In this document: positions 1-64,000 of the stretch, in pieces
Layout of the letters: each line of letters starts with the position of its first letter
Numbering within the stretch: position 1 is the stretch's first letter
Origin: a virus
Taxonomy: Duplodnaviria; Heunggongvirae; Uroviricota; Caudoviricetes
Length of the DNA: 64,000 nt
IMG/VR virus record: IMGVR_UViG_3300028260_000001
Location: 120,333-184,332 of that record
Reading direction: 5' to 3' (one strand)
Made by a program: the position numbers and the translations under genes
The notes under the pieces: model-generated
The model's database searches: none
The model's input: only the letters and a program-made list of their open reading frames with translations
What the model was told of the DNA's origin: nothing

Positions 1-1
1 C

Positions 2-292
2 GAGCACACTGGTATGGTAGTGCGATACGCAGTTACTTGTGACGAAGCACGACGCCTAAGATTCTATATAAACGGCAACCTAGTCCAGATCCGTAATGGT
101 AATAACAGTAGTTCTTCTGCACCATTACAAGATTATTTCCAGTCGGGTCCCGCCGGTAACTTTGCTGCACTCACCACGTTGTACATGGGTGCACTTAACA
201 ACAACGCGAACAACGTAGCTCGTTACCTAGGTAATGTGCGGATCAGTAACTACGTGCGGTATCGCGGTAATTACACGCCTGTACCAATATAG
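2..292 (+). CDS. C-terminal fragment of a structural/receptor-binding protein (ConA/LamG-like lectin fold); 5' end lies off the window
   Basis: Open frame runs from window edge; RFYINGNLV / asparagine-rich lectin-like C-terminus. Confidence 0.45.
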   Translation, partial: EHTGMVVRYAVTCDEARRLRFYINGNLVQIRNGNNSSSSAPLQDYFQSGPAGNFAALTTLYMGALNNNANNVARYLGNVRISNYVRYRGNYTPVPI

Positions 293-301
293 GAAGACGC
301 T

Positions 302-796
302 ATGTTTGAATTATGGTTAAAACCTAAAGCAGATGACTCGTTACCCCCAGGGCAGTATAAAGAGTTTCGGTTGTATATTCTTACGGTTAACGGAGCGTCG
401 TACGCACAGCTAGCTGAATTAGAATTGTATGATGCTACTAATACTAACCGGCTAAGAATGGCTGGTGTGACAGCTAACCAATCAAGTTACTACAGTAGTG
501 GTGGCACCTATGATGCTTATTTAGCGATTGATGGTAATGGTCAGTCAAAATGGACTTCTTCAGCAGGCCAGCAGAATAACTCATGGGTTAGCTTTGTATT
601 ACCGGTAGCCATTACGCCAACCAGTTACGTATTGGTAAACGTAGGTTCTCCCTCTAACGAAGGTGTACGTATGCCAAACACATTTAGGTTGGAAGCGAAG
701 AACCAACAAGGTGAGTGGGTAACCTTGGATTCTCGATCAGCCCAAGCTAGTTGGGGTGCAGCAGAAAGACGAACGTACACCATTACACTTCCGTAA
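302..796 (+). CDS. F5/8 type C (discoidin) domain carbohydrate-binding protein
   Basis: AIDGNGQSKWTS...W motif typical of discoidin/galactose-binding-like domain; RBS-like AGGAAGA upstream. Confidence 0.6.
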   Translation: MFELWLKPKADDSLPPGQYKEFRLYILTVNGASYAQLAELELYDATNTNRLRMAGVTANQSSYYSSGGTYDAYLAIDGNGQSKWTSSAGQQNNSWVSFVLPVAITPTSYVLVNVGSPSNEGVRMPNTFRLEAKNQQGEWVTLDSRSAQASWGAAERRTYTITLP

Positions 797-812
797 TAAT
801 AAAATACTGATT

Positions 813-832
813 GTGTAATAGTATACGAGAGG
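813..832 (+). promoter_or_regulatory. conserved 20-mer GTGTAATAGTATACGAGAGG upstream of tRNA cluster 1 (promoter candidate)
   Basis: 17/20 identity with 3639-3659, which directly abuts tRNA-Leu(TAG). Confidence 0.35.
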
Positions 833-935
833 TTGCCGTTAGACCTCCATCAGAGCGTAAGTGAAGGCAGCCTAAAACCTTCACGTTCAGGGGTGAGATA
901 CCGGAACCTCACTTAAATAAACCCGGCCAATTTCA

Positions 936-1011
936 GGGTCATTAGTTCAATTGGCAGAACACCGGCCTCCAAAGCCGGGTGTTGGTGGTTCGAGTCCATC
1001 ATGGCCCGCCA
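936..1011 (+). tRNA. tRNA-Trp (anticodon CCA)
   Basis: Cloverleaf folded by hand: acceptor GGGTCAT/ATGGCCC, anticodon loop CUCCAAA, T-loop GGTTCGAGTCC, encoded CCA. Confidence 0.85.
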
Positions 1012-1768
1012 ATTTCATCACAGACTTCGGTCTGCAAGTCCTCTGGTCTAACACACCTTAGGCAATCGATTTTGTAAGAGCCCATGACAGGGTGTTGGGT
1101 AAGTGCACTCCACCCCACTGCGCTGAAAAGGTCGCCTGAGTCCGAATAGATGAAGGTAGAGGATCGTTTCATCACTCTCTTACAATACGTCTCTCCACTG
1201 AGAGATGCAAGACCTTGGACTTAATCCGTCCTAGGCTCTGGACTACACAGGTGTCTGATTAATCCTCAGACTAGGGCGCAGAGTTGCACTTGTGAGTTCT
1301 ATGAATGATACCCAATGACGACTGATAAAAGACTAGAGTAATCAGTTAACAGGGAAACTCGATGCCCGTACCCTCGATACCCCAAAGGCCAGATAGTCCT
1401 GGTTACTAAGGCGCTCATTCCGAAGAAGCGTGATGACTCGGCTACAACGGATTAGTAGATTCCGTCACCGGTCTACATTGAGAACCTAAGGGTTTTAGAT
1501 GTGAGGCCATCTGCACGACAGTGAGCCTTCGGGTGGTCATAGTCCCAATGAGGAAGGGCGTTTCCTCCGCGCACACGGGTGTACCTCTTGAGTGGTTACT
1601 TGGTGTGCACATATTCTCGAATACTTGCCCTCCATCGCATTCTGAAGCTGCTTGTGAGGTGAGTAGTAGATAGACCTAACTTCCGTGCTAGTCTTCATGA
1701 ACAGCGATGTGTTAGGTTGAAAAGTTCCCCAGTGGCGATCTACAAGTTTGTATAGCTGGGACTAATTA
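1012..1768 (+). ncRNA. ORF-free highly structured RNA region with group I intron-like core elements (candidate ribozyme/intron or large ncRNA)
   Basis: No ORF >=60 aa over 757 nt. CAGACTA at 1267-1273 and AGATAGTCC at 1391-1399 give the GACTA/TAGTC P7-like pairing (elements R and S). CAGGGAAACUCG GNRA hairpin at 1350-1361; multiple UUCG and GAAA hairpins. Confidence 0.3.
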
Positions 1769-1853
1769 GCCGGAATGGTGGAGTGGAATACACAACGCAC
1801 TTAAAATGCGTCGCCCATCGGGATCGCGAGTTCGAATCTCGCTTCCGGCACCA
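1769..1853 (+). tRNA. tRNA-Leu (anticodon TAA), class II with long variable arm
   Basis: Acceptor GCCGGAA/TTCCGGC, anticodon loop CUUAAAA, T-loop GAGTTCGAATCTC, CCA encoded. Confidence 0.85.
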
Positions 1854-1864
1854 AACAACATAGT

Positions 1865-1890
1865 GCTTCCCCTAGGGGAAGCTTTATGCC
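1865..1890 (+). repeat. intergenic hairpin cassette (GCTTCCCCTAGGGGAAGC + TTTATGCC)
   Basis: 18-bp perfect palindrome followed by TTTATGCCG; identical palindrome recurs at 2603-2620. Confidence 0.6.
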
Positions 1891-1970
1891 GCAATGTTAT
1901 GTTTAGGAGATAATAGAATGTTCAAACAACTATTAGCAGGTATAACTACAGTTTGGAATTGGTGACTTAA

Positions 1971-2588
1971 ATGATGGAAACATTATTAATGCGTGCTCAG
2001 GTGACACCGTCAAATGTACCAGGGCCAGCAACCCTACGTAATGGGGACAGTACATTAGGTTATTATGGACAAGTACCAACGTCTGAATTCATTACTAGTA
2101 CTGACTTAGCCACCCAAGTTAACTTGACGGCGGGTACAGCGCTTGCAAACAACGAGACATGGTTGAAGTTTGCATATAAAGGAAAGGTGCTCTTTGTTGC
2201 TATGCAACCATTCCGTAACTTCATCTCACCAACGCAACTAGAAGCAGCGAATCTAATCAACGGCGCTAAAACAATTACGTTCTTAGGTCGTCTATATAAA
2301 GTTCGTTTGATGTTGGGTGGTGCAGCATCGCCAGGTAATGGGAGCGAATGGAACGACCTGATCTACCGTGTACACGCTAGTGATCCTACAGGGTCTAATT
2401 GGGAAGCGTTCACAAACGCCGATCTGGTGGTAGGGGTTGGTAACGGGCGTACGTCGTGGTGTCAGGAAATACCATCCGGTACTAACCGTACGTATCGCGG
2501 ATATGCGTCATTAACAGAGTGGGCATCTGGCGGCACTGGTTCAGCCACAGCTACAACAGGTTGGCGTCCAGTGCTAGAATTGGTCTAG
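1971..2588 (+). CDS. hypothetical protein (possible tail-fibre/receptor-binding component)
   Basis: 205-aa ORF between lectin-domain genes; Gly/Ser/Thr-rich C-terminus; preceded by 15-codon upstream ORF 1918-1965. Confidence 0.5.
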   Translation: MMETLLMRAQVTPSNVPGPATLRNGDSTLGYYGQVPTSEFITSTDLATQVNLTAGTALANNETWLKFAYKGKVLFVAMQPFRNFISPTQLEAANLINGAKTITFLGRLYKVRLMLGGAASPGNGSEWNDLIYRVHASDPTGSNWEAFTNADLVVGVGNGRTSWCQEIPSGTNRTYRGYASLTEWASGGTGSATATTGWRPVLELV

Positions 2589-2602
2589 TGGAACGACATA
2601 AG

Positions 2603-2620
2603 GCTTCCCCTAGGGGAAGC
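2603..2620. repeat. palindromic hairpin between convergent genes (probable bidirectional terminator)
   Basis: Same 18-mer as 1865-1882; sits between the + gene ending 2588 and the - gene ending 2631. Confidence 0.55.
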
Positions 2621-2630
2621 CAATATGACA

Positions 2631-3590
2631 TCATTCAATGTAAAGGTGATCGGTACGAACCATAGACGCATCACCTGCCTTACCTAAACCGTTGAAGAAG
2701 TGGAACTCTCCATTCTCAACTGCTGAAGCGAAACCACCACGTTTGGTTAGCGTATCGCCAGTAAGGGTAAGATTACGCCAACTGTTTAGTCCAGGGATGT
2801 ATTCCCAGAAGTCAGCTAAGGAATCTGTAGCGTTACCATCCGTATAACCGCCGAACACATAGAACTTGCCATAAGCTGGAAGCAAACAGGAATAGCATCG
2901 AATGGCAGGTTGTGTGGCTGGAGCAACAAATCCGTTGTATACGTTATCGCCGATGGTATAACGAATTATGTCGTTATTCGTTTTAGATCCACCGTTAGTC
3001 AACCCACCGAAAATATAAACCCCAGTACCAGAAATTGCGATAGCGTGTCCATGTCTGGATTCTGGCAATTGTGCAATCACACGCCAAGTATTATTTGAAA
3101 TGGTGTAGACATCGGCTAACCTTAATTGCGGTGTAGCTTGAGTACCGTTCCAGCCACCAAAGAAATAGATCTCTCCTTGGTATACAACTGCACCATGGTA
3201 AGTACGTCCCAAGTTCGGAGTAGGGGTAAGAGAAGTCCAAGTGTCTGTAGCAATGTCGTAAGCATGCAACTCTTTGGTATAGGTCGATGAGTTGACCGTA
3301 TTACCGGAGAATAGATAGATCTTTCCATTCCAGTAAGACAGTGTACCACCTGACCGACCATTTGGTAAGTTAGCTAAGTTCACCCACTGTCGTGTAGTAA
3401 GATCAAATCTTCGGAAAGTCGATATTGCACCACCACTACCATCCTGAAGTCGACCACCTCCAAGGTATATACCACCGTTACAGCCAATGGCCATAGCTCC
3501 AGAGTTGCCGGGTAATAGGTCACCAACCAACGTTACGCGAGTCTCTAATTTCTTAGGGGGCTTCCCAGGAAATAATAATTGTTCAAACAT
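2631..3590 (-). CDS. Kelch-repeat beta-propeller protein (galactose-oxidase-like fold), probable receptor-binding/tail-associated
   Basis: Repeated GG....Y..D/N..T..W blades (YDIATDTWTSL, FDLTTRQWVNL, YTISNNTWRVI). Confidence 0.65.
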   Translation of the reverse strand: MFEQLLFPGKPPKKLETRVTLVGDLLPGNSGAMAIGCNGGIYLGGGRLQDGSGGAISTFRRFDLTTRQWVNLANLPNGRSGGTLSYWNGKIYLFSGNTVNSSTYTKELHAYDIATDTWTSLTPTPNLGRTYHGAVVYQGEIYFFGGWNGTQATPQLRLADVYTISNNTWRVIAQLPESRHGHAIAISGTGVYIFGGLTNGGSKTNNDIIRYTIGDNVYNGFVAPATQPAIRCYSCLLPAYGKFYVFGGYTDGNATDSLADFWEYIPGLNSWRNLTLTGDTLTKRGGFASAVENGEFHFFNGLGKAGDASMVRTDHLYIE

Positions 3591-3638
3591 CAGAATATAC
3601 CTAAGGCTAAGTCTTATAGGATGTCGGGAAAAAATACT

Positions 3639-3658
3639 ACGAGTATAATAATATACGA

Positions 3659-3659
<1 letters not shown>
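3639..3659 (+). promoter_or_regulatory. promoter candidate for tRNA cluster 2 (TATAAT at 3644-3649 + conserved TATACGAG)
   Basis: Perfect -10 hexamer 10 nt before the tRNA 5' end; 20-mer shared with 813-832. Confidence 0.4.
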
Positions 3660-3743
<84 letters not shown>

Positions 3744-3750
3744 ATTACCA

Positions 3751-3840
3751 GGAAGTATGGCCGAGTGGTCAATGGCTCGGGCCTTGAAAACCCGCGACCC
3801 TTAAGTGGGTCCTAGAGTTCGAATCTCTATGCTTCCGCCA
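3751..3840 (+). tRNA. tRNA-Ser (anticodon TGA), class II
   Basis: Acceptor GGAAGTA/TGCTTCC, loop CUUGAAA (31-39 C-A mismatch), 18-nt variable arm, T-loop TTCGAAT, G73, CCA. Confidence 0.8.
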
Positions 3841-3848
3841 GTTACAAA

Positions 3849-3934
3849 GCTGAGATGGCAGAGTGGTTGAATGCACGGGATTGCAAATCCTGCATCGAAA
3901 GATCTCGGGGGTTCGAATCCCTCTCTCAGCTCCA
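3849..3934 (+). tRNA. atypical class II (long variable arm, Ser/Leu-like body) tRNA with anticodon GCA (would read Cys codons UGY); discriminator U73
   Basis: Acceptor GCTGAGA/TCTCAGC, D-arm TGGCAGAGTGGTTGAATGCA, anticodon stem CGGGA/TCCTG with loop UUGCAAA, variable arm ATC-GAAA-GAT hairpin, T-arm GGGGGTTCGAATCCCTC, TCCA. Confidence 0.6.
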
Positions 3935-3935
3935 A

Positions 3936-4011
3936 GCCGCTATAGCTCAGTTGGTAGAGCAGCTGACTTGTAATCAGCAGGTCCCCGGTTCGAATCCGTG
4001 TGGCGGCACCA
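3936..4011 (+). tRNA. tRNA-Thr (anticodon TGT)
   Basis: Acceptor GCCGCTA/TGGCGGC, loop CUUGUAA, T-loop GGTTCGAATCC, CCA; 1-nt spacer to previous tRNA. Confidence 0.85.
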
Positions 4012-4038
4012 TATTGACCTTAGGGTCCCTTCGCATTA

Positions 4039-4066
4039 GGTCATCCTTAGGGGTGACTTTTATGCC
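4039..4066 (+). repeat. intergenic hairpin cassette + TTTTATGCC
   Basis: GGTCATCC-TTAG-GGGTGAC hairpin followed by TTTTATGCC; short ORF 4062-4094 overlaps the start of the 4091 gene as ATGA. Confidence 0.5.
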
Positions 4067-4090
4067 TTCAATTACCAATAGGAATTTCCA

Positions 4091-4471
4091 ATGACTCCAG
4101 AAACACTGCGTCGCCGTATTAACAATCGCCTGCTCTCTGCGGAACAACATCGTGAAATAACACAACGATTAGTAGCAGCGCAAAAGACTAAAGTAGTTCA
4201 GGTAGCCTTGCCACCTCCAACCCAAGAATGTGTGGTTGCTTACGGTTCTCGGCTAACTCCATTGCTTACACCACTGCTGGGAGATTGTACTTGGACTGAC
4301 GCCCAAATGGCGGCTGTAATCGAATCCAAGTTATATGAAGTTCGTAAGCAATTCCATGGGCCGAACAAAAGTTATGCTGACCCAGTACCTTCAGTAGAGA
4401 TCTGCGATGCTGGCCGCAGTCGATATTTCCGTCTGCTATTAAATGGTTACGAGATCGGGACTATTGGCTAA
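4091..4471 (+). CDS. hypothetical protein, translationally coupled (TAATG) to the radical SAM gene
   Basis: 126-aa ORF; AGGAAT RBS-like upstream; stop overlaps the next start. Confidence 0.55.
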   Translation: MTPETLRRRINNRLLSAEQHREITQRLVAAQKTKVVQVALPPPTQECVVAYGSRLTPLLTPLLGDCTWTDAQMAAVIESKLYEVRKQFHGPNKSYADPVPSVEICDAGRSRYFRLLLNGYEIGTIG

Positions 4472-5373
4472 TGGAAAATAAATTGATCTTCCGCGAACAT
4501 TGGTCTGAACTTGATCGGTCAGTAAACTTCGAACATCGTTTGGAAGATGGACCAGGTATGTTGGAAGCGCGGTATGTCCAACGGACTGACGATTACTTCA
4601 TCGTTTACCTGTCTTCTCAGACTGGATGTGAACAAGCCTGTCGTATGTGTTGGTTGACTCAAACAGGACAGAACAAATCTCGTGACGTTACTGTGGACGA
4701 ATATCTGCAACAAGCCGAACGAGTAATGGAACACTACGGACGACGGCTGTCTTACACCGGTAAGTTTGCTAATAAGGTCCACTTCAACTTCATGGCCCGT
4801 GGTGAACCATTGGCTAATAAGATCTTCTTGGAGAATGCCGATGAGATCTTGGGCCGCCTGCGGGACCTCGCAAAGAAATGGGCATTGACACCTAAGTTTT
4901 TGATCTCTACGATCATGCCTAAGGAGATGGGTGACTTAGCCCTGACAGATATCTTCAAAGACCCCAGCGTGTATCCTGAACTTTACTACTCAATGTATTC
5001 CACAGAGGTGAAGTTCCGTAAGCGTTGGTTGCCAAAAGCAATACCGTGTAACAATGCCTTGCGTATGCTCCGACAATGGCAAGAGCAAACAGGCAAAATC
5101 CCCAAGATTCATTACGCCTTTATCGATGGAGAAAATGACTCTGTAGACAATGTACTCGACTGCTGTAACATGGTCTATGCCTACGGTCTCACTGTGAACT
5201 GGAACATCGTACGTTACAACCCGCCGGAAGGACATGACTCAAAAGAACCACCAGAAGAATACATCTACTTCCTAGCGGATGTAATTCGAAACTTCCCTAA
5301 CGTAGGAAAGGTTAAAGTGATCCCTCGGGTGGGCACAGATGTAAAAGCTTCATGCGGTACATTCCTGAAATAA
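4471..5373 (+). CDS. radical SAM RlmN/Cfr-family RNA (adenine-C2/C8) methyltransferase-like enzyme
   Basis: LSSQTGCEQACRMCW (Cx3Cx2C as in RlmN SSQVGCALECKFC), MARGEPL, WNIVRYNPPEG and C-terminal ASCG each match an RlmN block. Confidence 0.75.
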   Translation: MENKLIFREHWSELDRSVNFEHRLEDGPGMLEARYVQRTDDYFIVYLSSQTGCEQACRMCWLTQTGQNKSRDVTVDEYLQQAERVMEHYGRRLSYTGKFANKVHFNFMARGEPLANKIFLENADEILGRLRDLAKKWALTPKFLISTIMPKEMGDLALTDIFKDPSVYPELYYSMYSTEVKFRKRWLPKAIPCNNALRMLRQWQEQTGKIPKIHYAFIDGENDSVDNVLDCCNMVYAYGLTVNWNIVRYNPPEGHDSKEPPEEYIYFLADVIRNFPNVGKVKVIPRVGTDVKASCGTFLK

Positions 5374-5676
5374 AATACTAGGAGTGTAATGTTATGAAAT
5401 AAACTGGTCTTAGCGGTTTACCAGTTCGGGCGGAAGGCCACTAATAACGGAGTCTGTCAAGCTCCTTACCGCAGCCTGGATTAGAGAGTGACTTCATTAA
5501 TCTGGGTAAGTCGTGTTGGATATCCGTGAGCATCCGTCGCCAGAGCCTCCCGTATGGGGAGGACAGACTGAGTTGCGAACTACCCCAATGCGGTGACTGG
5601 ACTTATCAATCTATTAACACGGAGGACGCTCTGTGTGTTAGACGATAATCTCTGGTTCTACTATATGGCATACGGT

Positions 5677-5700
5677 CTTCCCTGCGGGGAAGGCTTTATG
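5677..5700 (+). repeat. intergenic hairpin cassette (UGCG loop) + CTTTATGTCG
   Basis: CTTCCC-TGCG-GGGAAG followed by GCTTTATG; a 14-codon ORF 5698-5742 starts at the ATG. Confidence 0.5.
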
Positions 5701-5767
5701 TCGTTAAAAGAATACTCGTCAGGATACAGTATACTGGACTAACCGTTGACAACTACAAGGAAATGCA

Positions 5768-6124
5768 ATGGCATTTTCGCCTGTCAATGGAATCAGTAAC
5801 ATGTTTCACGAAACCTGGAAAGAAAACGGTCTTCAACAAATGCTCGAAGATTTTCGAATCGACGAGTCGGTAATCGCTGGCTGTGACATTGTTCACGCTT
5901 ATTACCACGATGATTATAGTAACTACTGCGGTAAAGCATACGTGCTATTCGTCAAAGATGGTAAGTACTACGAAGTCTTCGGATCTCATTGTTCATGCAT
6001 GGGCCTCGAAGATCAGTGGGAGCCGGAAGAAGTCACGCTGGAGTTCTTGTTAAAAGGACAGGCGAGTACTTACGACCGAGGTGATTACCATGAAGACTTA
6101 CAAACTTACTTGGCCAACCGTTAG
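5768..6124 (+). CDS. hypothetical protein (Cys/His-rich)
   Basis: 118-aa ORF with GGAAATGCAATG RBS spacing. Confidence 0.5.
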   Translation: MAFSPVNGISNMFHETWKENGLQQMLEDFRIDESVIAGCDIVHAYYHDDYSNYCGKAYVLFVKDGKYYEVFGSHCSCMGLEDQWEPEEVTLEFLLKGQASTYDRGDYHEDLQTYLANR

Positions 6125-6135
6125 TCTAGTTGTAG

Positions 6136-6161
6136 GGGAGGCTTCGGCCTCCTTTATTTCG
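6136..6161 (+). repeat. intergenic hairpin cassette (UUCG loop) + TTTATTTCG
   Basis: GGGAGGC-TTCG-GCCTCC then TTTATTTCG (variant of TTTATGCCG). Confidence 0.5.
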
Positions 6162-6190
6162 CAATCTCAATTCTTACGCGAGGTATCGCA

Positions 6191-6538
6191 ATGAAATGGG
6201 AACTTGGGCGTCAAGGAACAGGTTACGAAAAACTGAAGTTGATAAACCGTTGGCGGTACTTCAGTCGTTTCAAATGGGATCTCTACTTATTGCGATATCG
6301 GGTAGGTGCAGGGATACCACGGCATCGTGATCCATTGCCAGATCACAGTCACTACAGATTAAACATCTACTTGTGGAATGCACAAGCAGGTGGTGTACCA
6401 GAACACGATGATGTGATCATAAGCAATCGCTTCTTCACATTGTTCCGTCCTGATCTACACACTCACAGCGTAAGCCAAGTAACTAAAGGTACTCGTTACG
6501 TCCTTAGTTTTGGTTTGTCTAAACGCAATACCCTTTAA
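6191..6538 (+). CDS. small 2OG-Fe(II) oxygenase-like (double-stranded beta-helix) protein
   Basis: H-R-D ... H(THS) ... R-Y-V-L-S arrangement matches the HxD/H/RxS facial triad spacing; only 115 aa. Confidence 0.5.
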   Translation: MKWELGRQGTGYEKLKLINRWRYFSRFKWDLYLLRYRVGAGIPRHRDPLPDHSHYRLNIYLWNAQAGGVPEHDDVIISNRFFTLFRPDLHTHSVSQVTKGTRYVLSFGLSKRNTL

Positions 6539-6563
6539 ACTCTATTCCATCCGCGAGAGCTAT

Positions 6564-7826
6564 ATGAAACAGACACGTACATTCGAAATCATCGGCGGTG
6601 AACCAGCTCCAGGTTCCAAGCCAATCAAAGGCTGGACCGTTGGTGTTCCAGTTGAACCCGATGCGGTTAAGCAACTCAAGAACATTGCATCGCTACCGTT
6701 CATCTATTCCCACATTGCTGTGATGCCCGATGTACATCTGGGTAAAGGTGCAACGGTAGGTTCTGTGGTTGCCACCAAAGGTGCAATCATTCCAGCAGCT
6801 GTAGGTGTTGACATCGGCTGTGGAATGGCGGCACAACGTTTGACCTTTAAGTCGACCGCACTACCAGAGTCCTTGGGTCATCTGCGTGCAGCTATCGAAG
6901 CAGCCGTTCCACATGGCCGTACTGATAACGGCGGTAAGAATGACCGTGGTGCTTTCGGTACTGTAAAGGTATTCGATCACCCAGTCAAAGCTATTCGTGA
7001 CGAAGCATTCGAACTTCGTAAGCAACTGGATTGGATCTGTGAGAAACATCCTAAGTTGGCTAAAGCAGCACAGCGTGCATGGAATCACGTAGGTACTCTC
7101 GGTACTGGTAACCACTTCATCGAACTGTGTCTGGATGAAACTGATCAAGTGTGGGTAATGCTGCATTCTGGTTCGCGTGGTATTGGTAACGCAATCGGCA
7201 CTTACTTCATCGCCAAGGCAAAAGAAGAGATGCAACGTTTCTTCATCCATCTGCCAGATGGTGACCTCGCTTACTTGCCAGAAGGCTCGAAGTATTACCA
7301 AGACTACATTGGTGCTGTATCGTGGGCACAACGGTTTGCTGCACTGAACCGTTCTTTGATGATGCATGCCACCTTGGGTGCAATCCACAACGTACTGGGT
7401 CTGCCGATCGATTCAGATATGGGTGCGATCAACTGTCACCACAACTACGTGTCGGAAGAACGACACATGGGTAACAACGTACTCGTTACTCGTAAGGGTG
7501 CCGTAAACGCTTCTCAAGGGGTGTTGGGTATTATCCCTGGGTCGATGGGTGCAAAGTCCTTTATCGTTCGTGGTAAGGGTAACCGTGATTCGTTCTGCTC
7601 GTGTTCGCATGGCGCAGGTCGAGTGATGTCTCGTACCCAAGCAGCTAAAACCTTTACGCTCGAAGATCACATCCGTGATACCGCGGGTGTAGAATGCCGT
7701 AAGGATATCGACGTGATCGATGAAACTCCAAAGGCATACAAGAACATCGAAGACGTAATGGCTGCACAAGAAGAACTGGTAGAAATCGTTCATACGCTCA
7801 AACAGTTCCTTTGTGTAAAGGGGTGA
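6564..7826 (+). CDS. rtcB: RtcB RNA 3'-phosphate/2',3'-cyclic-phosphate-5'-OH ligase
   Basis: Hallmark motifs MPDVHLGKG, GVDIGCGM, SHGAGR; start placed at MKQTRT (GAGAG RBS) although the ORF opens at 6510. Confidence 0.85.
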   Translation: MKQTRTFEIIGGEPAPGSKPIKGWTVGVPVEPDAVKQLKNIASLPFIYSHIAVMPDVHLGKGATVGSVVATKGAIIPAAVGVDIGCGMAAQRLTFKSTALPESLGHLRAAIEAAVPHGRTDNGGKNDRGAFGTVKVFDHPVKAIRDEAFELRKQLDWICEKHPKLAKAAQRAWNHVGTLGTGNHFIELCLDETDQVWVMLHSGSRGIGNAIGTYFIAKAKEEMQRFFIHLPDGDLAYLPEGSKYYQDYIGAVSWAQRFAALNRSLMMHATLGAIHNVLGLPIDSDMGAINCHHNYVSEERHMGNNVLVTRKGAVNASQGVLGIIPGSMGAKSFIVRGKGNRDSFCSCSHGAGRVMSRTQAAKTFTLEDHIRDTAGVECRKDIDVIDETPKAYKNIEDVMAAQEELVEIVHTLKQFLCVKG

Positions 7827-7827
7827 C

Positions 7828-8796
7828 ATGGACTACATCAAGTATTGTGCGGCTGTCGATGCAGCCGCCTTGCGGTTCGTGAGTGAGGTAGCTGGACTAT
7901 GTTATCTCACCCAACAACAAATCGCAGTGTACATCATCGGACGTACTAATGAGGTCATTCGTGAGGCTTACCCACACGCAGAGATCTCTACCGATTACCG
8001 AACTTATTATGATCTACATGAGCTCGGTGTTTGGGATCATTACGTCACAACTACAATCCAACAAAATGGCCGCGCCTTCTATTACGAGACATTGATCCGT
8101 TACAAAGATGGCGAATACAAACACATCCAAAGAGAGGCACCACTCATCGTGCAATTCCAAGAACGCGCTCAACAATACGCTGTAACTGAATTCCGTGAAC
8201 TGAGTGGGAATTCGTCCCTCTCTACTTCCGAGTTCCTTAACCAACTGGAAGAACGGATCGCAGGGCGACTGGAAGACTACTACAGTCGTGAAGGTTTCGA
8301 AGTGTCCATTACAGCACACATCGGACTGAGTACCAGCTACACCATTCAAATCGAAGATCCAGCAGACGGACAAGAGGTTACCGTGGAAATCAAATCCACT
8401 CCATACGTAGAAGATGCACCTGTAACGCTCCCACCATTCATCCTCGAAGTTGAAGGTGAAAAACGCGGTGAGTGTTTCGAACTGAATATCAAAGATACCA
8501 CCGAAGCACAGGAACGTCTGACCAAAGTACAAGCGATTGTTGAAATCGTTAAACGTACGCAAGACAAACTCAGTGATATCCATTTGGAGCTCGAGGATCG
8601 TCTCGACGAAGAAGGTATTGCTGAGCAGATCCGTATAGACATCCATGCTTGGCTCGGCGCTGTCTTTGGGGAAAAGTTCACGTTCACTGTCCGTGTGGAA
8701 ACTACTGACGAACGTATTACTGTGTACGTCGAAGAAGCGTACAGTGGATGCAAAACTCGTCTCCGTTCAACTCGTAAACTGGAACCACAAGAATGA
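7828..8796 (+). CDS. hypothetical acidic protein
   Basis: 322-aa ORF, start 2 nt after the rtcB stop; no recognisable motif. Confidence 0.55.
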   Translation: MDYIKYCAAVDAAALRFVSEVAGLCYLTQQQIAVYIIGRTNEVIREAYPHAEISTDYRTYYDLHELGVWDHYVTTTIQQNGRAFYYETLIRYKDGEYKHIQREAPLIVQFQERAQQYAVTEFRELSGNSSLSTSEFLNQLEERIAGRLEDYYSREGFEVSITAHIGLSTSYTIQIEDPADGQEVTVEIKSTPYVEDAPVTLPPFILEVEGEKRGECFELNIKDTTEAQERLTKVQAIVEIVKRTQDKLSDIHLELEDRLDEEGIAEQIRIDIHAWLGAVFGEKFTFTVRVETTDERITVYVEEAYSGCKTRLRSTRKLEPQE

Positions 8797-9206
8797 AAAA
8801 GTTTCTCGTAGGTGCATTAGCCCTCGTGATGGTTGGCTGTTCACCTGCCTACGCCGCTAGTGTAGTAGAGCAACATTCCGCTTGGGTAGAAAACGCTAAC
8901 TGCGTACAAGTGGGTAAGAATGAATCCCTCTCGGGTGGCCTCGTAGGAGGCGCCCTGGGTGGTGCTGGGGGTGCACTGGTAGGTAGTATCTTCGGTAAGA
9001 AGGGACGTACCTTAGGTGCTATCGCTGGTGGTCTGGGAGGTGCCGCATATGGTGCCTCTGGCAACAAGATCTACAACTGCACGGTACTAGCTCGTCTGAA
9101 AGATGGCGAGAAAGTAATGGTCTCCAAACAAACAGAACAACCGATCGAACCGAACACTACCATGGGTGTGGTGAAGATGTCCGACGGTTCCTATCAAGCT
9201 CTCTAA
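8793..9206 (+). CDS. glycine-zipper lipoprotein (SlyB/Pcp-like)
   Basis: Signal peptide with lipobox LVMVGC; GGALGGAGGALVGSIFG glycine zipper; ATGA overlap with the upstream gene. Confidence 0.6.
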   Translation: MKKFLVGALALVMVGCSPAYAASVVEQHSAWVENANCVQVGKNESLSGGLVGGALGGAGGALVGSIFGKKGRTLGAIAGGLGGAAYGASGNKIYNCTVLARLKDGEKVMVSKQTEQPIEPNTTMGVVKMSDGSYQAL

Positions 9207-9215
9207 GGTCACAAC

Positions 9216-10985
9216 ATGTCTAACTCTGCTGAATTGATTTCAACGCTTACTTACGCCATCACCGAAGTATCGTGTGGTATGGCTCGACTGCCCGACAACT
9301 TCGGTCTGTTGGTTGCACGCTTCCTGCAAGCTACTCCACTGAACTACAGTGCCGCTACACAAGTAGTAGCTGCTAATACCCACCGGATCTACATCAGTGA
9401 CTTCAAGGACAAAGACTGGTTCTTGGATGTCTATATCAAAGACGACTTCAGTTTCCGTATCGACGGGCCTTATGAGATGTCCCGCGATGTCGCTGAGTGC
9501 ACCGAAGAAGAAATGGGTGAAGCTACTACTGCGCCAGAGCATGATATCGCAGGTGCAATGTCTACGCTGGCAGATGCCTTGCAAGCTGATCCTAGTTACG
9601 CATGGAGCTGGCAATCTAACCTGGCAATGGCCATCGTAGACGAACTTGGCGTCAGTCGTCAGGCGGGAAACAAAGCTGCTGCACGTATCATGCAACACGT
9701 ATTCAAAGTCGATGTCACTCAGATGAAAGAGTACAAAGACATTATTTCTTTCCGCCACATAACGCCACGGTATGTTCCTAACGAGGGAATCAAAGATACC
9801 AGTGTTGCACAAGTAGAAGAAATTCCAGACAATGTGATTCATATCACCGTAACTGGTTTCCAACCAAACTCTGGTGCAGAGGCATTGGCACAGCGTCTAC
9901 CACTGTTCTTGATCGGTGGTGGTTTCACCCATGAGATGAACATTGCCGATACTACCCTGGAACCATCAGAAATCGGTCCACTGCCATCTGATAAGAAAAC
10001 CCATGTGCTTATCACTGGTGTTGAATCTCGTTACCACACTGACATGGTTGGTGATGGCGAAGAAGCCGTAGATGAGTGCGAACCTGATTACGGCTTTGAT
10101 CAACCGGATCTTGGTGAAGACTGCGATGGTATCGATGACTCTCCACGTGAACCGTTCGGTTGCGCTGTCCAAGAACGTCCACGGATGACCATGCGTCTGA
10201 AGCTGGATGACAACGATCCGGATCCAGTGTCCACCATCGAATACTTCCGTGGTCATTACCCAGAGGCTAACCTCGAAGTGGAATACAAGGTCGATCAGTA
10301 TCTGACCGATTGCATCCACAAACAAGCTCGTGCACAGGTTGACCAACCCGATGATGGTTCTGATGAACCGGCGGGTCTGGTAATGCAGAAACCAGTTCAC
10401 CTGCTGAGTGACCCGAGTTCTCGTCGCAATGCTTACCTGTTCAAACGTAACGTAGATGAAGGTGTAACTGTAGCCTTGATGCACGTTGACATCGATGATC
10501 CTGAGTTCGATGTAGAACAGGTCTTGGGTGAAGGTTGGCTGATTGTACATGCTGGTAGTTTGGAAGCTTTCCGTAAAGTTCTCGGTAGCATCGAGTCGGC
10601 ATTGGAATACGCTGATGAGATCTACTGCAACAACGTACGTTGGCTGAACAAGTTTGGTGATGGTGAGAAGATTGAACTCCGTCACCATGAAGGTCCATTC
10701 ACCTTGTTCCATATTGCCCAGGGCAGTATTCCAAAAGAGATCTACGCTCACGTAGAGGATGCCTGGACTGCATTCCAAGATGTCCGTCGACTGCCATCTC
10801 TCGCTGAGGTATTGGGTGATCCATCCATTGTCATTGATGCTAAAGAATACGTCGAGGTAACTCGTGGTGGTTGCATGGTTGTTCGTGAACATCCACGGTT
10901 GGAAGAACTGTTCCTGACGTTCCTGAAATTCAAGGCAACTCAGAACCCGTTGATTGATCGTTGGATTAAGTCCTTCGGGAAATAA
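9216..10985 (+). CDS. hypothetical large acidic protein
   Basis: 589-aa ORF, last gene of the + block, followed by hairpin terminator. Confidence 0.6.
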   Translation: MSNSAELISTLTYAITEVSCGMARLPDNFGLLVARFLQATPLNYSAATQVVAANTHRIYISDFKDKDWFLDVYIKDDFSFRIDGPYEMSRDVAECTEEEMGEATTAPEHDIAGAMSTLADALQADPSYAWSWQSNLAMAIVDELGVSRQAGNKAAARIMQHVFKVDVTQMKEYKDIISFRHITPRYVPNEGIKDTSVAQVEEIPDNVIHITVTGFQPNSGAEALAQRLPLFLIGGGFTHEMNIADTTLEPSEIGPLPSDKKTHVLITGVESRYHTDMVGDGEEAVDECEPDYGFDQPDLGEDCDGIDDSPREPFGCAVQERPRMTMRLKLDDNDPDPVSTIEYFRGHYPEANLEVEYKVDQYLTDCIHKQARAQVDQPDDGSDEPAGLVMQKPVHLLSDPSSRRNAYLFKRNVDEGVTVALMHVDIDDPEFDVEQVLGEGWLIVHAGSLEAFRKVLGSIESALEYADEIYCNNVRWLNKFGDGEKIELRHHEGPFTLFHIAQGSIPKEIYAHVEDAWTAFQDVRRLPSLAEVLGDPSIVIDAKEYVEVTRGGCMVVREHPRLEELFLTFLKFKATQNPLIDRWIKSFGK

Positions 10986-11032
10986 AAAAAAAATAAGGCA
11001 CATTGGCTCTCCCGAAGGAGAGCCTTTATGCC
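10984..11032. terminator. bidirectional intrinsic terminator at the convergence of + and - blocks
   Basis: A10 + GGCTCTCCCGAAGGAGAGCC + TTTATGCC: hairpin with a U-rich tail on both strands (U10 on the minus strand). Confidence 0.7.
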
Positions 11033-11041
11033 GTAACAAAG

Positions 11042-11566
11042 TTACATGGGGGAAAGTTCTACGCCCAGAGGGATAGCACGGACGAATCTGGATTTGCCAT
11101 TCGTCATGAACAGGAACCCTGCAAGTGGGTGACCTACTTCATGAATGTTGAATGACACGAAACCGATGATGTCTTCACGCAACAAATTCGGCCAATGTTC
11201 AACGACGTGATACGTGCAGTCATCAGCCGATTCCTGAAGCTTATCGAAAACTGCATAGAGCTGTTGTCGCTGCTTCGCGCGGGTCAATGCTTCTTGATCC
11301 ACGTTAGCTTGTGATACGAGCTCATTGTAATGAACATGTGCATGACGACTCAGGCACCATTCTTGTGGGTTTGCTGCGCCAGCCAAACCCTTCACGTTAA
11401 TCTTTACACGCATCGGTTCCATCGTACCCGTGACAACGATAGCCACATCGTCATCAAGGCGTTGGATAGCACCGCGCAACAGAGCACCAGTTGCTGCATA
11501 AAACTCAACTGGTACTGACAGATCTTTTTCAGCGTATTGTGCAACCAAAGCTTTAAGCTGAGACAT
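11042..11566 (-). CDS. hypothetical protein
   Basis: ORF 11042-11593; start at MSQLKA (11566) preferred. Confidence 0.5.
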   Translation of the reverse strand: MSQLKALVAQYAEKDLSVPVEFYAATGALLRGAIQRLDDDVAIVVTGTMEPMRVKINVKGLAGAANPQEWCLSRHAHVHYNELVSQANVDQEALTRAKQRQQLYAVFDKLQESADDCTYHVVEHWPNLLREDIIGFVSFNIHEVGHPLAGFLFMTNGKSRFVRAIPLGVELSPM

Positions 11567-11567
11567 A

Positions 11568-11752
11568 TTAAGCACCGAATGGGGTAACCACAAACATTTG
11601 CCAGTCGCGCACTTGCTGACCCACGGTCAGGAATGGATACTCGCATTTGAGATCCAGACCAGTTTTGGTAACGGTGGTTACTTCCGAGCCGTTCAGGTCT
11701 TTGATTTCGAGCTGATACATCGAAGTGTTTTGCAGTTCCACGATCATTTCCT
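11568..11752 (-). CDS. hypothetical small protein (59 aa)
   Basis: Below the ORF-track threshold; AAAGGAAATG RBS; sits 25 nt downstream of promoter-like motif 11779-11795. Confidence 0.3.
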
Positions 11753-11778
11753 TTTTACGTTATTTGGGTATTGCACTA

Positions 11779-11795
11779 ATGTGATATAGATCTGA
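11779..11795 (-). promoter_or_regulatory. promoter-like motif (sense: GATCTATATCACATTAG)
   Basis: Member of the 7-copy CTATAT(T/C)AC family. Confidence 0.4.
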
Positions 11796-11806
11796 GATTG
11801 CTTGGG

Positions 11807-12160
11807 TTATGCCAGGTTGATTTTGTGTATCCCTGTAATATCCAACCCAACCATTACAGTAGCAGCCAAGAAGAAGACGAGTAAAATGGCTGAACCACCG
11901 ACCAGAATGGTAGCGTTGATTTTGTTATCCCAGAGCAACCGATTCTTGTGGTTGGTGTACAGTGCACTGCGGATAAGATTGTTAGGATCTTGACCCAAGG
12001 CGATAACCGCCGACCAGTCCCTGTCCTTTTTCCACATGCGCATAACTTCTTTGCTTGGGCGGAAAGTGAAGTCAATGTAAAAAGACATGAACATCCACCA
12101 AACACATAACGCCACTACGCTTCCTAGGAAGCCGTAAAAGACGATTTTATCTAACAACAT
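11807..12160 (-). CDS. hypothetical membrane protein
   Basis: Two predicted TM segments. Confidence 0.5.
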   Translation of the reverse strand: MLLDKIVFYGFLGSVVALCVWWMFMSFYIDFTFRPSKEVMRMWKKDRDWSAVIALGQDPNNLIRSALYTNHKNRLLWDNKINATILVGGSAILLVFFLAATVMVGLDITGIHKINLA

Positions 12161-12303
12161 ACACTGAGTCCCTTAATCAATTCATAAAGCGCTACAGCCA
12201 TTACAGAGGCTATGAACGCTATCATTGCGTAACGTTGCGCGGTGTCGAGCCGACGATCTTTCTGACGACGCTTCATCCTGTCTTGTAATGGGTTCAACAT
12301 AAA

Positions 12304-13032
12304 TCAATCCTCGTTGAGGTACTTCAATTCAGCCTCTACCCCAGAAAGGTCAATACGTGATTGCACACGCTTCAAGATGAACTCCATCTGCCGTTCAGAC
12401 AACCGACGATCATACGTCAGTTTGCCTGTGGCAATTTCGTAAGTGTCAAAGTTGCGCGATACGGTGTCTGTCTTTGCGGCAGCAATAACGAATGCTTCCA
12501 ACGCCGTCAGTCTGGTAGCCCCCTTCTCTTGGGTCTTCGGTATATTGAAGCGAATACCATTTACAGCGTGAACACCTGAACCCATGTGGGCGAAGTTCTT
12601 AAAACGAGCATGTTCAATGCGATCACCGTTATCGGCACTGAGGATATGGTGCGTACCCTCTTCAGTATGAACTAACACCGTTGTCGCCCCACTGAAGATA
12701 CGCCGTTCAGACTTGGGTTGGATATTAGCTTCAACCTTCATGTAATCCGAAAGATCAACTCCCTGGGTTAGTGCACCAAACATGTCGAGCTCATTACGTG
12801 CATCGCCAGCTAAGGCTATTAGCTTGATGGCCTCACCATTGTACTTACCCTTAGGCAGCGTGTAAAGCTTGAGGCAATCATTATGCCACGTAGTCTTACC
12901 CGGATGGCGTTTATGGAAATCCATAGAGCCGTCGTCATTAGGTTGCTGTCGTCCGACGATGTTATTGCCTTCGATGGTTTGCACCAAACGGTCAGCAATA
13001 ATGAAATGGCGGTCAGCTACGATGTATGTCAT
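12304..13032 (-). CDS. hypothetical protein
   Basis: 242-aa ORF in the minus array. Confidence 0.55.
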   Translation of the reverse strand: MTYIVADRHFIIADRLVQTIEGNNIVGRQQPNDDGSMDFHKRHPGKTTWHNDCLKLYTLPKGKYNGEAIKLIALAGDARNELDMFGALTQGVDLSDYMKVEANIQPKSERRIFSGATTVLVHTEEGTHHILSADNGDRIEHARFKNFAHMGSGVHAVNGIRFNIPKTQEKGATRLTALEAFVIAAAKTDTVSRNFDTYEIATGKLTYDRRLSERQMEFILKRVQSRIDLSGVEAELKYLNED

Positions 13033-13247
13033 TTGCGATCAGTCCACTTGCAATATTCATAGAACCCTAGGAAACACAAACCCAGAATAACTTTACCGAT
13101 AAGTGGTTTCCAACCATCTTCACCATTTATGGGTAGGATCTCTAACCCGTACGTCCATTCCATGCCTAGAGTGAATAGCCAGACACAGAAAATGAATAGT
13201 GCTACCTTGGCAATCTCTAAGGCAGCAATCGTCAGGAACTCTCTCAT
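13029..13247 (-). CDS. hypothetical membrane protein
   Basis: TM-rich 72 aa; ATGA overlap. Confidence 0.45.
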   Translation of the reverse strand: MREFLTIAALEIAKVALFIFCVWLFTLGMEWTYGLEILPINGEDGWKPLIGKVILGLCFLGFYEYCKWTDRK

Positions 13248-13263
13248 TTACAATCCTTAAGGC

Positions 13264-13289
13264 GGCATAAAGCCCAGCCTAAGCTGGGC
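13264..13289 (-). repeat. hairpin cassette (GGCATAAA + GCCCAGC-CTAA-GCTGGGC)
   Basis: Sense strand: hairpin + TTTATGCC. Confidence 0.5.
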
Positions 13290-13394
13290 CTTTAAATAGG
13301 TGGGATGCGTCGTGGCACCAACACAAGGACGGGTACTTGTTTAGCGCTGGGAGATGTTCCACGGAATCCCGATTCGTTTACATATAATGGTGCA

Positions 13395-13703
13395 TCAAGT
13401 ACTTTTAGCAACAAAGCACTTAATCGCCACAATGCAACCTTCGAGTCGGGAACCTTCATCTCCCCACACACGTTCCAGGAACCAGCCACCTTTAAGGTAG
13501 GTTTCCTTGAGCCAGAACCACAGTTCATCTGAATGGATCTGTGCTGGTGGATCGAAGTCAACCTGGACATAGGAATGATTACGATTGTCTTCCTGCAACG
13601 TGTTATAGAGAATACCATTGTTTAGCTTGTCAGTGACAGCGGTGATCTCGTCTTTGTAGCGGGTAGCTATCCGTTCTTGTTTAGTTGGGATTTCGATTTG
13701 CAT
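13395..13703 (-). CDS. hypothetical protein
   Basis: Preferred over the overlapping alternative frame 13292-13618. Confidence 0.45.
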   Translation of the reverse strand: MQIEIPTKQERIATRYKDEITAVTDKLNNGILYNTLQEDNRNHSYVQVDFDPPAQIHSDELWFWLKETYLKGGWFLERVWGDEGSRLEGCIVAIKCFVAKST

Positions 13704-13934
13704 TTACTTTCTCCAGTTATGGGCAGACCAGCGCATACCCATGTAAGCTACTCGGGCAGTGATGACCATAATAGGAACACTGATGAACACTGTCCACCAC
13801 GGCAAAGCTTTAGCCCCGAAGATAGCGAACAATGAGAAGAAACAAAATACGGCTACCCATGAAGAAAGAATCGCCACCGAAGTGATGGCGATCATTTTCA
13901 GTTCCCGTAACACCTTTTTCCGTAAATCAATCAT
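13704..13934 (-). CDS. hypothetical small membrane protein
   Basis: Start placed at MIDLRKK; two TM helices. Confidence 0.4.
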   Translation of the reverse strand: MIDLRKKVLRELKMIAITSVAILSSWVAVFCFFSLFAIFGAKALPWWTVFISVPIMVITARVAYMGMRWSAHNWRK

Positions 13935-14382
13935 ACACCGGTGTACCGAAGAAGTTGAAGGTGTGGAAGTTCTGGATGCGATGGCGGAACTTCTCGATCT
14001 GCTCCAAGAAGAATTCCTTGGTGTAGTGCTTACGAGAGCCATAGCGTTCCACGTTCTTGATGTCGCGTTCCGTTACCGTGATCGCTTCATTGCACAGCGT
14101 GCGACGCAGATAAGCGATAGCGTCGTTACGGTTCTCCAGAGCTCGTTCTTGCATTACTTGCACATTCAAGCGCAAGATGCTTCCGGAGTCTGGGCAGCTG
14201 ATCGTCAGGAACGGCGATACCTCACCGCTTTCTGGTACGACCATACGTACAACGGTGTTGTCACCGAAGTTAACGTGCTCGCCTTCTTCATACTGGCGAC
14301 GGATCACAGTAGCTTTGCAAGCAAAGCGAAGGAACGTTTGGAATTGGAACGGGAGTTCTTGCTCACTGAATGTATAGTTCAT
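13927..14382 (-). CDS. hypothetical protein
   Basis: 151-aa ORF. Confidence 0.5.
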   Translation of the reverse strand: MNYTFSEQELPFQFQTFLRFACKATVIRRQYEEGEHVNFGDNTVVRMVVPESGEVSPFLTISCPDSGSILRLNVQVMQERALENRNDAIAYLRRTLCNEAITVTERDIKNVERYGSRKHYTKEFFLEQIEKFRHRIQNFHTFNFFGTPVYD

Positions 14383-14410
14383 AAATATCCTCTTCTGGCC
14401 TAGTTAACAA

Positions 14411-14435
14411 CATAAAGCCTACCCGAAGGTAGGCT
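14411..14435 (-). repeat. hairpin cassette (CATAAAG + AGCCTACC-CGAA-GGTAGGCT)
   Basis: UUCG loop on the sense strand; lies in the 5' leader of the 13927 gene. Confidence 0.5.
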
Positions 14436-14604
14436 GTCTATAGCGTCTGGCATTCCAGAACGCAGGTATCAGTCGATGAAAGACACCAGCGGGTGTAAGG
14501 AATCTAACCTTACTAGTTGTTCAGCAATAAATTGTTAAAGAGCATCAAGAGAAAGGAAACAACACATGCAGTATCACCACATATATAGTTGTACTCAATT
14601 CTCA

Positions 14605-15039
14605 TTATACGGGTTCTCTCTTGGGAGGGTCTTCGAGTGTCCAGTCCAAATTTGTTGGGGATTCCCGATGCTCACCTTTCGGTTTGAATTGACACCGGGT
14701 GATCCGTCCCTCGTGGCGCACCAACGAACAAGACGCGTCTAAGACAACCTCATATTGCCTTTGCAATCGCAAGAGTTCAACGCTGAGTACTGTGTGTTCT
14801 AAGATCTCACCTAAAGCTGCTTCTCTGCGCTCTGGTAAATTCTCAGCTCGTCCCCAATCAATGATGATCTCAAAGATTGTAGCTCCATACTCAGGATGAT
14901 AACCGTACTGACGAATGGTGTATAGGTCGGTGACCTTGTCTGCGTAGGACTCCAAACACGTTAACGGTTCATTCGTCACTTGAGTGAACGTCAAAGGTTT
15001 GGGCGTAGGTGTAATTTCAACCAACACCAAGTGAGACAT
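14605..15039 (-). CDS. hypothetical protein
   Basis: 144 aa. Confidence 0.5.
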   Translation of the reverse strand: MSHLVLVEITPTPKPLTFTQVTNEPLTCLESYADKVTDLYTIRQYGYHPEYGATIFEIIIDWGRAENLPERREAALGEILEHTVLSVELLRLQRQYEVVLDASCSLVRHEGRITRCQFKPKGEHRESPTNLDWTLEDPPKREPV

Positions 15040-15689
15040 TATGCCTCCTTGCGTTTGTTCCGTGTACGATCAGCTGTCCGATCTACTTGGACGAAGTCAG
15101 CATCGTCTTCATCAAAGATCTCAGGAAACTGCCGGGTCAACGCTCGCGTAATCATACGCTTTGCAACTTCAGCGTCGATGTAGTTATACAGGATCACACC
15201 ACGGTGGTAAAGGAAGAAGTGATACCAACGTCCGTTCATTCGGACTTCACCCTCAAAACCACCGTAAGAAAGCGTATCAGCATTGTGATGCTCACGGTAC
15301 ACGTCCAGTTGCACATTACCATCGGTATGTAATTGCAGCAGGTCATTACCCATGCCACCGAAGATAGTCGGACGTTTACGTGAACTTACCACGTCACTAA
15401 TGGAATCCATCAGACGTGGCATATCTGTAACCAGTTCTTGGATATCGCAGATCTTATCTAGACCATTGCGAATCTCGGCTTCGATTTCATCACGGGTCTC
15501 TACAGACCAATGTTGAACAGGTGCCTCCAGGATGTGGACACCAAACCAAGCGAAGCCGTTGTTGTGTTTGACTTTGATGCAAAGGTGGGGAATGTTCCCC
15601 TCACCATACTGCCTGTTAACGGTATATTGTTCAATCCGTTTTAGGAGTATCCTGATTGTATCAGGGACCTCCACGATGTGTGCTGACAT
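15039..15689 (-). CDS. hypothetical protein
   Basis: 216 aa. Confidence 0.55.
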   Translation of the reverse strand: MSAHIVEVPDTIRILLKRIEQYTVNRQYGEGNIPHLCIKVKHNNGFAWFGVHILEAPVQHWSVETRDEIEAEIRNGLDKICDIQELVTDMPRLMDSISDVVSSRKRPTIFGGMGNDLLQLHTDGNVQLDVYREHHNADTLSYGGFEGEVRMNGRWYHFFLYHRGVILYNYIDAEVAKRMITRALTRQFPEIFDEDDADFVQVDRTADRTRNKRKEA

Positions 15690-15765
15690 GATAATAAAAC
15701 CTTTTGGAAACTTGAGAATTCTTTAAAGCAAACATTTTGCTCACCAGATAATAAACGGCAGTAGA

Positions 15766-16437
15766 TTAATCTACTGCCTTGAAGTTGAGGTTAACTCCGT
15801 ATTTGGAGTTGTCGATATATTCTTGCCGCTTCTTCCACTCGTCTTCACGATCAGTGAAGTTGCAGATGAAGTGGATCTCGAAACCACGTTGGTTCAGGAT
15901 ATCCGAAGCCTGATCCGTAACGAAGTCGTTCAGCTTTTCATTGCGGCTACCACCGGCCATGTTTACCAGCCGGACGTAGAAGTTGTTCAGCAGGGTCGAT
16001 TCAGCAATCCCTACTTGACGATTCGTCAGCACGAAATAGGCATGGGTGCTATTGTGACGCACCACGTACAGCGAACCAGCGCCAGTCTTGTCGATCTGTT
16101 TACGGGAAGCCAGCAGCTCCGCCTCGTACAGTTCGTTTTCCAGCTCTTGTGCAGAGAAGCGCAGCGGTTGGGTCAGGAACCACAGTTCCAGTTCGGCACC
16201 ACGTTGTTTAGCTTTCTTCACGCAATCAGCACCAGCCCCCGACTTGCTGTGGAAGTTGTTGATGATCGACGCGTAGTTGCTGGTCTCACCCAGCCACACT
16301 TCACCGGTATCGCCAATGATGATACCGAAGAAACCACCCTTTGCAGATTTCGGTGCAGTGCGTTGTTTGGTGTAATCCGCCATGTAACGACGCAGGATAC
16401 CACGGCTGATTTCACGGTTAGTCTTAACTTCTGCCAC
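15766..16437 (-). CDS. hypothetical protein with weak GIY-YIG-like N-terminus
   Basis: GFFGIIIGDTGEVWLGETSN loosely resembles GIY...YIG; weak. Confidence 0.5.
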   Translation of the reverse strand: MAEVKTNREISRGILRRYMADYTKQRTAPKSAKGGFFGIIIGDTGEVWLGETSNYASIINNFHSKSGAGADCVKKAKQRGAELELWFLTQPLRFSAQELENELYEAELLASRKQIDKTGAGSLYVVRHNSTHAYFVLTNRQVGIAESTLLNNFYVRLVNMAGGSRNEKLNDFVTDQASDILNQRGFEIHFICNFTDREDEWKKRQEYIDNSKYGVNLNFKAVD

Positions 16438-16483
16438 TTTTATTTACTCCTAATGTGGTGTATCTACAGCTGTTATATAGCTG

Positions 16484-16861
16484 TTAATTGTTTTTCAATT
16501 CTTCTTTGCGTGCTTCTTCTACACGCTTAGCCAAGTCTTTACGCCATTCTTCAAACGGCATGTACTTTACTTGTTGCACACTGGTTTGATGGCAACGTTC
16601 CATTACGCCATACGGAACAACAGCTTCACCAGTACGGTTTTGTTCGTAAAGCCATTTGTCCATGCAGTTACTGAGCATCGCATGACGCTCCGCGAGTCTC
16701 GGGGTTACTTCGAAGTTTACCCACAAGGCCAGGTCTTGGTCAAGAGCCGTATTAGAAGAAGCTTGGAAGAGATCTTTTGGATTGGTCACGATCTTTGCTA
16801 CACACAGCAGGCAGATGATTACCAACGCGCCAAAGCCAGCCCAACGAATATGTCCACGCAT
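16484..16861 (-). CDS. hypothetical membrane-anchored protein
   Basis: N-terminal TM; TTTAGGGATTTAACATG RBS. Confidence 0.5.
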   Translation of the reverse strand: MRGHIRWAGFGALVIICLLCVAKIVTNPKDLFQASSNTALDQDLALWVNFEVTPRLAERHAMLSNCMDKWLYEQNRTGEAVVPYGVMERCHQTSVQQVKYMPFEEWRKDLAKRVEEARKEELKNN

Positions 16862-16877
16862 GTTAAATCCCTAAACG

Positions 16878-16911
16878 AAATAAAGCAGCCCCGTAGGGCT
16901 GCATTTATGCC
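16878..16911. repeat. hairpin cassette (AAATAAAGC + GCAGCCC-CGTA-GGGCTGC + ATTTATGCC)
   Basis: Flanks symmetric; UACG loop on the minus strand. Confidence 0.5.
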
Positions 16912-17114
16912 ACGACTTCAGTAAAGTGAATCACAGACATTGGTGGGCAATTGTCATTGCTGCCACGCATGTAGTAATACCCAGCCAAAGTTTCGTGTGG
17001 TTTGATTACACGGAATGAATCACCCTTTTCACCGAGAACGATGTGCGAACGCCCTTTAAGCGCTTTGACTGCCAACCGCTCACGCAGAGTGACTACTTGA
17101 TTCTTTTCTAGCAT
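16905..17114 (-). CDS. hypothetical small protein
   Basis: 69 aa. Confidence 0.4.
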   Translation of the reverse strand: MLEKNQVVTLRERLAVKALKGRSHIVLGEKGDSFRVIKPHETLAGYYYMRGSNDNCPPMSVIHFTEVVA

Positions 17115-17148
17115 TGAATATACCTGATGTTGTTTACATCAGATGATG

Positions 17149-18066
17149 TTACCAGGTATATTTTTCGTCCCAGAACATTTTCTTCGTAATGGCATGGAAC
17201 TCGCGCCACTCTTCATTCCACACGCCGGTACGCGCATTTGGCAAACGCCACATGGTATCGTCATGCTTAAGGTCGAGTGTCAGCATTACTTTCTTCCACC
17301 CATTGCGAATCTTACGAAGCTGAGTAGCTACCGAGTAACGTACGGCACGGTTGTTACTGGCGGATTCTTTTGTAATACCAGGGCCACCGTCAATACGGAT
17401 ACCCAGGCGAATAGCTTCAGCTACCAACTCAGCAGTTGCACGTTCCCAGCGTACGACACGTTCAGCAATCGTCATGTGTACATCCATGCGATAGTTCTGA
17501 CCACCTGGAGTCATTGACATCCAATCTGGAAAACGGACGCTAACAAAATGCATGTAATCCGGATTGTCTTTATGCTTATTCAGGTGTTGGATCAAGCATT
17601 CACTAGTTTCTTTTGGTTCAGGTTCTGGTGCATCTGCCAGAGTTTTCATCTTGTTAGATGCTCTGTTGTGAATAGAATTACCTACGATGAAAGCTTTAAG
17701 TGCTACGCGGAATTCTTCCCACAAGCGCATATCTTCTTTGGTTTCAGGGACAGCCCACTCTTCAACTGCAGACCAGACCTTTTGAATTTTGCAGACGTTC
17801 TTCCACGACTTACGATCTTCGCGGAAGGTACCATGTTCAAGATAACGTTGCAGCAAACTGATCGCGCTATAACGCCGATGCTTCTTACCAGCCAACCCAA
17901 CATGGTTTACATCTAGCTCCTTCGCTTCATACAACAGAGCGAAAGCAGCTGCGTGAACCATTTTGATCCGATATTCCATCGGCTTGGTCAGGTCGTAGTT
18001 AATACCACCTGGGAAGTGCGATTGAAAAGTTGGTTGAGAAACAGTCAGGAACGATACGAGTGTCAT
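17149..18066 (-). CDS. hypothetical protein
   Basis: Start placed at MTLVSF so that it abuts the upstream stop. Confidence 0.55.
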   Translation of the reverse strand: MTLVSFLTVSQPTFQSHFPGGINYDLTKPMEYRIKMVHAAAFALLYEAKELDVNHVGLAGKKHRRYSAISLLQRYLEHGTFREDRKSWKNVCKIQKVWSAVEEWAVPETKEDMRLWEEFRVALKAFIVGNSIHNRASNKMKTLADAPEPEPKETSECLIQHLNKHKDNPDYMHFVSVRFPDWMSMTPGGQNYRMDVHMTIAERVVRWERATAELVAEAIRLGIRIDGGPGITKESASNNRAVRYSVATQLRKIRNGWKKVMLTLDLKHDDTMWRLPNARTGVWNEEWREFHAITKKMFWDEKYTW

Positions 18067-18067
18067 G

Positions 18068-18373
18068 TTAAGCCTTATTTTGAAATGCTGAGAGACCGGC
18101 GATAATGCGTACAACAGATTCCTTTACAACAGGGCGTTCCCGATGATAGATCGGGAGTTGTTGGTTACTAAGGTACTCAATCAACAGTTCCTTATTTACC
18201 TTACCCAAGTGCTTGACACGAATGATGTCTTCTACCAGTTCACCCTTCTTGTTCAAAGAACGGTAGACAGTAAGAACGAAGCAGTAGCCGTCTACTTCAT
18301 CAAACATGTCTTCTTCAGCCACGAACGTGTTATTCGCAGCTTTATACCACGGGATATAAACTTTACCTTGCAT
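18068..18373 (-). CDS. hypothetical protein
   Basis: 101 aa. Confidence 0.45.
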   Translation of the reverse strand: MQGKVYIPWYKAANNTFVAEEDMFDEVDGYCFVLTVYRSLNKKGELVEDIIRVKHLGKVNKELLIEYLSNQQLPIYHRERPVVKESVVRIIAGLSAFQNKA

Positions 18374-18573
18374 CAGTACTTGATCCCTAGATTATCAAAA
18401 GCAACAATCAAAAGAACGATCACCACGACGATGTAGTTACACGTCACGAGAGTTTTCTTTAAGTAGGTCATGGCATCGCTGGTAGGATCTATACCGGAGA
18501 TGAATCCACATCCCCACATGACCCAACCCGCACCCACCAGAATAAAGAATGCACTTACTACTGTGATGAACAT
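18373..18573 (-). CDS. hypothetical small membrane protein
   Basis: Start at MFITVV with GGAG RBS; two TM segments. Confidence 0.4.
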   Translation of the reverse strand: MFITVVSAFFILVGAGWVMWGCGFISGIDPTSDAMTYLKKTLVTCNYIVVVIVLLIVAFDNLGIKY

Positions 18574-18596
18574 GCTACTACTCCTAACGTCATAAG

Positions 18597-18623
18597 CGAG
18601 CCCGAAGGCTCGCCGTTTATGCA
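18597..18623 (-). repeat. hairpin cassette (GCGAGCC-CGAA-GGCTCGC)
   Basis: Sense strand: hairpin + CTTATGACGTTAGGAG...ATG. Confidence 0.5.
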
Positions 18624-19015
18624 GCTTGGGTATCCAGCAGATATTGGTCGCGAACAGTGCGCCATTGATCTGCAAGATTAACTCGGTTGTAATTCGACTT
18701 CAGGTGGTTCAGGAAGTCCTTAGCTGGACGACGCTCCAGGTACTCGAGATCGTTTGGATCCCATGGACTTCCGGTAACCGATACTTGTGCGGCTTTACCC
18801 AGTTCCAGCATCTCCAACGCTTTCTGTTGGAATGGACCTTCCCCAGCATAGCCAGCCATGCCAGGGAATTTATCCAGGAACTTAGGCCAATGCTCCAGAA
18901 TGTACTCACGACGCAGACGTGCCAGCTTTGCGTCTTTGGTTTCTACTACTACGGATTGGACTGTTTGATTACTCACTGTGATATCCTTGTTTGATTGCAC
19001 CAACAAATGGTTCAC
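18617..19015 (-). CDS. hypothetical protein
   Basis: 132 aa. Confidence 0.5.
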   Translation of the reverse strand: MNHLLVQSNKDITVSNQTVQSVVVETKDAKLARLRREYILEHWPKFLDKFPGMAGYAGEGPFQQKALEMLELGKAAQVSVTGSPWDPNDLEYLERRPAKDFLNHLKSNYNRVNLADQWRTVRDQYLLDTQAA

Positions 19016-19385
19016 CCACCAAATGGAAGGTCTGACACACCATTGGTTTGAAACGTAAATTTAAACTGGCACGCATGTCGACTTTGTACATCGTCATGAC
19101 GTGTGGTTCACCTTTAAGTTTCCGATGGTTGCCATCAACAGGATATACTTCATTCAGCTTAGTGAGTTGCGGTACAACGAAATCCACAATCCACTTGTTG
19201 TGATCGATGTGGCTACCGATCTGAGTTGTGGTAGGCAAACGAGACCACTCGGTCAAACCACCGGCACCACGAATATCGAAGTACCAGGAGTCTTGAGGAT
19301 CTTCCGAGTAGAACCCTTGCAGCATGAAAGCTACACCGTCGGCCTTACGAACGACTTCAATGACGTAGAACGATTCATTTACCAT
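18969..19385 (-). CDS. hypothetical protein
   Basis: 138 aa. Confidence 0.45.
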   Translation of the reverse strand: MVNESFYVIEVVRKADGVAFMLQGFYSEDPQDSWYFDIRGAGGLTEWSRLPTTTQIGSHIDHNKWIVDFVVPQLTKLNEVYPVDGNHRKLKGEPHVMTMYKVDMRASLNLRFKPMVCQTFHLVGEPFVGAIKQGYHSE

Positions 19386-19938
19386 CTTCGAGTACCTTTG
19401 ATAGTTCCCAACTGATGTCAGGGATTACATAGGAAGGACCGACGTAACGGACATGTGCTTCACCGTTAGCATCGATATGTACGCGGACCATATCCGATTC
19501 ATCGAACTGTTCCAGGTTATCTAGCGAACGATGCATCACAGGGCGACACACTTGAGAATAACCGTATTTCTCGTTTTCAGTCTGATCCGTGTCTTCCAGA
19601 TCAATCCAGAACGTGGTGTTGCGTGCAGGTACTCGCCACTCAATGTCATCGAAGATAAAGTCTTCACGATAACTATCGACTGGGAAGTGTTGGCGATGAG
19701 TCAGACGAACTGAGCGGAGTTTAAACATCCGCCAGCTTGGTACTACACGCCAACTCCATAGCGCTACGGCAACCCACGCACACAGCAGCATCAGCGCTAA
19801 ACCAATCAAAACAACAGTGTGCCAATTACTACTGGTGTCAGGAACGATCCAGCGAGCGACGTCACCCATGTAGTAAAGACCAGGGAAGTAAAGTGCGTAA
19901 GCGATCCATTGACCATACTTCTTAAGAAACTTGTACAT
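19375..19938 (-). CDS. hypothetical membrane protein
   Basis: Start MYKF (AGGAATCAAAATG); the ORF also opens in frame at the cassette ATG (MPTLGIK). Confidence 0.5.
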   Translation of the reverse strand: MYKFLKKYGQWIAYALYFPGLYYMGDVARWIVPDTSSNWHTVVLIGLALMLLCAWVAVALWSWRVVPSWRMFKLRSVRLTHRQHFPVDSYREDFIFDDIEWRVPARNTTFWIDLEDTDQTENEKYGYSQVCRPVMHRSLDNLEQFDESDMVRVHIDANGEAHVRYVGPSYVIPDISWELSKVLEDGK

Positions 19939-19950
19939 TTTGATTCCTAA

Positions 19951-19977
19951 TGTCGGCATAAAAGTGAGCCCGAAGGC
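19951..19977 (-). repeat. hairpin cassette (GGCATAAAA + GTGAGCC-CGAA-GGCTCAC)
   Basis: Sense: hairpin + TTTTATGCCGACATTAGGA. Confidence 0.5.
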
Positions 19978-20274
19978 TCACCCTTTAAAGTCAAACTCAA
20001 ACACAGCGTCAGAGCTACGGCGTTGTACGTTCCACAGCAGCACGTAGTATTCACCTGCCGGTTGTTTCAGCTTGGCGAGGAACTTCGACAATGCTTCTGG
20101 TTCATTCACAAACCCAGAAGCGATCATCATACCTACGTGGTAGTCCGCTGTATCAGCAATGGTGTTGCTGGTGTTCTTAGGGCACCAGATCAACTTCTTG
20201 ACACGGGACGCTTCACACACTTGACCGATTGGATCTGCACCCAACCGATCACGAGCTACACGGATTACGTGCAT
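19978..20274 (-). CDS. hypothetical protein
   Basis: 98 aa. Confidence 0.45.
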   Translation of the reverse strand: MHVIRVARDRLGADPIGQVCEASRVKKLIWCPKNTSNTIADTADYHVGMMIASGFVNEPEALSKFLAKLKQPAGEYYVLLWNVQRRSSDAVFEFDFKG

Positions 20275-20675
20275 TAGGCTTTGCCTCGCAGCTGTCCCAG
20301 ACCTTCTTCCAGTTTGCGCTCTACCAGGTCACCGTTGACGGCGAAGTAGATGCCTTCACTGGTGGTAATCAACAGATCCCCGATAGTGAACATCGAGTAC
20401 TCTTTCAGGGTTTGCTTATCCCACTTGGCCACGCGCATCATATCGCGCACAACAGCTTGTGGGTGTTGGTTACCCAGGCAAGCGATACCAGTGATCGGGT
20501 TACCTTCCATGGTACGTACTTCTTCAGCACGGAAAGGCACGTAAGCGTTGAAGTCCTGGGACTCTTCGTTCGACGTGATGGTCACGTCATTACCCTGCAC
20601 TTTCAGGTGATAGTGGTGGGTCGAACCATTGAACAGTTTCACGTCCAGGGTTTTTGCTTCAGCAGCTTGGGTCAT
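20274..20675 (-). CDS. hypothetical protein
   Basis: Start placed at MTQAAEAK. Confidence 0.45.
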   Translation of the reverse strand: MTQAAEAKTLDVKLFNGSTHHYHLKVQGNDVTITSNEESQDFNAYVPFRAEEVRTMEGNPITGIACLGNQHPQAVVRDMMRVAKWDKQTLKEYSMFTIGDLLITTSEGIYFAVNGDLVERKLEEGLGQLRGKA

Positions 20676-21030
20676 GCTTGATTTCCTTTTTAACGTAATG
20701 CGGAAGAACAGCAACAGGTTCATCCGAATTGGTTTCACGAATTTGAATGTTGTAATGTCCAACAGGAACATTACTAACAGCAGTTGAACCGATCTCGATC
20801 ATAGCGTACCGTGCAGCTTGATACTGATCGAAATAGATTCGTTCATGCTCTACTTCCGTAGGCATAAATAAAGCCTTGCGAGTAGACTTAACACGCGAAT
20901 AGAACTTTCCCACCATACGAGAGTATTCGTAGGGAACTTCCATTTTGTCATTCACCAAGACGATGTAATACCGCCTTGGTGGAATAACACCGCGCCGTTG
21001 GTCGTTTCTATAGTCCCACGGGCTGGGCAT
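20659..21030 (-). CDS. hypothetical protein
   Basis: 123 aa. Confidence 0.45.
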   Translation of the reverse strand: MPSPWDYRNDQRRGVIPPRRYYIVLVNDKMEVPYEYSRMVGKFYSRVKSTRKALFMPTEVEHERIYFDQYQAARYAMIEIGSTAVSNVPVGHYNIQIRETNSDEPVAVLPHYVKKEIKHDPSC

Positions 21031-21265
21031 AGGTGGTAGCCTCTGACAGCTTAGCGATAACTTCTTCCTTTACCGGAGCATTCCGATAAGGCTCATCGCT
21101 TTTACGAACACCCCAGACTTCAGGAGCCTTGGATGGATCGTAAGACATGATCTGAACAATCGTACCCTTGCCAGCATACAGCACTTGACCAACACCAGGT
21201 TTGGTAATGAACACGTCTTCTTTCAAGACGACGAATTCACGGACCTCAAAGTTCTTTTGCGACAT
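21008..21265 (-). CDS. hypothetical protein
   Basis: 85 aa. Confidence 0.4.
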   Translation of the reverse strand: MSQKNFEVREFVVLKEDVFITKPGVGQVLYAGKGTIVQIMSYDPSKAPEVWGVRKSDEPYRNAPVKEEVIAKLSEATTYAQPVGL

Positions 21266-21272
21266 TGTTACC

Positions 21273-21893
21273 TCAGTTCAAATACTTAGCACGTGCAGTT
21301 TGCAACGGTGTGCGTTCAAACCCGATGTGAGCACCAAACGGTTCCTTATCCAGAACCAATTGATAGTCTTCATCGTAACCCTGTTCCCATGGTAGTCGAC
21401 CAGCAGCATCCGACACTACCAGTTGATACACCATAGCTTTCTTGCGCTCGTCTTCGTTGTAGAACACAGCGTGTTGCCAGCCGTATCCTGCAAACCAGCG
21501 ATCAACGTCAATCCGACGCAGGTGAAGACGATCTGTCGGCAGTGCCGTGATCCCTTCGTATCCCCGTTGCCTCATGAGGAACTCGAAGAAGTCTTCAGTA
21601 ACTAGATCCCCATCGATTGGTTCTTTCGCCCAGTCCAGATACGCCAGCATGTCACCGATGTGATTGCGCATTGCACCGAGTTCCATGTCCGTAAGACTGA
21701 AACCCAGTACCAGATCAGGACGCCCATAACGAGCGTTGCCAATAGTAGCAAGCACAGGTGGTGCGTCTGGATCAGGAGACGAACTGATGAACTCCCATTC
21801 AGAGTCACCCAGAGCTTCACGAATCATCTCTACCGTGGCCAGGCGTGCTTCTTGAATGCCTTCTTTCGTGTGATGCGATGGAAACGCCAGCAT
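21273..21893 (-). CDS. hypothetical protein
   Basis: 206 aa. Confidence 0.5.
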   Translation of the reverse strand: MLAFPSHHTKEGIQEARLATVEMIREALGDSEWEFISSSPDPDAPPVLATIGNARYGRPDLVLGFSLTDMELGAMRNHIGDMLAYLDWAKEPIDGDLVTEDFFEFLMRQRGYEGITALPTDRLHLRRIDVDRWFAGYGWQHAVFYNEDERKKAMVYQLVVSDAAGRLPWEQGYDEDYQLVLDKEPFGAHIGFERTPLQTARAKYLN

Positions 21894-21902
21894 TTCATTT
21901 CC

Positions 21903-22280
21903 TCAATTCAAGAGACAGTAGTCAGTTGTGTTAGATGCTCTAATCGTTGCTTCAACCCTTTTGCAGTCTTTTGCAGAATGAATCGGTATTTCGATAAACT
22001 TCAGATCCATGTTGGAGAAATGGCTAGGGCTCGAATACTGTGCTTGCAGTTTCCGATTAGGATGCCGTCCAGCCTGCAACAAGGCAAGTTGTTTATCTAC
22101 TTCAGCGCTCACCGTACGAGATTGTCCGATGATAAACCAACCACTAGACACATGATCGATTATGTAAACGCCTTGGGTCACCAACGTACTGCGTGCTCCG
22201 TTGTTCGGCACAATCGCACCAGACTTCAGTTCACGGTATGTCAATGACCAGGTATATGCTTTTTCTTCAACGGTGTACAT
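21903..22280 (-). CDS. small GIY-YIG family nuclease (homing-endonuclease/EndoII-like)
   Basis: GVYIIDHVSSGWFIIGQS matches GIY-(x9-11)-YIG, followed by a RHPNRK motif. Confidence 0.55.
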   Translation of the reverse strand: MYTVEEKAYTWSLTYRELKSGAIVPNNGARSTLVTQGVYIIDHVSSGWFIIGQSRTVSAEVDKQLALLQAGRHPNRKLQAQYSSPSHFSNMDLKFIEIPIHSAKDCKRVEATIRASNTTDYCLLN

Positions 22281-22320
22281 CGCGCACTCCTAAATTCACA
22301 TTAGATTTAGGAGACAAGTA

Positions 22321-22740
22321 CTATTTGCCAAACAGAGGAATCCGACCACCGCTACCAAACCATTCCAGGAAACGAGTCCACAGATTTTGCTGAGGGTATA
22401 CCTGGACATAGTCGAGGATACGATCTTCATCAGTTGCACGAACGTCGTTGTTTGGCGCACGCTCTGGTTGCTTCGGTTGAGAGTTCTTGAGTTGTTCACA
22501 GAACTCGTAACGCAACTCCAGATACTTCGAACGCTTGGCATCTGGTTTCTCCAGAGCCCACAGATACAAAGCAGCCAGGTTATCCCAGGTAGTACCCGAT
22601 TGGATATTGCTGGTGCGATGAGCTTCCAGTGCTGCGAGTTTGATCAAGCTCTTCTGATCAGCATTTGTGATGATCAGGTGGTGTGGGACCAAATTACGCT
22701 TGCAGAGTTCACGGAAACGTTCGTTCAATTCAGAGGCCAT
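22321..22740 (-). CDS. hypothetical protein
   Basis: 139 aa. Confidence 0.5.
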   Translation of the reverse strand: MASELNERFRELCKRNLVPHHLIITNADQKSLIKLAALEAHRTSNIQSGTTWDNLAALYLWALEKPDAKRSKYLELRYEFCEQLKNSQPKQPERAPNNDVRATDEDRILDYVQVYPQQNLWTRFLEWFGSGGRIPLFGK

Positions 22741-22906
22741 TTACTTTGTCCTTGCTGGTGTAGAAATAGGTGCCTTTGGAGTTCTTTACTTCGATGATAT
22801 CCCCACCAGCATCTATTACCAGTTCGAGGGTATCACCTTTGTGTGCCACGGTAATAGGTGTTTCATTTACCGAGAGCACGATGTCTTCCTTAGCTGTTAA
22901 TGTCAT
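22730..22906 (-). CDS. hypothetical small protein
   Basis: Start at MTLTAKED. Confidence 0.35.
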   Translation of the reverse strand: MTLTAKEDIVLSVNETPITVAHKGDTLELVIDAGGDIIEVKNSKGTYFYTSKDKVNGL

Positions 22907-23243
22907 TCGCCCACTCTTTGTTGTCAAAGCCTTTGGATGGTGCTTGTGCCTTACCCGCTTTGTGGATAAGCATTTCGATATCGGCATGGATATCAGCCAA
23001 TTGGAACATCAGTTGAATCCGCGCCAGCTTCGTGACTTCGTGATCATACGCACCACGCTCGACACGAGCTGCCTCAGCAAAGAGCGCTTCAGCAGTCATG
23101 CCGGTGGTTTCGATGCCCAGTTTGGAAAGCAGGCGTACCAGTTTCAGGTACATCAACGAGTGGACGTTGTCGTTGAGGAACGAAGTGCTCAGCTCAACGC
23201 CGTAGACTTGGTCGATGTATTCCTGGATGTTATCAAACTGCAT
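22890..23243 (-). CDS. hypothetical protein
   Basis: 117 aa. Confidence 0.45.
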   Translation of the reverse strand: MQFDNIQEYIDQVYGVELSTSFLNDNVHSLMYLKLVRLLSKLGIETTGMTAEALFAEAARVERGAYDHEVTKLARIQLMFQLADIHADIEMLIHKAGKAQAPSKGFDNKEWANDINS

Positions 23244-23527
23244 TAGGTGTATTCCTTCAGTACGTCTTCGAGATCATGGGGATTTACAGAACCAACTTCG
23301 CCGTAGTTATCGACGTTAGTGCACACAAACAGATCGCCATCGCGCACATCATCCGCGTGCTCGACTTTGAGTTGATCGCCCTCATTCGCATAAGGAATAT
23401 CATGTTGCTGGCCATTACGATCCAGGACCGTAATGAAGATATCACGCGCGGCGGTCAAGACCATTCCGGGTTCGACTTTCGACGCTGCGATTCCGCGGAC
23501 TGCCATGGTTAGGATACGTGCGAGCAT
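23243..23527 (-). CDS. hypothetical protein
   Basis: AAGGAG RBS. Confidence 0.45.
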   Translation of the reverse strand: MLARILTMAVRGIAASKVEPGMVLTAARDIFITVLDRNGQQHDIPYANEGDQLKVEHADDVRDGDLFVCTNVDNYGEVGSVNPHDLEDVLKEYT

Positions 23528-23617
23528 GAGTGGGCTCCTTAACTTTCACTCGCCAAGTTTGGTCGAGGATGGAATTAATACAAGGACGGTTCATTTATTT
23601 TGGCTCTCCTGTCACTA

Positions 23618-23634
23618 AGGAGTAATGTAGAGCT
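23618..23634 (-). promoter_or_regulatory. promoter-like motif (sense: GCTCTACATTACTCC)
   Basis: Variant member of the CTATATTACT family, about 90 nt upstream of the 23527 start. Confidence 0.3.
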
Positions 23635-23646
23635 GTAATTTTTTAC

Positions 23647-23672
23647 AACATAAAAGAGTCCCCGAAGGGACT
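23647..23672 (-). repeat. hairpin cassette (ACATAAAA + GAGTCCC-CGAA-GGGACTC)
   Basis: As family. Confidence 0.5.
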
Positions 23673-23676
23673 CCGT

Positions 23677-24138
23677 TTAGTTGAACTGCAGCTTCAAGCC
23701 AACGATCGGTGATTCCCGATCAACATGAATGGTGCAGTAACCAGTTGTTGGGTCCAGCGTAAGGATAAAGCCCCAACGCAGTCCGCACAGTTTGGTTACA
23801 TGACCGATTTCGATACGAGCCTTACCACGACTTACATAAGCTGGATCACCCAACTCAGTAGGCTTCATGCGGGAGATATCATGAACACACAGGTTATCCC
23901 CAGCATCGATATACGCGATCTGCTTAACCGCCAGCGTTACAGACTTGCCGTCGTTCTGACACAGTGCATACAGATCAATCGGATCTTTATCCGTGATCTT
24001 GACAAAACCGGTTTCAACAACTTCACCACTCGGCAGGATTACCCGCTGTGGCATGGATTGCGCGTGCTGTACAAACAGCTGCGCGTTGTTATTACGTTGC
24101 AATACTGGGAATTGCCCAGGATTCAATTTTTCAGACAT
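23677..24138 (-). CDS. hypothetical protein
   Basis: 153 aa. Confidence 0.5.
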   Translation of the reverse strand: MSEKLNPGQFPVLQRNNNAQLFVQHAQSMPQRVILPSGEVVETGFVKITDKDPIDLYALCQNDGKSVTLAVKQIAYIDAGDNLCVHDISRMKPTELGDPAYVSRGKARIEIGHVTKLCGLRWGFILTLDPTTGYCTIHVDRESPIVGLKLQFN

Positions 24139-24241
24139 GCGAGATTCCTTACGAACGTTGACGTCACTACGATACCCAGTGTCATTACAACACTTAGGAG
24201 GAACGTGATCTCGCTAATGGGCGGTTCACCAACTTTCCTCA

Positions 24242-24655
24242 CTAAGCTTTGCTCCAACGGAGCGTAGCCACAGGCTTGGACAAATTGGTTTGTTCGAATC
24301 GAGTGATCCGTTCACCTACCAATTTGATCTGTACCCGGAAGAACAAAACGTCTTCAGAGTTTCGTAGGATTGGGCTCAGCTTCGCCACTTCCTCAGACTT
24401 GTGGTAACGTACCTCAGTGCCTGTGATCGTGATATAGAAGTCATTCAGCCCAGCGTGTAGCTTCTTACTCCCATCAGGAGAAACAAGCTTAGAACGCTCT
24501 ACAACGCGCTGGTTACCGTACATCGTGGTAACGTCTACGCTGTCAAAGTTCATTTCCATTACTGGCTTTCGTGCCCAACTGAGCAACCACCAAACACCAG
24601 CCACCATGCCCAGAAAAATCAGGGCCAAATTTCCTGCACTTACATCTACTAACAT
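24242..24655 (-). CDS. hypothetical membrane protein
   Basis: N-terminal TM. Confidence 0.45.
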   Translation of the reverse strand: MLVDVSAGNLALIFLGMVAGVWWLLSWARKPVMEMNFDSVDVTTMYGNQRVVERSKLVSPDGSKKLHAGLNDFYITITGTEVRYHKSEEVAKLSPILRNSEDVLFFRVQIKLVGERITRFEQTNLSKPVATLRWSKA

Positions 24656-24924
24656 CTTGCCCCCACAAATGGCTTAGTTGCTTTTATCATGCCAGCCACG
24701 GAATGACGCTTAGGGATATCTAGTTCAGATATCTCTTCCCCCGTATAAATAGAACGCACACTGGTAAGGGAACCGTCAGGATCAACATTGAACTCGACGG
24801 CCCCGGAAGGATGAATACCCAATGAACGCCAAGAGACCAAATCGGTTTCAATAATGAAATGCCGCAACTTACCCAAAAACTCAGTAACCCACACATTGTC
24901 TTGTTTGATCAGCTTGACGTCCAT
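24649..24924 (-). CDS. hypothetical protein
   Basis: 91 aa. Confidence 0.4.
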   Translation of the reverse strand: MDVKLIKQDNVWVTEFLGKLRHFIIETDLVSWRSLGIHPSGAVEFNVDPDGSLTSVRSIYTGEEISELDIPKRHSVAGMIKATKPFVGARC

Positions 24925-24929
24925 TTTAG

Positions 24930-25352
24930 TTATCCTTGTTTAGCCATGGCTTCCCGCAAAAGATCACCCATGGTCGAGGTGGGTTTCTTTTTGATGCGTT
25001 CACCGAAACCGTGTTCTTTTGCTAATCGTTCGATCATATCGAGGTTTTCGATGATCTTATCGATCTGCAAACCAGCGCTCAATACTCGGGCCTGTGCATA
25101 CTGTCCAGCCTCGGCCTTGATCAGAATGTCATGAGCTTGCATGTACTCGGCGCGACGTTCTGCCAGTTGTTTGCTATCGAACCCAGCGTAAGGACGGAAG
25201 CGGATATGCATGAACCCGACTTCCATACCTGCGAAAGCTTCACTTACAGCGATTTGTTTTTCTTTCGGTACATGAAACCCGAAGGATTGGAACAACGCAA
25301 TCGGAGACCGAACTTCGGTCTTTGCTGGTGCAACGTAATTCGAGAGATCCAT
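24930..25352 (-). CDS. hypothetical protein
   Basis: 140 aa. Confidence 0.5.
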   Translation of the reverse strand: MDLSNYVAPAKTEVRSPIALFQSFGFHVPKEKQIAVSEAFAGMEVGFMHIRFRPYAGFDSKQLAERRAEYMQAHDILIKAEAGQYAQARVLSAGLQIDKIIENLDMIERLAKEHGFGERIKKKPTSTMGDLLREAMAKQG

Positions 25353-25786
25353 TATACTTCCTTAGGTACAAATGCTTCGTAGTGTTTCATGGCATAAAGC
25401 ATCGGAGTAACTTTACGCTTGGAATTATGATGCACGTATGGCTGGTTACGCAGATCACGGTTAATCCGAAACCATTCAATCGCTTGCTCTTGAATCTTTT
25501 GCACCGAGTCACCCAAGAACAACACATGGGCTGGCTCGTATTTGAAAGTCCCATCATGCCAACGACTAGCATGCACGCAAACCCGAACTTCAAAGATACC
25601 GAACCCAGCAAAACCATTATACTGACAATTCTGCCAGATCAGGTCTTCAGGCTTGACTACCAACAGATCACTGTGACAGTATTTAACCGAAAGGATGAGT
25701 TGCTCAATCGTGGTGTCTTTGGAGATGTCGTAGAATTTGTAGGACTGGTTTGTAGTACATTGCCGAATATCAGTACACTCAAGCAT
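25352..25786 (-). CDS. hypothetical protein
   Basis: Start at MLECTDIR. Confidence 0.45.
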   Translation of the reverse strand: MLECTDIRQCTTNQSYKFYDISKDTTIEQLILSVKYCHSDLLVVKPEDLIWQNCQYNGFAGFGIFEVRVCVHASRWHDGTFKYEPAHVLFLGDSVQKIQEQAIEWFRINRDLRNQPYVHHNSKRKVTPMLYAMKHYEAFVPKEV

Positions 25787-26513
25787 GTTCACACTCGAAC
25801 TGTTGACTGATAGAGGCACGCATTGCAGCGATGTCTTCAGCAGTGATGAGATTGAATGCCACCAGCTGCACAGAGTGATGGTAGGTTTTATCCCCATCAA
25901 TCAATGTGAAGTGAACAATTGCGCTACCTTCGTATTTGTCGATAGCTGTACAGCGCCAGTCGAAGTTAAGGAAAGAGAACAGCACGCGATGTGCGCGTTC
26001 CAGTTCTTCATCAACCATGTTTGCCAACAGATAGTCGATCTCACCAAGGACTTCATCACGGTCGAAATCACCATCACGTCCTACGGTCACATGCCCCACG
26101 TCAGCAGAGATTGGCATCCCCAGTTGGTCATAAGCTGCCATGGTGGCGCTCCAGGTTTGCAAGAAGGTACGTGCAGCATGCAGTTCCGATTTAGTGGGTT
26201 GTTTAGGACCCAGCTTACGGAATGGAGCACATGGATTACCAGCTTCGGTGATACCATGATAACCTATAACATCACGACCAGCAATCAAGGCGATACCAGC
26301 ATTACGTTGAACAAAATTCTGCACGAACGTTTCAGCTTCTTTTTGATTCTTGAAGATAGCGCAACGAGAGTCCAACGTGAACAAACGCTTGGAGTGTTCG
26401 TATTCATCCCAGAACGGCATATGCATGCCGAGCGAACCATGTTCGTTCAGATAGGTACGCTGTGAATGCTGACCACGAATTTGGGTTTCAATGTAAACTA
26501 CACATTTAGTCAT
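25779..26513 (-). CDS. hypothetical protein
   Basis: Start at MTKCVVYIE (ATGA overlap with the upstream stop). Confidence 0.5.
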   Translation of the reverse strand: MTKCVVYIETQIRGQHSQRTYLNEHGSLGMHMPFWDEYEHSKRLFTLDSRCAIFKNQKEAETFVQNFVQRNAGIALIAGRDVIGYHGITEAGNPCAPFRKLGPKQPTKSELHAARTFLQTWSATMAAYDQLGMPISADVGHVTVGRDGDFDRDEVLGEIDYLLANMVDEELERAHRVLFSFLNFDWRCTAIDKYEGSAIVHFTLIDGDKTYHHSVQLVAFNLITAEDIAAMRASISQQFECEHA

Positions 26514-26514
26514 C

Positions 26515-26745
26515 TTAAATGGACCTATTGTTTTCTTTGTCAAAGAGACGGTTAACAGCGAAGAAGAACTGTACGTTAAACCGATAAGGCCAACCAAACG
26601 GTTTAGGGTCTGGTGGATTAGCTTCATCATGGATTAAACGCACAGAGTTATTTACAACTTTGATGCGGCGGTCAGGCATGTAGACTTGTGGCCCATAAGT
26701 AGGACACGTATCATACTCGCCATCGGGTAATTCGGTTATAGGCAT
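26515..26745 (-). CDS. hypothetical small protein
   Basis: 76 aa. Confidence 0.4.
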   Translation of the reverse strand: MPITELPDGEYDTCPTYGPQVYMPDRRIKVVNNSVRLIHDEANPPDPKPFGWPYRFNVQFFFAVNRLFDKENNRSI

Positions 26746-26748
26746 ACG

Positions 26749-26970
26749 TCATTCTACCCCCGCTATTGTGTAAATGATAGGGGTGGACAGATACAGCAGA
26801 AACAACACGGCGACCGTACAAGTAAACCACTTGTAGAGCTGACGATCAATCTTTCCATTCCCTGCCAATAAAGCTACGGAACTGGAAAGCCATACCCACA
26901 AGACACCACCCATGAGAAAAGTAAGTGCCCACATCATGCCTTTGAACATGTTAGTACCCGAACTTCTCAT
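26749..26970 (-). CDS. hypothetical membrane protein
   Basis: Two TM segments. Confidence 0.4.
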   Translation of the reverse strand: MRSSGTNMFKGMMWALTFLMGGVLWVWLSSSVALLAGNGKIDRQLYKWFTCTVAVLFLLYLSTPIIYTIAGVE

Positions 26971-27649
26971 TTACGAATGGAACTTTGAACAACTGGAGCA
27001 GATCCATGACTTTGTACTTCTCTTCGTCATTGGTCGGCATGAAACGCAGCTCATCGCCCGGTAACCAGATGTAAGGAACCTGTGTTTCGTCTTCGATCAT
27101 TTCAACCAGATCGAGGATACCTTTCTCAGCCCACTCATAAGGATCGAGTTTGATGTCGGTACGACGCCACACCAACAAATCTTTGTGGTGTTCGATCATC
27201 TCGATCACGTACAGTGCATCAGCGCCATCTTTAGGAATATAGGTCATGAGACCTTCATCCCGACGATCTGGTTGGTACCAGCCTTCCATGAAGTTGTGGA
27301 TACCATCAGCAGCTTCCACAGCCTTAGTGCTCAATGGGTCAAACTTGACTGTGATCTCCAGTGGCTTACCGTCGTTATCCAACAAGTTAAGCCGACGCTT
27401 CAACAGGGTACGGAACTCAGTCCAATCAGAGCCCCAGAACTCGATGAACACCCATTCACCATCAGGTGCATCGAAACCACCCTGGAAGAAGGCATTGCAT
27501 TTCTGCCGTGCCTTGTAGTATTCGCAGGTGTAGTACTGGGAACGCATGAAGCGAGAAAAGATCTGGTGCACAGATTCGGTAACGTGCTTACCGTAAATGT
27601 TGATACCTGGACCTTTACCGGGTTGTGGCTTTACTGGAATCTTGATCAT
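26951..27649 (-). CDS. hypothetical protein
   Basis: 232 aa. Confidence 0.55.
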   Translation of the reverse strand: MIKIPVKPQPGKGPGINIYGKHVTESVHQIFSRFMRSQYYTCEYYKARQKCNAFFQGGFDAPDGEWVFIEFWGSDWTEFRTLLKRRLNLLDNDGKPLEITVKFDPLSTKAVEAADGIHNFMEGWYQPDRRDEGLMTYIPKDGADALYVIEMIEHHKDLLVWRRTDIKLDPYEWAEKGILDLVEMIEDETQVPYIWLPGDELRFMPTNDEEKYKVMDLLQLFKVPFVNEKFGY

Positions 27650-27650
27650 T

Positions 27651-27830
27651 ACGCAATCCTTACGTGTGGTTCGTTAGCCCGAGGTTTGTGATCTACACGA
27701 GCGATTTCTTTTACATCTTGCTCATGGAGATTAGTAGCCCGGTAGAACGAGTCGAGCGCTGCTTCCAGCGACATCGAATTCTTAGCGGTCCACTGAGTGC
27801 CATTGAAGGCAGTAACTTGCCAGATCATGC
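27651..27830 (-). CDS. hypothetical small protein (59 aa)
   Basis: Fills the gap; stop overlaps the downstream start (TAATG). Confidence 0.3.
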
Positions 27831-28190
27831 GGCTTCCTTAAAGAGGTAGGTGCGTTGAGAAGTTGCTGTTTGAATCAAACCGTTGTTGTCATCCTGTCGA
27901 CGGATGAATATTCGGACAGGCTGATCGAAATCTTTGTCTACCTTGAGTAGCTTTCGCATTGCAGCTGGCGATAGCTCCATCATGCTTGCCAGGAAACCAC
28001 GGGCTTCCTTGTACGTGTCAATAACCAACGCATTACGTTCCTGGGAACACAGCCCTGCTTTCACCACGGGTTTAAACAGCGTGCTCTCAGGTTGCTTTTC
28101 AGCGGTAATGAAAAGCTTGGAATCACCTTTGCGTACTTCAAAAATATACTTCGACATCATTTCATCTCCACGGAATGCAGTGTATACCAT
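27825..28190 (-). CDS. hypothetical protein
   Basis: 121 aa. Confidence 0.45.
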   Translation of the reverse strand: MVYTAFRGDEMMSKYIFEVRKGDSKLFITAEKQPESTLFKPVVKAGLCSQERNALVIDTYKEARGFLASMMELSPAAMRKLLKVDKDFDQPVRIFIRRQDDNNGLIQTATSQRTYLFKEAA

Positions 28191-28624
28191 GACTTGAAGA
28201 AACCGAAATAGGTACGTTCTTCTAGAAGTTCTACTATGATGGGTCCTTTCTTCCAGTTATGGACTGTTTCCATCTTTAGGATGGAACCATCTTCATAGAA
28301 ACTGTAGACCCCCTTCGCATCTGCATATGAATCATACTTGGCCGCAAAGCGTAGATATTCGTTCATTCCCCACACACTACCGGGCTCACGTATACCTACC
28401 TTACCATTGGCATCGGCAAAGCATTGATACTCATGTTTCCACCGGACTTCAAGTCCTTTGAAGTACTTGTAGCGAAAGCGAATAACATAACGGCCACCCA
28501 GCCCACGAGTAGACGAATTGTTATATCGGCAGTCTTGCCAGTAACCGACAATACCAATCGATCCCAACAGTGCAGAAAGTCCCAGTGCACCGATAGCAAA
28601 CCAACCATAGATACCAATTTCCAT
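28157..28624 (-). CDS. hypothetical membrane/secreted protein
   Basis: N-terminal hydrophobic segment. Confidence 0.45.
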   Translation of the reverse strand: MEIGIYGWFAIGALGLSALLGSIGIVGYWQDCRYNNSSTRGLGGRYVIRFRYKYFKGLEVRWKHEYQCFADANGKVGIREPGSVWGMNEYLRFAAKYDSYADAKGVYSFYEDGSILKMETVHNWKKGPIIVELLEERTYFGFFKSWYTLHSVEMK

Positions 28625-28654
28625 CGTACTTCCTTAGTTTCACACAAAAAGAAA

Positions 28655-28674
28655 ATGGGCCCCGAAGGGCCCAT
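28655..28674 (-). repeat. hairpin (ATGGGCC-CGAA-GGCCCAT)
   Basis: Family member. Confidence 0.5.
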
Positions 28675-28677
28675 CTT

Positions 28678-29055
28678 TTAAGGCTGGGCGTCCACCACTA
28701 GCTTCCGGAAACCAACGGAGGCTTTGTGATGAACGGCATCGGCCTTAAAGATGATTTTGATGAAGCGTTGCAGCGCAAACTGCTTAAGCTCGGTGTCCGG
28801 GGTGTAGATGAGGTTTTCGAAACCAACACCTACCCAAACAACCAGAAACTTTACGTGATCTTCTTTAACATCCATACGGATGCTGGTAACCTTACGATCT
28901 GGATTTACAACAAACAGATCGAAAAGTGGAGATTCGGGGCCAAGGTGCTCATGGTACTGGCGCAGCGTTTCAGTCAGTGCATCATTGTGTTTTGCAACGT
29001 GCTTCGGGAGAGCTGCAGCAATTTGTTCTTTAGTAGGCATATCGTGTTGCTCCAT
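28678..29055 (-). CDS. hypothetical protein
   Basis: Possible true start at the second Met (MPTKEQ) with GGAG RBS. Confidence 0.5.
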   Translation of the reverse strand: MEQHDMPTKEQIAAALPKHVAKHNDALTETLRQYHEHLGPESPLFDLFVVNPDRKVTSIRMDVKEDHVKFLVVWVGVGFENLIYTPDTELKQFALQRFIKIIFKADAVHHKASVGFRKLVVDAQP

Positions 29056-29071
29056 AGTTTTCTTAATCCAC

Positions 29072-29088
29072 GAAAGTAATATAGGCTT
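29072..29088 (-). promoter_or_regulatory. promoter-like motif (sense: AAAAGCCTATATTACTTTCG)
   Basis: CTATATTACT family; shares a 29-mer with 41698-41726. Confidence 0.45.
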
Positions 29089-29117
29089 TTAAAATGTTTA
29101 AATCAAGTCTTTTCTTC

Positions 29118-29156
29118 AAAAAAAAAATACGGCATAAAGCTTCCCCGAAGGGAAGC
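29118..29156 (-). terminator. intrinsic terminator (GCTTCCC-CGAA-GGGAAGC + CTTTATGCCGTA + U10)
   Basis: Stable UUCG hairpin followed by a T10 run on the minus strand. Confidence 0.7.
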
Positions 29157-29163
29157 AGTATGA

Positions 29164-29712
29164 TTAAGCAGTAACGGTAACAGTCTTGGTGACGCTGTAC
29201 TTGCCAGCTTCAGCAATGGTGATAACCGAGGTACCGGCTTCAACACCAGTAACCAGACCAGTCGAATTAACGGTGGCCTTAGCGGTGCTACCAGAAGTGA
29301 AGGTCGGCGATGCGGTGTATGGCTGGCCGTTCTTGGTGACGGTTACAACCAGTTGTACGGTAGCGCCAACAGCAGCGCTAGGCGAGGCTGGAGTTACAGT
29401 AGCAACGTAGACGTCAGGTACGACTGGAGCAGCTTTGTCAGCGAAAGAAACAACTACACGAGTAGCTTCTTGGGTGACAACTACTTGTTCCCAGCCAGCA
29501 GCTTCAACAGCTTCTTTCAAAGCGGCTTGAGCAGCAACGGTCAGAACAGTCTTATCGACAATCACTTTCAGGTTGTGAGTTTCGATTTCATCGTTGCCGA
29601 GGTAATCGATAACACGTTGGGTAGTCAGGTGCGCATTGATCGCTTCTTCGAGTGGAGCATTGTCCAGTTCGATACGTTGTGCAACAGCAGCAGCTTGAGT
29701 TAGAATAGCCAT
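29164..29712 (-). CDS. Ig-like (Big_2-type) domain protein, possibly a capsid/tail decoration protein
   Basis: C-terminal Thr/Val-rich beta-sandwich signature (ATVNSTGLVTGVEAGTSVITI). Confidence 0.6.
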   Translation of the reverse strand: MAILTQAAAVAQRIELDNAPLEEAINAHLTTQRVIDYLGNDEIETHNLKVIVDKTVLTVAAQAALKEAVEAAGWEQVVVTQEATRVVVSFADKAAPVVPDVYVATVTPASPSAAVGATVQLVVTVTKNGQPYTASPTFTSGSTAKATVNSTGLVTGVEAGTSVITIAEAGKYSVTKTVTVTA

Positions 29713-29773
29713 AGTGGGCTCCTTTGTGATCTCAGAGGAATCTACATAGGTAGATACATAAGATCACACACCC

Positions 29774-30052
29774 TCAGCTATTAATGTAACTTGCCCACAT
29801 GTCGGCAATAGGAACGATGTCTGGTTCATCACCAGACAGATCAACGTTCAGCATGCGCTCACGACCATCGGTCATTACTACCGAGCAGTTATCGATACTG
29901 ACCAACGTAGCTTCTACGCCAGCGTCCATACCCATTCGGTAAGCTTGGGACATGGTAGCCCCTTTAGCAAACGCCGGAATGTTACGGTCATTTACTTGAG
30001 TTTGGATTTCAGAGAAGAAAGCTACACGAGCAACACGTGAGCTTTCAACCAT
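29774..30052 (-). CDS. hypothetical protein (start uncertain)
   Basis: ORF 29774-30217 overlaps the upstream gene; ATG at 30052 or GTG at 30136. Confidence 0.3.
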   Translation of the reverse strand: MVESSRVARVAFFSEIQTQVNDRNIPAFAKGATMSQAYRMGMDAGVEATLVSIDNCSVVMTDGRERMLNVDLSGDEPDIVPIADMWASYINS

Positions 30053-30119
30053 CTTCCGTTCCAGGTCTTTAAGAACAGCATGCGCGTGTTCGAGTTCTTG
30101 CCGTGTTACGGCTGGTGCA

Positions 30120-30572
30120 TTAATCGTGTCGCTCACAAGCGGAGTCCTCGATGATTGGTTCGATTTCGGTGATAGAGATTTTCTTGAACTTCTCGGTAAT
30201 AGCCAATTGACCACCAACGAGTTGTTCGATTTCTACACCGAAGTCATAAGCACATTGTTCTTTATCACGGATATTCCAAGCGTGCTGGTCAGCTGCACCG
30301 AAAGCACCCAGACGACCAGACTCGTCATACTCAAGGAACAGCGGTTGTTCCAACATGGCAATAGCATCAACACCATGTCGTTTGAAACGGAACCCGGTGA
30401 ACCATGTTCTTTTGGGCGTGTGTACGACTTCAGGGAAATCGTTATCAACCCATTCTTTCAATCCGCCACCTTGGATGTTGATGAGATACACCCAGGTGTA
30501 GTATGCCACAAGTGCAACAATGACGATACATACGGCAGTAACGGTGACGGTAGGCGAAGGCAGCGTAAACAT
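30120..30572 (-). CDS. hypothetical membrane-anchored protein
   Basis: N-terminal TM. Confidence 0.45.
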   Translation of the reverse strand: MFTLPSPTVTVTAVCIVIVALVAYYTWVYLINIQGGGLKEWVDNDFPEVVHTPKRTWFTGFRFKRHGVDAIAMLEQPLFLEYDESGRLGAFGAADQHAWNIRDKEQCAYDFGVEIEQLVGGQLAITEKFKKISITEIEPIIEDSACERHD

Positions 30573-30739
30573 TTCGGATTCCTGTTAGGTCATTTTGGTG
30601 TAGAGGACAAAAGAGATGTAAAGCAAGCCTACCGCTGCGAGCCCGATAGGTGCACGATAAGCATAGACAAACGAGAGCAGTTTTTGTTTCATTGCAAAGT
30701 TCCTGGTTGTGGTACATACCAGAAAGCAGTGCGTATTTA

Positions 30740-30976
30740 TTAATCGAAAAACAACCCAACGTATTCGTAAAACTTGCTGGTCATTGGTGCAAAGTTCTCA
30801 TGCTCTTTAGGCACACGCACAATGTCGATGTAATCCATCACTTGTGCAGCCCCTTCAACCCTTAGGCGATCTGCACCAGCTTCACCATCGGACTGGGCAG
30901 ACATGTGTTTGGCTAAGCCTTCTAAGAAAGCTTCCTGATCGTTGATGACAATCATGGGTTGTTTGACAGTGCTCAT
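30740..30976 (-). CDS. hypothetical protein
   Basis: Start at MSTVKQ. Confidence 0.4.
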   Translation of the reverse strand: MSTVKQPMIVINDQEAFLEGLAKHMSAQSDGEAGADRLRVEGAAQVMDYIDIVRVPKEHENFAPMTSKFYEYVGLFFD

Positions 30977-30977
30977 G

Positions 30978-31262
30978 TTACTCTCGCTCCGAACGTTCTT
31001 TAATAACGGTATCCCGATACACCCGTGGGTCTTCCATTGCTTTAGAATACACGAATTCGTGCCACCCTTCATAAATAGCTTGCGGTAGATGGCCAGCTTC
31101 AGCCATCGTACGGAAACCTAGGGTAATACCGTGGAGTATCCCATGTCGTTGACCATTGTAATAGCCAAGCATGATAGGACATGGATCTTGATGGTTCTCT
31201 GCGTACGACTTACCCTGAGACTCTACGATCATGTCATGGAATAGTTCTCTGTAATCTGTCAC
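30978..31262 (-). CDS. hypothetical protein
   Basis: 94 aa. Confidence 0.45.
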   Translation of the reverse strand: MTDYRELFHDMIVESQGKSYAENHQDPCPIMLGYYNGQRHGILHGITLGFRTMAEAGHLPQAIYEGWHEFVYSKAMEDPRVYRDTVIKERSERE

Positions 31263-31489
31263 ACTGCGGTTTCCTCAGGGTTAGCGTAGAATATATCAAC
31301 GTGCTTTTGGAACTCTTCTGAGATCATACTTGTGTTAGATTCACCAGACGAGATGGTGAGCTCAAAGTAATCCAGAGCAAGCTTAGTCCCTAGGTGAACA
31401 GACCTAAGCTCAGATTCATCCACATGGGGGAGTGCATCATGAATGTATGCCACCAAACCAGAAAAGAATTTATCATTATTACCAAACAT
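31259..31489 (-). CDS. hypothetical protein
   Basis: Start at MFGNND. Confidence 0.4.
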   Translation of the reverse strand: MFGNNDKFFSGLVAYIHDALPHVDESELRSVHLGTKLALDYFELTISSGESNTSMISEEFQKHVDIFYANPEETAV

Positions 31490-31510
31490 AAGAAACCTCG
31501 AAAAAAGAAA

Positions 31511-31537
31511 CGGCAGAAAGCCTCCCCGAAGGGAGGC
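31511..31537 (-). repeat. hairpin cassette (GGCAGAAA + GCCTCCC-CGAA-GGGAGGC)
   Basis: Same 18-mer hairpin as at 36085 and 63509. Confidence 0.55.
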
Positions 31538-31544
31538 ATCTGTA

Positions 31545-32408
31545 TTACTTGCCGAACATGCGGTTAGACATGCCCGAGGTACCGATAGCTTCGTATGGCA
31601 CGAAGATAGCAGCGTTGTTCTTAGCCATTTCGCCTTGAACTTCCAGGGCTTTGTATTGCAGCAGGCGATCACTCAGGCCATCAGCAGTGATGGCGTTGGA
31701 GTCACGCAGGGTCTTGGCTTTAGTTAGCTCGATATCGCGATCCAGTTGGGCCAGCGCCAGAGCGTTGGTACGCTTGGCAGTTTCGATGGCTTGCTGGTTG
31801 GTTTCGGTTTCGATAGCCAGCTTACGCTCGGATTGTTTCTCGATGGCATCGGTAATAACTTTAGGGTATTGCAGGTTACCCAGAGTTACGTTGGAAACTT
31901 CCAGAGGAGAAGAGGCCATTGCTTTAACCAGACGATCGCCGAGGTCTTTGGTGATGTTGTCGAAGTTGGCAGCTACGTCTTCGGTTTTGTACTTGCCTAC
32001 AACCGAACGGGAAACCGACTGCACTACGTCCAGACCGTAGACACCGTAGACTTGCTGCAGAGTAACGCGTTTGTCTTTGACCTGGATGTCGTTGAACATC
32101 TGGTTAAGAATTTTCTCGTTACCACCGATACGAGTACGGAACTTGACGTCGAAAGTCAGGTCCAGTTTGTCTTCCATCTTCACGGTGATGGTTTCGGCAA
32201 CGGTGCGAGTACCGGTTTCCAGCAAGACCAGTTCATCACGGCCCCACAGAGTTTCTTTACCTGGTTCCAGGATCTCTGGGTTGTAGCCTGAGGTGGTCAG
32301 GACCTTACCTTTGTAAGCAGGTGGGATGACTTCGAACGAGCAGCCTTGCAGTGCAACGACAGCAACCATGGCGAGTGCAGCAGATTTGATAACAGACAGC
32401 AGTTTCAT
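31545..32408 (-). CDS. SPFH/band-7 (prohibitin/HflKC-like) domain lipoprotein
   Basis: Lipobox LQGCS; SPFH-like core and C-terminal coiled-coil AIETAKRTNALALAQLDRD. Confidence 0.7.
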   Translation of the reverse strand: MKLLSVIKSAALAMVAVVALQGCSFEVIPPAYKGKVLTTSGYNPEILEPGKETLWGRDELVLLETGTRTVAETITVKMEDKLDLTFDVKFRTRIGGNEKILNQMFNDIQVKDKRVTLQQVYGVYGLDVVQSVSRSVVGKYKTEDVAANFDNITKDLGDRLVKAMASSPLEVSNVTLGNLQYPKVITDAIEKQSERKLAIETETNQQAIETAKRTNALALAQLDRDIELTKAKTLRDSNAITADGLSDRLLQYKALEVQGEMAKNNAAIFVPYEAIGTSGMSNRMFGK

Positions 32409-32469
32409 GCAGCTATTCCTTTTGAATTTGAGAGGTGCAGCAGACAGCCCGACTTATCGGGCTATCGAA

Positions 32470-32820
32470 TTATTTGTCGAGATTGCCAGCGTCAATTTCT
32501 TTACGCAGTTCAGCAGCAGCTTTCTTTGTCGACTCAGGAGAAGCGGATTCAGGACGAACCACTTCACGCTTTTCGGTCAGTGTACCAACCTGATCGAAGC
32601 GAGCACGATCGCCTTGGACTTGATGGACGCCGACGTTGATGAAGCTACCAGTCCAAAGCACGAGGACTGCGATGCTCAGCAGCCAACGCCATTTGGCGGT
32701 AATACCAGCGACCAGTTCGGCTTTCGAACGGATCAGCCAGATACCCAGGGTGACGATCAAGGCAATGCCCATGACCGCACCGATAACACTACCTTGCCAG
32801 TAAACAGGGAAGTCCATCAT
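32470..32820 (-). CDS. membrane protein, putative SPFH partner
   Basis: Three TM helices; located immediately upstream of the SPFH gene. Confidence 0.5.
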   Translation of the reverse strand: MMDFPVYWQGSVIGAVMGIALIVTLGIWLIRSKAELVAGITAKWRWLLSIAVLVLWTGSFINVGVHQVQGDRARFDQVGTLTEKREVVRPESASPESTKKAAAELRKEIDAGNLDK

Positions 32821-32826
32821 TGTTCC

Positions 32827-33453
32827 TTACGAGTTAACGGTCTCAGCCCAGGAAGCATTCAGCGATTCGCTCAGACCTTGAACAGTGGAGATGCCACCCG
32901 ATGCAAAGGCTTCTTCCAGAACGACAACGGTGCCGGTGATGGCGGTGTTGACAGCCAGGGTCTTGTCTTCAACAGCCAGTGCTTCGGTGCGCATGACGTT
33001 GATTGCGGCAACTACAGCAGCGTTGTTTTCGGTGGTGGTGTTGCCAGCTTGAGTATCGGACATTACAGAGTTCCTTGTTTGAGTGTTCCAGAGGTTTAGA
33101 TGTAAACCCCAGAGTTCGGTATGGCCACAGTCGACCATTCTGACTTGATTGTTGATGGTGCACGCTGTGTCTGTGATCGCATCTTGTAACGCGGCACTGA
33201 TCACTGCATGGTATTGCATTGGCAAGTGATTTTTTGCACGAGCCAATACATCGTCACGAACATCACGAAGTTGTGGGCGTAGATACTCCAGTGCAAATGA
33301 CGGAGTTTCATACGCTGTCCATGACATGTCGTCATCTGTAGACGGGTGAGGGATACCTAGGGCATGTAGTTCTGAAGCTGTCTCGTATGTGAGACTACTC
33401 TGATCGTACTTATCCTCCCACTCGTCTTGTGTAGGTAGGGGATCAAGAACCAA
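32827..33453 (-). CDS. hypothetical acidic protein; C-terminal third belongs to the ETxNS paralog family
   Basis: Ends ...SWAETVNS. Confidence 0.45.
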   Translation of the reverse strand: MVLDPLPTQDEWEDKYDQSSLTYETASELHALGIPHPSTDDDMSWTAYETPSFALEYLRPQLRDVRDDVLARAKNHLPMQYHAVISAALQDAITDTACTINNQVRMVDCGHTELWGLHLNLWNTQTRNSVMSDTQAGNTTTENNAAVVAAINVMRTEALAVEDKTLAVNTAITGTVVVLEEAFASGGISTVQGLSESLNASWAETVNS

Positions 33454-33679
33454 AGAAATCCTCCAGTGCCTGTTCTTCTTCTGCCGTGGAAATCGCTTTC
33501 ATCGATTCCAATACGCGCGATTGGAAATCAGGTTCGAGGATACCAGCAGCAGTAAGGGCGTTCAGAGCTCCCTCAAGCCCCGGAGCGTGGCGTTCGAAGT
33601 CTTCGCCATGTTGGTCACGGGCCCAGTTGATGAACTGCTGTGCAGCGATATCTACAGCTTCATCAGTGATCTGGCTCAT
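33443..33679 (-). CDS. hypothetical small acidic protein
   Basis: 78 aa. Confidence 0.45.
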   Translation of the reverse strand: MSQITDEAVDIAAQQFINWARDQHGEDFERHAPGLEGALNALTAAGILEPDFQSRVLESMKAISTAEEEQALEDFFGS

Positions 33680-33939
33680 GAGTTGACTTCTTCGATGAAA
33701 CGATCGGCTGCCCCCATGAACTCAGTAGCGCAACCTTCAGCCGATACTTCCAGGCAGAAAGCATTTTCATACACACGCGCCGTTTCAGCAATGGCGTGGA
33801 CAATGCCTTGTTCTTGCGGCAATGCGCTGGCTTCGATACGAATACCTACCAACGAATCCAGGATTTCTTTTTGCTTTGCATCGTTAGCATCTGCAACCGA
33901 AGCAGCTACCGCGTCAATGTTTTCTTGTGTGAGGGCCAT
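33676..33939 (-). CDS. small acidic protein, ETxNS paralog family
   Basis: Ends ...FIEEVNS. Confidence 0.45.
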   Translation of the reverse strand: MALTQENIDAVAASVADANDAKQKEILDSLVGIRIEASALPQEQGIVHAIAETARVYENAFCLEVSAEGCATEFMGAADRFIEEVNS

Positions 33940-33948
33940 CTCAGTTCT

Positions 33949-34233
33949 CTACGAGTTAATGGTTTCGATGTACGCTTCGACTAGTTCATCTTCATCGAAG
34001 AATGGGGTGCTACCCAGGTTGTAACCAGCTGGGCAAATTTGTGCTGCACTATCGATGACACGCAACGTACCGATAGTTGTGTTTTGAATCGCTTGCTGCA
34101 CTGCTACGGATTGATCAATAGTAAAACCGAGGTCTTGGCTATCGAGTTCATCCTGAACAGTTTTGTTCATTTCCAACAGACCAGTGAGAATGTGATCTCG
34201 TGCCGCAGTCATGCTGTTGAAGGGTTTGCTCAT
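33949..34233 (-). CDS. small acidic protein, ETxNS paralog family
   Basis: Ends ...YIETINS. Confidence 0.45.
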   Translation of the reverse strand: MSKPFNSMTAARDHILTGLLEMNKTVQDELDSQDLGFTIDQSVAVQQAIQNTTIGTLRVIDSAAQICPAGYNLGSTPFFDEDELVEAYIETINS

Positions 34234-34415
34234 ACGTGTACATCCACGAGGTATTCTGGGTTAGGTTTCAATACCAGTTTGTCAGCTCCTTCTTGGGGCT
34301 CTGGACTAGTGGTTTTTGCCTCTTCGCGTTTATGTCGAATCAACAATGCGCCACCAGCCACAGAAGCCAAAACTTCTTCAAACGACAGGTTTTCTGGGAA
34401 AGGTTCTTTTGCCAT
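34230..34415 (-). CDS. hypothetical small protein
   Basis: 61 aa. Confidence 0.35.
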   Translation of the reverse strand: MAKEPFPENLSFEEVLASVAGGALLIRHKREEAKTTSPEPQEGADKLVLKPNPEYLVDVHV

Positions 34416-34459
34416 TTCTTAGTCCTCCATGGAATTAGATAACCTGCGTAAAAAGTTTC

Positions 34460-34822
34460 TTACGAAGCCAGGTGGGCTATGCCTTTATCACTAGGCCAAC
34501 CTTCGAGATTGTAGGCGGTATGCTCGATGATCGCATCACCGATTTGAGCCGGTGGAGGGATGATACCCGCCAGCGAGTTCTGATCAGAAGCCAAGGCTAC
34601 TGCACGACGCGCTTCAGCATCTGGTACGAACAGATACTGGTAGTATTCGCCACGATCCGAATACGCCCAGATTTCCATACCCTGTTGTTGCATGACTTCC
34701 GCAAATTTCTTCACGGTTTCATTGTCATCCTTACGGAACGAACATACCACATCACCCGGACGGAAGATATCCACAGCGGCGAGATCAAACACGGCATCCA
34801 TCCTCTTGGTTATATTCGTCAA
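34460..34822 (-). CDS. hypothetical protein
   Basis: 120 aa. Confidence 0.45.
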   Translation of the reverse strand: MTNITKRMDAVFDLAAVDIFRPGDVVCSFRKDDNETVKKFAEVMQQQGMEIWAYSDRGEYYQYLFVPDAEARRAVALASDQNSLAGIIPPPAQIGDAIIEHTAYNLEGWPSDKGIAHLAS

Positions 34823-35150
34823 TTTGAGCCCAGTATTCCTCGTAGCGTTCTACGGTCGGAAGGGCGTATTCAATAGCTGTACCCAGATCACGACTAGGGG
34901 CATCGTAGAATTCGATAGCGATGAAGCCAAGAGAACGGAGTTCTTGGATGATCTTCTTACCAGCCAGCGATTCACTGCGGATGTCTACTGGGTGGTGAAT
35001 AATGAATACCAGACCGTTGTGGGTAACACGAGCGGGACCTGGGATTGGTTTCTCGTAGTGCTTTTCCATCACGGCATCGATAACAGCTTTAGCGATGCTT
35101 TCCTGGATTTCTACGACATGCTTGTCAGCATCTTGGTACATATGGCACAT
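34785..35150 (-). CDS. hypothetical protein
   Basis: 121 aa. Confidence 0.45.
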   Translation of the reverse strand: MCHMYQDADKHVVEIQESIAKAVIDAVMEKHYEKPIPGPARVTHNGLVFIIHHPVDIRSESLAGKKIIQELRSLGFIAIEFYDAPSRDLGTAIEYALPTVERYEEYWAQIDEYNQEDGCRV

Positions 35151-35488
35151 TACTTTGGATCGCTCTTCAGGACAGTAAGGGACATACGGGTGAACCCGTC
35201 TTCGAAAGCATTGTAGTCATTGAAATGCACAATGCTGAATTCTTTATCTGCAAGCTTGTCACGCACAGCATGCTGCACGTATTCAGAAACATGGAATGGC
35301 AATTCAATATACCACTTCCATGCGTTCTGGTTATCTTGAACGTTCAGGAAAGGGTCGTAACCCTGATCGCCGCAGAATACAGCAACGACGAGTTCCAGGA
35401 TTTGTTTCACTTCATGAGCGGTACCACGTTCGATGAGTTCATTCCGATTAGGAATGTTACTCAACAACTGTTCAATGACATTTGCCAA
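35150..35488 (-). CDS. hypothetical protein
   Basis: 112 aa. Confidence 0.45.
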   Translation of the reverse strand: MANVIEQLLSNIPNRNELIERGTAHEVKQILELVVAVFCGDQGYDPFLNVQDNQNAWKWYIELPFHVSEYVQHAVRDKLADKEFSIVHFNDYNAFEDGFTRMSLTVLKSDPK

Positions 35489-35984
35489 CTTTCATTCGCC
35501 TCAATATCTCGATGATCTGCCCATCGAATTGATTAGTTTCAATTGCGTCTGTAATACATACCAGACCTGGTTCCATTTGTTGCACATGCCACTTGATTGC
35601 TGCATTTAAAACGATTAACGCCATAATCGGAGAACTGTTGTTACACAATTCTCCAAGTACGTGAAAATTCTGATCCGGTGTTAGCGGTTCCAACCACTGT
35701 CGGTACGCTGGTATTGCGGCTTGCCCATAGCCTCGCCCAACCGCGTCACAGGCTTGGGTGGAGGTGCAAACGAAAGTACTCGACGGTTTGCTGCATGTTG
35801 AGTTTGATCGTCTGCCAGTTGCTGCGAATGCTGATACATGTTGCGTGTCCCCGTTGCGGTCTATTAGTTCAAGAGTAGGGCGAACATAGAGACGGATGAC
35901 CCCATCAGGATCAAGTTGCCATTCTCCACGAACAATAGCCAACCGTGCATAAGCCATTGCTGCTCCTATATCAAATACACGCAA
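35472..35984 (-). CDS. hypothetical protein
   Basis: 170 aa; first gene after the 36032 promoter motif. Confidence 0.45.
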   Translation of the reverse strand: MRVFDIGAAMAYARLAIVRGEWQLDPDGVIRLYVRPTLELIDRNGDTQHVSAFAATGRRSNSTCSKPSSTFVCTSTQACDAVGRGYGQAAIPAYRQWLEPLTPDQNFHVLGELCNNSSPIMALIVLNAAIKWHVQQMEPGLVCITDAIETNQFDGQIIEILRRMKVGKCH

Positions 35985-36031
35985 GTAGTTTACTACAAGC
36001 TTTTGCCTTGCTCCTATAACAGATGCATCAC

Positions 36032-36048
36032 GAGAGTAATATAGATTT
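36032..36048 (-). promoter_or_regulatory. promoter-like motif (sense: AAATCTATATTACTCTCG)
   Basis: CTATATTACT family, directly downstream of terminator 36065-36102. Confidence 0.45.
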
Positions 36049-36064
36049 GAGATTTTTTGGAGTC

Positions 36065-36102
36065 AAAAAAAAAATAGCATAGAAGCCTCCCCGAAGGGAG
36101 GC
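36065..36102 (-). terminator. intrinsic terminator (GCCTCCC-CGAA-GGGAGGC + ...U10)
   Basis: UUCG hairpin + T10 on the minus strand. Confidence 0.7.
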
Positions 36103-36109
36103 ATTCTAT

Positions 36110-36529
36110 TTAGCGCTTAGGAACTTCGTATAACGAGTTCTCCGATGTAGCGCACAGTTGTTTCATTCGCACGCCAAACAATTGCATCTGGTTATAGCGT
36201 GGAAGGATCTTCTTCAGGTCCTTTACTTCTTTGGAATCATATTTAGCCAACGTGGTGGGGATAGCTGACCGAACCATGTACGTAGCCAAATACAGATCTG
36301 GTTCATCCGTACTACGTTCGAGTTCGCCGTCAAACCATGCTGTAGCTTGATTGTCCCCGAGAGCCTTTTGTAAGACCACTGCAGACTGTGACAACGTTTC
36401 CACGTAGTTACAAGCCTTAGGAGTGATACGTAGGAACTCGGTTTCTTCTGCGTGTGCAGGCCAACATGCAATACCGGCAAACACCAGTGACATGTATATC
36501 AGCATCACACGGAAAGCACCAGCGGTCAT
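36110..36529 (-). CDS. hypothetical secreted protein
   Basis: Signal peptide ...AGIACWPAHA. Confidence 0.5.
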   Translation of the reverse strand: MTAGAFRVMLIYMSLVFAGIACWPAHAEETEFLRITPKACNYVETLSQSAVVLQKALGDNQATAWFDGELERSTDEPDLYLATYMVRSAIPTTLAKYDSKEVKDLKKILPRYNQMQLFGVRMKQLCATSENSLYEVPKR

Positions 36530-36990
36530 TCGCTGATACCATCGATCTTCAGTGGATCCATGGTTTCATCTGGCATAACTCGATTGTCCAGGTTATAGCA
36601 CACAGCTTGGACGTCGTAATGTTTGGCTTGCATCTCACGATGCTTGAGCATTACGTACTGTTCCTTCTTATCGAAGTCTGGCGGCAATACGGTCAGTTCC
36701 AGCTTGTAGCCTTGCTGGATCAAACGGGTAGCCAGTTCACGAGGACCGTTGTACGGATCGATTGGCTTTTCGATGCCATCGATCTCAGCATCATAGCGGA
36801 GCATCGATTCGTAGTGGCGACGTACAATGTCCTCGCCACGAGCGTTGTCAACAATGATCCACAACACCGCGTGGTCATGGCCCATGGCTGGAGTTGCAAC
36901 GGTGTTCAGTGACTTGCGGAAAAGATCTTCAGCGGATACATAGCGATCGCCGAAGTTATCACGCAGTGCACGAATCAGGGAGAGTTCCAT
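36526..36990 (-). CDS. hypothetical protein
   Basis: 154 aa. Confidence 0.5.
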   Translation of the reverse strand: MELSLIRALRDNFGDRYVSAEDLFRKSLNTVATPAMGHDHAVLWIIVDNARGEDIVRRHYESMLRYDAEIDGIEKPIDPYNGPRELATRLIQQGYKLELTVLPPDFDKKEQYVMLKHREMQAKHYDVQAVCYNLDNRVMPDETMDPLKIDGISE

Positions 36991-36993
36991 AGC

Positions 36994-37410
36994 TTATTTC
37001 CTTACTACCATAAATTCTTGGTTTACAGAGTCCAGACAATTGTTCATGGACTTCTGGCGGATGACACCTTCTTTATACGCTTTGCTCAAGGCAACACGTA
37101 GATTTGAAACATTCAGCTTTGTCCACAAAACCCCGAGGTATCCTTGTGGTTCTACATTTACATCCGGTGTAACAGAATCCAACCACGACATGATTTCGAT
37201 GTTCGATTTACCATCCTGAATCAGATGGATGGTATCACGTGCGTATTGATCAGCGACTTGACAACTGGTTGCCGTAAGTGCTACCTTATTATCCTGCATA
37301 GCCATGACGGGATGACACGTAGTCATCCCCAACATAGCGACAGTACCCAACAGCAACTTGAGAAATCGCATCAGTCTCTCCAGAAATGATTCTTCGGATC
37401 GAACAGCCAA
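36994..37410 (-). CDS. hypothetical secreted protein
   Basis: Signal peptide. Confidence 0.5.
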   Translation of the reverse strand: MAVRSEESFLERLMRFLKLLLGTVAMLGMTTCHPVMAMQDNKVALTATSCQVADQYARDTIHLIQDGKSNIEIMSWLDSVTPDVNVEPQGYLGVLWTKLNVSNLRVALSKAYKEGVIRQKSMNNCLDSVNQEFMVVRK

Positions 37411-37838
37411 CCTGTGAAACTTTCGGCGTGTAGATCTTTACCTTCAGGAGTTGTGAAGGCTGGAGTTTCAATGGTAAGCTTCACCATGTCCACTTCATTA
37501 ACCGGACCGATCTTCAGAAGTTCCATGTGGCGCTTCAGAGGGATCTTTTTATCAGGTAGAGAATCTGCGATCCATGTCCACCCATCGGCAACTGAGTGGA
37601 TCGAATAACCACGGCGCACACGATCATTGATCGGGCGCTTATCGTTGAAATCGCTATGGCGTTTCCATACGAAACCATCTACCGACGTGTTGTCAGTAGA
37701 CTGAGCAAAGTCTAGACGATACGCCATAGACTTCTGCCATGCTTCCAATACAGCCGTAGTCATTTTGTAACGTTTGAGTTGCCCACCCGTCAGAATACCG
37801 GTGAGCATTTTCATACACTGTGTATCAAGGTGATCCAT
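37371..37838 (-). CDS. hypothetical protein
   Basis: Start at MDHLDT. Confidence 0.45.
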   Translation of the reverse strand: MDHLDTQCMKMLTGILTGGQLKRYKMTTAVLEAWQKSMAYRLDFAQSTDNTSVDGFVWKRHSDFNDKRPINDRVRRGYSIHSVADGWTWIADSLPDKKIPLKRHMELLKIGPVNEVDMVKLTIETPAFTTPEGKDLHAESFTGWLFDPKNHFWRD

Positions 37839-38100
37839 GTACTGCCCCGAAATAAGTAATAATCGAAACTGCTGTGAATGCACACCACGTGAAACAGGTG
37901 TATCCACAGGCAAAGTAATATTGGTCGAACTTACGCCGCCAACGTTCCCGGTAATCCTCACCGTGATAACTAGGCTTGTAGTTCAGAGAGAACCGCGCGT
38001 GTTCACGATAGAGCCGAACTGTTCGCGCCAGCGTCCATGCAGCTAGGATCGCCAGCGGAATCAGTAGCACCATCATTTCAGAAGTGCTATACCGAAGCAT
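37825..38100 (-). CDS. hypothetical membrane protein
   Basis: Two TM segments. Confidence 0.45.
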   Translation of the reverse strand: MLRYSTSEMMVLLIPLAILAAWTLARTVRLYREHARFSLNYKPSYHGEDYRERWRRKFDQYYFACGYTCFTWCAFTAVSIITYFGAVHGSP

Positions 38101-38588
38101 TAGTTAGCCGTCGCCAGTGGTGCATTATTACGGAAGTTCTGGAAAGAGTTTGCAGCTACGTCGCCTTCCAGACGGGAGTAACCTTTGCCAGCTGGTTGAT
38201 CTGGTACGACTTCACCATCAACGGTCAAGCGTCCCAGTACACCACCTACCGCCTTAGCAATATACACCGCCAGCTTAAGGTAGTCGATGCGTTGTTGGTT
38301 GGAGATGTTCTCTTCAACCATGATTTCACTTACACCCATTGCTGCTTGGGTGTACATGACTTTCTCACTGGTGCCGCTACGTTTGTTCCGCACAGTAACG
38401 TGCAGTTCATAACGCTTGCCTTCACGTGGAATCTTTTCGAAGATCACATCGGTATCAACCGTCACGTTCACGACACGGGCAGACGGATCTTTGTCGAACA
38501 TATCCATGAACCCAGCCATGACGAAGTTCACGATTGGAACTTCCAGCATTTGCATACCGATACGTTTTTCGAAAGTGTTGGTCATCAT
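38100..38588 (-). CDS. hypothetical protein
   Basis: 162 aa. Confidence 0.5.
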   Translation of the reverse strand: MMTNTFEKRIGMQMLEVPIVNFVMAGFMDMFDKDPSARVVNVTVDTDVIFEKIPREGKRYELHVTVRNKRSGTSEKVMYTQAAMGVSEIMVEENISNQQRIDYLKLAVYIAKAVGGVLGRLTVDGEVVPDQPAGKGYSRLEGDVAANSFQNFRNNAPLATAN

Positions 38589-38611
38589 TTCTTACTATTT
38601 CCTAAGTCTAG

Positions 38612-38797
38612 TTATTGTGCAGCTGGCAGACGCATTTTAGCCAAAGCGGTTTCGCGTTCTTTCCCCGTAACACGAGTGCAGTAACGGCATTTCTTGCGAA
38701 GCGAATAAACGTAAGGCGATTTGCTATCAGCCTGACATTTATATACAGCGAGTTCTTCTGGTTCTTCTACAACAGGTGCGACAGCAGCAGGGTTCAT
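38612..38797 (-). CDS. small zinc-ribbon-like protein
   Basis: Cys pairs CQ...C..YC. Confidence 0.4.
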   Translation of the reverse strand: MNPAAVAPVVEEPEELAVYKCQADSKSPYVYSLRKKCRYCTRVTGKERETALAKMRLPAAQ

Positions 38798-38806
38798 ACG
38801 GAGTCC

Positions 38807-39259
38807 TTAGAGGTTGTTGCAGACACGCATATCAGAGATTTCTTGCATCGAACGGCGTTCACCATTCCAGTGATAGCCACAACGTGCGCTGGTGAATACA
38901 CGATGCAGGTTAGTAGCGATCTCCAAAGCCGTATGGCTAGGCGATTCAACTTCCAGTCCCTTCACTTGGAAATGGAAGTCTAGACGAACGTGTACCTTGT
39001 ACCACGAATTTGCATCGTGATCACGACGAATAATACGGAAGACGTAACCATCAACCTCTGGATTGAACTCATCGAATTCAATCGTTACATGATCTTCACC
39101 TGCCTGATGACACCGGCGATAGATCGGGCGTCCTTCTTTAGCAAACACATGGAATGCCGTGAAGTAACCGAGTTCTAGCACATGGTCCAACAAACCACGA
39201 ATCATGTGCACAGCGAAGTCTTTCGAAGTGTTCGGTTCGTTGGGTTCAATAAAGCTCAT
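38807..39259 (-). CDS. hypothetical protein
   Basis: 150 aa. Confidence 0.5.
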   Translation of the reverse strand: MSFIEPNEPNTSKDFAVHMIRGLLDHVLELGYFTAFHVFAKEGRPIYRRCHQAGEDHVTIEFDEFNPEVDGYVFRIIRRDHDANSWYKVHVRLDFHFQVKGLEVESPSHTALEIATNLHRVFTSARCGYHWNGERRSMQEISDMRVCNNL

Positions 39260-39260
39260 G

Positions 39261-39674
39261 TTAATCCTTTTTGTAATGGGTCAGCATTTCCGCAGCTACG
39301 AAGTCACCGAAGATTTCAGGCAGGATGCACAGGTCACTGAACTGTGGACCACTCAAACTGTTAACCCCTTCAGCTTCCAGATAGATAGCTGGGAAGTAAC
39401 AGTTCTTGCATTGGTTGGAACCCAACACATCGATAGAGAACCGATAATGTTCTTCCCCAGGTTCACTGTGCCAAATCTCAACTTCCAGCGAATGACGGAT
39501 CTGTAGGCCGATGCCTTTAGTAGCACTAACACGCACGTTCCAGCCATCGTTTACTACGGCAACTGGAACTTCATTGATCTGTTCTGCGTTCATGAAACCC
39601 AGACGAGCGGCCAATGCGATCAGCTGATCTTTAACCAGAATGAAACGGGCTTCACGCCAAGACTTGATGTTCAT
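39261..39674 (-). CDS. hypothetical protein
   Basis: 137 aa. Confidence 0.5.
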   Translation of the reverse strand: MNIKSWREARFILVKDQLIALAARLGFMNAEQINEVPVAVVNDGWNVRVSATKGIGLQIRHSLEVEIWHSEPGEEHYRFSIDVLGSNQCKNCYFPAIYLEAEGVNSLSGPQFSDLCILPEIFGDFVAAEMLTHYKKD

Positions 39675-40366
39675 TACTTGCCTTCCATTTCTTGCAGTTG
39701 ACGCTGAATGTCATCCAGCTGTTCTTTTTCGTAGTTATCGTTGTGCTGCTTAGCGAGAATCCGTTTCTCTTCTTGGTTCGGGCTTACCACTTCATTGACT
39801 TTGAAGTTGAATACCCGGTTATCACAGAACCCTTTCTTTTTTGGGTAATCTTTTTCTAGTCCTAGTGATTCAGCCAGATAATCGGCATCCCAGTCTTTCG
39901 GGTGCTCGGAAGAAATTGCTGGGTCGTCAATGTCAAGGGACATAGCGCGTTCCCAACAATAGCTTACACCTTGACGAGAATGAACCAGTGTATCGCTAGG
40001 ATCAACCCAGTAGATATAGTCACAGGCGTCGAATTCTTCGTAACAGGTACGTGCCAGAATTTCACCTTCACGCATGTCAATCCATGGATAGATCTCATGC
40101 AGGAAGAATGCAAGTTTGTTATTATCATGTTTCCAGCAACCATTTACTTTAAGGCGCCAGTAATCACCAAACTGTTGGTCGCCTTCGACATAACGGAGAC
40201 CACCACCTTTCCAGTTTTTGAAGTACTCAGGACCAGCAGTGAACATCGAGTTCATGTCTTTCAGGTCGCCTTCGCCTTGAGTGTGCTTGGCCAACCATAC
40301 AACGATTTGTGGGGGCAGACTTTTCTTCAACCGAAGATCAATCTGAACACCAGTATACATACCCAT
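39674..40366 (-). CDS. hypothetical protein
   Basis: 230 aa. Confidence 0.55.
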   Translation of the reverse strand: MGMYTGVQIDLRLKKSLPPQIVVWLAKHTQGEGDLKDMNSMFTAGPEYFKNWKGGGLRYVEGDQQFGDYWRLKVNGCWKHDNNKLAFFLHEIYPWIDMREGEILARTCYEEFDACDYIYWVDPSDTLVHSRQGVSYCWERAMSLDIDDPAISSEHPKDWDADYLAESLGLEKDYPKKKGFCDNRVFNFKVNEVVSPNQEEKRILAKQHNDNYEKEQLDDIQRQLQEMEGK

Positions 40367-40367
40367 A

Positions 40368-40793
40368 TTAGTTCCTTAATGTTGCAGCAATGTTTTCAAG
40401 TTGATTTGCTGTGTTTGAATACAGTGTATCGTAGAACTGATCCACGGTCAACACTTTCCGGCTGATGACATCTTCAGGACGAAATCGAATTTGATTACGA
40501 CCCTTCGTCAATTCAGACACTTCAACTTCCACGATGTGTCCTTGTTTTTCGTAGATGTCTTCTGGGTTGATATCATCCATCCAGCGGATCAATTGATCTG
40601 GATTAGCGAAACCGTATTGCTCGGTAGGGGCAAGCATGCCATCACACAAACCGTCTGCCGATGGGGCTGGACGAACAGGACAGTTATCTTGCGTCATCCC
40701 CAACCGCTTGGCTAGAGACCACTGGAACTCACCAACCCGATACAAGCCTTCGCCATCGGTGTCTTCAATCCTTAGGATTTTGTGGGTCATCAT
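40368..40793 (-). CDS. hypothetical protein
   Basis: 141 aa. Confidence 0.5.
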   Translation of the reverse strand: MMTHKILRIEDTDGEGLYRVGEFQWSLAKRLGMTQDNCPVRPAPSADGLCDGMLAPTEQYGFANPDQLIRWMDDINPEDIYEKQGHIVEVEVSELTKGRNQIRFRPEDVISRKVLTVDQFYDTLYSNTANQLENIAATLRN

Positions 40794-41040
40794 TCCACTC
40801 CTGCTGTTCCATTTCCAAGGCTTCCATGTACTGCTGCTTTTCGTACTTCACTTCAGCGCTGTGAACCATACCACTCGTAAAGAACCACAATTGCAAGCAG
40901 AAGCACAAGAGATGCACAGTGCCGTTAAAGAGATCAACTTTAGTCAGCACTTCCTTTGGCTGCAGCATAGCGAGCCCGATTGCTGCCCACAACATGAAGC
41001 CTACTGACCAGTACATCCAAACCGAGATACCTGACAACAT
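40765..41040 (-). CDS. hypothetical membrane protein
   Basis: Two TM segments. Confidence 0.45.
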   Translation of the reverse strand: MLSGISVWMYWSVGFMLWAAIGLAMLQPKEVLTKVDLFNGTVHLLCFCLQLWFFTSGMVHSAEVKYEKQQYMEALEMEQQEWNDDPQNPKD

Positions 41041-41084
41041 TTTCTTTCCCCAAAAGAGAAGGGCCTCCGAAGAGGCCCAACTTG

Positions 41085-41294
41085 TTACGCTACAGTGCGG
41101 AGGCGTTCAATTGCTTCGCGTTGAAGAGCAGCACGCTCTTTGTCCGAGAGGCTGAACACCGCCAGCGTTTCTGCTACAGCAATCCCCACCGGTTTATGGG
41201 TTTCACGGCCTTCTGCGACAGCAGCTCGCAGAACATCGTGAAGGTAACCACAGCGCAGCTGGGTGGAAATGTGCAGCAGGTCTTCATAACGCAT
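41085..41294 (-). CDS. hypothetical small protein
   Basis: 69 aa. Confidence 0.4.
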   Translation of the reverse strand: MRYEDLLHISTQLRCGYLHDVLRAAVAEGRETHKPVGIAVAETLAVFSLSDKERAALQREAIERLRTVA

Positions 41295-41415
41295 TTGTTG
41301 CTTCCTTAATGTGTGTTTTTAGTTTGCTTCTTTGCAGCTACCTAGTATCGCTACCAGGTGTTTGTATAATAGCTAAACCCGATGCAGGCGTCAAGCTATT
41401 TCTACAAAAATCTTT

Positions 41416-41667
41416 TTACAGCGTAATCTGGGCACAGCTGGATTCACGGCGGACCATATCGTTGCCATACTTGTCAACCGAAATCTTTACTTCCCCTGAG
41501 GCCGTTGGTACACCCATGTGGAAATTACTTTCCAGCCGACGACATACCGCCATTGCATTGCTGCCTTGCAACACAACAGTTTCTTTTTCAACGACAGGTG
41601 GTCGAGAGCTTGAGTTGCCGATACCTACCATCACAGTCATGAAAACTACAGCGATTGACGATGCCAT
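41416..41667 (-). CDS. hypothetical secreted small protein
   Basis: Signal peptide. Confidence 0.45.
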   Translation of the reverse strand: MASSIAVVFMTVMVGIGNSSSRPPVVEKETVVLQGSNAMAVCRRLESNFHMGVPTASGEVKISVDKYGNDMVRRESSCAQITL

Positions 41668-41697
41668 CTTTTAAATCCTTTTGATGTGTGAATACAC

Positions 41698-41714
41698 CGT
41701 AGTAATATAGGCTT
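41698..41714 (-). promoter_or_regulatory. promoter-like motif (sense: CAAGCCTATATTACTACGG)
   Basis: CTATATTACT family. Confidence 0.45.
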
Positions 41715-41736
41715 GTAAAACGTTTAAATAAAAATT

Positions 41737-41763
41737 GGCATAAGGCTACCCCGAAGGGTAGCC
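41737..41763 (-). repeat. hairpin cassette (GGCATAA + GGCTACCC-CGAA-GGGTAGCC)
   Basis: Family member. Confidence 0.5.
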
Positions 41764-41769
41764 GTTATG

Positions 41770-41947
41770 TCATTCGATGGCGTAGAACGCCGATACTTCA
41801 TGGCGCAACATTTGGAGTTCCTGTGCACGCTCGATACGGTGGCACAGAACTTTGTTCATCTTGGTGGATGGTTGGAAACGCATTGGTCTTGGCGACCACA
41901 GATCTTTCCAACCACTTTTGCTACGCCTGCTGTACGATTTTGCCATG
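41770..41947 (-). CDS. hypothetical small basic protein (58 aa)
   Basis: Below the ORF-track threshold; MAKSYSRRSKSGWKD... Confidence 0.3.
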
Positions 41948-42116
41948 GTCTTCCCTCCGAACGGGTTACGGTAATAAGACCCGGACGGAGTTGGTTATAA
42001 GTTGGCATTATGGTTCCTTAGATATCAGGACGTTCGTCTTGTTTCATACCCATTCCTCTTCCTGAGTAACCAGATCATCGTGTTCGTCGAACAGATCCCA
42101 ATCGATTTCACGCATG

Positions 42117-42443
42117 TTACAGGCCCTCGTATTCTTCTGACCATTCTTTGGTCAAACGCCCGCCAGCCAAACGACGGCGGAGTTGATGTTTCTCGCACAT
42201 ACCTTGTTTCTCCAACTGCAGGTTAAAGCGGAATTGCTTTGCAACCCGATCCCAACCACGGCAAGTACGGCAGCTGCAGTTCATAGCCTTACGCTTACGG
42301 AACCCTGGTTGCTTATTAGCAGCCAACCATTCCGTACCGTTATACAACAAATAGATAGCGGTCTGATTACGGGTTACACGGAAGTCATGGTAACGATTAA
42401 GGGCACGGGTTTGCTTATCTGCGGACATAGCGAATTCTCTCAC
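42117..42443 (-). CDS. hypothetical protein with a Cys-rich (zinc-finger-like) segment
   Basis: CSCRTCRGW...C..H. Confidence 0.45.
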   Translation of the reverse strand: MREFAMSADKQTRALNRYHDFRVTRNQTAIYLLYNGTEWLAANKQPGFRKRKAMNCSCRTCRGWDRVAKQFRFNLQLEKQGMCEKHQLRRRLAGGRLTKEWSEEYEGL

Positions 42444-42650
42444 TGCGACGCCCGCCTCGGAGATGAGACGGGCTATCGTGTGATTAAATTAACCATACTT
42501 ATTCCCCTTTGTTTAGTCGACGTGATTGTTCAAGCTGTTTCATAAGGAGATCACGAATGAATTCCTTACGTTCGGCTCTAGTCATACCATTCGGTATTTG
42601 AGTAGATCCTACTTGGTCCTGTAATCGAACGATCTCTAGGATCTCAGGCC

Positions 42651-42881
42651 TTACGATTTCAGGAGGGCTTGATTCCATGGGATTCTTCCTTCAAGCATCT
42701 GCTCACGTTCGGTGAGTTCATCAGCGGGTTTGCGGCCCTCTGCATCACGCCAATCGGTGTCAAGCTGTTTCATGTGCTTGTCGAGTTCTTTAGTTTTACC
42801 ATCTGCTTTCAGTTGTGCAGCGGTGGTGTTAGCAGCTACACGTGTACCATCACGATAACGAAATGCTTTTGGATCAGCCAT
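42651..42881 (-). CDS. hypothetical small protein
   Basis: 76 aa. Confidence 0.4.
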   Translation of the reverse strand: MADPKAFRYRDGTRVAANTTAAQLKADGKTKELDKHMKQLDTDWRDAEGRKPADELTEREQMLEGRIPWNQALLKS

Positions 42882-43377
42882 CTACTTCACCCTTCTTACC
42901 AAAGATACCTTCGTACCACTGAGGGACTTGTTTCTGCCACGCATGATCGAGTTCATACGGCAGCATGATTGGGCCATGTTCTTTAGCAACAACCATTGCA
43001 GCATTGCAAGCCGTGGCTGGATGATTTTCCCAATAGGTCATGATCTCGATTACATCTGGATAACGCTGCTTGGTTTCATCCGGCAGATATAGCCAAATAT
43101 CGTAATAGGTAGCAAACCGAATCGATGCTCCCACACGCGGCCCATTACCATTCGTGGTGAATACCCGATGGAAATCCCGTAACAGAGCAATGTACTGCTC
43201 CAGGATAGGTCCATCTATTTCACCTAGGAACCAACGCACCATTGGATGTTGATGCATTGCATTATCAATGGTGGCTTTGTTCTTAGGATCGGTTAAGGCT
43301 TTCCGCCACTCCGTCATCCACTTCTTGTTTTCTATCGCCCGTTCTTCCAGGGTCGGTAACAGTGTTTCGCCCATCAC
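42874..43377 (-). CDS. hypothetical protein
   Basis: 167 aa. Confidence 0.5.
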   Translation of the reverse strand: MMGETLLPTLEERAIENKKWMTEWRKALTDPKNKATIDNAMHQHPMVRWFLGEIDGPILEQYIALLRDFHRVFTTNGNGPRVGASIRFATYYDIWLYLPDETKQRYPDVIEIMTYWENHPATACNAAMVVAKEHGPIMLPYELDHAWQKQVPQWYEGIFGKKGEVDG

Positions 43378-43469
43378 GCATCATCCTTTTACGATATTTA
43401 GGGGACATACCCAACATGGAATCCATTTGTAATCCCACTTGGGGATTCGCATGGATTGTCGCTAGCATG

Positions 43470-43796
43470 TCAACGTAGTGTTCCTGGCCCGCCATGTTTG
43501 ATAATCTCGAATTGTTCTTGCAATTGCTCAGGTGATCCACTATCATAGCCATCACTGTCATCCCAGATGTAGTATCCGGGTTTGAGATGCAGGCTACCAT
43601 AACCGACAGTTACGATAGCATCGCCATTACGGTGGAATCGGTACTGTGCATACGGACCTACGAAGCTTTCCAGTGCAGTGCGACTGAAGCCATCCCAACG
43701 GAAAGCTAGTCGACCGCTGTTGTTGCAGCGTTCACGAATAACCGAGTGTTCAAGTGTTTGGTTCTGGAGGAAGCTCTCGAGTTTCTTTCGTGACAT
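43470..43796 (-). CDS. hypothetical protein
   Basis: Start at MSRKKLES; overlaps the upstream gene by 47 nt. Confidence 0.4.
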   Translation of the reverse strand: MSRKKLESFLQNQTLEHSVIRERCNNSGRLAFRWDGFSRTALESFVGPYAQYRFHRNGDAIVTVGYGSLHLKPGYYIWDDSDGYDSGSPEQLQEQFEIIKHGGPGTLR

Positions 43797-44157
43797 TAAA
43801 GCCAAGCTTAACTTGTTCGCCGATGTACGGTACAAACGAGCCATCGATGAACAGAAGGAGATCGCCCGGATAAAGAGTGGTGACGTATTGGTCGTTATCG
43901 CCATGTGTAACTTCCCAGATAATGTAATCGACAGGTGCACGGTGAGAGATGAAAACTTGTTTGCTAAGAGCGGCTTTCTTTTCAGGCGACCATTCCTCGT
44001 ACGCTTTGGTGACGTAAATCATCTCACCGTCGTAACCAGGTTTACCGCCACACTTTTCAGCCAGGCCGAGTTGCAGACCGTCATAGACAATACCGTGTTT
44101 ATCGGTAATGGTTACAAAGGTCTTCAGTCGTCGTATAACTTTAGGTTGTTCAGTCAT
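43750..44157 (-). CDS. hypothetical protein
   Basis: 135 aa. Confidence 0.5.
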   Translation of the reverse strand: MTEQPKVIRRLKTFVTITDKHGIVYDGLQLGLAEKCGGKPGYDGEMIYVTKAYEEWSPEKKAALSKQVFISHRAPVDYIIWEVTHGDNDQYVTTLYPGDLLLFIDGSFVPYIGEQVKLGFNVTKETRELPPEPNT

Positions 44158-44450
44158 TTGGTAATCTCCAGGATTCGGAATTCACCTTCCTTCACGTTAA
44201 CGACAGTTACAGGTTTACCCAGCAACTTATCGTACTCTGCTTCAACAGGGAAAGCCTGTGTCTTACCTTCCTCGGATTCAACCACAGCTAAGCAATCCAT
44301 TACGGCTGGGTAAGGTTCGCCGTAACGTGGAACAACTTTGTAATGCTTGCAGGTAGATCCTGTCAACGTACCGTTAACAACGAATTCTGCTTTGCGTACA
44401 TCACAACCCGCTATTGACAACAGTACTGCTAAAGCGATAAGATATTTCAA
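44154..44450 (-). CDS. lipoprotein
   Basis: Lipobox LSIAGC. Confidence 0.5.
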   Translation of the reverse strand: MKYLIALAVLLSIAGCDVRKAEFVVNGTLTGSTCKHYKVVPRYGEPYPAVMDCLAVVESEEGKTQAFPVEAEYDKLLGKPVTVVNVKEGEFRILEITK

Positions 44451-44638
44451 CGACGTTGCTCCAGCTGGAATCGTTCAACCACAGTGTAGTTCAACGCAAA
44501 GTATGTGCACCCTGCCAGCATTGCACCAATCACAATTGCTGTTACCCACTTCCATGGGCTATACTTGCGGTTCTTCTTTTGTTCTTGGCGATACTCGTAT
44601 ACCGCTCGATTAGTCAGGCCATCACAGCTCATCTTCAT
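44447..44638 (-). CDS. hypothetical small membrane protein
   Basis: One TM segment. Confidence 0.4.
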   Translation of the reverse strand: MKMSCDGLTNRAVYEYRQEQKKNRKYSPWKWVTAIVIGAMLAGCTYFALNYTVVERFQLEQRR

Positions 44639-44648
44639 TTTCCTCTAT

Positions 44649-44672
44649 TGGCATAAAGCCACCCGAAGGTGG
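44649..44672 (-). repeat. hairpin cassette (GGCATAAA + GCCACC-CGAA-GGTGGC)
   Basis: Family member. Confidence 0.5.
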
Positions 44673-44679
44673 CTCGATG

Positions 44680-46020
44680 TTATTCGTCAGCTTTCTTCAG
44701 CAGGTAGGAGTTCGAGATCGACTTCCACGACATGATCTTGTTACGTGCTTTGAATACCAGACCTTCACGGTAGGTACCTTTCTTCTGGTTAAAGGCACGT
44801 TGGCCCTCAGCCATTTCCAGGATATCCTTGACGGTAGTTTCAGCACCGATGACGAAGTTCTCATCGAATACCGGAACGTAGGTCAGACCGATTTCAGCTA
44901 CGATGCGACGAGCTTCATCCGGCAGGACTTCTTCGCTACCATTGCGGTATACCGAGAAGACGTAGTATTCGTGTTTCTCGACACCCTCGAAGTTCGATTG
45001 GATGTCAGGACCGATCAGCTCACCTTGGAGAGTGATGAACTCACCAGTACGAGCTTGGTAGGCTTTCAGCTTCTGGATGACTTCGTGTTCTTTCACGTAA
45101 CGGGTGAAGTTGTTCTCAGTTACCAGTGCAGCCTTCCGCCATTCAGGCCAGTGTATGCGTTTAACTTTGAACATCTTACGGTTACGAGCCAGGAACGAAC
45201 CAGTCCAATAACGGACTTGATCAAACAGCGACCAAGGAGCATCGTCACCCAGCGACAGCTCGTAGTTACGCGAGCAGACACCAGTACGTACACCATCGTC
45301 GTTGATGCAGAACACAGTCATCGAAGAACCATCCAGCTTGTAGGTTACTTCAAACGAGGTCTGATCTGCTTTTGCAGTAGCGAAAGCAACAGTCTTGTTC
45401 TGTACACGATCTTGATCCGACTTGGTCAGTTGGGCAGGCCATGGCATCAGAGAACCATCCAGACCTTTCAGGATACGGCGAACGAGATTACCATACCAGT
45501 CCGAGGCTACTTCGCCACCCGAACCATCACGCTCACGTTGAGGCTTAGGTTCGTACTTCAGGATACCGAGTTCCAGGGTCACGTTAGTGTCAACCGGAGT
45601 ATCCTTGAACTTCTCAGGTACTGGCACCAGCAGACCTTGCGACAGTTCCTTACGCAGCTTGATGGTTTTCAGACGGTGGTAGTTCTCACCGTTAACCCGA
45701 CGGTTATCGGAACGACGAGCTTCCAGGAAACCAAACAGTTCTACGTTGGACAGCGGGAGCAGAGAGTCAATCTCGCAGTAAATAGCGCGATCACCTTTCT
45801 TGTATTCGCCCAGCTTAACACACAGTTGCCAGCCACCAATTACAGCCAGCTCCAGTGCATCGGCATTGGGGTGCGGAACCACATCGTCAATTTCAACAAT
45901 GCGGGCCAGCTTGCGATCTTTTTCTACAACACCAAAACCTTCACGGATTGGCTTTTCTTCTACAACCACTTCGGTCATTGCATTTTCCTCGTGAGATATT
46001 GAAAGCAGATTCCTCTGCAA
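44680..46020 (-). CDS. ATP-dependent polynucleotide (RNA) ligase-like enzyme with N-terminal extension
   Basis: Nucleotidyltransferase motif I YKLDGSS (KxDGS), motif IV-like EGLVFKAR, terminal lysines; 446 aa. Confidence 0.65.
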   Translation of the reverse strand: MQRNLLSISHEENAMTEVVVEEKPIREGFGVVEKDRKLARIVEIDDVVPHPNADALELAVIGGWQLCVKLGEYKKGDRAIYCEIDSLLPLSNVELFGFLEARRSDNRRVNGENYHRLKTIKLRKELSQGLLVPVPEKFKDTPVDTNVTLELGILKYEPKPQRERDGSGGEVASDWYGNLVRRILKGLDGSLMPWPAQLTKSDQDRVQNKTVAFATAKADQTSFEVTYKLDGSSMTVFCINDDGVRTGVCSRNYELSLGDDAPWSLFDQVRYWTGSFLARNRKMFKVKRIHWPEWRKAALVTENNFTRYVKEHEVIQKLKAYQARTGEFITLQGELIGPDIQSNFEGVEKHEYYVFSVYRNGSEEVLPDEARRIVAEIGLTYVPVFDENFVIGAETTVKDILEMAEGQRAFNQKKGTYREGLVFKARNKIMSWKSISNSYLLKKADE

Positions 46021-46043
46021 TCAATAATCAACACGAGTACTTT

Positions 46044-46430
46044 TTAGCAGCTCACGCGGAACGTATGGGCTTTGTCGTTACTAACACCACCATAGACTTT
46101 AAACTTCCACACGTCATGGCCGATACTAAAACTTGGGTAACGAGCAATGGTTAGTTCAGTATCATCGGGATAAGATTCCTTGATGTGCTTGATAATCTTG
46201 TCAACCGAGTAAGGATGATCCTTCTTATCGATCTCAAGTTTACCCACGGTAGAGCGTTCCCACGACCAACCACGCCAAGGCCACGAACACACCCACCATA
46301 CCCACACGATGGATACGATCAGAAAGTTCGAGAATCCGTTACTCAGGAACCAGAACCACGGGGTGTCTTTAGGCTTACGGCGTTTTGCTTCACCGCCCAC
46401 CATAGACAGAAACATCAACAGCTTTTCCAT
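46044..46430 (-). CDS. hypothetical membrane protein
   Basis: Trp-rich TM segments. Confidence 0.45.
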   Translation of the reverse strand: MEKLLMFLSMVGGEAKRRKPKDTPWFWFLSNGFSNFLIVSIVWVWWVCSWPWRGWSWERSTVGKLEIDKKDHPYSVDKIIKHIKESYPDDTELTIARYPSFSIGHDVWKFKVYGGVSNDKAHTFRVSC

Positions 46431-46849
46431 TACTTCACTTTCTCCAATTCAAAATCAACGTGCTGGTGTTCTGGGATCATGTCGAAGTTACAGATCTCGA
46501 TGACCTTTCCTTTTGTGTCTTTCATCAAGCGTGCAGCCAGTACGAACTTGACACCACGATTAGTGTCGAACTCGTAACGATCACGACAAGGACCATAAGC
46601 CCGTACATCGAATGTTACAGTGTTATCTTCAAACACCGGGTTATGCAGGTCAGCGCACGCTAACGCTGGATTGATTTGACGCATCCGCCACAACACCCGC
46701 TTAGGGTCAGTATAGATACGCAGATTAGGAGTACCGAGTTCACAGATCAACCCATGTACGCCGCGTTTCTCCAGGAGCTTCTCCAGCGCTTGACGGAAGC
46801 CTTCAGGTTTATCCGTGAAATCAATGGTTGTCTTAGTGAAGTATTCCAT
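46430..46849 (-). CDS. hypothetical protein
   Basis: 139 aa. Confidence 0.5.
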   Translation of the reverse strand: MEYFTKTTIDFTDKPEGFRQALEKLLEKRGVHGLICELGTPNLRIYTDPKRVLWRMRQINPALACADLHNPVFEDNTVTFDVRAYGPCRDRYEFDTNRGVKFVLAARLMKDTKGKVIEICNFDMIPEHQHVDFELEKVK

Positions 46850-46851
46850 GC

Positions 46852-47391
46852 TTATAGCACCTTGCAGATTTTAGAACGGGTATCATTACTTACCCAAGCG
46901 GCGTAGACCTTATAAACGTCGGATTGAACAAACAACATATCACCGTCTTTCAATTCACGCTCAACCTTGTCATCACTGAAAGTATGAATCAGTTCCTTGC
47001 CATCAGAAACCATAGCAATGTGATCACGTTTCAAAGCGCCGTCCAACGCCATATTCAAAACACGTTCCCGCATTTCGTTAGACGTGAATCGCATCTTACG
47101 ATCATGGGTAAGACGCATCAGATCTAGACGCGGTTTACCTGTGGCTACCCATTCACCGATGAAATACAATGAGTAAGGGGAGTTAGTTGTGTCGGGGATA
47201 CCCTCACGGTCTAACTTATTCATCAGAGCATCGATGGTTCGATCCGAACTGACAACCAGCATGCTGTCATAGTCCGCCACCGTACGGATAACTGGAGTAT
47301 CGCGAGAACCTGAGAATACAGGATGCTTGGTCAGGTTGAAAAGGGTGATGCGTTCTTCAAGCGAAAGTTTGCGAGTCATTGCCAGATCCAT
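46852..47391 (-). CDS. hypothetical protein
   Basis: 179 aa. Confidence 0.5.
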   Translation of the reverse strand: MDLAMTRKLSLEERITLFNLTKHPVFSGSRDTPVIRTVADYDSMLVVSSDRTIDALMNKLDREGIPDTTNSPYSLYFIGEWVATGKPRLDLMRLTHDRKMRFTSNEMRERVLNMALDGALKRDHIAMVSDGKELIHTFSDDKVERELKDGDMLFVQSDVYKVYAAWVSNDTRSKICKVL

Positions 47392-47594
47392 TTAAGAGGG
47401 GTTGAGCTGAATAAGCTAACCAGGTACAATGTGCACCAAGCGCTTATTGCGACAAGTGGGGGAACATACCACCAGCTAAATATTTCTTTGTACTTCTTTT
47501 TGTCGGATTGCAGTATTGCCACCAGTACGATTACAATCATACCCAGTGTACCTATGGATGCTAACGCGATTCCTGCTTCGGCTAGTACAGACAT
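47376..47594 (-). CDS. hypothetical small membrane protein
   Basis: Start at the second ATG (GGAGG RBS). Confidence 0.4.
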   Translation of the reverse strand: MSVLAEAGIALASIGTLGMIVIVLVAILQSDKKKYKEIFSWWYVPPLVAISAWCTLYLVSLFSSTPLKWIWQ

Positions 47595-47604
47595 GTTACC
47601 TCCA

Positions 47605-47630
47605 GACATAAAGCTCTCCCGAAGGAGAGC
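47605..47630 (-). repeat. hairpin cassette (ACATAAA + GCTCTCC-CGAA-GGAGAGC)
   Basis: Same hairpin core as 11005. Confidence 0.5.
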
Positions 47631-47640
47631 CTTTTTGACG

Positions 47641-49041
47641 TTAAACAGCTACGGGGGCTTCGATAGCAGGATCAGGATCGTAACCGATTACTTCCAGGTC
47701 ACGCCACGTCAGATCCAGCACCGATGTACCTACAGGTTGGTTGATCTTCAGTCGAGGCATCTCACGAGGTGTACGATAGAGCTGGGTAGTTACTTGGGCT
47801 TGATGGTTGTTGTAGATATGTGCATCACCTACAACGTGAATCAGTTCCTCACCCCAGTAGTTCAGTTCATGGGCGATCTTGTGGGTCAGCGAAGAATAGA
47901 ACGTAAGATTATACGGCGCACCCAGGAATGCATCGTTACTACGCATGTACACCAGACACTTCAATGCACGGCGTGGGATCAGGCGACTATCCATGTAACT
48001 GTGCATTTTATCTTCATCCAAATGCACACACTCGTCACGCTTTCTCACAAACGCTTCATGCGGTAGGGGTTCAGTGATTGGGTAGTCTGGAGTTTCACTT
48101 TGCTCAGGACCATGCTTCAACATCTGGATGTGTTGACTTAGAGCTTCGTTATACTGTACCTTCATGATCATCCAGCGCTCATTCACACTCAGTTCACGAG
48201 TCCAGAACTGGATGAACGAATGGCATGGTGGTAACGCTTGCTCATCGAGATAAGCTGGGTTCCATGGACACAGAATGTGACGACGAGAATCCGGATTCTC
48301 ACGTAACCCATCGATCAGATCAGTGAATTGGTCAATACGACGAGTAATAACCGCTAGTGGTTTACCAGTGACTTCACCAACCATCACAAAGCCGCGATCC
48401 AAATACGGTTGTAGTTCATCAGTATCCGCAATCAGACGAGTGTCTTCGATGCTACGGAACATCTGTCCGTATACTGCACCGAGTTCGCCTTCCACTACGG
48501 TCTGCGTTGGGACACCAACCATCTCATAGAAAATCGACCAAGCACTATGGGAATAGTCACATTCCATTCGACCGGTTTCTGCTGGATGCTTATGGTAGAT
48601 AGCGTACGCCTGACCGGGGAACACATAAACAACGAAGTGATCGTTGTCCCCTACCAATTCACCTTCTGGCTGGGCCTGTGGGTTATAGGCGCTGTGGTAT
48701 GGATCTTTCCATCCGAAGTGTGTACGGCGGTAATTGCGTTCCATCTCCTTCTGAGTAGCTGGACGATACACACCTGTACCAGCTTTAACCCATTCGTCCC
48801 AAATGCTAACATTGTTCTCTTTCAAGAACTTAACGTTAGTATCGCCAGACAACATCCAGTCTTCTTCAACGAAGCCAGTCTTCAGGTGCAGCTTTTTGGA
48901 TTGCACAGCAGCCAAGCGATTGTTGCTGATATCGTAACGACGTACTACCCCAAACTTAGATGTAGTGCCAGTGCCTGTACGATCACCTTTAGGAACGCCG
49001 TCTTGCAGGATTTCTTCAAGGTAAGAATGATATTGTTCCAT
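47641..49041 (-). CDS. thymidylate synthase family enzyme (ThyA / dNMP hydroxymethylase-like) with two large insertions
   Basis: Aligned by eye to ThyA: DRTGTGT, GDTNVKFLKENNVSIWDEW, ENPDSRRHILCPWNP, LPPCHSF(IQF), C-terminal IGYDPDPAIEAPVAV. Insertions of about 110 and 70 aa; 466 aa total. Confidence 0.75.
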   Translation of the reverse strand: MEQYHSYLEEILQDGVPKGDRTGTGTTSKFGVVRRYDISNNRLAAVQSKKLHLKTGFVEEDWMLSGDTNVKFLKENNVSIWDEWVKAGTGVYRPATQKEMERNYRRTHFGWKDPYHSAYNPQAQPEGELVGDNDHFVVYVFPGQAYAIYHKHPAETGRMECDYSHSAWSIFYEMVGVPTQTVVEGELGAVYGQMFRSIEDTRLIADTDELQPYLDRGFVMVGEVTGKPLAVITRRIDQFTDLIDGLRENPDSRRHILCPWNPAYLDEQALPPCHSFIQFWTRELSVNERWMIMKVQYNEALSQHIQMLKHGPEQSETPDYPITEPLPHEAFVRKRDECVHLDEDKMHSYMDSRLIPRRALKCLVYMRSNDAFLGAPYNLTFYSSLTHKIAHELNYWGEELIHVVGDAHIYNNHQAQVTTQLYRTPREMPRLKINQPVGTSVLDLTWRDLEVIGYDPDPAIEAPVAV

Positions 49042-49064
49042 TGTAGTCCCCTGTTAATAACACA

Positions 49065-49652
49065 CTATTGCCACAGTGCGTCATTTTTCCAGGTATCGTG
49101 GGTTGGGTTGAACAACACACAGAGGGCTTGATCATGGTGTAGTAGCAACACTGGCCATTCCGTGTTCTCACGAAAGCCCCGTTGCACAGCTACCAACGTA
49201 CTGTCCCAGATATCCAGGTCATTGCTCAGATGGATACCTGCGAGGTAATCCGGTACGCGATAAACACCATCGCCTAGTTCCAGGTATGGTTTCTTTTCAA
49301 TGTGCTTTTTCGTAAAGGTCAAACGAACTTTCGCGAATTCAACCAGCGAAAATTTCTCAACCTTCAACCCACCAGTCGAGGAGTTGAACTGGATGGTAGC
49401 CATGAGTTCATCGAAAGGCAACCGATTACGGTAGATGTTGATGTGCTTTCGATCACCATAACTGTGGAACTGAATCTGGAACCCACCTTTCGGCATAGCG
49501 CCATCAGCAGTCAACAAAATACCGCTAACGAAGTCGACGTCTTCACCAATGATATCCCGCTCAGTAATAGTAGTAGAGATATCGAAGTGAACATCCACGT
49601 CGAATTCAACCCGGTTACTTACATCCTTCTTGCAATCTTCACAGCAGCTCAT
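49065..49652 (-). CDS. hypothetical protein
   Basis: Start at MSCCEDCK with AGGAG RBS. Confidence 0.5.
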   Translation of the reverse strand: MSCCEDCKKDVSNRVEFDVDVHFDISTTITERDIIGEDVDFVSGILLTADGAMPKGGFQIQFHSYGDRKHINIYRNRLPFDELMATIQFNSSTGGLKVEKFSLVEFAKVRLTFTKKHIEKKPYLELGDGVYRVPDYLAGIHLSNDLDIWDSTLVAVQRGFRENTEWPVLLLHHDQALCVLFNPTHDTWKNDALWQ

Positions 49653-49688
49653 TTCAGCTCCTAACGACATAAAAGAAAAATAGAGGTT

Positions 49689-49706
49689 GGGGACCCGAAG
49701 GTCCCC
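49689..49706 (-). repeat. hairpin (GGGGACC-CGAA-GGTCCCC)
   Basis: Family member. Confidence 0.5.
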
Positions 49707-49712
49707 TTCCAA

Positions 49713-51539
49713 TTAGGCTTCGACTACCAGTTCATCCAGATCGAATTCTTCCATCTCATCAGCGATGGATTCTTCGATGTAGTTGCGCATGTTAGCCAGA
49801 GTAGTGGTGTGAACGAATTGACCACCCATCCACAGAGGTTTCAGTTCGCCAGACTTGGTAGCCAGATCCAGCCAATCCATGTCGACGCCTTGTGCCAGCT
49901 TGAAGTCGAAGCAATCTTCATCTACCCGCAGGAAACCACGAGCCGATTTCTTCGATGCAGCAGTCTTCGGATCTTTGTACAGTTCCACCAGACGTTCACG
50001 CACTTCACACGCGGTAGCTTTCATAGCCATACCGAAGGTGTCGCGAGTGTTATACTGATAGGTATACGAACCGATACCCAACACGACGTTCGACGAAGCG
50101 AAACCTTTGTTAGCCAGGCGCTGGAAGATCTGTTCGGTGCGTTCTACAGTGATCGAGTCACCATAGATCAGGCCGATGTATTCGTTCAGGACTTTGTAGC
50201 CCTTTCCGTTTACGTGACCACCGAAGGATTCCCACAGCGATTCAATTGCACCGATCGCTTCCGCACGAGACATCTCACGACCAATGTAACTATCAGGATC
50301 ATTCCCAATATAGTCTTGGTTGTCCAACTCGAAATAGCGATCACCGATGCGAATAGCTTCGCCATTGACTGCACACCAACCGATGTTGTACAATGCCTGT
50401 TGGAATGCTGACATCGACTCGTATTCGACCAAGGTAAAGCCAGTGATGACTTTAACAGGATCACCCGAGTCAGGACGCACTACGACTTTCGCCAGACCCA
50501 GAGCGTTCTTCTTACGTGCTTCAATCTCTACCCGCAGAGAAGGCAGTACGTTTGCAATCACACCCCAGAAGTCGAACGAGTCACATACCAGCGACACGAT
50601 ACCTTCGTTGACTTTCTTGCTGATGATCTCCAGGATGAACTCACGTTCACACTGTAGTTTCAGACGATCGATCAAACCAACGTATTGCTCGTGTGGCATT
50701 GCTGCCAGTTCAGCTGGATCAATAGCTTCCAACATGTCTTGCAGGCGCGACAGGATATTCGCAGTAGCTACGGCGTGCTCAGTAGCAGTAACCGAAGCAC
50801 CTACCAGTTCCTTATCGGAATCAGCACCGTACAGCGCTTCGAGGTAGTCGATCGACGGGATGGTATCGGTACCAGCGAATGCCAGCAGGTGACCACCGTT
50901 AGAACGACCAGCAGCTTCTGGACCAGGCATACCACGGAACGAGAAGTCGTGACCTTGGAACAGGATGTGGTCACGGTTATCACAGGTCTTGGCTGCCCAA
51001 CGTTCCATCACACGACGATATTCGTAGGCGATAGTGGCGTTGGTAATTTGCTGCCAGTTGTACGACGACAGGATGGTTTCCAGGTAGTTAACCAACCAGT
51101 AGTGTTCTTTGTGCTCTTCTTCGTTGTACAGTACCCACAGCGGAATACCGATGTTAACGCGTTTGCCTTCTTCCAGAGCCAGCACGGTTACAGGCAGGTA
51201 GCCTACGTCATGCAGTGCAGCGATCTGTTTGACCGAGATGACATCAACACCACAAGCATTGTCGAAGCGACGCTTGATCTTCTTGATGGCCTTCTCTTTT
51301 TCGACCTTGAAGAAGGTACGATCCCACAGCTCAACCAGTTCTTGCCAGGTACCGTAGATACCGAAGTTTACGACTTTGTTGTCGTAGTACGACGAAGCCG
51401 ATTTCGAGCGCATGAAGTTCTTGGCCGAACGCGGGGTGAAGTTCGAATACTTACGGGTGGTGCCTTCCGGGTACAGAGGACCGTGGCCTGGTTTGTAGAA
51501 GTCAGTACCGGTACCAGCTTGAAGCCAAAGTGCAGACAT
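49713..51539 (-). CDS. nadV: nicotinamide phosphoribosyltransferase family protein (NadV / Namat-like)
   Basis: FYKPGH, GHDFSFRGMPGPEAAG, GTDT, VVRPDSGDPVKVI align to NAMPT/NadV blocks; 608 aa. Confidence 0.8.
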   Translation of the reverse strand: MSALWLQAGTGTDFYKPGHGPLYPEGTTRKYSNFTPRSAKNFMRSKSASSYYDNKVVNFGIYGTWQELVELWDRTFFKVEKEKAIKKIKRRFDNACGVDVISVKQIAALHDVGYLPVTVLALEEGKRVNIGIPLWVLYNEEEHKEHYWLVNYLETILSSYNWQQITNATIAYEYRRVMERWAAKTCDNRDHILFQGHDFSFRGMPGPEAAGRSNGGHLLAFAGTDTIPSIDYLEALYGADSDKELVGASVTATEHAVATANILSRLQDMLEAIDPAELAAMPHEQYVGLIDRLKLQCEREFILEIISKKVNEGIVSLVCDSFDFWGVIANVLPSLRVEIEARKKNALGLAKVVVRPDSGDPVKVITGFTLVEYESMSAFQQALYNIGWCAVNGEAIRIGDRYFELDNQDYIGNDPDSYIGREMSRAEAIGAIESLWESFGGHVNGKGYKVLNEYIGLIYGDSITVERTEQIFQRLANKGFASSNVVLGIGSYTYQYNTRDTFGMAMKATACEVRERLVELYKDPKTAASKKSARGFLRVDEDCFDFKLAQGVDMDWLDLATKSGELKPLWMGGQFVHTTTLANMRNYIEESIADEMEEFDLDELVVEA

Positions 51540-51548
51540 GTTGAATCC

Positions 51549-52493
51549 TTAGAGGTGCTTGAATGCGATCAGGTTTTCAGGATTGTTCTCACGGGAAGGC
51601 AGATCCACGTGATAGGTATTCATGGTGTAAACTTTGTCGAAGACATCGGTCAACACATTGATGCCAGCCGAGAAGATGCCGTGAGTGACGTAGAGCGACA
51701 ACGAACCCAGGTCATATTGCTTCAGGACCTTAGCGAGCTCAGTGAAGGTACGGCCACCATCACAGATGTCATCAACGATCAACAGTTCTTCGCCGCGGAG
51801 TTCATCGAGTTCCAGAACTTCTTCACCGCAAACAAAGCTGTCTACAGTAGTGCGCAGGATCTTGCCGTCACGAGTGTTACGTACCTTGTTAGCGTACACA
51901 ACACCTTTGAAGCCGAATTCCTTTGCCAGCGATTCGACTTTCTTACGTGCACCAGCATCTGGAGCAACCAAGATGGTCTTAGCTGGGTTGATTCGATCGA
52001 CACTGCCGATATCTAGCATGTGCTTGCGGAACAGATCATTCAGCGAGAACACACGAGCATTGTTCAGCACCGAACCAATCACGTCAGAGTGAGGGTCTGT
52101 CAGAACAACACGCTCAACATTCAAACTGTTGATGACGTGGGCAAACGCCTTAGCTGAATTCGCTTCACCTGGATTGCACACACGGTCTTGACGAGCGTAT
52201 GGCATGTAGCCGATGTCCAGAGTAATCTGTGGGTTAGCTACGGTCGCGTTTTCACGGATAGCGTTAACAGCCATGATCAAAGACCAAGCAGCAGCTGCGT
52301 CAGGTAGAGCAGCTACAATGCGATAAGTCTCGCCTTTATACCAGACACCCTTGCGACCATGTACATCCTCACGTGGGATAGATACGTTCACTTCACCCGC
52401 AGGGAACATTCGCCCATCGCGGATTTCGGTAGGGAAGGACTGGGAGTGACCCAATCCCTCCTGAGTAACGATCAACTTCAGATTCTGTGTCAT
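51549..52493 (-). CDS. prs: ribose-phosphate pyrophosphokinase family protein (Prs / Adps-like)
   Basis: GEVNVSIPRED, YMPYARQDR, LIVDDICDGGRTF (PRPP-binding loop). Confidence 0.8.
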   Translation of the reverse strand: MTQNLKLIVTQEGLGHSQSFPTEIRDGRMFPAGEVNVSIPREDVHGRKGVWYKGETYRIVAALPDAAAAWSLIMAVNAIRENATVANPQITLDIGYMPYARQDRVCNPGEANSAKAFAHVINSLNVERVVLTDPHSDVIGSVLNNARVFSLNDLFRKHMLDIGSVDRINPAKTILVAPDAGARKKVESLAKEFGFKGVVYANKVRNTRDGKILRTTVDSFVCGEEVLELDELRGEELLIVDDICDGGRTFTELAKVLKQYDLGSLSLYVTHGIFSAGINVLTDVFDKVYTMNTYHVDLPSRENNPENLIAFKHL

Positions 52494-52834
52494 GCAGCTT
52501 CCTTTTGTTCCATTGCAAAGTCGGCATCGAAAAGCAACTCGACATCACCGAGCTTCGTTTTGATGTTGCTATCAGCTTCGTACCGGCAAGTCTCCAGATC
52601 CATAACCAGATCTGTTTCCTGATCACCACAGCGTACCAGGAAACGTGCAACCTTGCCAAGTTCAACACCACGAGCGATAACTTCAACTTCGTTCGTGAGT
52701 ACATGTTCGCCATGATAAGCAGCAACGAACTTAACCGAAACCACTTTCGCTCCTTCAGTAACAAAGAAGCGATCTTTGTGGTAAGTCATTTCATCAGGCA
52801 GTACGCGGAAAAAGTGATGCAGTTTTGGTTCCAT
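52490..52834 (-). CDS. hypothetical protein (coupled to prs-like gene)
   Basis: ATGA overlap with the downstream start. Confidence 0.45.
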   Translation of the reverse strand: MEPKLHHFFRVLPDEMTYHKDRFFVTEGAKVVSVKFVAAYHGEHVLTNEVEVIARGVELGKVARFLVRCGDQETDLVMDLETCRYEADSNIKTKLGDVELLFDADFAMEQKEAA

Positions 52835-52843
52835 GATATCCTC

Positions 52844-54220
52844 TTACACAGCTGGTTCGCCCACAGCTTCAATTGGTACCGCACCACGTTTAGCGGGTGC
52901 TTTCTTTACTGGGGCAGGTTCTGGTCTCAATGCGTAGTTCTCAGCGATATAGCTGTCGCTGAGAGTACCGAGATGTTCGATGAACGCACTGGCGTCATGT
53001 GGATGTTCCGTAAACAGGCCGGACAATACTGCAGCCGCCGTATCCGGGAACATTACATTACGGTCGTAAGTAGGATTATCATACATCGCATCGATGTAGC
53101 GCTTAACTTCAGCGTCTTTCAAGAATGGTACGTGGATGTTTTTATCCACACGAGAAGGACGATATACAGCTGGGTCGATCTTCTCGATGTGGTTGGTGGT
53201 CATCACGATGATCAGGTCTTCGAGTTCCACTACACCCTGCAAGATGTTGAGGAACGTGGACAGCTGAATATCACAGTCCATGAAGGCCAGTTCTTTAGCG
53301 ATGCCATCATCACCCATTTCGAGACGCTTCTCAGTCGGTTCAGCTGCTACACGACGGTGCAGCGACTTAACGTCATCGAAGTCTTCAATGCAGAGCATGT
53401 CCCCAGGCGAAAGCTGGGAGATCAGTTTCTGCAATGCACGACCATCGGTAGCCAAGTTAATGAAGTGTACGTCTCGTTTGAATCTACGAGCCGCAGCTTT
53501 AATTAACGAGGTTTTACCCGTACCAGGTGGACCTTCGAGAATCACGGTGTGTTTGTACGCACGACCACGCTTACGGTACCACTGTTCGTTGTCGATGAAT
53601 CGCTGAATCGAACCGAAGAACTCTTCCTCAACGGTTGGATCGATTACGAGAATCTCACCTTGGTTCAGCTTGAGCTTACCCGTGATAGACCAACGACCTT
53701 CTTCTGGAGCATAGATCCGCACAGCATTTTTATCTTTCTTGATGCGGAACTCTTCTACCAGTCGTTCGAATGGTTCTGTACTACGACCGAACGTATAAAG
53801 AGTGAACTCTTCTTTTTCAATGTCCGTACCTGAAGATGCCAGGCGTTGTACATTGAACCAGAAGTAACGCCCTTCAAAGAAGAACCAGTGGAATCCCATA
53901 CCCGGACCGAATGCAGGATCGTCACGATCAAACGTTACACGCCGGTTACGATCGTACTTCGCCCACTTGGTGCGAGCAAACCACTTCATAAACTCAGCGT
54001 AGTTATGCAGGTCCATCGAGTACGACCCAGCACGGGTAAACGTCATCGATGCCACGGTGTTACGACGAATGAAGTTCCAGATGGTCTGCGGGATAGTTCG
54101 ACCGAACCAACCTAATACGCCCATCAGACCCAAGGTCATAAAACCTTTAACCGTCGAATCGCCAGAACTCAGCAATTCGAGGGTATTATGGAAGAACGAC
54201 AAAACCTCATTAACAATCAT
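52844..54220 (-). CDS. BCS1-like AAA+ ATPase with N-terminal membrane anchor
   Basis: Walker A GPPGTGKTS, Walker B LCIEDFDD, MTTNHIEKIDPAVYRPSRVD matching the BCS1 TNYIDRLDPALIRPGRVD. Confidence 0.75.
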   Translation of the reverse strand: MIVNEVLSFFHNTLELLSSGDSTVKGFMTLGLMGVLGWFGRTIPQTIWNFIRRNTVASMTFTRAGSYSMDLHNYAEFMKWFARTKWAKYDRNRRVTFDRDDPAFGPGMGFHWFFFEGRYFWFNVQRLASSGTDIEKEEFTLYTFGRSTEPFERLVEEFRIKKDKNAVRIYAPEEGRWSITGKLKLNQGEILVIDPTVEEEFFGSIQRFIDNEQWYRKRGRAYKHTVILEGPPGTGKTSLIKAAARRFKRDVHFINLATDGRALQKLISQLSPGDMLCIEDFDDVKSLHRRVAAEPTEKRLEMGDDGIAKELAFMDCDIQLSTFLNILQGVVELEDLIIVMTTNHIEKIDPAVYRPSRVDKNIHVPFLKDAEVKRYIDAMYDNPTYDRNVMFPDTAAAVLSGLFTEHPHDASAFIEHLGTLSDSYIAENYALRPEPAPVKKAPAKRGAVPIEAVGEPAV

Positions 54221-54894
54221 CAGTTAAGCCCAGGTTGGATTGTAACGACACTGTCCCAGTTTTCACCGGCAGCTTGTACGTATTCGTAGAATGCATCAAT
54301 TGCTTCGGGAGAAGATATGTGGTTCACCCCTTCTTTGGTTGGTTCCAGCTTCTGGTCTGTAAGAGTCCAGTGGAACTCTTCGTTGTCGTACATCAGGGCG
54401 AAAACGTCATAACGAACATTTAGTACAACAGTTACTTCGAGCAGGTTAGTGAAGCCAACCTTGTTCGTATTAACACCCACGACAGTCGCATCGACATATG
54501 GCTGGAGCTGCTCGTAGCTGTATGCACCAGCGAGTTTGGAAAGGCGGAGACCCCAATCCATAACTTGGTCCATTAGTCCACGTTCAACCATGTCCACAAA
54601 CGGTACCATGTCGTTACCAACTTGCTCCATATTCGGAGCATGTGTATATTGACGAGTACTAACATCCATGTGGTATAGGTGTCCGTTATTCTGGCGGTGC
54701 ACCGGAAGGAAGTTGAAGACGATTCGATGGAGCTCTTCCGAGTGTACCAGAGTTTCCTCAGGGCACCAGATCAAGTCCTTATAGAACATGTCGTTAAGGG
54801 CGTAAAGATCCACGGGTGTGAACCGTGGAGTCTTTGCCATGAAATCGAATACCGCTGTCTTACGTACAGCAGGAACCAGACGATCCAGGTTCAC
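54220..54894 (-). CDS. hypothetical protein
   Basis: 224 aa; ATGA overlap with neighbours. Confidence 0.5.
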   Translation of the reverse strand: MNLDRLVPAVRKTAVFDFMAKTPRFTPVDLYALNDMFYKDLIWCPEETLVHSEELHRIVFNFLPVHRQNNGHLYHMDVSTRQYTHAPNMEQVGNDMVPFVDMVERGLMDQVMDWGLRLSKLAGAYSYEQLQPYVDATVVGVNTNKVGFTNLLEVTVVLNVRYDVFALMYDNEEFHWTLTDQKLEPTKEGVNHISSPEAIDAFYEYVQAAGENWDSVVTIQPGLN

Positions 54895-55583
54895 GCTTTA
54901 CCCCCTTGGATAACACGCAGGTGTGGCGGACATACACGACGTTTACGTGGAGTAGGCAGCGAGAAGCCACCAACGTCGCCGAAGTCGAGGAGTGGTTTGG
55001 GTTGTTCTTTTGGTGCAGGTGCAGCAGGACGTTGTGCCAGAGGCTTGCGTTTCATCAACTCTTGAAGCGTCGGCAGTTGATTGCCGTCTTCATCATGCGT
55101 CAGTGGTTCTACGCCATGCACTGCGTAAGCACCATCGGGCAGTGTGTCACCTTCCATATCACCCATCGGACCTTGCATACCACTTTGGGCCAGAAGGTCT
55201 TGCAGTTCTTCACGGAGTTGAATACCCAGCAGTTCACGCTCGACATTCGGGATAGGCAGGAAGCTTTGAGTCGAATCGGAAGTCGGAACGATGAAACCCA
55301 GTACAGCAGCGTACGGAACTTCTACGAAAACGTCTTGACGATTGTAGCCACAGTTGAAGCTGAAGTTTTCTTCATTGTAGCTGAAATTCTTGGTTGCGTT
55401 TGCAGCGATGTTCAGTTTGATCTGATACAGCCCGTTTACTTCAGGTTCCATGATACCGACATCAAACATGCGGGCATCAGCAACCAACAGGATACGACGT
55501 GGCATATCCATGTCGATGAACCACTGGATCATGGTGTTCATTACGGCACGGGTCATGTTCAGCTCAGGTGCGGCTTGCAGCAT
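54891..55583 (-). CDS. SspB-like ClpXP adaptor homologue with C-terminal tail ending LRVIQGGKA
   Basis: QIKLNIAANATKNFSYNEENFSFNCGYNRQDVFVEVPYAAVLGFIV aligns to the E. coli SspB block QIVLNIAPRAVGNLELANDEVRFNARFGGIPRQVSVPLAAVLAIYA. N-terminal IQWFIDMDMPRRILLVAD matches YEWLLDNQLTPHLVVDV. Confidence 0.6.
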   Translation of the reverse strand: MLQAAPELNMTRAVMNTMIQWFIDMDMPRRILLVADARMFDVGIMEPEVNGLYQIKLNIAANATKNFSYNEENFSFNCGYNRQDVFVEVPYAAVLGFIVPTSDSTQSFLPIPNVERELLGIQLREELQDLLAQSGMQGPMGDMEGDTLPDGAYAVHGVEPLTHDEDGNQLPTLQELMKRKPLAQRPAAPAPKEQPKPLLDFGDVGGFSLPTPRKRRVCPPHLRVIQGGKA

Positions 55584-55614
55584 TGTCTTACTCCAATTTT
55601 AGCGTTAGAATTCA

Positions 55615-55631
55615 AAGTAGTGATATAGATT
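55615..55631 (-). promoter_or_regulatory. promoter-like motif (sense: AAAGTTTGAAATCTATATCACTACTTTG)
   Basis: Near-identical 28-mer at 63461-63488. Confidence 0.45.
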
Positions 55632-55647
55632 TCAAACTTTTTGCACT

Positions 55648-55821
55648 TCACACCCAGATGCAGATTAAAATAGCCACCAGCATCATTACCAAACCAGGGA
55701 ACTTCTCGTCTTTGTGAGAACGACCGATGTCATCAGCATCCAGGTATTCTTCACGTGGACCGAAGAAGATCAACGCACCAAATACGAATATAACAAAGGC
55801 AACTAGATAAGCAGCCCACAT
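55648..55821 (-). CDS. hypothetical small membrane protein
   Basis: Start at MWAAYL with GGAG RBS. Confidence 0.4.
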   Translation of the reverse strand: MWAAYLVAFVIFVFGALIFFGPREEYLDADDIGRSHKDEKFPGLVMMLVAILICIWV

Positions 55822-55838
55822 CTCTTTTGCTCCAATGG

Positions 55839-55865
55839 GACATAAGGCCCTCCCGAAGGAAGGCC
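55839..55865 (-). repeat. hairpin cassette (GACATAAGG + GGCCCTCC-CGAA-GGAAGGCC)
   Basis: Family member. Confidence 0.45.
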
Positions 55866-55870
55866 AAACA

Positions 55871-56245
55871 TCAATAGTTGAGTACGACTGTTTTGCCGTA
55901 GTCATTCGCCATACAGCTGACGTATGAAGTTTGATACGTATCCATCGGAGTTTTACGTTCCTGATAAACACGATCTACTTCTGTTACCGCTTTAGGAAGA
56001 ATGCTGTAAAGAACGTTATCTTTATTCTTCACAACGTATCCCTTTAGGGAGAGAAGGTTAGAGCGCCATTGTTGCTGGGACTCCCCGCGCGATTTTGCTT
56101 CTGCTCCAGCTTTAGCCATCAAGGCCAAACTATCACAGTAGTTATTATCCGCGACAACCGTCTCTGTTGCCATCGCATTGCCTGAAACCGCAAGTGCGGT
56201 TACAAGAACCAACGACCTCAGTACGTGTGTTAAACATTGCATCAC
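55871..56245 (-). CDS. hypothetical secreted protein
   Basis: Signal peptide ...AVSGNAMA. Confidence 0.5.
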   Translation of the reverse strand: MMQCLTHVLRSLVLVTALAVSGNAMATETVVADNNYCDSLALMAKAGAEAKSRGESQQQWRSNLLSLKGYVVKNKDNVLYSILPKAVTEVDRVYQERKTPMDTYQTSYVSCMANDYGKTVVLNY

Positions 56246-56289
56246 GTTGCCTCATGTTGAAGGATCAGAATATAATGGCACTCAAGCCA

Positions 56290-56745
56290 TTATTCGTGCA
56301 GCCCTCGCAGGCGCAATACACGATATCCTTCTTCCTCTGTCATGAGCTGCCAGCCCAAAGCAGTGGTCTTTTTGGGACGCAGTGCAGGGGCTACCAGATA
56401 GTTAGCCAGCCCGTACATTTGCCCGATAATCGAACGCAATGGAGTTTCGTATTCCTTGTGTGGGGCGAACAGATCACAGTCCATGCTTTTGAATTCACCG
56501 TCGTCACGCCAAGCGCAGGTGACACCCATCAACATCTTACCAGCTGGGGCAATGACCTTTTCACAATCGATCGGTTGATCGTGTTCAATGCGTTCCAGGT
56601 GTTTATCCAGGAAATCGTAAAGCGGACATTCAGGTCCAATGCCAGTGCACCAACGTGGTGACTCTGGTGGTGTACTGACCAGCGGTAAGTGGGCAGCAAT
56701 TGCATCAAAGTGCTGTTCATCCAACACGTAAAGAATAGTAGACAT
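56290..56745 (-). CDS. hypothetical protein
   Basis: 151 aa. Confidence 0.5.
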   Translation of the reverse strand: MSTILYVLDEQHFDAIAAHLPLVSTPPESPRWCTGIGPECPLYDFLDKHLERIEHDQPIDCEKVIAPAGKMLMGVTCAWRDDGEFKSMDCDLFAPHKEYETPLRSIIGQMYGLANYLVAPALRPKKTTALGWQLMTEEEGYRVLRLRGLHE

Positions 56746-56753
56746 TTGTTTCC

Positions 56754-57215
56754 TTAAAGGTTACGTTCGATGTGTGTGACACTGGCTACGTGATTACGGC
56801 AGAGGGCAATGACATCACCTTCAGGTGAAGAACCCATACCCCAGCCACGCAAGGCTTCACCCAACATGATGAAGCCGTGTGTTTCGCGAGCTTTAGCGAC
56901 AGTTGTATCGTGGCCCGTGGTTACCAGTTCTGTGAGAGAGGTTGATTCATCGCCATGTAGGTTAGACCAGAACACATCGGTGGCTTGGACAGTACCGTTT
57001 TGATTCAATACCAAACGGGAACCGATCTGGAGGTCTTCTTTAGGATCGAAGCCTACCAGTACACCAGCTTTGTTACGTGATAGCCATCGGGCTTCACGCA
57101 TCAAGATCTTTTCCACCAGATGTGCGTTAACCGAACCTTCTGGGATGTACGTGTTAGATCGGATATCGATTCCTACATCTGCGAAATGTTTTCGTGCTAC
57201 TACAGGATGCAACAT
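56754..57215 (-). CDS. hypothetical protein, weak dUTPase/dCTP-deaminase-fold resemblance
   Basis: Start at MLHP (GGAGG RBS); ADVGIDIRS / RWLSRNKAGVLVG loosely resemble dUTPase motifs. Confidence 0.4.
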   Translation of the reverse strand: MLHPVVARKHFADVGIDIRSNTYIPEGSVNAHLVEKILMREARWLSRNKAGVLVGFDPKEDLQIGSRLVLNQNGTVQATDVFWSNLHGDESTSLTELVTTGHDTTVAKARETHGFIMLGEALRGWGMGSSPEGDVIALCRNHVASVTHIERNL

Positions 57216-57216
57216 C

Positions 57217-57426
57217 TTACCTCCGAGGGACTCCCACTTTACGTGTGTGCCCATTAACTTTTTCCAGCAATCGTTCGTACTTTCGACCCAACGTATCTAA
57301 ACGCTTTTCCATCTCGGTCTCACGTTTAAGCAACGCTGACATTTGCTTTACCAGATCCTCGTTAGTTTGGATCAGCAAATCAATATCTTCACGTTGCTTT
57401 TCAATCAACTCTGTTTTAGTAGGCAT
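57217..57426 (-). CDS. hypothetical small coiled-coil protein
   Basis: 69 aa. Confidence 0.4.
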   Translation of the reverse strand: MPTKTELIEKQREDIDLLIQTNEDLVKQMSALLKRETEMEKRLDTLGRKYERLLEKVNGHTRKVGVPRR

Positions 57427-57428
57427 AA

Positions 57429-57860
57429 TCAGATCGTGTTATCGAATACCCAATCGCCGTGATGGGTTTTGTTATGGAATGCCACAGGAGCAGGAGGTCG
57501 GTTATACTCGCCATGTACATGGAAAGTCATGTTCAACCTACGACGTTGGTAATAAGGTTCCAGTTTAACATGATACTGGTCCTTAGCTGTATCTACCGTA
57601 ATCGTAGCCACTAGTTTCCTATTGGACTGACTCCGCTTATCCCAAATCTGGAATTGTTTGATTCCTTCATACGAGTGTAACGTGGGTACTGTTTTAAATG
57701 CATGTACCGGTTGACCATCTGTTTCGAAAGTCAATCCCGGTGTAATCCAAAAAGGTTTCCCTAAGGTTTTGTCTTCAGTGCCTCGAACACAACTCCCTAG
57801 ATCACCAATGCAGTCGTCGTACAAACCAATGGTTAGTTCTATCATACCGCTATACTCCAT
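57429..57860 (-). CDS. hypothetical protein
   Basis: 143 aa. Confidence 0.5.
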   Translation of the reverse strand: MEYSGMIELTIGLYDDCIGDLGSCVRGTEDKTLGKPFWITPGLTFETDGQPVHAFKTVPTLHSYEGIKQFQIWDKRSQSNRKLVATITVDTAKDQYHVKLEPYYQRRRLNMTFHVHGEYNRPPAPVAFHNKTHHGDWVFDNTI

Positions 57861-58219
57861 AGATGCGATGGAATAGCTGGATCTTGCGATAGTTCCAACA
57901 CGGTTTGGAAAGGCGTTAACCGACGCATGCTAACAGGTTTAATCCAACGCATTCGCTTGAGCTGTAATTCAACTTCCAGCTCAGCAATCATCTCGTTTTG
58001 GATGCGATCAAAGAAAATAAACACAATCCGATTGGGGAACTCAAGCTGGGGTTCTTTATAAACACCCAGCTCAGATTCATAGTTCTGTGGCCCTTGTGTG
58101 ATCGACAGTACATTAGCATCAATGAACGTGTGATCTGGTGAACCTATGTGTACCAGGGAATTAGACCGTCCCGATACAACGCCCCGATTGGAGTAATCCA
58201 GGGTTATCGACGTCTTCAT
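57842..58219 (-). CDS. hypothetical protein
   Basis: Start at MKTSIT with GAGGA RBS. Confidence 0.45.
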   Translation of the reverse strand: MKTSITLDYSNRGVVSGRSNSLVHIGSPDHTFIDANVLSITQGPQNYESELGVYKEPQLEFPNRIVFIFFDRIQNEMIAELEVELQLKRMRWIKPVSMRRLTPFQTVLELSQDPAIPSHLWSIAV

Positions 58220-58628
58220 GGGTATCCTCGATTTGTACGAGGAAAGCAATAGTACAACGTTCGATAGCCGCACCCAGTTCTACTGGAATAATAGCATCGA
58301 GAGCAGCATTGTCAGTAACGATCCGTTTGTGTGGACCACCGAACATTACAGACGAAACTTTCTGTAGGTTGTAGACAACAGTAACGACCTGGGCTGTACC
58401 GCGCTCAGTCCAATTTGGTTGGAGGCAGAAAGTAAACCCTTTTGCTGGGATACCTGTGTATTGCTCCGACACTTGGACTGGTGTAATCCACTGAATCTTA
58501 CTGGCATCAACCCCAAGCATCTCCGGCAGTTGATAGCATTCAGATCCCATGATTGGAACTTGAACGATAACTTGCTTCACGCCGCTGCTATCGTCGACTG
58601 GCAATCTGCGGATTGACATTTCGTACAT
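58161..58628 (-). CDS. hypothetical protein
   Basis: 155 aa. Confidence 0.45.
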   Translation of the reverse strand: MYEMSIRRLPVDDSSGVKQVIVQVPIMGSECYQLPEMLGVDASKIQWITPVQVSEQYTGIPAKGFTFCLQPNWTERGTAQVVTVVYNLQKVSSVMFGGPHKRIVTDNAALDAIIPVELGAAIERCTIAFLVQIEDTHEDVDNPGLLQSGRCIGTV

Positions 58629-58957
58629 TTGCTTTCCTTCGGTTGGATGATGAGATGAAGATCGACACCGGCAGGACGATCCATTGGGTTCTCGAGCTTC
58701 AGAAAATAATGCCCAGTACCGATGTCTAGCATCAGGCTACCCAGCTTTACAGATTCTTCACGACCCTTACGATAGATCGTTCGTTGGTACACGCCAGGGA
58801 TAATGGCCTCGTTGCAGATGAGGTAATCCTTGACTTCTTCGCCATGTGCATCCAATAGCTTGCAGCTGATAACCTTTTCAATTTCAGTGCCATCTTTGAA
58901 AAGGAGTTTGGACTCTTTGCCAGCGTCCAATACGGGAATACGTGCAACTAGGTTCAA
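58577..58957 (-). CDS. hypothetical protein
   Basis: 126 aa. Confidence 0.45.
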   Translation of the reverse strand: MNLVARIPVLDAGKESKLLFKDGTEIEKVISCKLLDAHGEEVKDYLICNEAIIPGVYQRTIYRKGREESVKLGSLMLDIGTGHYFLKLENPMDRPAGVDLHLIIQPKESKCTKCQSADCQSTIAAA

Positions 58958-59157
58958 CTTAGTTACTCCAGGTTGTTGTTAGTTTTAAGGATAAGGATGT
59001 TGCTATGCAACCATGTTACGATAAAAAGCCCCACTCCTTTGCTCTTAGTGTAGTCGTTCACCTATACTAAGGGGGAGCTGAGTATAAAAAATAAAAAGAG
59101 TAGTGGATGGACTCCCCTAACCCGAAGGCCAGAGGAGTCCATCCTGAATAGGAAGAA

Positions 59158-59523
59158 CTATACGGGTTCAACTTTCAACGCATAGTTCACTACGTGCTTA
59201 GGGTTACCCTTTACACGGATATCCACTTTAGCACTGTCGATGTGATACCACTCGAGTTCGATCTCATGGATCTCACACTTGTGCCACCAGTCGTACAGAG
59301 CTTGCAGAGTGGAATCATTTTCACCATGCATTACCACCGACGATACTTCAACGCCTTCATGGCGCTTGTCAGTAGCGGTAATGGTCATGGAGCGATCGAT
59401 AGGTTTACGAGAGAACCGATCAACCAGGGTGAACTTGAGCTTCTCAGCATCTTGTCCAACTGGGATCAGGTCTTCATAAACAACAGTGCTATCGGTCAGG
59501 TTAAGATAAAGTGCTTTGCACAT
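59158..59523 (-). CDS. hypothetical protein
   Basis: 121 aa. Confidence 0.5.
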   Translation of the reverse strand: MCKALYLNLTDSTVVYEDLIPVGQDAEKLKFTLVDRFSRKPIDRSMTITATDKRHEGVEVSSVVMHGENDSTLQALYDWWHKCEIHEIELEWYHIDSAKVDIRVKGNPKHVVNYALKVEPV

Positions 59524-59566
59524 GGGAACCTCCTTGGAATGAGTTATTATTCCGGCTCCCGTATTG

Positions 59567-59872
59567 TTACGGTCGTCGGATAGTTTTGAGTTGTAGCTGG
59601 ATGAGATTTAAGCGTTGTGCGGAGGGCAAGATGTCTCTGTCTCCGTGATGGTCAAACGAGGCATGTATCTGGAACGTTATGGCTTCCAGCAATGCCATAG
59701 CTCGACTGACAGCAGGATCAAACACCAACTCAGTGTTGAGTATGATGTTCAGGTGTTTTACAACTTTTCGTAGTTCTTGTTCTTCAGCTCCTTGTAGGAA
59801 GAGACGCGCAGTCTCTAGCACGCAGAGCTTCCACAGCTCTAGTACATCCATTATAGCGATCTCTGGCGGCAT
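59567..59872 (-). CDS. hypothetical protein
   Basis: 101 aa. Confidence 0.45.
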   Translation of the reverse strand: MPPEIAIMDVLELWKLCVLETARLFLQGAEEQELRKVVKHLNIILNTELVFDPAVSRAMALLEAITFQIHASFDHHGDRDILPSAQRLNLIQLQLKTIRRP

Positions 59873-59896
59873 AAAGGCTTACCTTGTGGGTAAGCC
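59868..59896 (-). repeat. hairpin cassette (GGCATAAA + GGCTTACC-TTGT-GGGTAAGCC)
   Basis: Family member with a different loop. Confidence 0.45.
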
Positions 59897-59909
59897 TAAG
59901 CCATGGGTT

Positions 59910-60203
59910 TCATACTACGTAATCGTCAAGACGAGGCATCTGGATCGGACGCCCTTCCGAGCTTTGATCCTTCAGGCAGTCTTGTACGAACACGTAGAAG
60001 TCTTTGTTGCTCGAATCCCGAATCCATTGCAGGATTTCTGGGTGTTCACCTTGCTTAGTCCGACGGTCAAGAACTTGACGACGGATTTCAGCCAACTTGG
60101 CTGGGAAAGTCAGACCAGTGTTGATTGTGATGTCCATCACACCGTAAGAGACTTTCTGAACAATGCGTTCACGGGAAGTGTGCTGCGAAACAGGGAATTC
60201 CAT
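59910..60203 (-). CDS. hypothetical protein
   Basis: 97 aa. Confidence 0.45.
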   Translation of the reverse strand: MEFPVSQHTSRERIVQKVSYGVMDITINTGLTFPAKLAEIRRQVLDRRTKQGEHPEILQWIRDSSNKDFYVFVQDCLKDQSSEGRPIQMPRLDDYVV

Positions 60204-60277
60204 GGCGTAATCCTTACTATTAAAAGGGCTATATTCACGATTGTAATATAGCCTTTTAATTAGTTTAAATCATGCCA

Positions 60278-61531
60278 TTAGTAAGTAGGTTCCACCGGAT
60301 ACAATTCGTTTGTGATGATGTATGGACCACTGTAGTACCAGACATGCGTATGCTGACAACGGTCACGTGTAGTGCGTTCCCATTTCGGAAGATATGGCTC
60401 AGCACCAATCGTAGCAAAGCCTGCTGTGTTAGGTGAGTGCTCCGAACCATCCAAACGCTTGTAACGAATGTTGTCCACAAATAGTCGCCCATCCAGTTCA
60501 CACCCTTCTAACTTAAGCCGTTCTGCAACAGCCGCGTACAACGTGGTCAGATCCACGATGACGTCTCGATAGAGCATCTCTGAGTCGACTTCGACGCGAT
60601 ACCGTTGACGAGTGAAGGTATTTGCCAACTTGCCTTCTAACAGCGCTACGTAGGCTTCCTGGCCCTGGTCTTCATCAGCTGCAAGCTTCGACACACGGAT
60701 AGGATCAAATAGTTCAACATAGTCACCGAGTGCTACATCGAACAAACGGAATTTCTTGTAACGGTCAATTAACGGCAACATGACCCACACGTGTTGTCCA
60801 GCTTCACCGATGATTTTCTTTTCTTCGGTATCGTAGACATAGTACCGTACATTCATGTTGAATGTACGATTTTTTATCTGTCCCCGATCCTCGAATGACA
60901 CCAGCAATAACCGGGTGGGGGACAGTTCACCAATAACGATGTATTTTTCCAGATTCCAACGGTTAGCCAGTTCCCATCTTGCGTAGGTATCTCTTAGCCC
61001 CTTATACATCCAAGAATCGCTTGAGTCAGGGAGGGCGCGGTAAGGATAGTAGTCGTGCCGCCCCCTGCGTTTACGATAAGTACATTTGTTCTCGAATCGA
61101 GGGATTACTTCGAAAGTAGCCGGATCTTTCTCTTCCGTCGAATTCCGTTCTAACGAAGTCAGTTCTAAGTGGCTATATTTACTACCCCACTCAATAAGAC
61201 TAGTTGAGTAATACGCGCCGCTGGAGATACCTTTCTCGTAGATATCCGACAGCGTGACTTGTTCTAGTGTATCACAGTTGAACAAGTGCATATTGTGTTC
61301 GAGATTATTTTCCCCTTGGATCAAACCACGATACCGTGCCGGGTCGTCAAAGCAATGGATCTCAACCAGATCAGCTTTTGTATTCTTGATATCCTTCGAC
61401 ATCGCATCCAACCACTCTTGGTAGCGGTTGGTACGGCAGAAAGTTTCTGGTGGTTTCTTCGCAGGCGCAGCTGGAGTTACAGGTTCTTTCTTGCCCCAGA
61501 ACAGTTCAGAAACGAAACTACAGATCGACAT
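60278..61531 (-). CDS. hypothetical protein
   Basis: 417 aa. Confidence 0.6.
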   Translation of the reverse strand: MSICSFVSELFWGKKEPVTPAAPAKKPPETFCRTNRYQEWLDAMSKDIKNTKADLVEIHCFDDPARYRGLIQGENNLEHNMHLFNCDTLEQVTLSDIYEKGISSGAYYSTSLIEWGSKYSHLELTSLERNSTEEKDPATFEVIPRFENKCTYRKRRGRHDYYPYRALPDSSDSWMYKGLRDTYARWELANRWNLEKYIVIGELSPTRLLLVSFEDRGQIKNRTFNMNVRYYVYDTEEKKIIGEAGQHVWVMLPLIDRYKKFRLFDVALGDYVELFDPIRVSKLAADEDQGQEAYVALLEGKLANTFTRQRYRVEVDSEMLYRDVIVDLTTLYAAVAERLKLEGCELDGRLFVDNIRYKRLDGSEHSPNTAGFATIGAEPYLPKWERTTRDRCQHTHVWYYSGPYIITNELYPVEPTY

Positions 61532-61539
61532 ATGAATCC

Positions 61540-62451
61540 TTACGGGAATTTGGTTGGCAGCTTGTTAGTATAGGTGTATAGACCGGTTCCGAAACCGGGA
61601 CTATTCGATTCTTTCAAGAAGAACCGATGACCAGGAAGATCTACGTCTAGTTTACCGATTGCGATGGGTTCCGGCATCATACCCACACGCAATTTGATCT
61701 CATCAATATTCAAAGACCATTCTTTACAATCGTGGTCGTAATTGTTGTGAATTGCAGTCATGAACGGAGCCAGATCAACTACTGGAATGCCAGAGTTATC
61801 TAACGTATTGATATTGATGATTACGTCATAGGACAGATAATCATAAACACCTGGGCAATTGGGGACTTCTACTAAACGCGTGTATGCACCAATCGGATCG
61901 AGTCGTTCATTGGTGATCTCGATGATCGGACGATAACTGGAATCACCTTCACAGCAAAGATCTTCAATCTTGGCAGTATATGGGTGGACATCATTGAACC
62001 AGCCATATTGGAATTCACGAAGCATAACCGAGGGGATGCTAACTGCCTGCCCCCCTCGGGTATACAACACGATCCAATCACCTTTGATGCTATCACGCTT
62101 CAGGTAATACTTGACATCATTCTTTGGCCAAGTAATAAAGTGAATACCGCAATGATCACTTACATTGCGCATTTCCATATGGCTAACAAGAGCTACAGCA
62201 TGATTGTGCCAACTCGAGTGGGTACGCTGATCTCGAAGAATCCAGTTGAACCTGTCCTTCTTTGGAATATCCAAAGTACATGCAGGAACTGGATACAACG
62301 AGTTCTTATGGAAGAAGACGAGTTCTCCGTTCTTCATTACCAGGTACATGTCGCGATACTCTGGATGTCTGAAGAATGGAACATAATCTTTGAAGCTTTC
62401 GTCTTCTACCAGACTGGCCAATCGACTCTTGTTGATATACGACCTGAACAT
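61540..62451 (-). CDS. hypothetical protein
   Basis: 303 aa. Confidence 0.6.
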   Translation of the reverse strand: MFRSYINKSRLASLVEDESFKDYVPFFRHPEYRDMYLVMKNGELVFFHKNSLYPVPACTLDIPKKDRFNWILRDQRTHSSWHNHAVALVSHMEMRNVSDHCGIHFITWPKNDVKYYLKRDSIKGDWIVLYTRGGQAVSIPSVMLREFQYGWFNDVHPYTAKIEDLCCEGDSSYRPIIEITNERLDPIGAYTRLVEVPNCPGVYDYLSYDVIININTLDNSGIPVVDLAPFMTAIHNNYDHDCKEWSLNIDEIKLRVGMMPEPIAIGKLDVDLPGHRFFLKESNSPGFGTGLYTYTNKLPTKFP

Positions 62452-62460
62452 CTTATTTCC

Positions 62461-63429
62461 TTATGCGAAAGTACGAGGGAACAATCCATCATTACGGATT
62501 TGGAATGAAGCGGACTTCGATCCATTAGGGAAATGGAAGAAGTATTTGTTTTCATAAAGCGAATGCATAACCATACCGTGACTGAGTACACCGTCAATGA
62601 TAAAGTCAATGCGATCCAGATCGATCAATACAGCTCGTCCATGGAACTCAGCTGCCACAATGTGGTTGATCAGGTAGTAGACGTTCAAGACTTGATTGTC
62701 TCCAGCCATACCCGACAGATCGATAGCCAGTCGATAAGAGTGCTTATCGGACAAACCTTCGCCTGCACCCTTCAATGCAATGACCGAATCATCCTTGTCC
62801 ATCTCGGTTAAGGTGTAACGCTCACGCAGTGTCTTGCGGATAGGCAGATTAGATACATCTGTAACTGCCATGCTGTTGTCGATGACTACTCGATTTTTAT
62901 ACGAGAGGTTATCGAGATGCCACGTTCCACCATATTGGTCCAATAGAAAAAACATGAACCAACCAGTTCGACGAACCGACAATGCATCCGGCATGGTATA
63001 CAGATTCAACCTGGGACCCCGGCTGGAATCACAAGCTGCATACCACTTAATACCTCTTGCATCGGTGTAGACATGTATTCCTTCATGAGCTGCGAGTTGA
63101 CGCACAATAGCAATGCGGTCATTCATGAAGTTCACAACGCTATCGGCATCAGGGCGATGCGACAGATGCTTTACATGGGTGGAGTCATTACGCGTACAGA
63201 ACTCAAACGTATACTGACTGGCGTCATTACCGGTCAGATGCATGCGTCCAAGTTCTGGTCCTTCCCCGATACGATGGAACCCAACTTTCCCTTCGTAGTC
63301 ATCTTCGACGAAGACAAGCCAGCGCTTCTGATTCTCATCAGTAGCAATTGCAAAGTGCACGTCATGCAAGTGCATTACACGTGCAAGCCATGCCTCCTTG
63401 CTTTCTAGCAAGCGTCTACGGATACCCAT
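62461..63429 (-). CDS. hypothetical protein
   Basis: Start at MGIRRR; the upstream Met would place the promoter motif inside the gene. Confidence 0.55.
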   Translation of the reverse strand: MGIRRRLLESKEAWLARVMHLHDVHFAIATDENQKRWLVFVEDDYEGKVGFHRIGEGPELGRMHLTGNDASQYTFEFCTRNDSTHVKHLSHRPDADSVVNFMNDRIAIVRQLAAHEGIHVYTDARGIKWYAACDSSRGPRLNLYTMPDALSVRRTGWFMFFLLDQYGGTWHLDNLSYKNRVVIDNSMAVTDVSNLPIRKTLRERYTLTEMDKDDSVIALKGAGEGLSDKHSYRLAIDLSGMAGDNQVLNVYYLINHIVAAEFHGRAVLIDLDRIDFIIDGVLSHGMVMHSLYENKYFFHFPNGSKSASFQIRNDGLFPRTFA

Positions 63430-63460
63430 CTTTATTTTTCCTTTTGGTGAATTAAGCCAA

Positions 63461-63477
63461 AGTAGTAATATAGATCT
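63461..63477 (-). promoter_or_regulatory. promoter-like motif (sense: AAAGTTTGAGATCTATATTACTACTTTGG)
   Basis: CTATATTACT family; directly downstream of terminator 63494-63526. Confidence 0.45.
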
Positions 63478-63493
63478 CAAACTTTTTGTGATG

Positions 63494-63526
63494 AAAAAAA
63501 AAACATAACGCCTCCCCGAAGGGAGG
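63494..63526 (-). terminator. intrinsic terminator (GCCTCCC-CGAA-GGGAGGC + GTTATG + U10)
   Basis: UUCG hairpin + T10 on the minus strand. Confidence 0.7.
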
Positions 63527-63536
63527 CTATATGCTG

Positions 63537-63800
63537 TTACGACAATTGCATTATCTGGTCGTTGATAGCGTCCAGTTGTTCCTGGGCACGAATAACGGCA
63601 GGGATCTTTGAGCGATTGTGTTTACGTCCACAGATTCGCTGTAGGCAGCAAGGACACAGGAACCGAGAGGTTGATGTATCGTAAGCTATACCATCGGCAC
63701 AAGATCTATTAATCAAGCGCAGACGCTCATTACGGAGCTGACGAATTTTCTTACGGACTAGATATCGTTTCCAGATACCAGATAAAAGGGGTATTTCCAT
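63537..63800 (-). CDS. small zinc-ribbon protein
   Basis: CPCC...C motif. Confidence 0.45.
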   Translation of the reverse strand: MEIPLLSGIWKRYLVRKKIRQLRNERLRLINRSCADGIAYDTSTSRFLCPCCLQRICGRKHNRSKIPAVIRAQEQLDAINDQIMQLS

Positions 63801-63805
63801 TTTGT

Positions 63806-64000
63806 TTACGGCTTCCTCAAGCCAGCACGAATACGGGTTCTTTTTACGTACTCTTGTGCTTTGTCAAATTTGTCATAGAACGCATTCACGCGGTTCTGTA
63901 AAGTGTTGTCACCAACCATGATATCGGGGTCAAAACTACCAACAACATTCCGACTGTACAACATCGCACTGGTATTGTATTTGACCCAGTCCTGAAGCTT
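63806..64000 (-). CDS. hypothetical protein, 3' end only (start beyond window)
   Basis: Open minus-strand frame from the window edge to a stop at 63806. Confidence 0.4.
   Translation of the reverse strand, partial: KLQDWVKYNTSAMLYSRNVVGSFDPDIMVGDNTLQNRVNAFYDKFDKAQEYVKRTRIRAGLRKP

Follow-up and report, generated by a model that had tools for sequence, protein, structure and literature searches.

Organization of the locus

The stretch of DNA that we analysed (the window) is a 64-kb part of a genome of about 305 kb and contains two adjoining open reading frames (ORFs) on its minus strand, which encode a Prs-like protein of 314 amino acids and a NadV-like protein of 608 amino acids (Table 1). 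The first carries the Prs landmarks YARQDR and LIVDDICDGGRTF, and the second the NadV landmarks GHDFSFRG, GTDT and RPDSGDP; a first-pass annotation had quoted these motifs, every one of which we found, and had placed both genes exactly. Pfam assigned Pribosyltran and Pribosyltran_N to the 314-aa ORF and NAPRTase (E = 9e-31) to the 608-aa ORF. Judged by homology, the two assignments are strong matches and not motifs that arose by chance.

Table 1 Features of the predicted adps–namat operon and its upstream neighbours.
Feature	Coordinates	Strand	Basis
adps, predicted ADP-ribose diphosphokinase (Prs-like), 314 aa	51549..52493	-	TIGR01251 score, PP loop, tree, phrog_619
namat, predicted nicotinamide ADP-ribose transferase (Nampt-like), 608 aa	49713..51539	-	Structure matches, SCH motif, NAD+-contact residues
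Stem-loop and U-rich tract, probable operon terminator	49671..49706	-	Sequence read; fold conserved in relatives
114-aa all-beta protein, translationally coupled to adps	52490..52834	-	ORF overlap
BCS1_N and AAA ATPase, PHIKZ286 orthologue, 458 aa	52844..54220	-	Pfam, phrog_7485; upstream neighbour

The genes are tightly coupled and a conserved hairpin follows namat. A gap of 9 nt separates the stop codon of adps from the ATG of namat, on the same strand. Upstream, the TGA stop of a 114-aa ORF overlaps the adps start as ATGA (GCATGACA), and the two genes are therefore translationally coupled, as had been noted in the first reading of the locus. The BCS1-like AAA ATPase gene reported there upstream of the pair is also present, its stop codon 9 nt from the 114-aa ATG. 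Among the 80 closest loci in IMG/VR, which were fetched with a Namat alignment, are all Namat-type and hence include no negative controls, adps immediately precedes namat, in the same orientation, in 77; in the remaining three the namat gene reaches the contig end.

Reading the sequence directly, we found the stem-loop GGGGACC-UUCG-GGUCCCC 7 nt past the namat stop, followed by a U-rich tract. Folding of four orthologous regions showed that the hairpin is kept in phages D6, Psa21 and RVTF4 with the same UUCG loop, and that Psa21 carries compensatory stem changes (GGGUCCC/GGGACCC). A consensus terminator scan did not flag this hairpin because its U-tract begins more than 2 nt past the stem. The hairpin and U-tract are the probable terminator of the operon.

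The Prs-like protein carries Adps signatures

NARP1 enables phages to survive NAD+-depleting immunity (Thoeris, DSR1/2, SIR2-HerA and SEFIR) and is present in about 4% of sequenced phages. In the Bacillus phage SPbetaL1 it comprises the enzymes Adps and Namat (Osterman et al., bioRxiv 10.1101/2024.02.11.579819). GenBank entries for D6, Psa21 and PS119XW label the corresponding proteins ribose-phosphate pyrophosphokinase and nicotinamide phosphoribosyltransferase, in keeping with a canonical pair in which the Prs-like enzyme would convert ribose-5-phosphate to PRPP, which the NadV-like enzyme would combine with nicotinamide to give NMN. We consider such a pair highly improbable here, and we give equally little credence to the role it would imply, a NARP2-like or general nucleotide and NAD boost that would use a host or distant phage NMN adenylyltransferase. 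The first-pass annotation held that sequence alone cannot distinguish Prs and NadV from Adps and Namat; signatures that do so, in the SCH motif of Namat and in the PP loop and C-terminal region of Adps, come from two structure papers of 2026 (PMC12774641, PMC13586617), and both proteins of the window conform to them.

The 314-aa protein reached no curated NCBIfam cut-off for Prs, which argues against the canonical pair. It scored 99.5 bits against TIGR01251 (cut-off 113), close to the 98.0 bits of the validated Adps of Vibrio phage ICP1, and 34–87 bits against Prs equivalog models with cut-offs of 296–536; phrog_619 matched it at 247 bits. Its PP loop, DDICDGGRTF, is the majority Adps consensus and differs from the DDMIDTGGTL of canonical Prs, and this Adps-type donor loop likewise speaks against a PRPP synthetase. 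F250 is phenylalanine in 81 of 81 Adps sequences and leucine in Prs, I212 is isoleucine in 68 of the 81 and glutamine in Prs, and the protein has the DPHS of the Adps consensus where Prs has DLHA. The ATP-donor site is remodelled across Adps homologues, at C215–S220, F221 and I194 in ICP1 (PMC13586617). A further point against the canonical pair is that, in the alignment, the 314-aa protein has no counterpart of MLAEAIRRISNEESISAMF, the C-terminal alpha11–alpha12 helices of Prs. Its RF loop reads RQDRVC-NPGE, compared with RQDRRVRSARVP in the canonical allosteric loop of Prs.

The catalytic lysine and the acceptor groove are kept, as K203, R101, H135, D179, D241 and D242 (Lys185, R87, H121, D161, D212 and D213 in ICP1 Adps). 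These residues are common to Adps and Prs, and are thus necessary but not discriminating. ICP1 F18, which stacks on the adenine of ADP-ribose (ADPR) from the adjoining protomer, is conserved as F30. A second stacking residue, ICP1 F92, corresponds to C106; cysteine is the commonest state in this column (50 of 81 Adps), and the phenylalanine of ICP1 is not family-wide.

In a neighbour-joining tree built from 81 Adps proteins, with 8 Prs as the root, the 314-aa protein falls inside the clade that validated Adps span, with SPbetaL1 and FADO basal and ICP1 and Felixounavirus in the crown. Adps separated from Prs with a bootstrap of 100, and the Pseudomonas jumbo-phage subclade was recovered at 99. 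The key internal node, which unites the window protein with ICP1 and Felix-like sequences to the exclusion of SPbetaL1, FADO and Prs, has a bootstrap of 71%. The outgroup consists of gammaproteobacterial Prs only; it is narrow because every match in our contig search with Escherichia coli Prs was a gammaproteobacterial Prs with an identity of 80% or more. In pairwise BLAST the 314-aa protein scored 121–130 bits against ICP1 and Felix-like Adps, 63 and 61 bits against the Adps of SPbetaL1 and FADO, and 65 bits against E. coli Prs. Since the SPbetaL1 and FADO scores are no better than that of E. coli Prs, membership in Adps rests on the tree, on the similarity to ICP1 and Felix-like sequences and on the signatures above.

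The NadV-like protein carries the Namat adenine-clamp motif

In a phmmer search of the PDB, the best match of the 608-aa protein was 9W5X/9W5W (E = 6e-106), which is SPbetaL1 Namat (PMC12774641); rat, mouse and human NAMPT chains followed at E values of about 4e-38. The comparison with characterised Adps and Namat that the first-pass annotation had proposed thus bore out its reading, with the 314-aa protein in the validated Adps clade and the 608-aa protein nearest SPbetaL1 Namat. The second-best structure match, 9KE8/9KEO, has GAQTYQRNTRD at the position equivalent to the SCH motif and was set aside as a comparator; searched against phages with tblastn, its sequence had no match above 58% identity, and we found no paper that cites it.

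[quoted passage not shown] The 608-aa protein has GSYTYQYNTRD at residues 490–500, with Y492 and Y496 as the aromatics. Rat NAMPT and the NARP2-type phage NadVs of GAP161, MD18 and phiM7, the last three fetched separately as comparators, have a GGGLLQxVTRD-like sequence in its place. The Namat clamp motif and the absence of the NadV-type GGGLLQ argue against the canonical pair. All 22 SPbetaL1 positions that were mapped, comprising every reported NAD+ contact and the catalytic histidine, are identical or conservatively replaced. The residues for nicotinamide and NMN binding and for catalysis are identical: D13, Y15, F199, R202, D225, H255, R355 and D357 (in SPbetaL1, in the same order, D13, Y15, F189, R192, D215, H245, R306 and D308), as are G460/D461, G490/S491 and R499 (G360/D361, G390/S391 and R399).

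At 608 aa, compared with 491 aa for SPbetaL1 Namat, the protein has three insertions and an acidic tail (591–608); insertions at about 262–297 and 368–424 and the tail are partly common to Felixounavirus Namat. In the SCL stacking loop the third residue can be Arg, Lys or Tyr, and the fourth stacks if the third is Lys or Tyr. The window protein has the allowed Lys40 in place of Arg40 of SPbetaL1, followed by a non-aromatic Asn and, fifth, a Phe, within a loop that is 9 residues longer, and so departs from the published pattern.

Searched against phages with tblastn, the 608-aa protein gave a bimodal distribution of E values, from 1e-67 to 1e-119 for Namat-type proteins and 1e-22 or weaker for the NadV type. 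It passes the NCBIfam model NF006629 with 422 bits against a cut-off of 405, as expected for the NadV-like enzyme of a canonical pair, but the validated ICP1 Namat also passes, with 435 bits, and the model is therefore not discriminating. Namat enzymes also keep PRPP-dependent NMN synthesis in vitro, at about half the PRPP activity of human Nampt (PMC12774641), a point in favour of the canonical pair, and some canonical activity of the 608-aa protein is therefore possible. The lack of an NMNAT or Nudix gene weighs against that pair: with phage NadM/Nudix and cytidylyltransferase queries, tblastn found no homologue in the 64-kb window.

The gene pair as a probable NARP1 system

Motifs, phylogeny, curated cut-offs and gene order agree with the identification of the pair as NARP1 (Adps and Namat) in the first-pass annotation. 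Membership in the NARP1 family is supported by sequence signatures, phylogeny and gene order, and the pair is very probably the NARP1 operon of a phiKZ-related Pseudomonas jumbo phage that is closest to phage D6. By homology to the validated systems of SPbetaL1, FADO, Bas63, ICP1 and DyoEdafos, we infer its catalytic activities and anti-defence phenotype. A host NADase effector (SIR2, TIR, SEFIR and similar) would cleave NAD+ to ADPR and nicotinamide. [quoted passage not shown] The NAD+ so regenerated would allow the phage to replicate despite NAD+-depleting immunity.

Gene order (adps, then namat) and the Namat catalytic core are shared with SPbetaL1, whose SCH motif is GSFTYQYNTRD and whose Adps catalytic lysine, K162, corresponds to K203 here. 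The two Adps proteins are only about 28% identical, however, and the PP loop of the SPbetaL1 protein (DDLSSFGGTF) is divergent; SPbetaL1 is a temperate Bacillus siphovirus, whereas the window comes from a lytic-type Pseudomonas jumbo phage. ICP1 Adps, for which structures and mutagenesis are available (PMC13586617), is closer at about 33–36% identity. It shares the PP-loop core VDDICDG and the conserved F221, lacks alpha11–alpha12 and has a similar sub-threshold score against Prs models; it differs in PP-loop residues 218–220 (AAS, compared with GRT), and the window Adps, unlike that of ICP1, has an N-terminal extension and an insertion of 8–9 residues in a beta-hairpin. Canonical phage NadVs of the NARP2 type, represented by Phaeobacter phage MD18 and Sinorhizobium phage phiM7, share the Nampt fold and catalytic residues with the 608-aa protein but are only 23–30% identical to it and have an NMNAT partner and no adjoining Prs-like gene. 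In MD18 and phiM7, a NadM/Nudix-type or cytidylyltransferase gene lies next to NadV.

The orthologues in D6 are 87% (Adps) and 89% (Namat) identical to the window proteins, and those in Psa21 43% and 73%. As far as their records extend, D6, Psa21 and RVTF4 (Tepukevirus-like) have the same neighbourhood as the window: AAA gene, 114-aa gene, adps, namat, hairpin, a gene of about 195 aa and thyA. In PS119XW and PA1C the NARP1 pair lies elsewhere, behind an RtcB-type ligase gene in PS119XW. In its supplementary tables, the paper that first described NARP1 lists the homologues from Psa21, PA1C and PS119XW as Adps and 'Adps-associated' Namat. The pair is a further example of a known, widespread system and leaves understanding of the pathway unchanged, since the published catalogue already includes close relatives. 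Its assignment to NARP1 would correct the generic 'Prs/NadV' labels of public relatives and predicts which host defences this phage can overcome, which could be useful for phage choice against Pseudomonas syringae or P. aeruginosa.

Upstream genes and a candidate third component

The AAA ATPase, with Pfam matches to BCS1_N (2e-15) and AAA (2e-13) and a phrog_7485 match at 369 bits, is the orthologue of phiKZ gp286 (PHIKZ286). We found its homologues in 163 phage records, most of them from phiKZ-like jumbo phages; in PA1C the gene, annotated 'similar to PHIKZ286', is 36 kb away from adps and namat, and phiKZ has the gene but no detected NARP1 (PMC11724313). The first-pass annotation had proposed this ATPase, like the 114-aa ORF, as a possible extra component. 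Because it is found in phages without NARP1, we do not regard it as part of the system.

The 114-aa gene is a different case. Even homologues with no more than about 38% identity are always found between the AAA gene and adps, and many charged residues are invariant across the family. Exactly the lineage that carries it has the 8–9-residue insertion in the catalytic beta-hairpin of Adps, which would fit a partnership between the two proteins; the Adps of PS119XW lacks the insertion. Extra genes in NARP1 operons have precedent in NARP1-AP, with the Macro-domain phosphatase Adpp, and in RyDEP, in which an additional small gene likewise lies in or is coupled to NARP1. By analogy, and given the ATGA overlap with adps, the 114-aa protein might act, by itself or together with the AAA ATPase, as a pathway accessory that feeds modified ADPR to Adps, sequesters an ADPR-derived signal, or regulates or assembles Adps, but we think this unlikely. 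Only one phage lineage carries the family, and both the synteny and the hairpin insertion may therefore reflect plain shared ancestry. Of the 80 closest NARP1 loci, one belongs to this lineage; the family is missing from the remaining 79, as it is from PS119XW and PA1C, and the distribution of the AAA ATPase is clearly independent of NARP1.

Nor does the protein resemble Adpp or RyDEP, to neither of which it has detectable similarity. Neither it nor the downstream ORF (49065–49712, 215-aa reading) has a Pfam match, be it to Macro, RyR (PF02026) or any other domain; fold searches found no Macro, RyR or other known fold, and tblastn with a phage Macro protein gave no match. An hhalign comparison of two small-protein families indicated no relationship (probability 0.2%). 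The weak structural neighbours of the 114-aa protein are other uncharacterised small proteins of jumbo phages. That it is a third, unrecognised NARP1 component of jumbo phages, one that binds or converts ADPR derivatives or regulates Adps, is accordingly a doubtful proposal; if true, it would widen the range of NAD+-targeting defences countered, in the way that Adpp and RyDEP do for other phages.

Genomic setting of the gene pair

The source of the window is a Pseudomonas jumbo phage. Across its whole length, the region 49000-54300 shares 82% nucleotide identity with the 307-kb Pseudomonas phage D6; matches to Psa21, RVTF4, PA1C and HPP-Temi are weaker, and a window-encoded protein has an identical copy on a 305,357-bp contig. 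Every gene of the adps/namat region lies on the minus strand, in an order common to the window, D6 and Psa21, and, over the part that its retrieved record covers, to RVTF4. The ORF list and Pfam matches gave exactly the gene-pair coordinates of the first-pass annotation, and all of the Prs-like and NadV-like motifs that it had quoted were found. In line with the noted translational coupling of a 114-aa ORF to the pair, its TGA overlaps the ATG of the Prs-like gene (ATGA). Nine nucleotides separate the AAA stop from the 114-aa ATG, and 9 nt the Prs-like stop from the NadV-like ATG.

Features of the region in order of transcription
Feature	Position	Strand	Remark
SspB-like gene	54891-55583	-	first; Pfam E 5e-4
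224-aa gene	54220-54894	-	second
BCS1_N + AAA ATPase	52844-54220	-	third; PHIKZ286 orthologue
114-aa gene	52490-52834	-	fourth; between AAA gene and adps
Prs-like gene (adps)	51549-52493	-	fifth
NadV-like gene (namat)	49713-51539	-	sixth
Hairpin and U-rich tract	49671-49706	-	7 nt past namat stop
195-aa gene	49065-49652	-	seventh; past the hairpin
thyA with large insertion	47641-49041	-	after 195-aa gene; then several small genes and RNA ligase
Rnl-type RNA ligase	44680-46020	-	~4 kb downstream of the pair

From the sequence we read the hairpin (GGGGACC-UUCG-GGUCCCC) as a putative terminator of the adps/namat unit; it also follows namat in D6, Psa21 and RVTF4, with compensatory stem changes and an identical tetraloop. 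The 195-aa gene begins downstream of it, behind its own AGGAG ribosome-binding site. In the ORF list this gene begins with a TTG and encodes 215 aa, but translation probably begins at the ATG at 49652 (MSCCEDC...); the resulting 195 aa agree with the annotations in D6 and Psa21. This lineage-specific protein has an identical sequence on 26 contigs, and a fold search with it gave no match.

The Prs-like protein groups with Adps

In ICP1 Adps, the conserved PRPS acceptor groove holds ADPR and the ATP donor is bound by a remodelled PP loop and a beta-hairpin; the PP-loop region is conserved among Adps homologues, and the C-terminal alpha11-alpha12 helices and allosteric sites of Prs are gone (PMC13586617). 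We aligned 81 Adps-type sequences (ICP1, SPbetaL1, FADO and Felix-like proteins, validated or closely related; Pseudomonas jumbo phage proteins; and Namat neighbours in IMG/VR loci) with 8 gammaproteobacterial Prs. K203, R101, H135, D179 and D241/D242, which serve catalysis and the acceptor site, are present in the window protein but are common to Prs too. At each column that discriminates the two groups, the window protein has the Adps state. Its PP loop, DDICDGGRTF, is the majority Adps consensus (DDMIDTGGTL in Prs); F250 is shared by 81/81 Adps and is L in Prs; I212 is found in 68 of the 81 and is Q in Prs; DPHS stands in place of DLHA; the RF loop is shorter; and the Prs C-terminal MLAEAIRRISNEESISAMF has no counterpart in the alignment. 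The position of ICP1 Phe92 is Cys, the commonest state of the clade (50/81). We consider it highly improbable that the pair acts mainly as a canonical Prs/NadV pair.

The window protein scores far below all Prs equivalog cut-offs; for TIGR01251 (cut-off 113) it reaches 99.5 bits, and the validated ICP1 Adps 98.0. In a neighbour-joining tree rooted on Prs, the window protein falls with D6, Psa21, PS119XW and an IMG/VR locus of its own lineage within a crown group to which ICP1 and Felix-like Adps also belong, with SPbetaL1 and FADO basal. The split of Adps from Prs had a bootstrap value of 100, the grouping of the window, ICP1 and Felix-like proteins to the exclusion of SPbetaL1, FADO and Prs one of 71, and the subclade of Pseudomonas jumbo phages one of 99. 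The Prs-like protein thus groups with characterised Adps and apart from Prs, in a tree that is distance-based and has a narrow outgroup. In pairwise BLAST, Bacillus-phage Adps score 61-63 bits, no better than E. coli Prs (65), and ICP1 and Felix-like proteins 121-130 bits.

The NadV-like protein is of the Namat type

SPbetaL1 Namat holds the adenine of ADPR-PP or NAD+ in a two-part 'selectivity clamp', the second part being the SCL, a variable loop that contributes a further stacking residue (PMC12774641). Residues 490-500 of the 608-aa window protein, GSYTYQYNTRD, occupy the position of the first clamp motif (SCH). The 22 SPbetaL1 positions that were mapped, among them the catalytic histidine and the NAD+ contacts of the crystal structure, are all identical or conservatively replaced. 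The SCL follows the described pattern only in part: residue 3 is Lys (allowed), residue 4 is Asn, followed by Phe, and the loop has 9 more residues. The closest solved structures are 9W5X/9W5W (E 6e-106), which are SPbetaL1 Namat (PMC12774641); rat, mouse and human NAMPT chains match at E ~4e-38, with GSGG.LLQKLTRD in place of the motif. GGGLLQxVTRD-like sequences occur in three phage NadVs that are not of the Namat type (MD18, phiM7 and GAP161); those of MD18 and phiM7 adjoin a NadM/Nudix-type or cytidylyltransferase gene, the NARP2 arrangement. A tblastn search of 50,697 phage records with the window protein was bimodal: Namat-type matches range from E 1e-67 to 1e-119, those examined of the NadV type lie at E 1e-22 or weaker.

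Unlike the 491-aa SPbetaL1 Namat, the window protein has an acidic C-terminal tail and two insertions, at ~262-297 and ~368-424. Namat of the Felixounavirus phage ekra carries insertions at both sites, and Bas63, of the same genus, has a NARP1 validated in vivo, so the two insertions are not evidence against function. The second-closest structure, 9KE8/9KEO ('nicotinamide phosphoribosyltransferase'; E 2e-91), has an intermediate motif, GAQTYQRNTRD, that is neither clearly Namat nor Nampt; its protein is encoded by no phage of the collection.

Gene order and the proposed pathway

An Adps-type gene lies on the namat strand in 77 of the 80 closest viral loci, and all but one of these have it upstream; in the remaining three, namat runs up to the contig end. 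The NARP1 discovery paper counts 859 phages (4.3%) with the system and finds a Namat homologue beside 97% of Adps-clade genes; proteins of Psa21, PA1C and PS119XW are entered in its supplementary tables as Adps and 'Adps-associated' Namat. The window lineage is therefore already catalogued, and the window pair joins these systems. In this lineage Adps evolves far more rapidly than Namat: the window and Psa21 share 43% identity in Adps, 73% in Namat and 69% in the AAA ATPase.

The proposal that the pair is NARP1 was borne out by motifs, tree, model cut-offs and gene order. The pair belongs to the NARP1 family and has its operon anatomy. The published mechanism explains it best, and we are confident that it is a functional NARP1; by homology, host NADases would yield ADPR and nicotinamide, Adps would use ATP to convert ADPR to ADPR-PP, and Namat would combine ADPR-PP with nicotinamide to form NAD+, with the predicted anti-defence phenotype.

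The 547-position profile phrog_12872 (nicotinamide phosphoribosyl transferase) matches the window Adps at positions 42-222 and Namat at 260-534, which implies a family of fused Adps-Namat proteins in phages. An insertion that separates adps from namat in phage ekra encodes an HNH homing endonuclease (L005:4370-4861); phiTE Namat is also split by an HNH gene.

Neighbouring genes

The 114-aa protein occurs in only 11 clusters among 5.8 billion proteins, and a profile search of 1.8 billion representatives returned five small-protein representatives. In all four with examined context, the homologue directly follows the AAA gene, and wherever the contig extends that far adps comes next or past an extra ~100-aa gene. 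This extra gene is present in three diverged relatives (L175:3679-3981, L176:729-1013 and L177:4056-4358), is absent from the window, D6 and Psa21, and is unrelated to the 114-aa protein by BLAST. Since both neighbours are fixed wherever the 114-aa gene occurs, synteny assigns it to neither. Only one of the 80 IMG/VR NARP1 loci has it, that of the window's lineage (L010). Every lineage member with the gene (window, D6, Psa21, L010 and L175-L177) has an Adps whose catalytic beta-hairpin contains an insertion of 8-9 residues (at ~217-230), which is absent from PS119XW, ICP1, Felix-like and SPbetaL1 Adps. This is a weak hint of a link to Adps that shared ancestry explains equally well. A genuine accessory role, compatible with a functional pair, seems unlikely. 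The two known NARP1 accessories, the Macro-domain Adpp and the RyR-domain RyDEP, were ruled out as identities, as the protein has neither domain.

The AAA ATPase had also been suggested as an extra component, which we reject on its NARP1-independent distribution, its distance from the pair in PA1C and its presence in phiKZ. Of the 163 phage records with homologues, most are from phiKZ-like jumbo phages; the PA1C gene, annotated as similar to PHIKZ286 (phiKZ gp286), lies 36 kb from the NARP1 pair. In phiKZ, AntiDefenseFinder detects nothing but Tad1 (PMC11724313), which implies that phiKZ has no NARP1. A crosslink of PHIKZ286 to the ribosomal stalk has been reported (PMC10449902). The SspB-like protein, encoded two genes upstream of the AAA gene, has an adaptor-type fold, with a precomputed SspB match in L175, and the three-gene order is kept in diverged relatives (L175:679-3403); the two proteins could be an adaptor and unfoldase pair.

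Thymidylate synthase has 466 aa instead of ~265 aa; its residues 2-281 align to Pfam profile positions 1-154 only, a sign of a large internal insertion. D6, Psa21, RVTF4, PS119XW and L176 also retain the long form (474-479 aa where given). The RNA ligase of the window has PHA02142 OB and RNA_ligase domains, and in PS119XW an RtcB-type RNA ligase lies immediately upstream of adps (L009:3683-5887); RNA-repair and NAD+-repair genes may tend towards proximity.

Follow-up and report, generated by a model that had tools for sequence, protein, structure and literature searches.

A phage-encoded SspB-superfamily protein with a ClpX-binding-type tail in a relative of Pseudomonas phage D6

A jumbo phage of the phiKZ-like, Chimalliviridae-related type, a near relative of Pseudomonas phage D6, encodes a protein of the SspB superfamily, the D6/Psa21 counterpart of phiKZ gp232, to which we give an even chance of tethering cargo to host ClpXP through its C-terminal tail. 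In bacteria SspB is the adaptor that delivers proteins to the ClpXP protease. The window, by which we mean the whole analysed stretch of 64,000 nucleotides, derives from this phage, and the ORF at 54891-55583 is a genuine gene. The N-terminal ~120 residues of its product share true, though distant, homology with the domain by which SspB binds its substrates, and the tail, PPHLRVIQGGKA, is by its sequence a recognisable derivative of the ClpX-binding (XB) motif.

The 230-aa ORF starts with ATG, lies on the minus strand and occupies exactly this interval, with its stop codon at 54891-54893; all of the sequence strings cited by the initial annotation are found in its product. Both a Shine-Dalgarno sequence and a promoter-like element precede the start codon (Table 1). 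The latter, TATATCAC, has nine same-strand copies in the window, one of them 5' of the SspB-like gene, and it is also kept 5' of the SspB-like gene in relatives. Its consensus, TATATTAC, is one that we take to resemble the phiKZ early promoter.

Table 1 Features of the SspB-like gene, its product and its neighbours in the window.
Feature	Position	Strand	Basis or remark
SspB-like ORF, 230 aa	54891..55583	-	Ortholog of D6 WDS62141 (91% aa identity); phiKZ gp232 family
Shine-Dalgarno GGAG	55591-55594	-	7 nt 5' of the SspB-like ATG
Promoter-like element TATATCAC inside AAAAAGTTTGAAATCTATATCACTACTTTG	55620..55627	-	36 nt 5' of the SspB-like ATG
Folded N-terminal domain, residues 10-133	55185..55556	-	AF2, Foldseek, profile/HMM alignments
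Predicted disordered linker, residues 134-217	54933..55184	-	pLDDT 35-53
PLLDFG motif, residues 197-202	54978..54995	-	C-terminal comparison, 44 members
XB-like tail PPHLRVIQGGKA, residues 219-230	54894..54929	-	Position-wise counts; unique in the window and D6
ORF224, 224 aa	54220..54894	-	Start overlaps the SspB-like stop by 4 nt
BCS1-like AAA+ ATPase (BCS1_N + AAA)	52844..54220	-	Overlaps the ORF224 stop by 1 nt
NAD+ salvage/reconstitution pair: PRPP-synthetase-like (51549-52493), NAMPT-like (49713-51539)	49713..52493	-	

From the single sequence the similarity to SspB is borderline, with a match to Pfam PF04386 (E=5.4e-4, 20.4 bits) that falls under the gathering score of 27 and a best phmmer match in the PDB of E=0.0097, the top 10 matches all being SspB. 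The domain homology claimed by the initial annotation is borne out at the level of the family. A profile built from the ORF product and 12 homologs (13 sequences) returns only SspB chains from the PDB, with a best E of 2.6e-7; PF04386 is matched by 11 of the 13 members, and an HHalign comparison with 42 bacterial SspBs reaches a probability of 99.6% and E=7.1e-24 over 100 columns. The AF2 model, with pLDDT of 70-91 by 10-residue block (mostly 83-91) across residues 10-133, leads to the same fold: the top 13 Foldseek matches in the PDB are all SspB (prob 1.00, TM(target) 0.60-0.75), and the best-superposed chains show an rmsd of about 3 Å over about 103 columns. The HMM-aligned core of this SspB-type substrate-binding fold covers residues 14-113, and the model adds to it a family-specific C-terminal helix (residues 114-133). 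Two multi-stretch matches of the family profile, P0034 (6096 aa) and P0086 (723 aa), were rejected as false positives that sum weak adhesin-type repeat matches.

Compared with bacterial SspB (E. coli, H. influenzae and Pseudomonas; PF04386; PDB 1OX9, 1OU8, 8ET3), the phage protein has the same substrate-binding fold and the core motifs W20, QIxLNI, A59, F72, P86 and A89, at an identity of only about 21-26%. Among the bacterial columns that are at least 80% conserved (W20, G49, L53, N54, A59, F72, R75, F76, G78, P86, A89), E. coli W20, L53, N54, A59, F72, P86 and A89 are kept as phage W21, L57, N58, A63, F76, P90 and A93, whereas G49, R75, F76 and G78 are changed to Y53, G79, Y80 and R82; our view of the ssrA groove is purely one of column conservation. 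The core strand motif QIxLNIAxxA is retained, residues 10-24 are predicted to form an amphipathic N-terminal helix that preserves W21 and the hydrophobic positions, and the folded domain carries family-specific invariant residues on its surface. All six NCBIfam matches are SspB equivalog models, scored at 17-23 bits against cut-offs of 135-202, while a true Pseudomonas-type SspB (P0067) scores 174-189 bits on the SspB equivalogs. By these sequence measures the phage protein is not an SspB ortholog, since it falls under the Pfam and NCBIfam cut-offs, no longer has R75/F76 and bears a linker with conserved motifs. Of the initial description as a phage copy of SspB, the homologous domain stands and the orthology does not.

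The tail can be read position by position. The bacterial XB consensus is [RK]-P-x-L-[RKT]-[VI]-[VI]-K (n=54) and that of the phage-type tails is P-P-x-[LMW]-[TR]-[VL]-I-[QKE]-G-G-K (n=40). In the window protein the LRVIQ core aligns with bacterial L-[RKT]-[VI]-[VI]-K, and PPHLRVIQ matches four of the five XB core positions along with the preceding Pro; the likeness to the LRVVK of SspB that had been noticed in its LRVIQGGKA end is a positional one. The tail of the window protein differs from the bacterial motif in that Lys is replaced by Gln and a near-invariant GGK follows, here as GGKA. In phiKZ gp232 the C-terminal end LTVIKGGKK joins a canonical LTVIK to GGKK, and in some family members the key XB Leu is Trp or Met. 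The motif does not sit at the extreme C-terminus, and some bacterial SspBs likewise carry internal XB motifs. The near-invariant tail persists among members down to about 20% identity. Of 741 stop-to-stop segments in the window a single one bears its pattern, as does a single one of 3407 in phage D6, and we rejected a portable docking tag shared with other proteins, since the other ORFs of the window and D6, scanned locally, all lack the tail. XB peptides are documented as ligands of the ClpX N-domain that displace other clients in competition (PMC3983244; PMC8808172), and changing the tail residues 128-135 of P. aeruginosa SspB to alanine weakens binding to ClpX, the Kd rising from about 27 nM to about 180 nM (PMC13251409).

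Between domain and tail lies a linker that the initial annotation had called long and Pro/Ala-rich. This describes residues ~180-200; the remainder is acidic and Gly-rich with conserved motifs. From invariant family columns and a C-terminal comparison over 44 members, these are AYAVHG (152-157), LPTxxELMxRKPLAQR (170-185) and KExPKPLLDFG (192-202), and a basic patch, RKRR, follows at residues 213-216. A PLLDFG- or FFPDLD-like motif is found in 30 of the 44 GGK-tailed family members, and nothing like PLLDFG was seen where the C-terminal regions of classical SspBs were compared. The order of parts is that of bacterial SspB, with a folded domain, a disordered linker, a basic/Pro patch and a motif of the type that binds the ClpX N-domain. 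The phage-type proteins are about 90 residues longer (median 238 versus 149 aa), and the window protein differs in the extra helix after the domain, the loss of R75/F76, and PLLDFG and the other linker motifs.

The tail proved to be widely shared when its conservation in related phages was surveyed, as the initial annotation had proposed. The GGK-tailed family comprises 40 database members together with phiKZ, PhiPA3, 201phi2-1 and Viktualia (44 in all), which have in common an SspB-like N-domain, a linker of at least 100 aa, a basic/Pro patch and [LMW]-x-[VL]-[IH]-x-G-G-K; the window protein fits the GGK-tail pattern at every position. A contig search with the 13-sequence alignment recovered only four viral contigs. 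The counterparts of the window gene in other phages are phiKZ gp232, PhiPA3 gene 270 and 201phi2-1 gp347, and its D6 ortholog WDS62141 is labelled a hypothetical protein. The D6 map and relatives, compared with the phiKZ, 201phi2-1, PhiPA3 and Viktualia loci, place it in a syntenic slot of phiKZ-like genomes, including the window lineage, 3' of a gp229-like gene and 5' of thymidylate synthase, and it is kept in this slot across Pseudomonas phiKZ-like phages. The N-domain, long linker, tail and slot are common to the gp232-family relatives (phiKZ, PhiPA3, 201phi2-1, Psa21, RVTF4, Viktualia, D6), whose members outside D6 are 18-55% identical to the window protein. Linker length and motifs vary among them, with PLLDFG in the window, FFPDLD in the 201phi2-1 group and neither in phiKZ.

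The belief that such a protein had not been described for phages was mistaken. Members of this very family in public records of RVTF4, Viktualia, 201phi2-1 and PhiPA3 are already labelled SspB-like, and BFVD holds at least 20 viral proteins with an SspB fold, the others being short (129-175 aa). Two phage SspB homologs have been published, gp18 of P. putida phage pf16, described as highly similar to host SspB, and gp039 of Erwinia phage RAY, a nucleus-forming jumbo phage, which is cytoplasmic (PMC10299810). Like the window protein these are SspB homologs encoded by phages, with host ClpXP as their proposed target; they are more distant from it, as neither was recovered by tblastn with the window protein at E<=1e-3. 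SPO1 gp53 is reportedly a phage modulator that acts on ClpCP. Like the ClpS adaptors of jumbo phages (PMC7824862), it shares the concept of a phage-encoded adaptor-type protein that perturbs or redirects a host AAA+ protease; both have folds unrelated to that of the SspB-like protein, and the target proteases are others (ClpAP, ClpCP). Annotations and the literature already know phage SspB homologs, and what is new here is one member and its anatomical detail.

Host ClpX is the likely partner of the tail, because the lineage of D6 and the window lacks both ClpX and ClpP (best E>=0.16 in D6 and the window), and we rejected a phage-encoded partner on this ground. Elsewhere in the collection, 11 Pseudomonas phage records have ClpX-like or ClpP-like matches. 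A phage tmRNA with its own tag was likewise rejected, none being found in D6 or the window. The protein would be a cytoplasmic one, expressed probably early and from a phage promoter, a location that we assign because its homologs phiKZ gp232 and RAY gp039 are cytoplasmic. It would dimerise through the N-terminal helix, as SspB does, and it probably docks on host ClpX, with the tail bound to the zinc-binding N-domain. Cargo held by the binding domain would then be tethered to host ClpXP and degraded, and host SspB, like other clients that depend on the N-domain, would at the same time face competition from the phage protein. The roles suggested by the initial annotation, redirection of ClpXP to defence proteins or titration of ClpX, are conjectural. 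As cargo, the host ssrA tag and a different peptide are equally likely, because R75/F76 are replaced and family-specific invariant residues are present, though QIxLNIAxxA is kept. The extra contacts made by PLLDFG and GGK probably render docking stronger or change its specificity. Against the adaptor reading stand the scores under the Pfam and NCBIfam cut-offs, the Gln at the XB Lys position, the placing of the motif short of the C-terminus, the Trp or Met at the key Leu in some members, and the G79/Y80 that replace R75/F76. In a more elaborate version, which we think unlikely, the GGK-tailed SspB-like proteins of phiKZ-type nucleus-forming phages would be early-expressed, high-affinity hijackers of host ClpX in which a bipartite module of PLLDFG/FFPDLD and XB-GGK outcompetes host SspB and a re-specified groove feeds selected host proteins to ClpXP. 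Candidate cargo of such a hijacker would be cytoplasmic defence effectors, a danger to phages that shield their DNA but produce their proteins in the cytoplasm.

A protein that docks on ClpX could also block it. It would occupy the N-domain with its XB-like tail and PLLDFG, or sequester ssrA-like tags, and deliver no cargo, and SspB- and N-domain-dependent degradation would be shut down in infection, for example protecting phage proteins or perturbing sigma-factor control (AlgU/MucA). We consider this improbable. In its favour, the XB peptide by itself is enough to inhibit the degradation of lambda O, FtsZ, MqsA and substrates brought by SspB (PMC3983244; PMC8808172), the pf16 authors proposed competitive inhibition for the pf16 SspB, the longer and more conserved C-terminal module would suit high-affinity occupancy, and the groove change of R75/F76 to G/Y could mean that ssrA delivery has been lost. 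However, the tail alone would suffice for pure blocking, and a strongly conserved folded domain with family-specific invariant surface residues argues for specific binding. It is distinctly unlikely that the SspB fold has instead been repurposed outside proteolysis, as a peptide-binding chaperone or scaffold tied to the phage nucleus shell or to assembly, with a tail that is vestigial or meant for a phage partner. The scores far under the ortholog cut-offs would fit such a change, as would the departure of the tail consensus from XB (Gln in place of Lys, the added GGK, Trp or Met in place of Leu), and the conserved linker motifs and GGK, which have no classical SspB counterpart, could serve a partner other than ClpX. 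phiKZ gp232, which is absent from virions, did co-fractionate with shell-enriched material, but microscopy failed to confirm shell localisation, and its mNeonGreen fusion was among six tested, the majority of which were diffuse outside the shell (PMC10449902). Fluorescent fusions of the homologs are reported as diffuse in the cytoplasm and absent from the shell; moreover, a vestigial tail would not remain near-invariant down to about 20% identity, and the five core tail positions lie within the range of real bacterial XB motifs.

The neighbourhood of the gene suggests a further partner, the phage's own membrane-anchored BCS1-like AAA+ protein, for which the SspB-like protein would be the adaptor, the two forming one client-feeding machine with ORF224. 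That AAA gene is confirmed by PF08740 (E=1.9e-15), PF00004 (E=1.7e-13) and phrog_7485 (E=5e-110), its hydrophobic N-terminal segment being judged by eye only, and genes of this kind are widespread in jumbo phages (PMC7824862). The NAD+ salvage pair reported nearby is likewise present, and the 224-aa ORF and a 114-aa ORF are interspersed among the SspB-like, AAA and NAD genes. In favour of a joint machine, successive genes of the three share 4 nt and 1 nt in the window, their order stays tight in relatives down to 42% identity, and conservation of the AAA gene is sufficient for one relative to carry a LAGLIDADG insertion in it. Yet the adjacency is confined to the D6/Psa21 clade, in which ORF224, the AAA gene and the NAD pair are inserted between the two syntenic anchors. 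No AAA gene lies within about 6 kb or more of the SspB-like gene at the phiKZ, 201phi2-1, PhiPA3 and Viktualia loci; in PhiPA3 and PA1C it is about 40-46 kb away, and it occurs in 162 phage records, mostly from host genera in which the SspB-like family was not found. ORF224 is itself a fast-evolving gene of this clade, with no match in Pfam or PHROG and only the D6 ortholog in a large search, and the tail looks like a ligand of the ClpX N-domain, a domain that BCS1-type ATPases would lack. We therefore rejected adaptation to the AAA protein as the main reading, given its clade-specific adjacency, and regard it as very improbable; the link to the AAA gene and the proposed host-takeover island are weak on the same grounds.

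The idea of a phage SspB is not itself new, and our finding adds no new principle. Its practical value lies in the sharply testable features that it brings out, namely the XB-like core, the near-invariant GGK and PLLDFG, in a family that has experimentally tractable members in phiKZ (gp232) and PhiPA3. If the protein does dock on host ClpX, it would clearly exemplify how a virus can copy an adaptor of bacterial proteolysis and refit it to reprogram host protein turnover, and it would be relevant to jumbo-phage biology and to the engineering of targeted degradation in Pseudomonas. Were the hijacker version true as well, it would amount to a viral "degrader" made from the host's own adaptor.

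The 230-aa product of the SspB-like ORF, which the initial annotation had likened to the E. coli ClpXP adaptor SspB, shows a borderline likeness to SspB when searched by itself: Pfam SspB is matched at E = 5.4e-4 (20.4 bits, under the gathering score of 27), and in a phmmer search of the PDB its top ten matches are all SspB chains (best E = 0.0097). An alignment (A1) with 12 homologs of 42–91% identity, taken from a collection of 5.8 billion proteins, yields a family profile whose only PDB matches are SspB chains (best E = 2.6e-7), and PF04386 is matched by 11 of 13 family members. Profile-profile comparison with an alignment of 42 classical bacterial SspBs (A3) gives 99.6% probability over 100 columns (E = 7.1e-24). 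The AF2 model built from the family alignment has block-mean pLDDT of 70–91 (mostly 83–91) over residues 10–133, with the remainder disordered, and a Foldseek search of the PDB with it places gamma-proteobacterial SspB structures in all of the first 13 ranks (prob 1.00; target TM 0.60–0.75; rmsd near 3 Å across about 103 columns for the chains that superpose best), with alpha-proteobacterial SspB next. [quoted passage not shown] Every string quoted in the initial annotation lies within the ORF and the neighbours are as tabulated, so that observation was accurate in coordinates and content.

Features of the window around the SspB-like ORF
Feature	Position	Strand	Remarks
SspB-like ORF	54891..55583	-	ATG start, 230 aa (ORF listing)
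Shine-Dalgarno GGAG	7 nt upstream of SspB-like ATG	-	seen in sequence
ORF224, 224 aa	54220..54894	-	start overlaps SspB-like stop by 4 nt
BCS1_N + AAA ATPase, 458 aa	52844..54220	-	start overlaps ORF224 by 1 nt
114-aa ORF, PRPP-synthetase-like gene, NAMPT-like gene	downstream of AAA gene	-	NAD pair spans 49713-52493
TATAT[ACT]AC copies	63465-63472, 60243-60250, 55620-55627, 41702-41709, 36036-36043, 29076-29083, 24429-24436, 16472-16479, 11781-11788	-	motif scan of window
Six tRNA genes (Trp, Leu x2, Ser, Cys, Thr)	936-4011	+	corresponds to part of phage D6's 14-tRNA cluster

The C-terminal tail also resembles that of SspB. When 1.84 billion representatives were searched exhaustively with the profile, 122 matched (24 at E<=1e-10). 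Of these, 54 have the usual length of an SspB and terminate in the classical ClpX-binding consensus [RK]-P-x-L-[RKT]-[VI]-[VI]-K-COOH, while 40 mostly longer proteins (median 238 aa versus 149 aa) share a phage-type end, P-P-x-[LMW]-[TR]-[VL]-I-[QKE]-G-G-K-x. The window tail, PPHLRVIQGGKA, differs from bacterial tails such as ...SHLRVIK essentially by a K to Q change plus a GGKA extension, and the C-terminus of phiKZ gp232, PKLTVIKGGKK, is a canonical LTVIK followed by GGKK. The pattern is found on the SspB-like ORF alone among 741 stop-to-stop segments of the window and 3407 of phage D6. A PLLDFG- or FFPDLD-like motif with a basic patch behind it stands about 25 residues before the tail in 30 of 44 family members; no counterpart was found in the classical SspB C-termini compared. 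In P. aeruginosa SspB, changing tail residues 128–135 to alanine raises the Kd for ClpX from about 27 nM to about 180 nM (PMC13251409). Two other entries, P0034 (6096 aa) and P0086 (723 aa), gave significant multi-stretch matches in the exhaustive search and were rejected as false positives, as many ~95-aa adhesin-type repeats in them score 0–7 bits each, with only the sum significant.

The SspB-like ORF is nevertheless not an SspB ortholog. Against six NCBIfam SspB equivalog models it scores 17–23 bits where the cut-offs are 135–202, while a genuine Pseudomonas-type SspB from the match list scores 174–189 bits. In a column-by-column comparison of 54 classical and 40 phage-type sequences (E. 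coli numbering), the most-conserved bacterial positions W20, L53, N54, A59, F72, P86 and A89 are retained, including the QIxLNI(A/S)xxA strand. R75/F76, 85–94% conserved in bacteria, are G79/Y80 in the window protein and variable across the phage clade. According to a 2022 cryo-EM study, high conservation in SspB is limited to the dimer interface and the ssrA groove, and the loss of R75/F76 may therefore alter peptide specificity, as judged from sequence. The phage family has invariant residues of its own (F40, D41, Y69, C78, Y91 and P112-N113-x-E-R116), the model shows an additional helix at 114–133, and the 'linker' motifs AYAVHG and LPTxxELMxRKPLAQR are kept in the closer clade.

The window is about 86% nucleotide-identical to Pseudomonas phage D6 (307 kb, host P. 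syringae), which encodes a PhuZ tubulin and split multisubunit RNA polymerases. Relatives of the SspB-like protein occur in D6, RVTF4 and Psa21 (Chimalliviridae), the last being the nearest classified relative carrying the gene, and more remotely in Viktualia, 201phi2-1, PhiPA3, PA1C-like phages and phiKZ. The initial annotation knew of no phage example; however, public records label the homologs of RVTF4 ('stringent starvation protein B'), Viktualia ('Sspb-like stringent starvation protein'), 201phi2-1 (gp347, 'SspB domain-containing protein; similar to phiKZ gp232') and PhiPA3 (gene 270, 'similar to stringent starvation protein B'), BFVD holds at least 20 viral proteins with the SspB fold, some named SspB, and a 2017 paper presented pf16 gp18 as a phage SspB. 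Phage-encoded SspB homologs are thus of a kind already annotated and published, to which the window ORF adds a member; a functional test of any of them was not found in the literature.

The window has nine copies of a promoter-like motif, TATAT[ACT]AC, all on the coding (-) strand and none on the opposite one, with 8 matches to TATATYAC versus 2.9 expected. Most copies extend to AAAAnTTTGAAATC-TATATYAC-TACTTTG and have a Shine-Dalgarno sequence and start codon 33–40 nt downstream, and the copy before the SspB-like gene has been kept at that place in D6, Psa21 and two metagenomic relatives. The motif appears similar to the consensus of the early promoters of phiKZ, those of the virion RNA polymerase.

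Across relatives the gene order is SspB-like, a ~237-aa ORF, BCS1-like AAA, a ~113-aa ORF, Prs-like, NAMPT and thymidylate synthase, with tight junctions down to 42% identity. We take the PRPP-synthetase-like and NAMPT-like pair to resemble the phage NAD+ reconstitution pathway that counters NAD-depleting defence systems; in Viktualia it lies upstream rather than downstream of the SspB-like gene, so it moves around the locus. ORF224, which lies in translational coupling between the SspB-like gene and the AAA gene, has no match in Pfam or PHROG; it evolves fast (24–31% identity among clade members, with position and a C-terminal ...QPGL[NE] kept) and is restricted to the D6/Psa21 clade. In relative L004 (7280-7990) a GIY-YIG/I-TevI-type homing endonuclease gene lies directly upstream of the SspB-like gene, and in L002 (6955-7521) and L003 (5009-5575) two small ORFs separate the pair; the position has the look of an insertion hot spot for mobile elements. 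No such gene is annotated in the matching D6 region, and the ORFs next upstream in the window have no such Pfam match. In a metagenomic relative (L005:2839-5250, SRR25400098 contig), the 803-aa AAA ortholog contains a LAGLIDADG_3 domain, which suggests an intein or homing-endonuclease insertion.

ClpX and ClpP were not found in the full D6 genome or the window (local tblastn, best E>=0.16), nor was a tmRNA by ARAGORN, so that a Clp partner or an ssrA tag, if there is one, must come from the host. The homolog phiKZ gp232 is found in infected cells and absent from virions, and of six mNeonGreen fusions tested, its own among them, most were diffuse outside the phage nucleus (PMC10449902). The protein has an SspB-fold domain and a tail derived from XB (the C-terminal ClpX N-domain-binding motif of bacterial SspB), joined by a disordered linker in which motifs are conserved; its homologs are cytoplasmic, and the phage has no Clp system. 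It would dimerise and dock on the host ClpX N-domain; that it then delivers cargo to ClpXP is our best estimate, at about an even chance. Docking could also serve competitive blockade of that domain, as the XB peptide RGGRPALRVVK binds it and by competition inhibits the breakdown of substrates that SspB delivers and of lambda O, FtsZ and MqsA (PMC8808172, PMC3983244); for a protein that keeps the substrate-binding fold as well as the tail, we consider this rather unlikely.

Non-proteolytic repurposing of the SspB fold, which the divergence from bacterial SspB might accommodate, is less likely than delivery or blockade. Less probable still is a role as partner of the phage AAA protein. The proximity of the two genes, which the initial annotation had emphasized, is present in the window, but in phiKZ, 201phi2-1, PhiPA3 and Viktualia the SspB-like gene lies at the equivalent place, following a gp229-like gene and preceding thymidylate synthase, and the AAA gene is missing there. 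The AAA gene, previously catalogued as a jumbo-phage BCS1 ortholog (PMC7824862), occurs in 162 phage records from many host genera and lies about 40–46 kb from the SspB-like gene in PhiPA3 and PA1C; since it sits elsewhere in other phages and ORF224 is clade-specific, the adjacency is lineage-specific and weak evidence for a functional module. Delivery of cargo to host ClpXP stays our preferred reading. Three details seem to be undescribed so far, namely the GGK extension, the PLLDFG/FFPDLD motif and the fact that phiKZ gp232 belongs to the family; they make the hypothesis easy to test.
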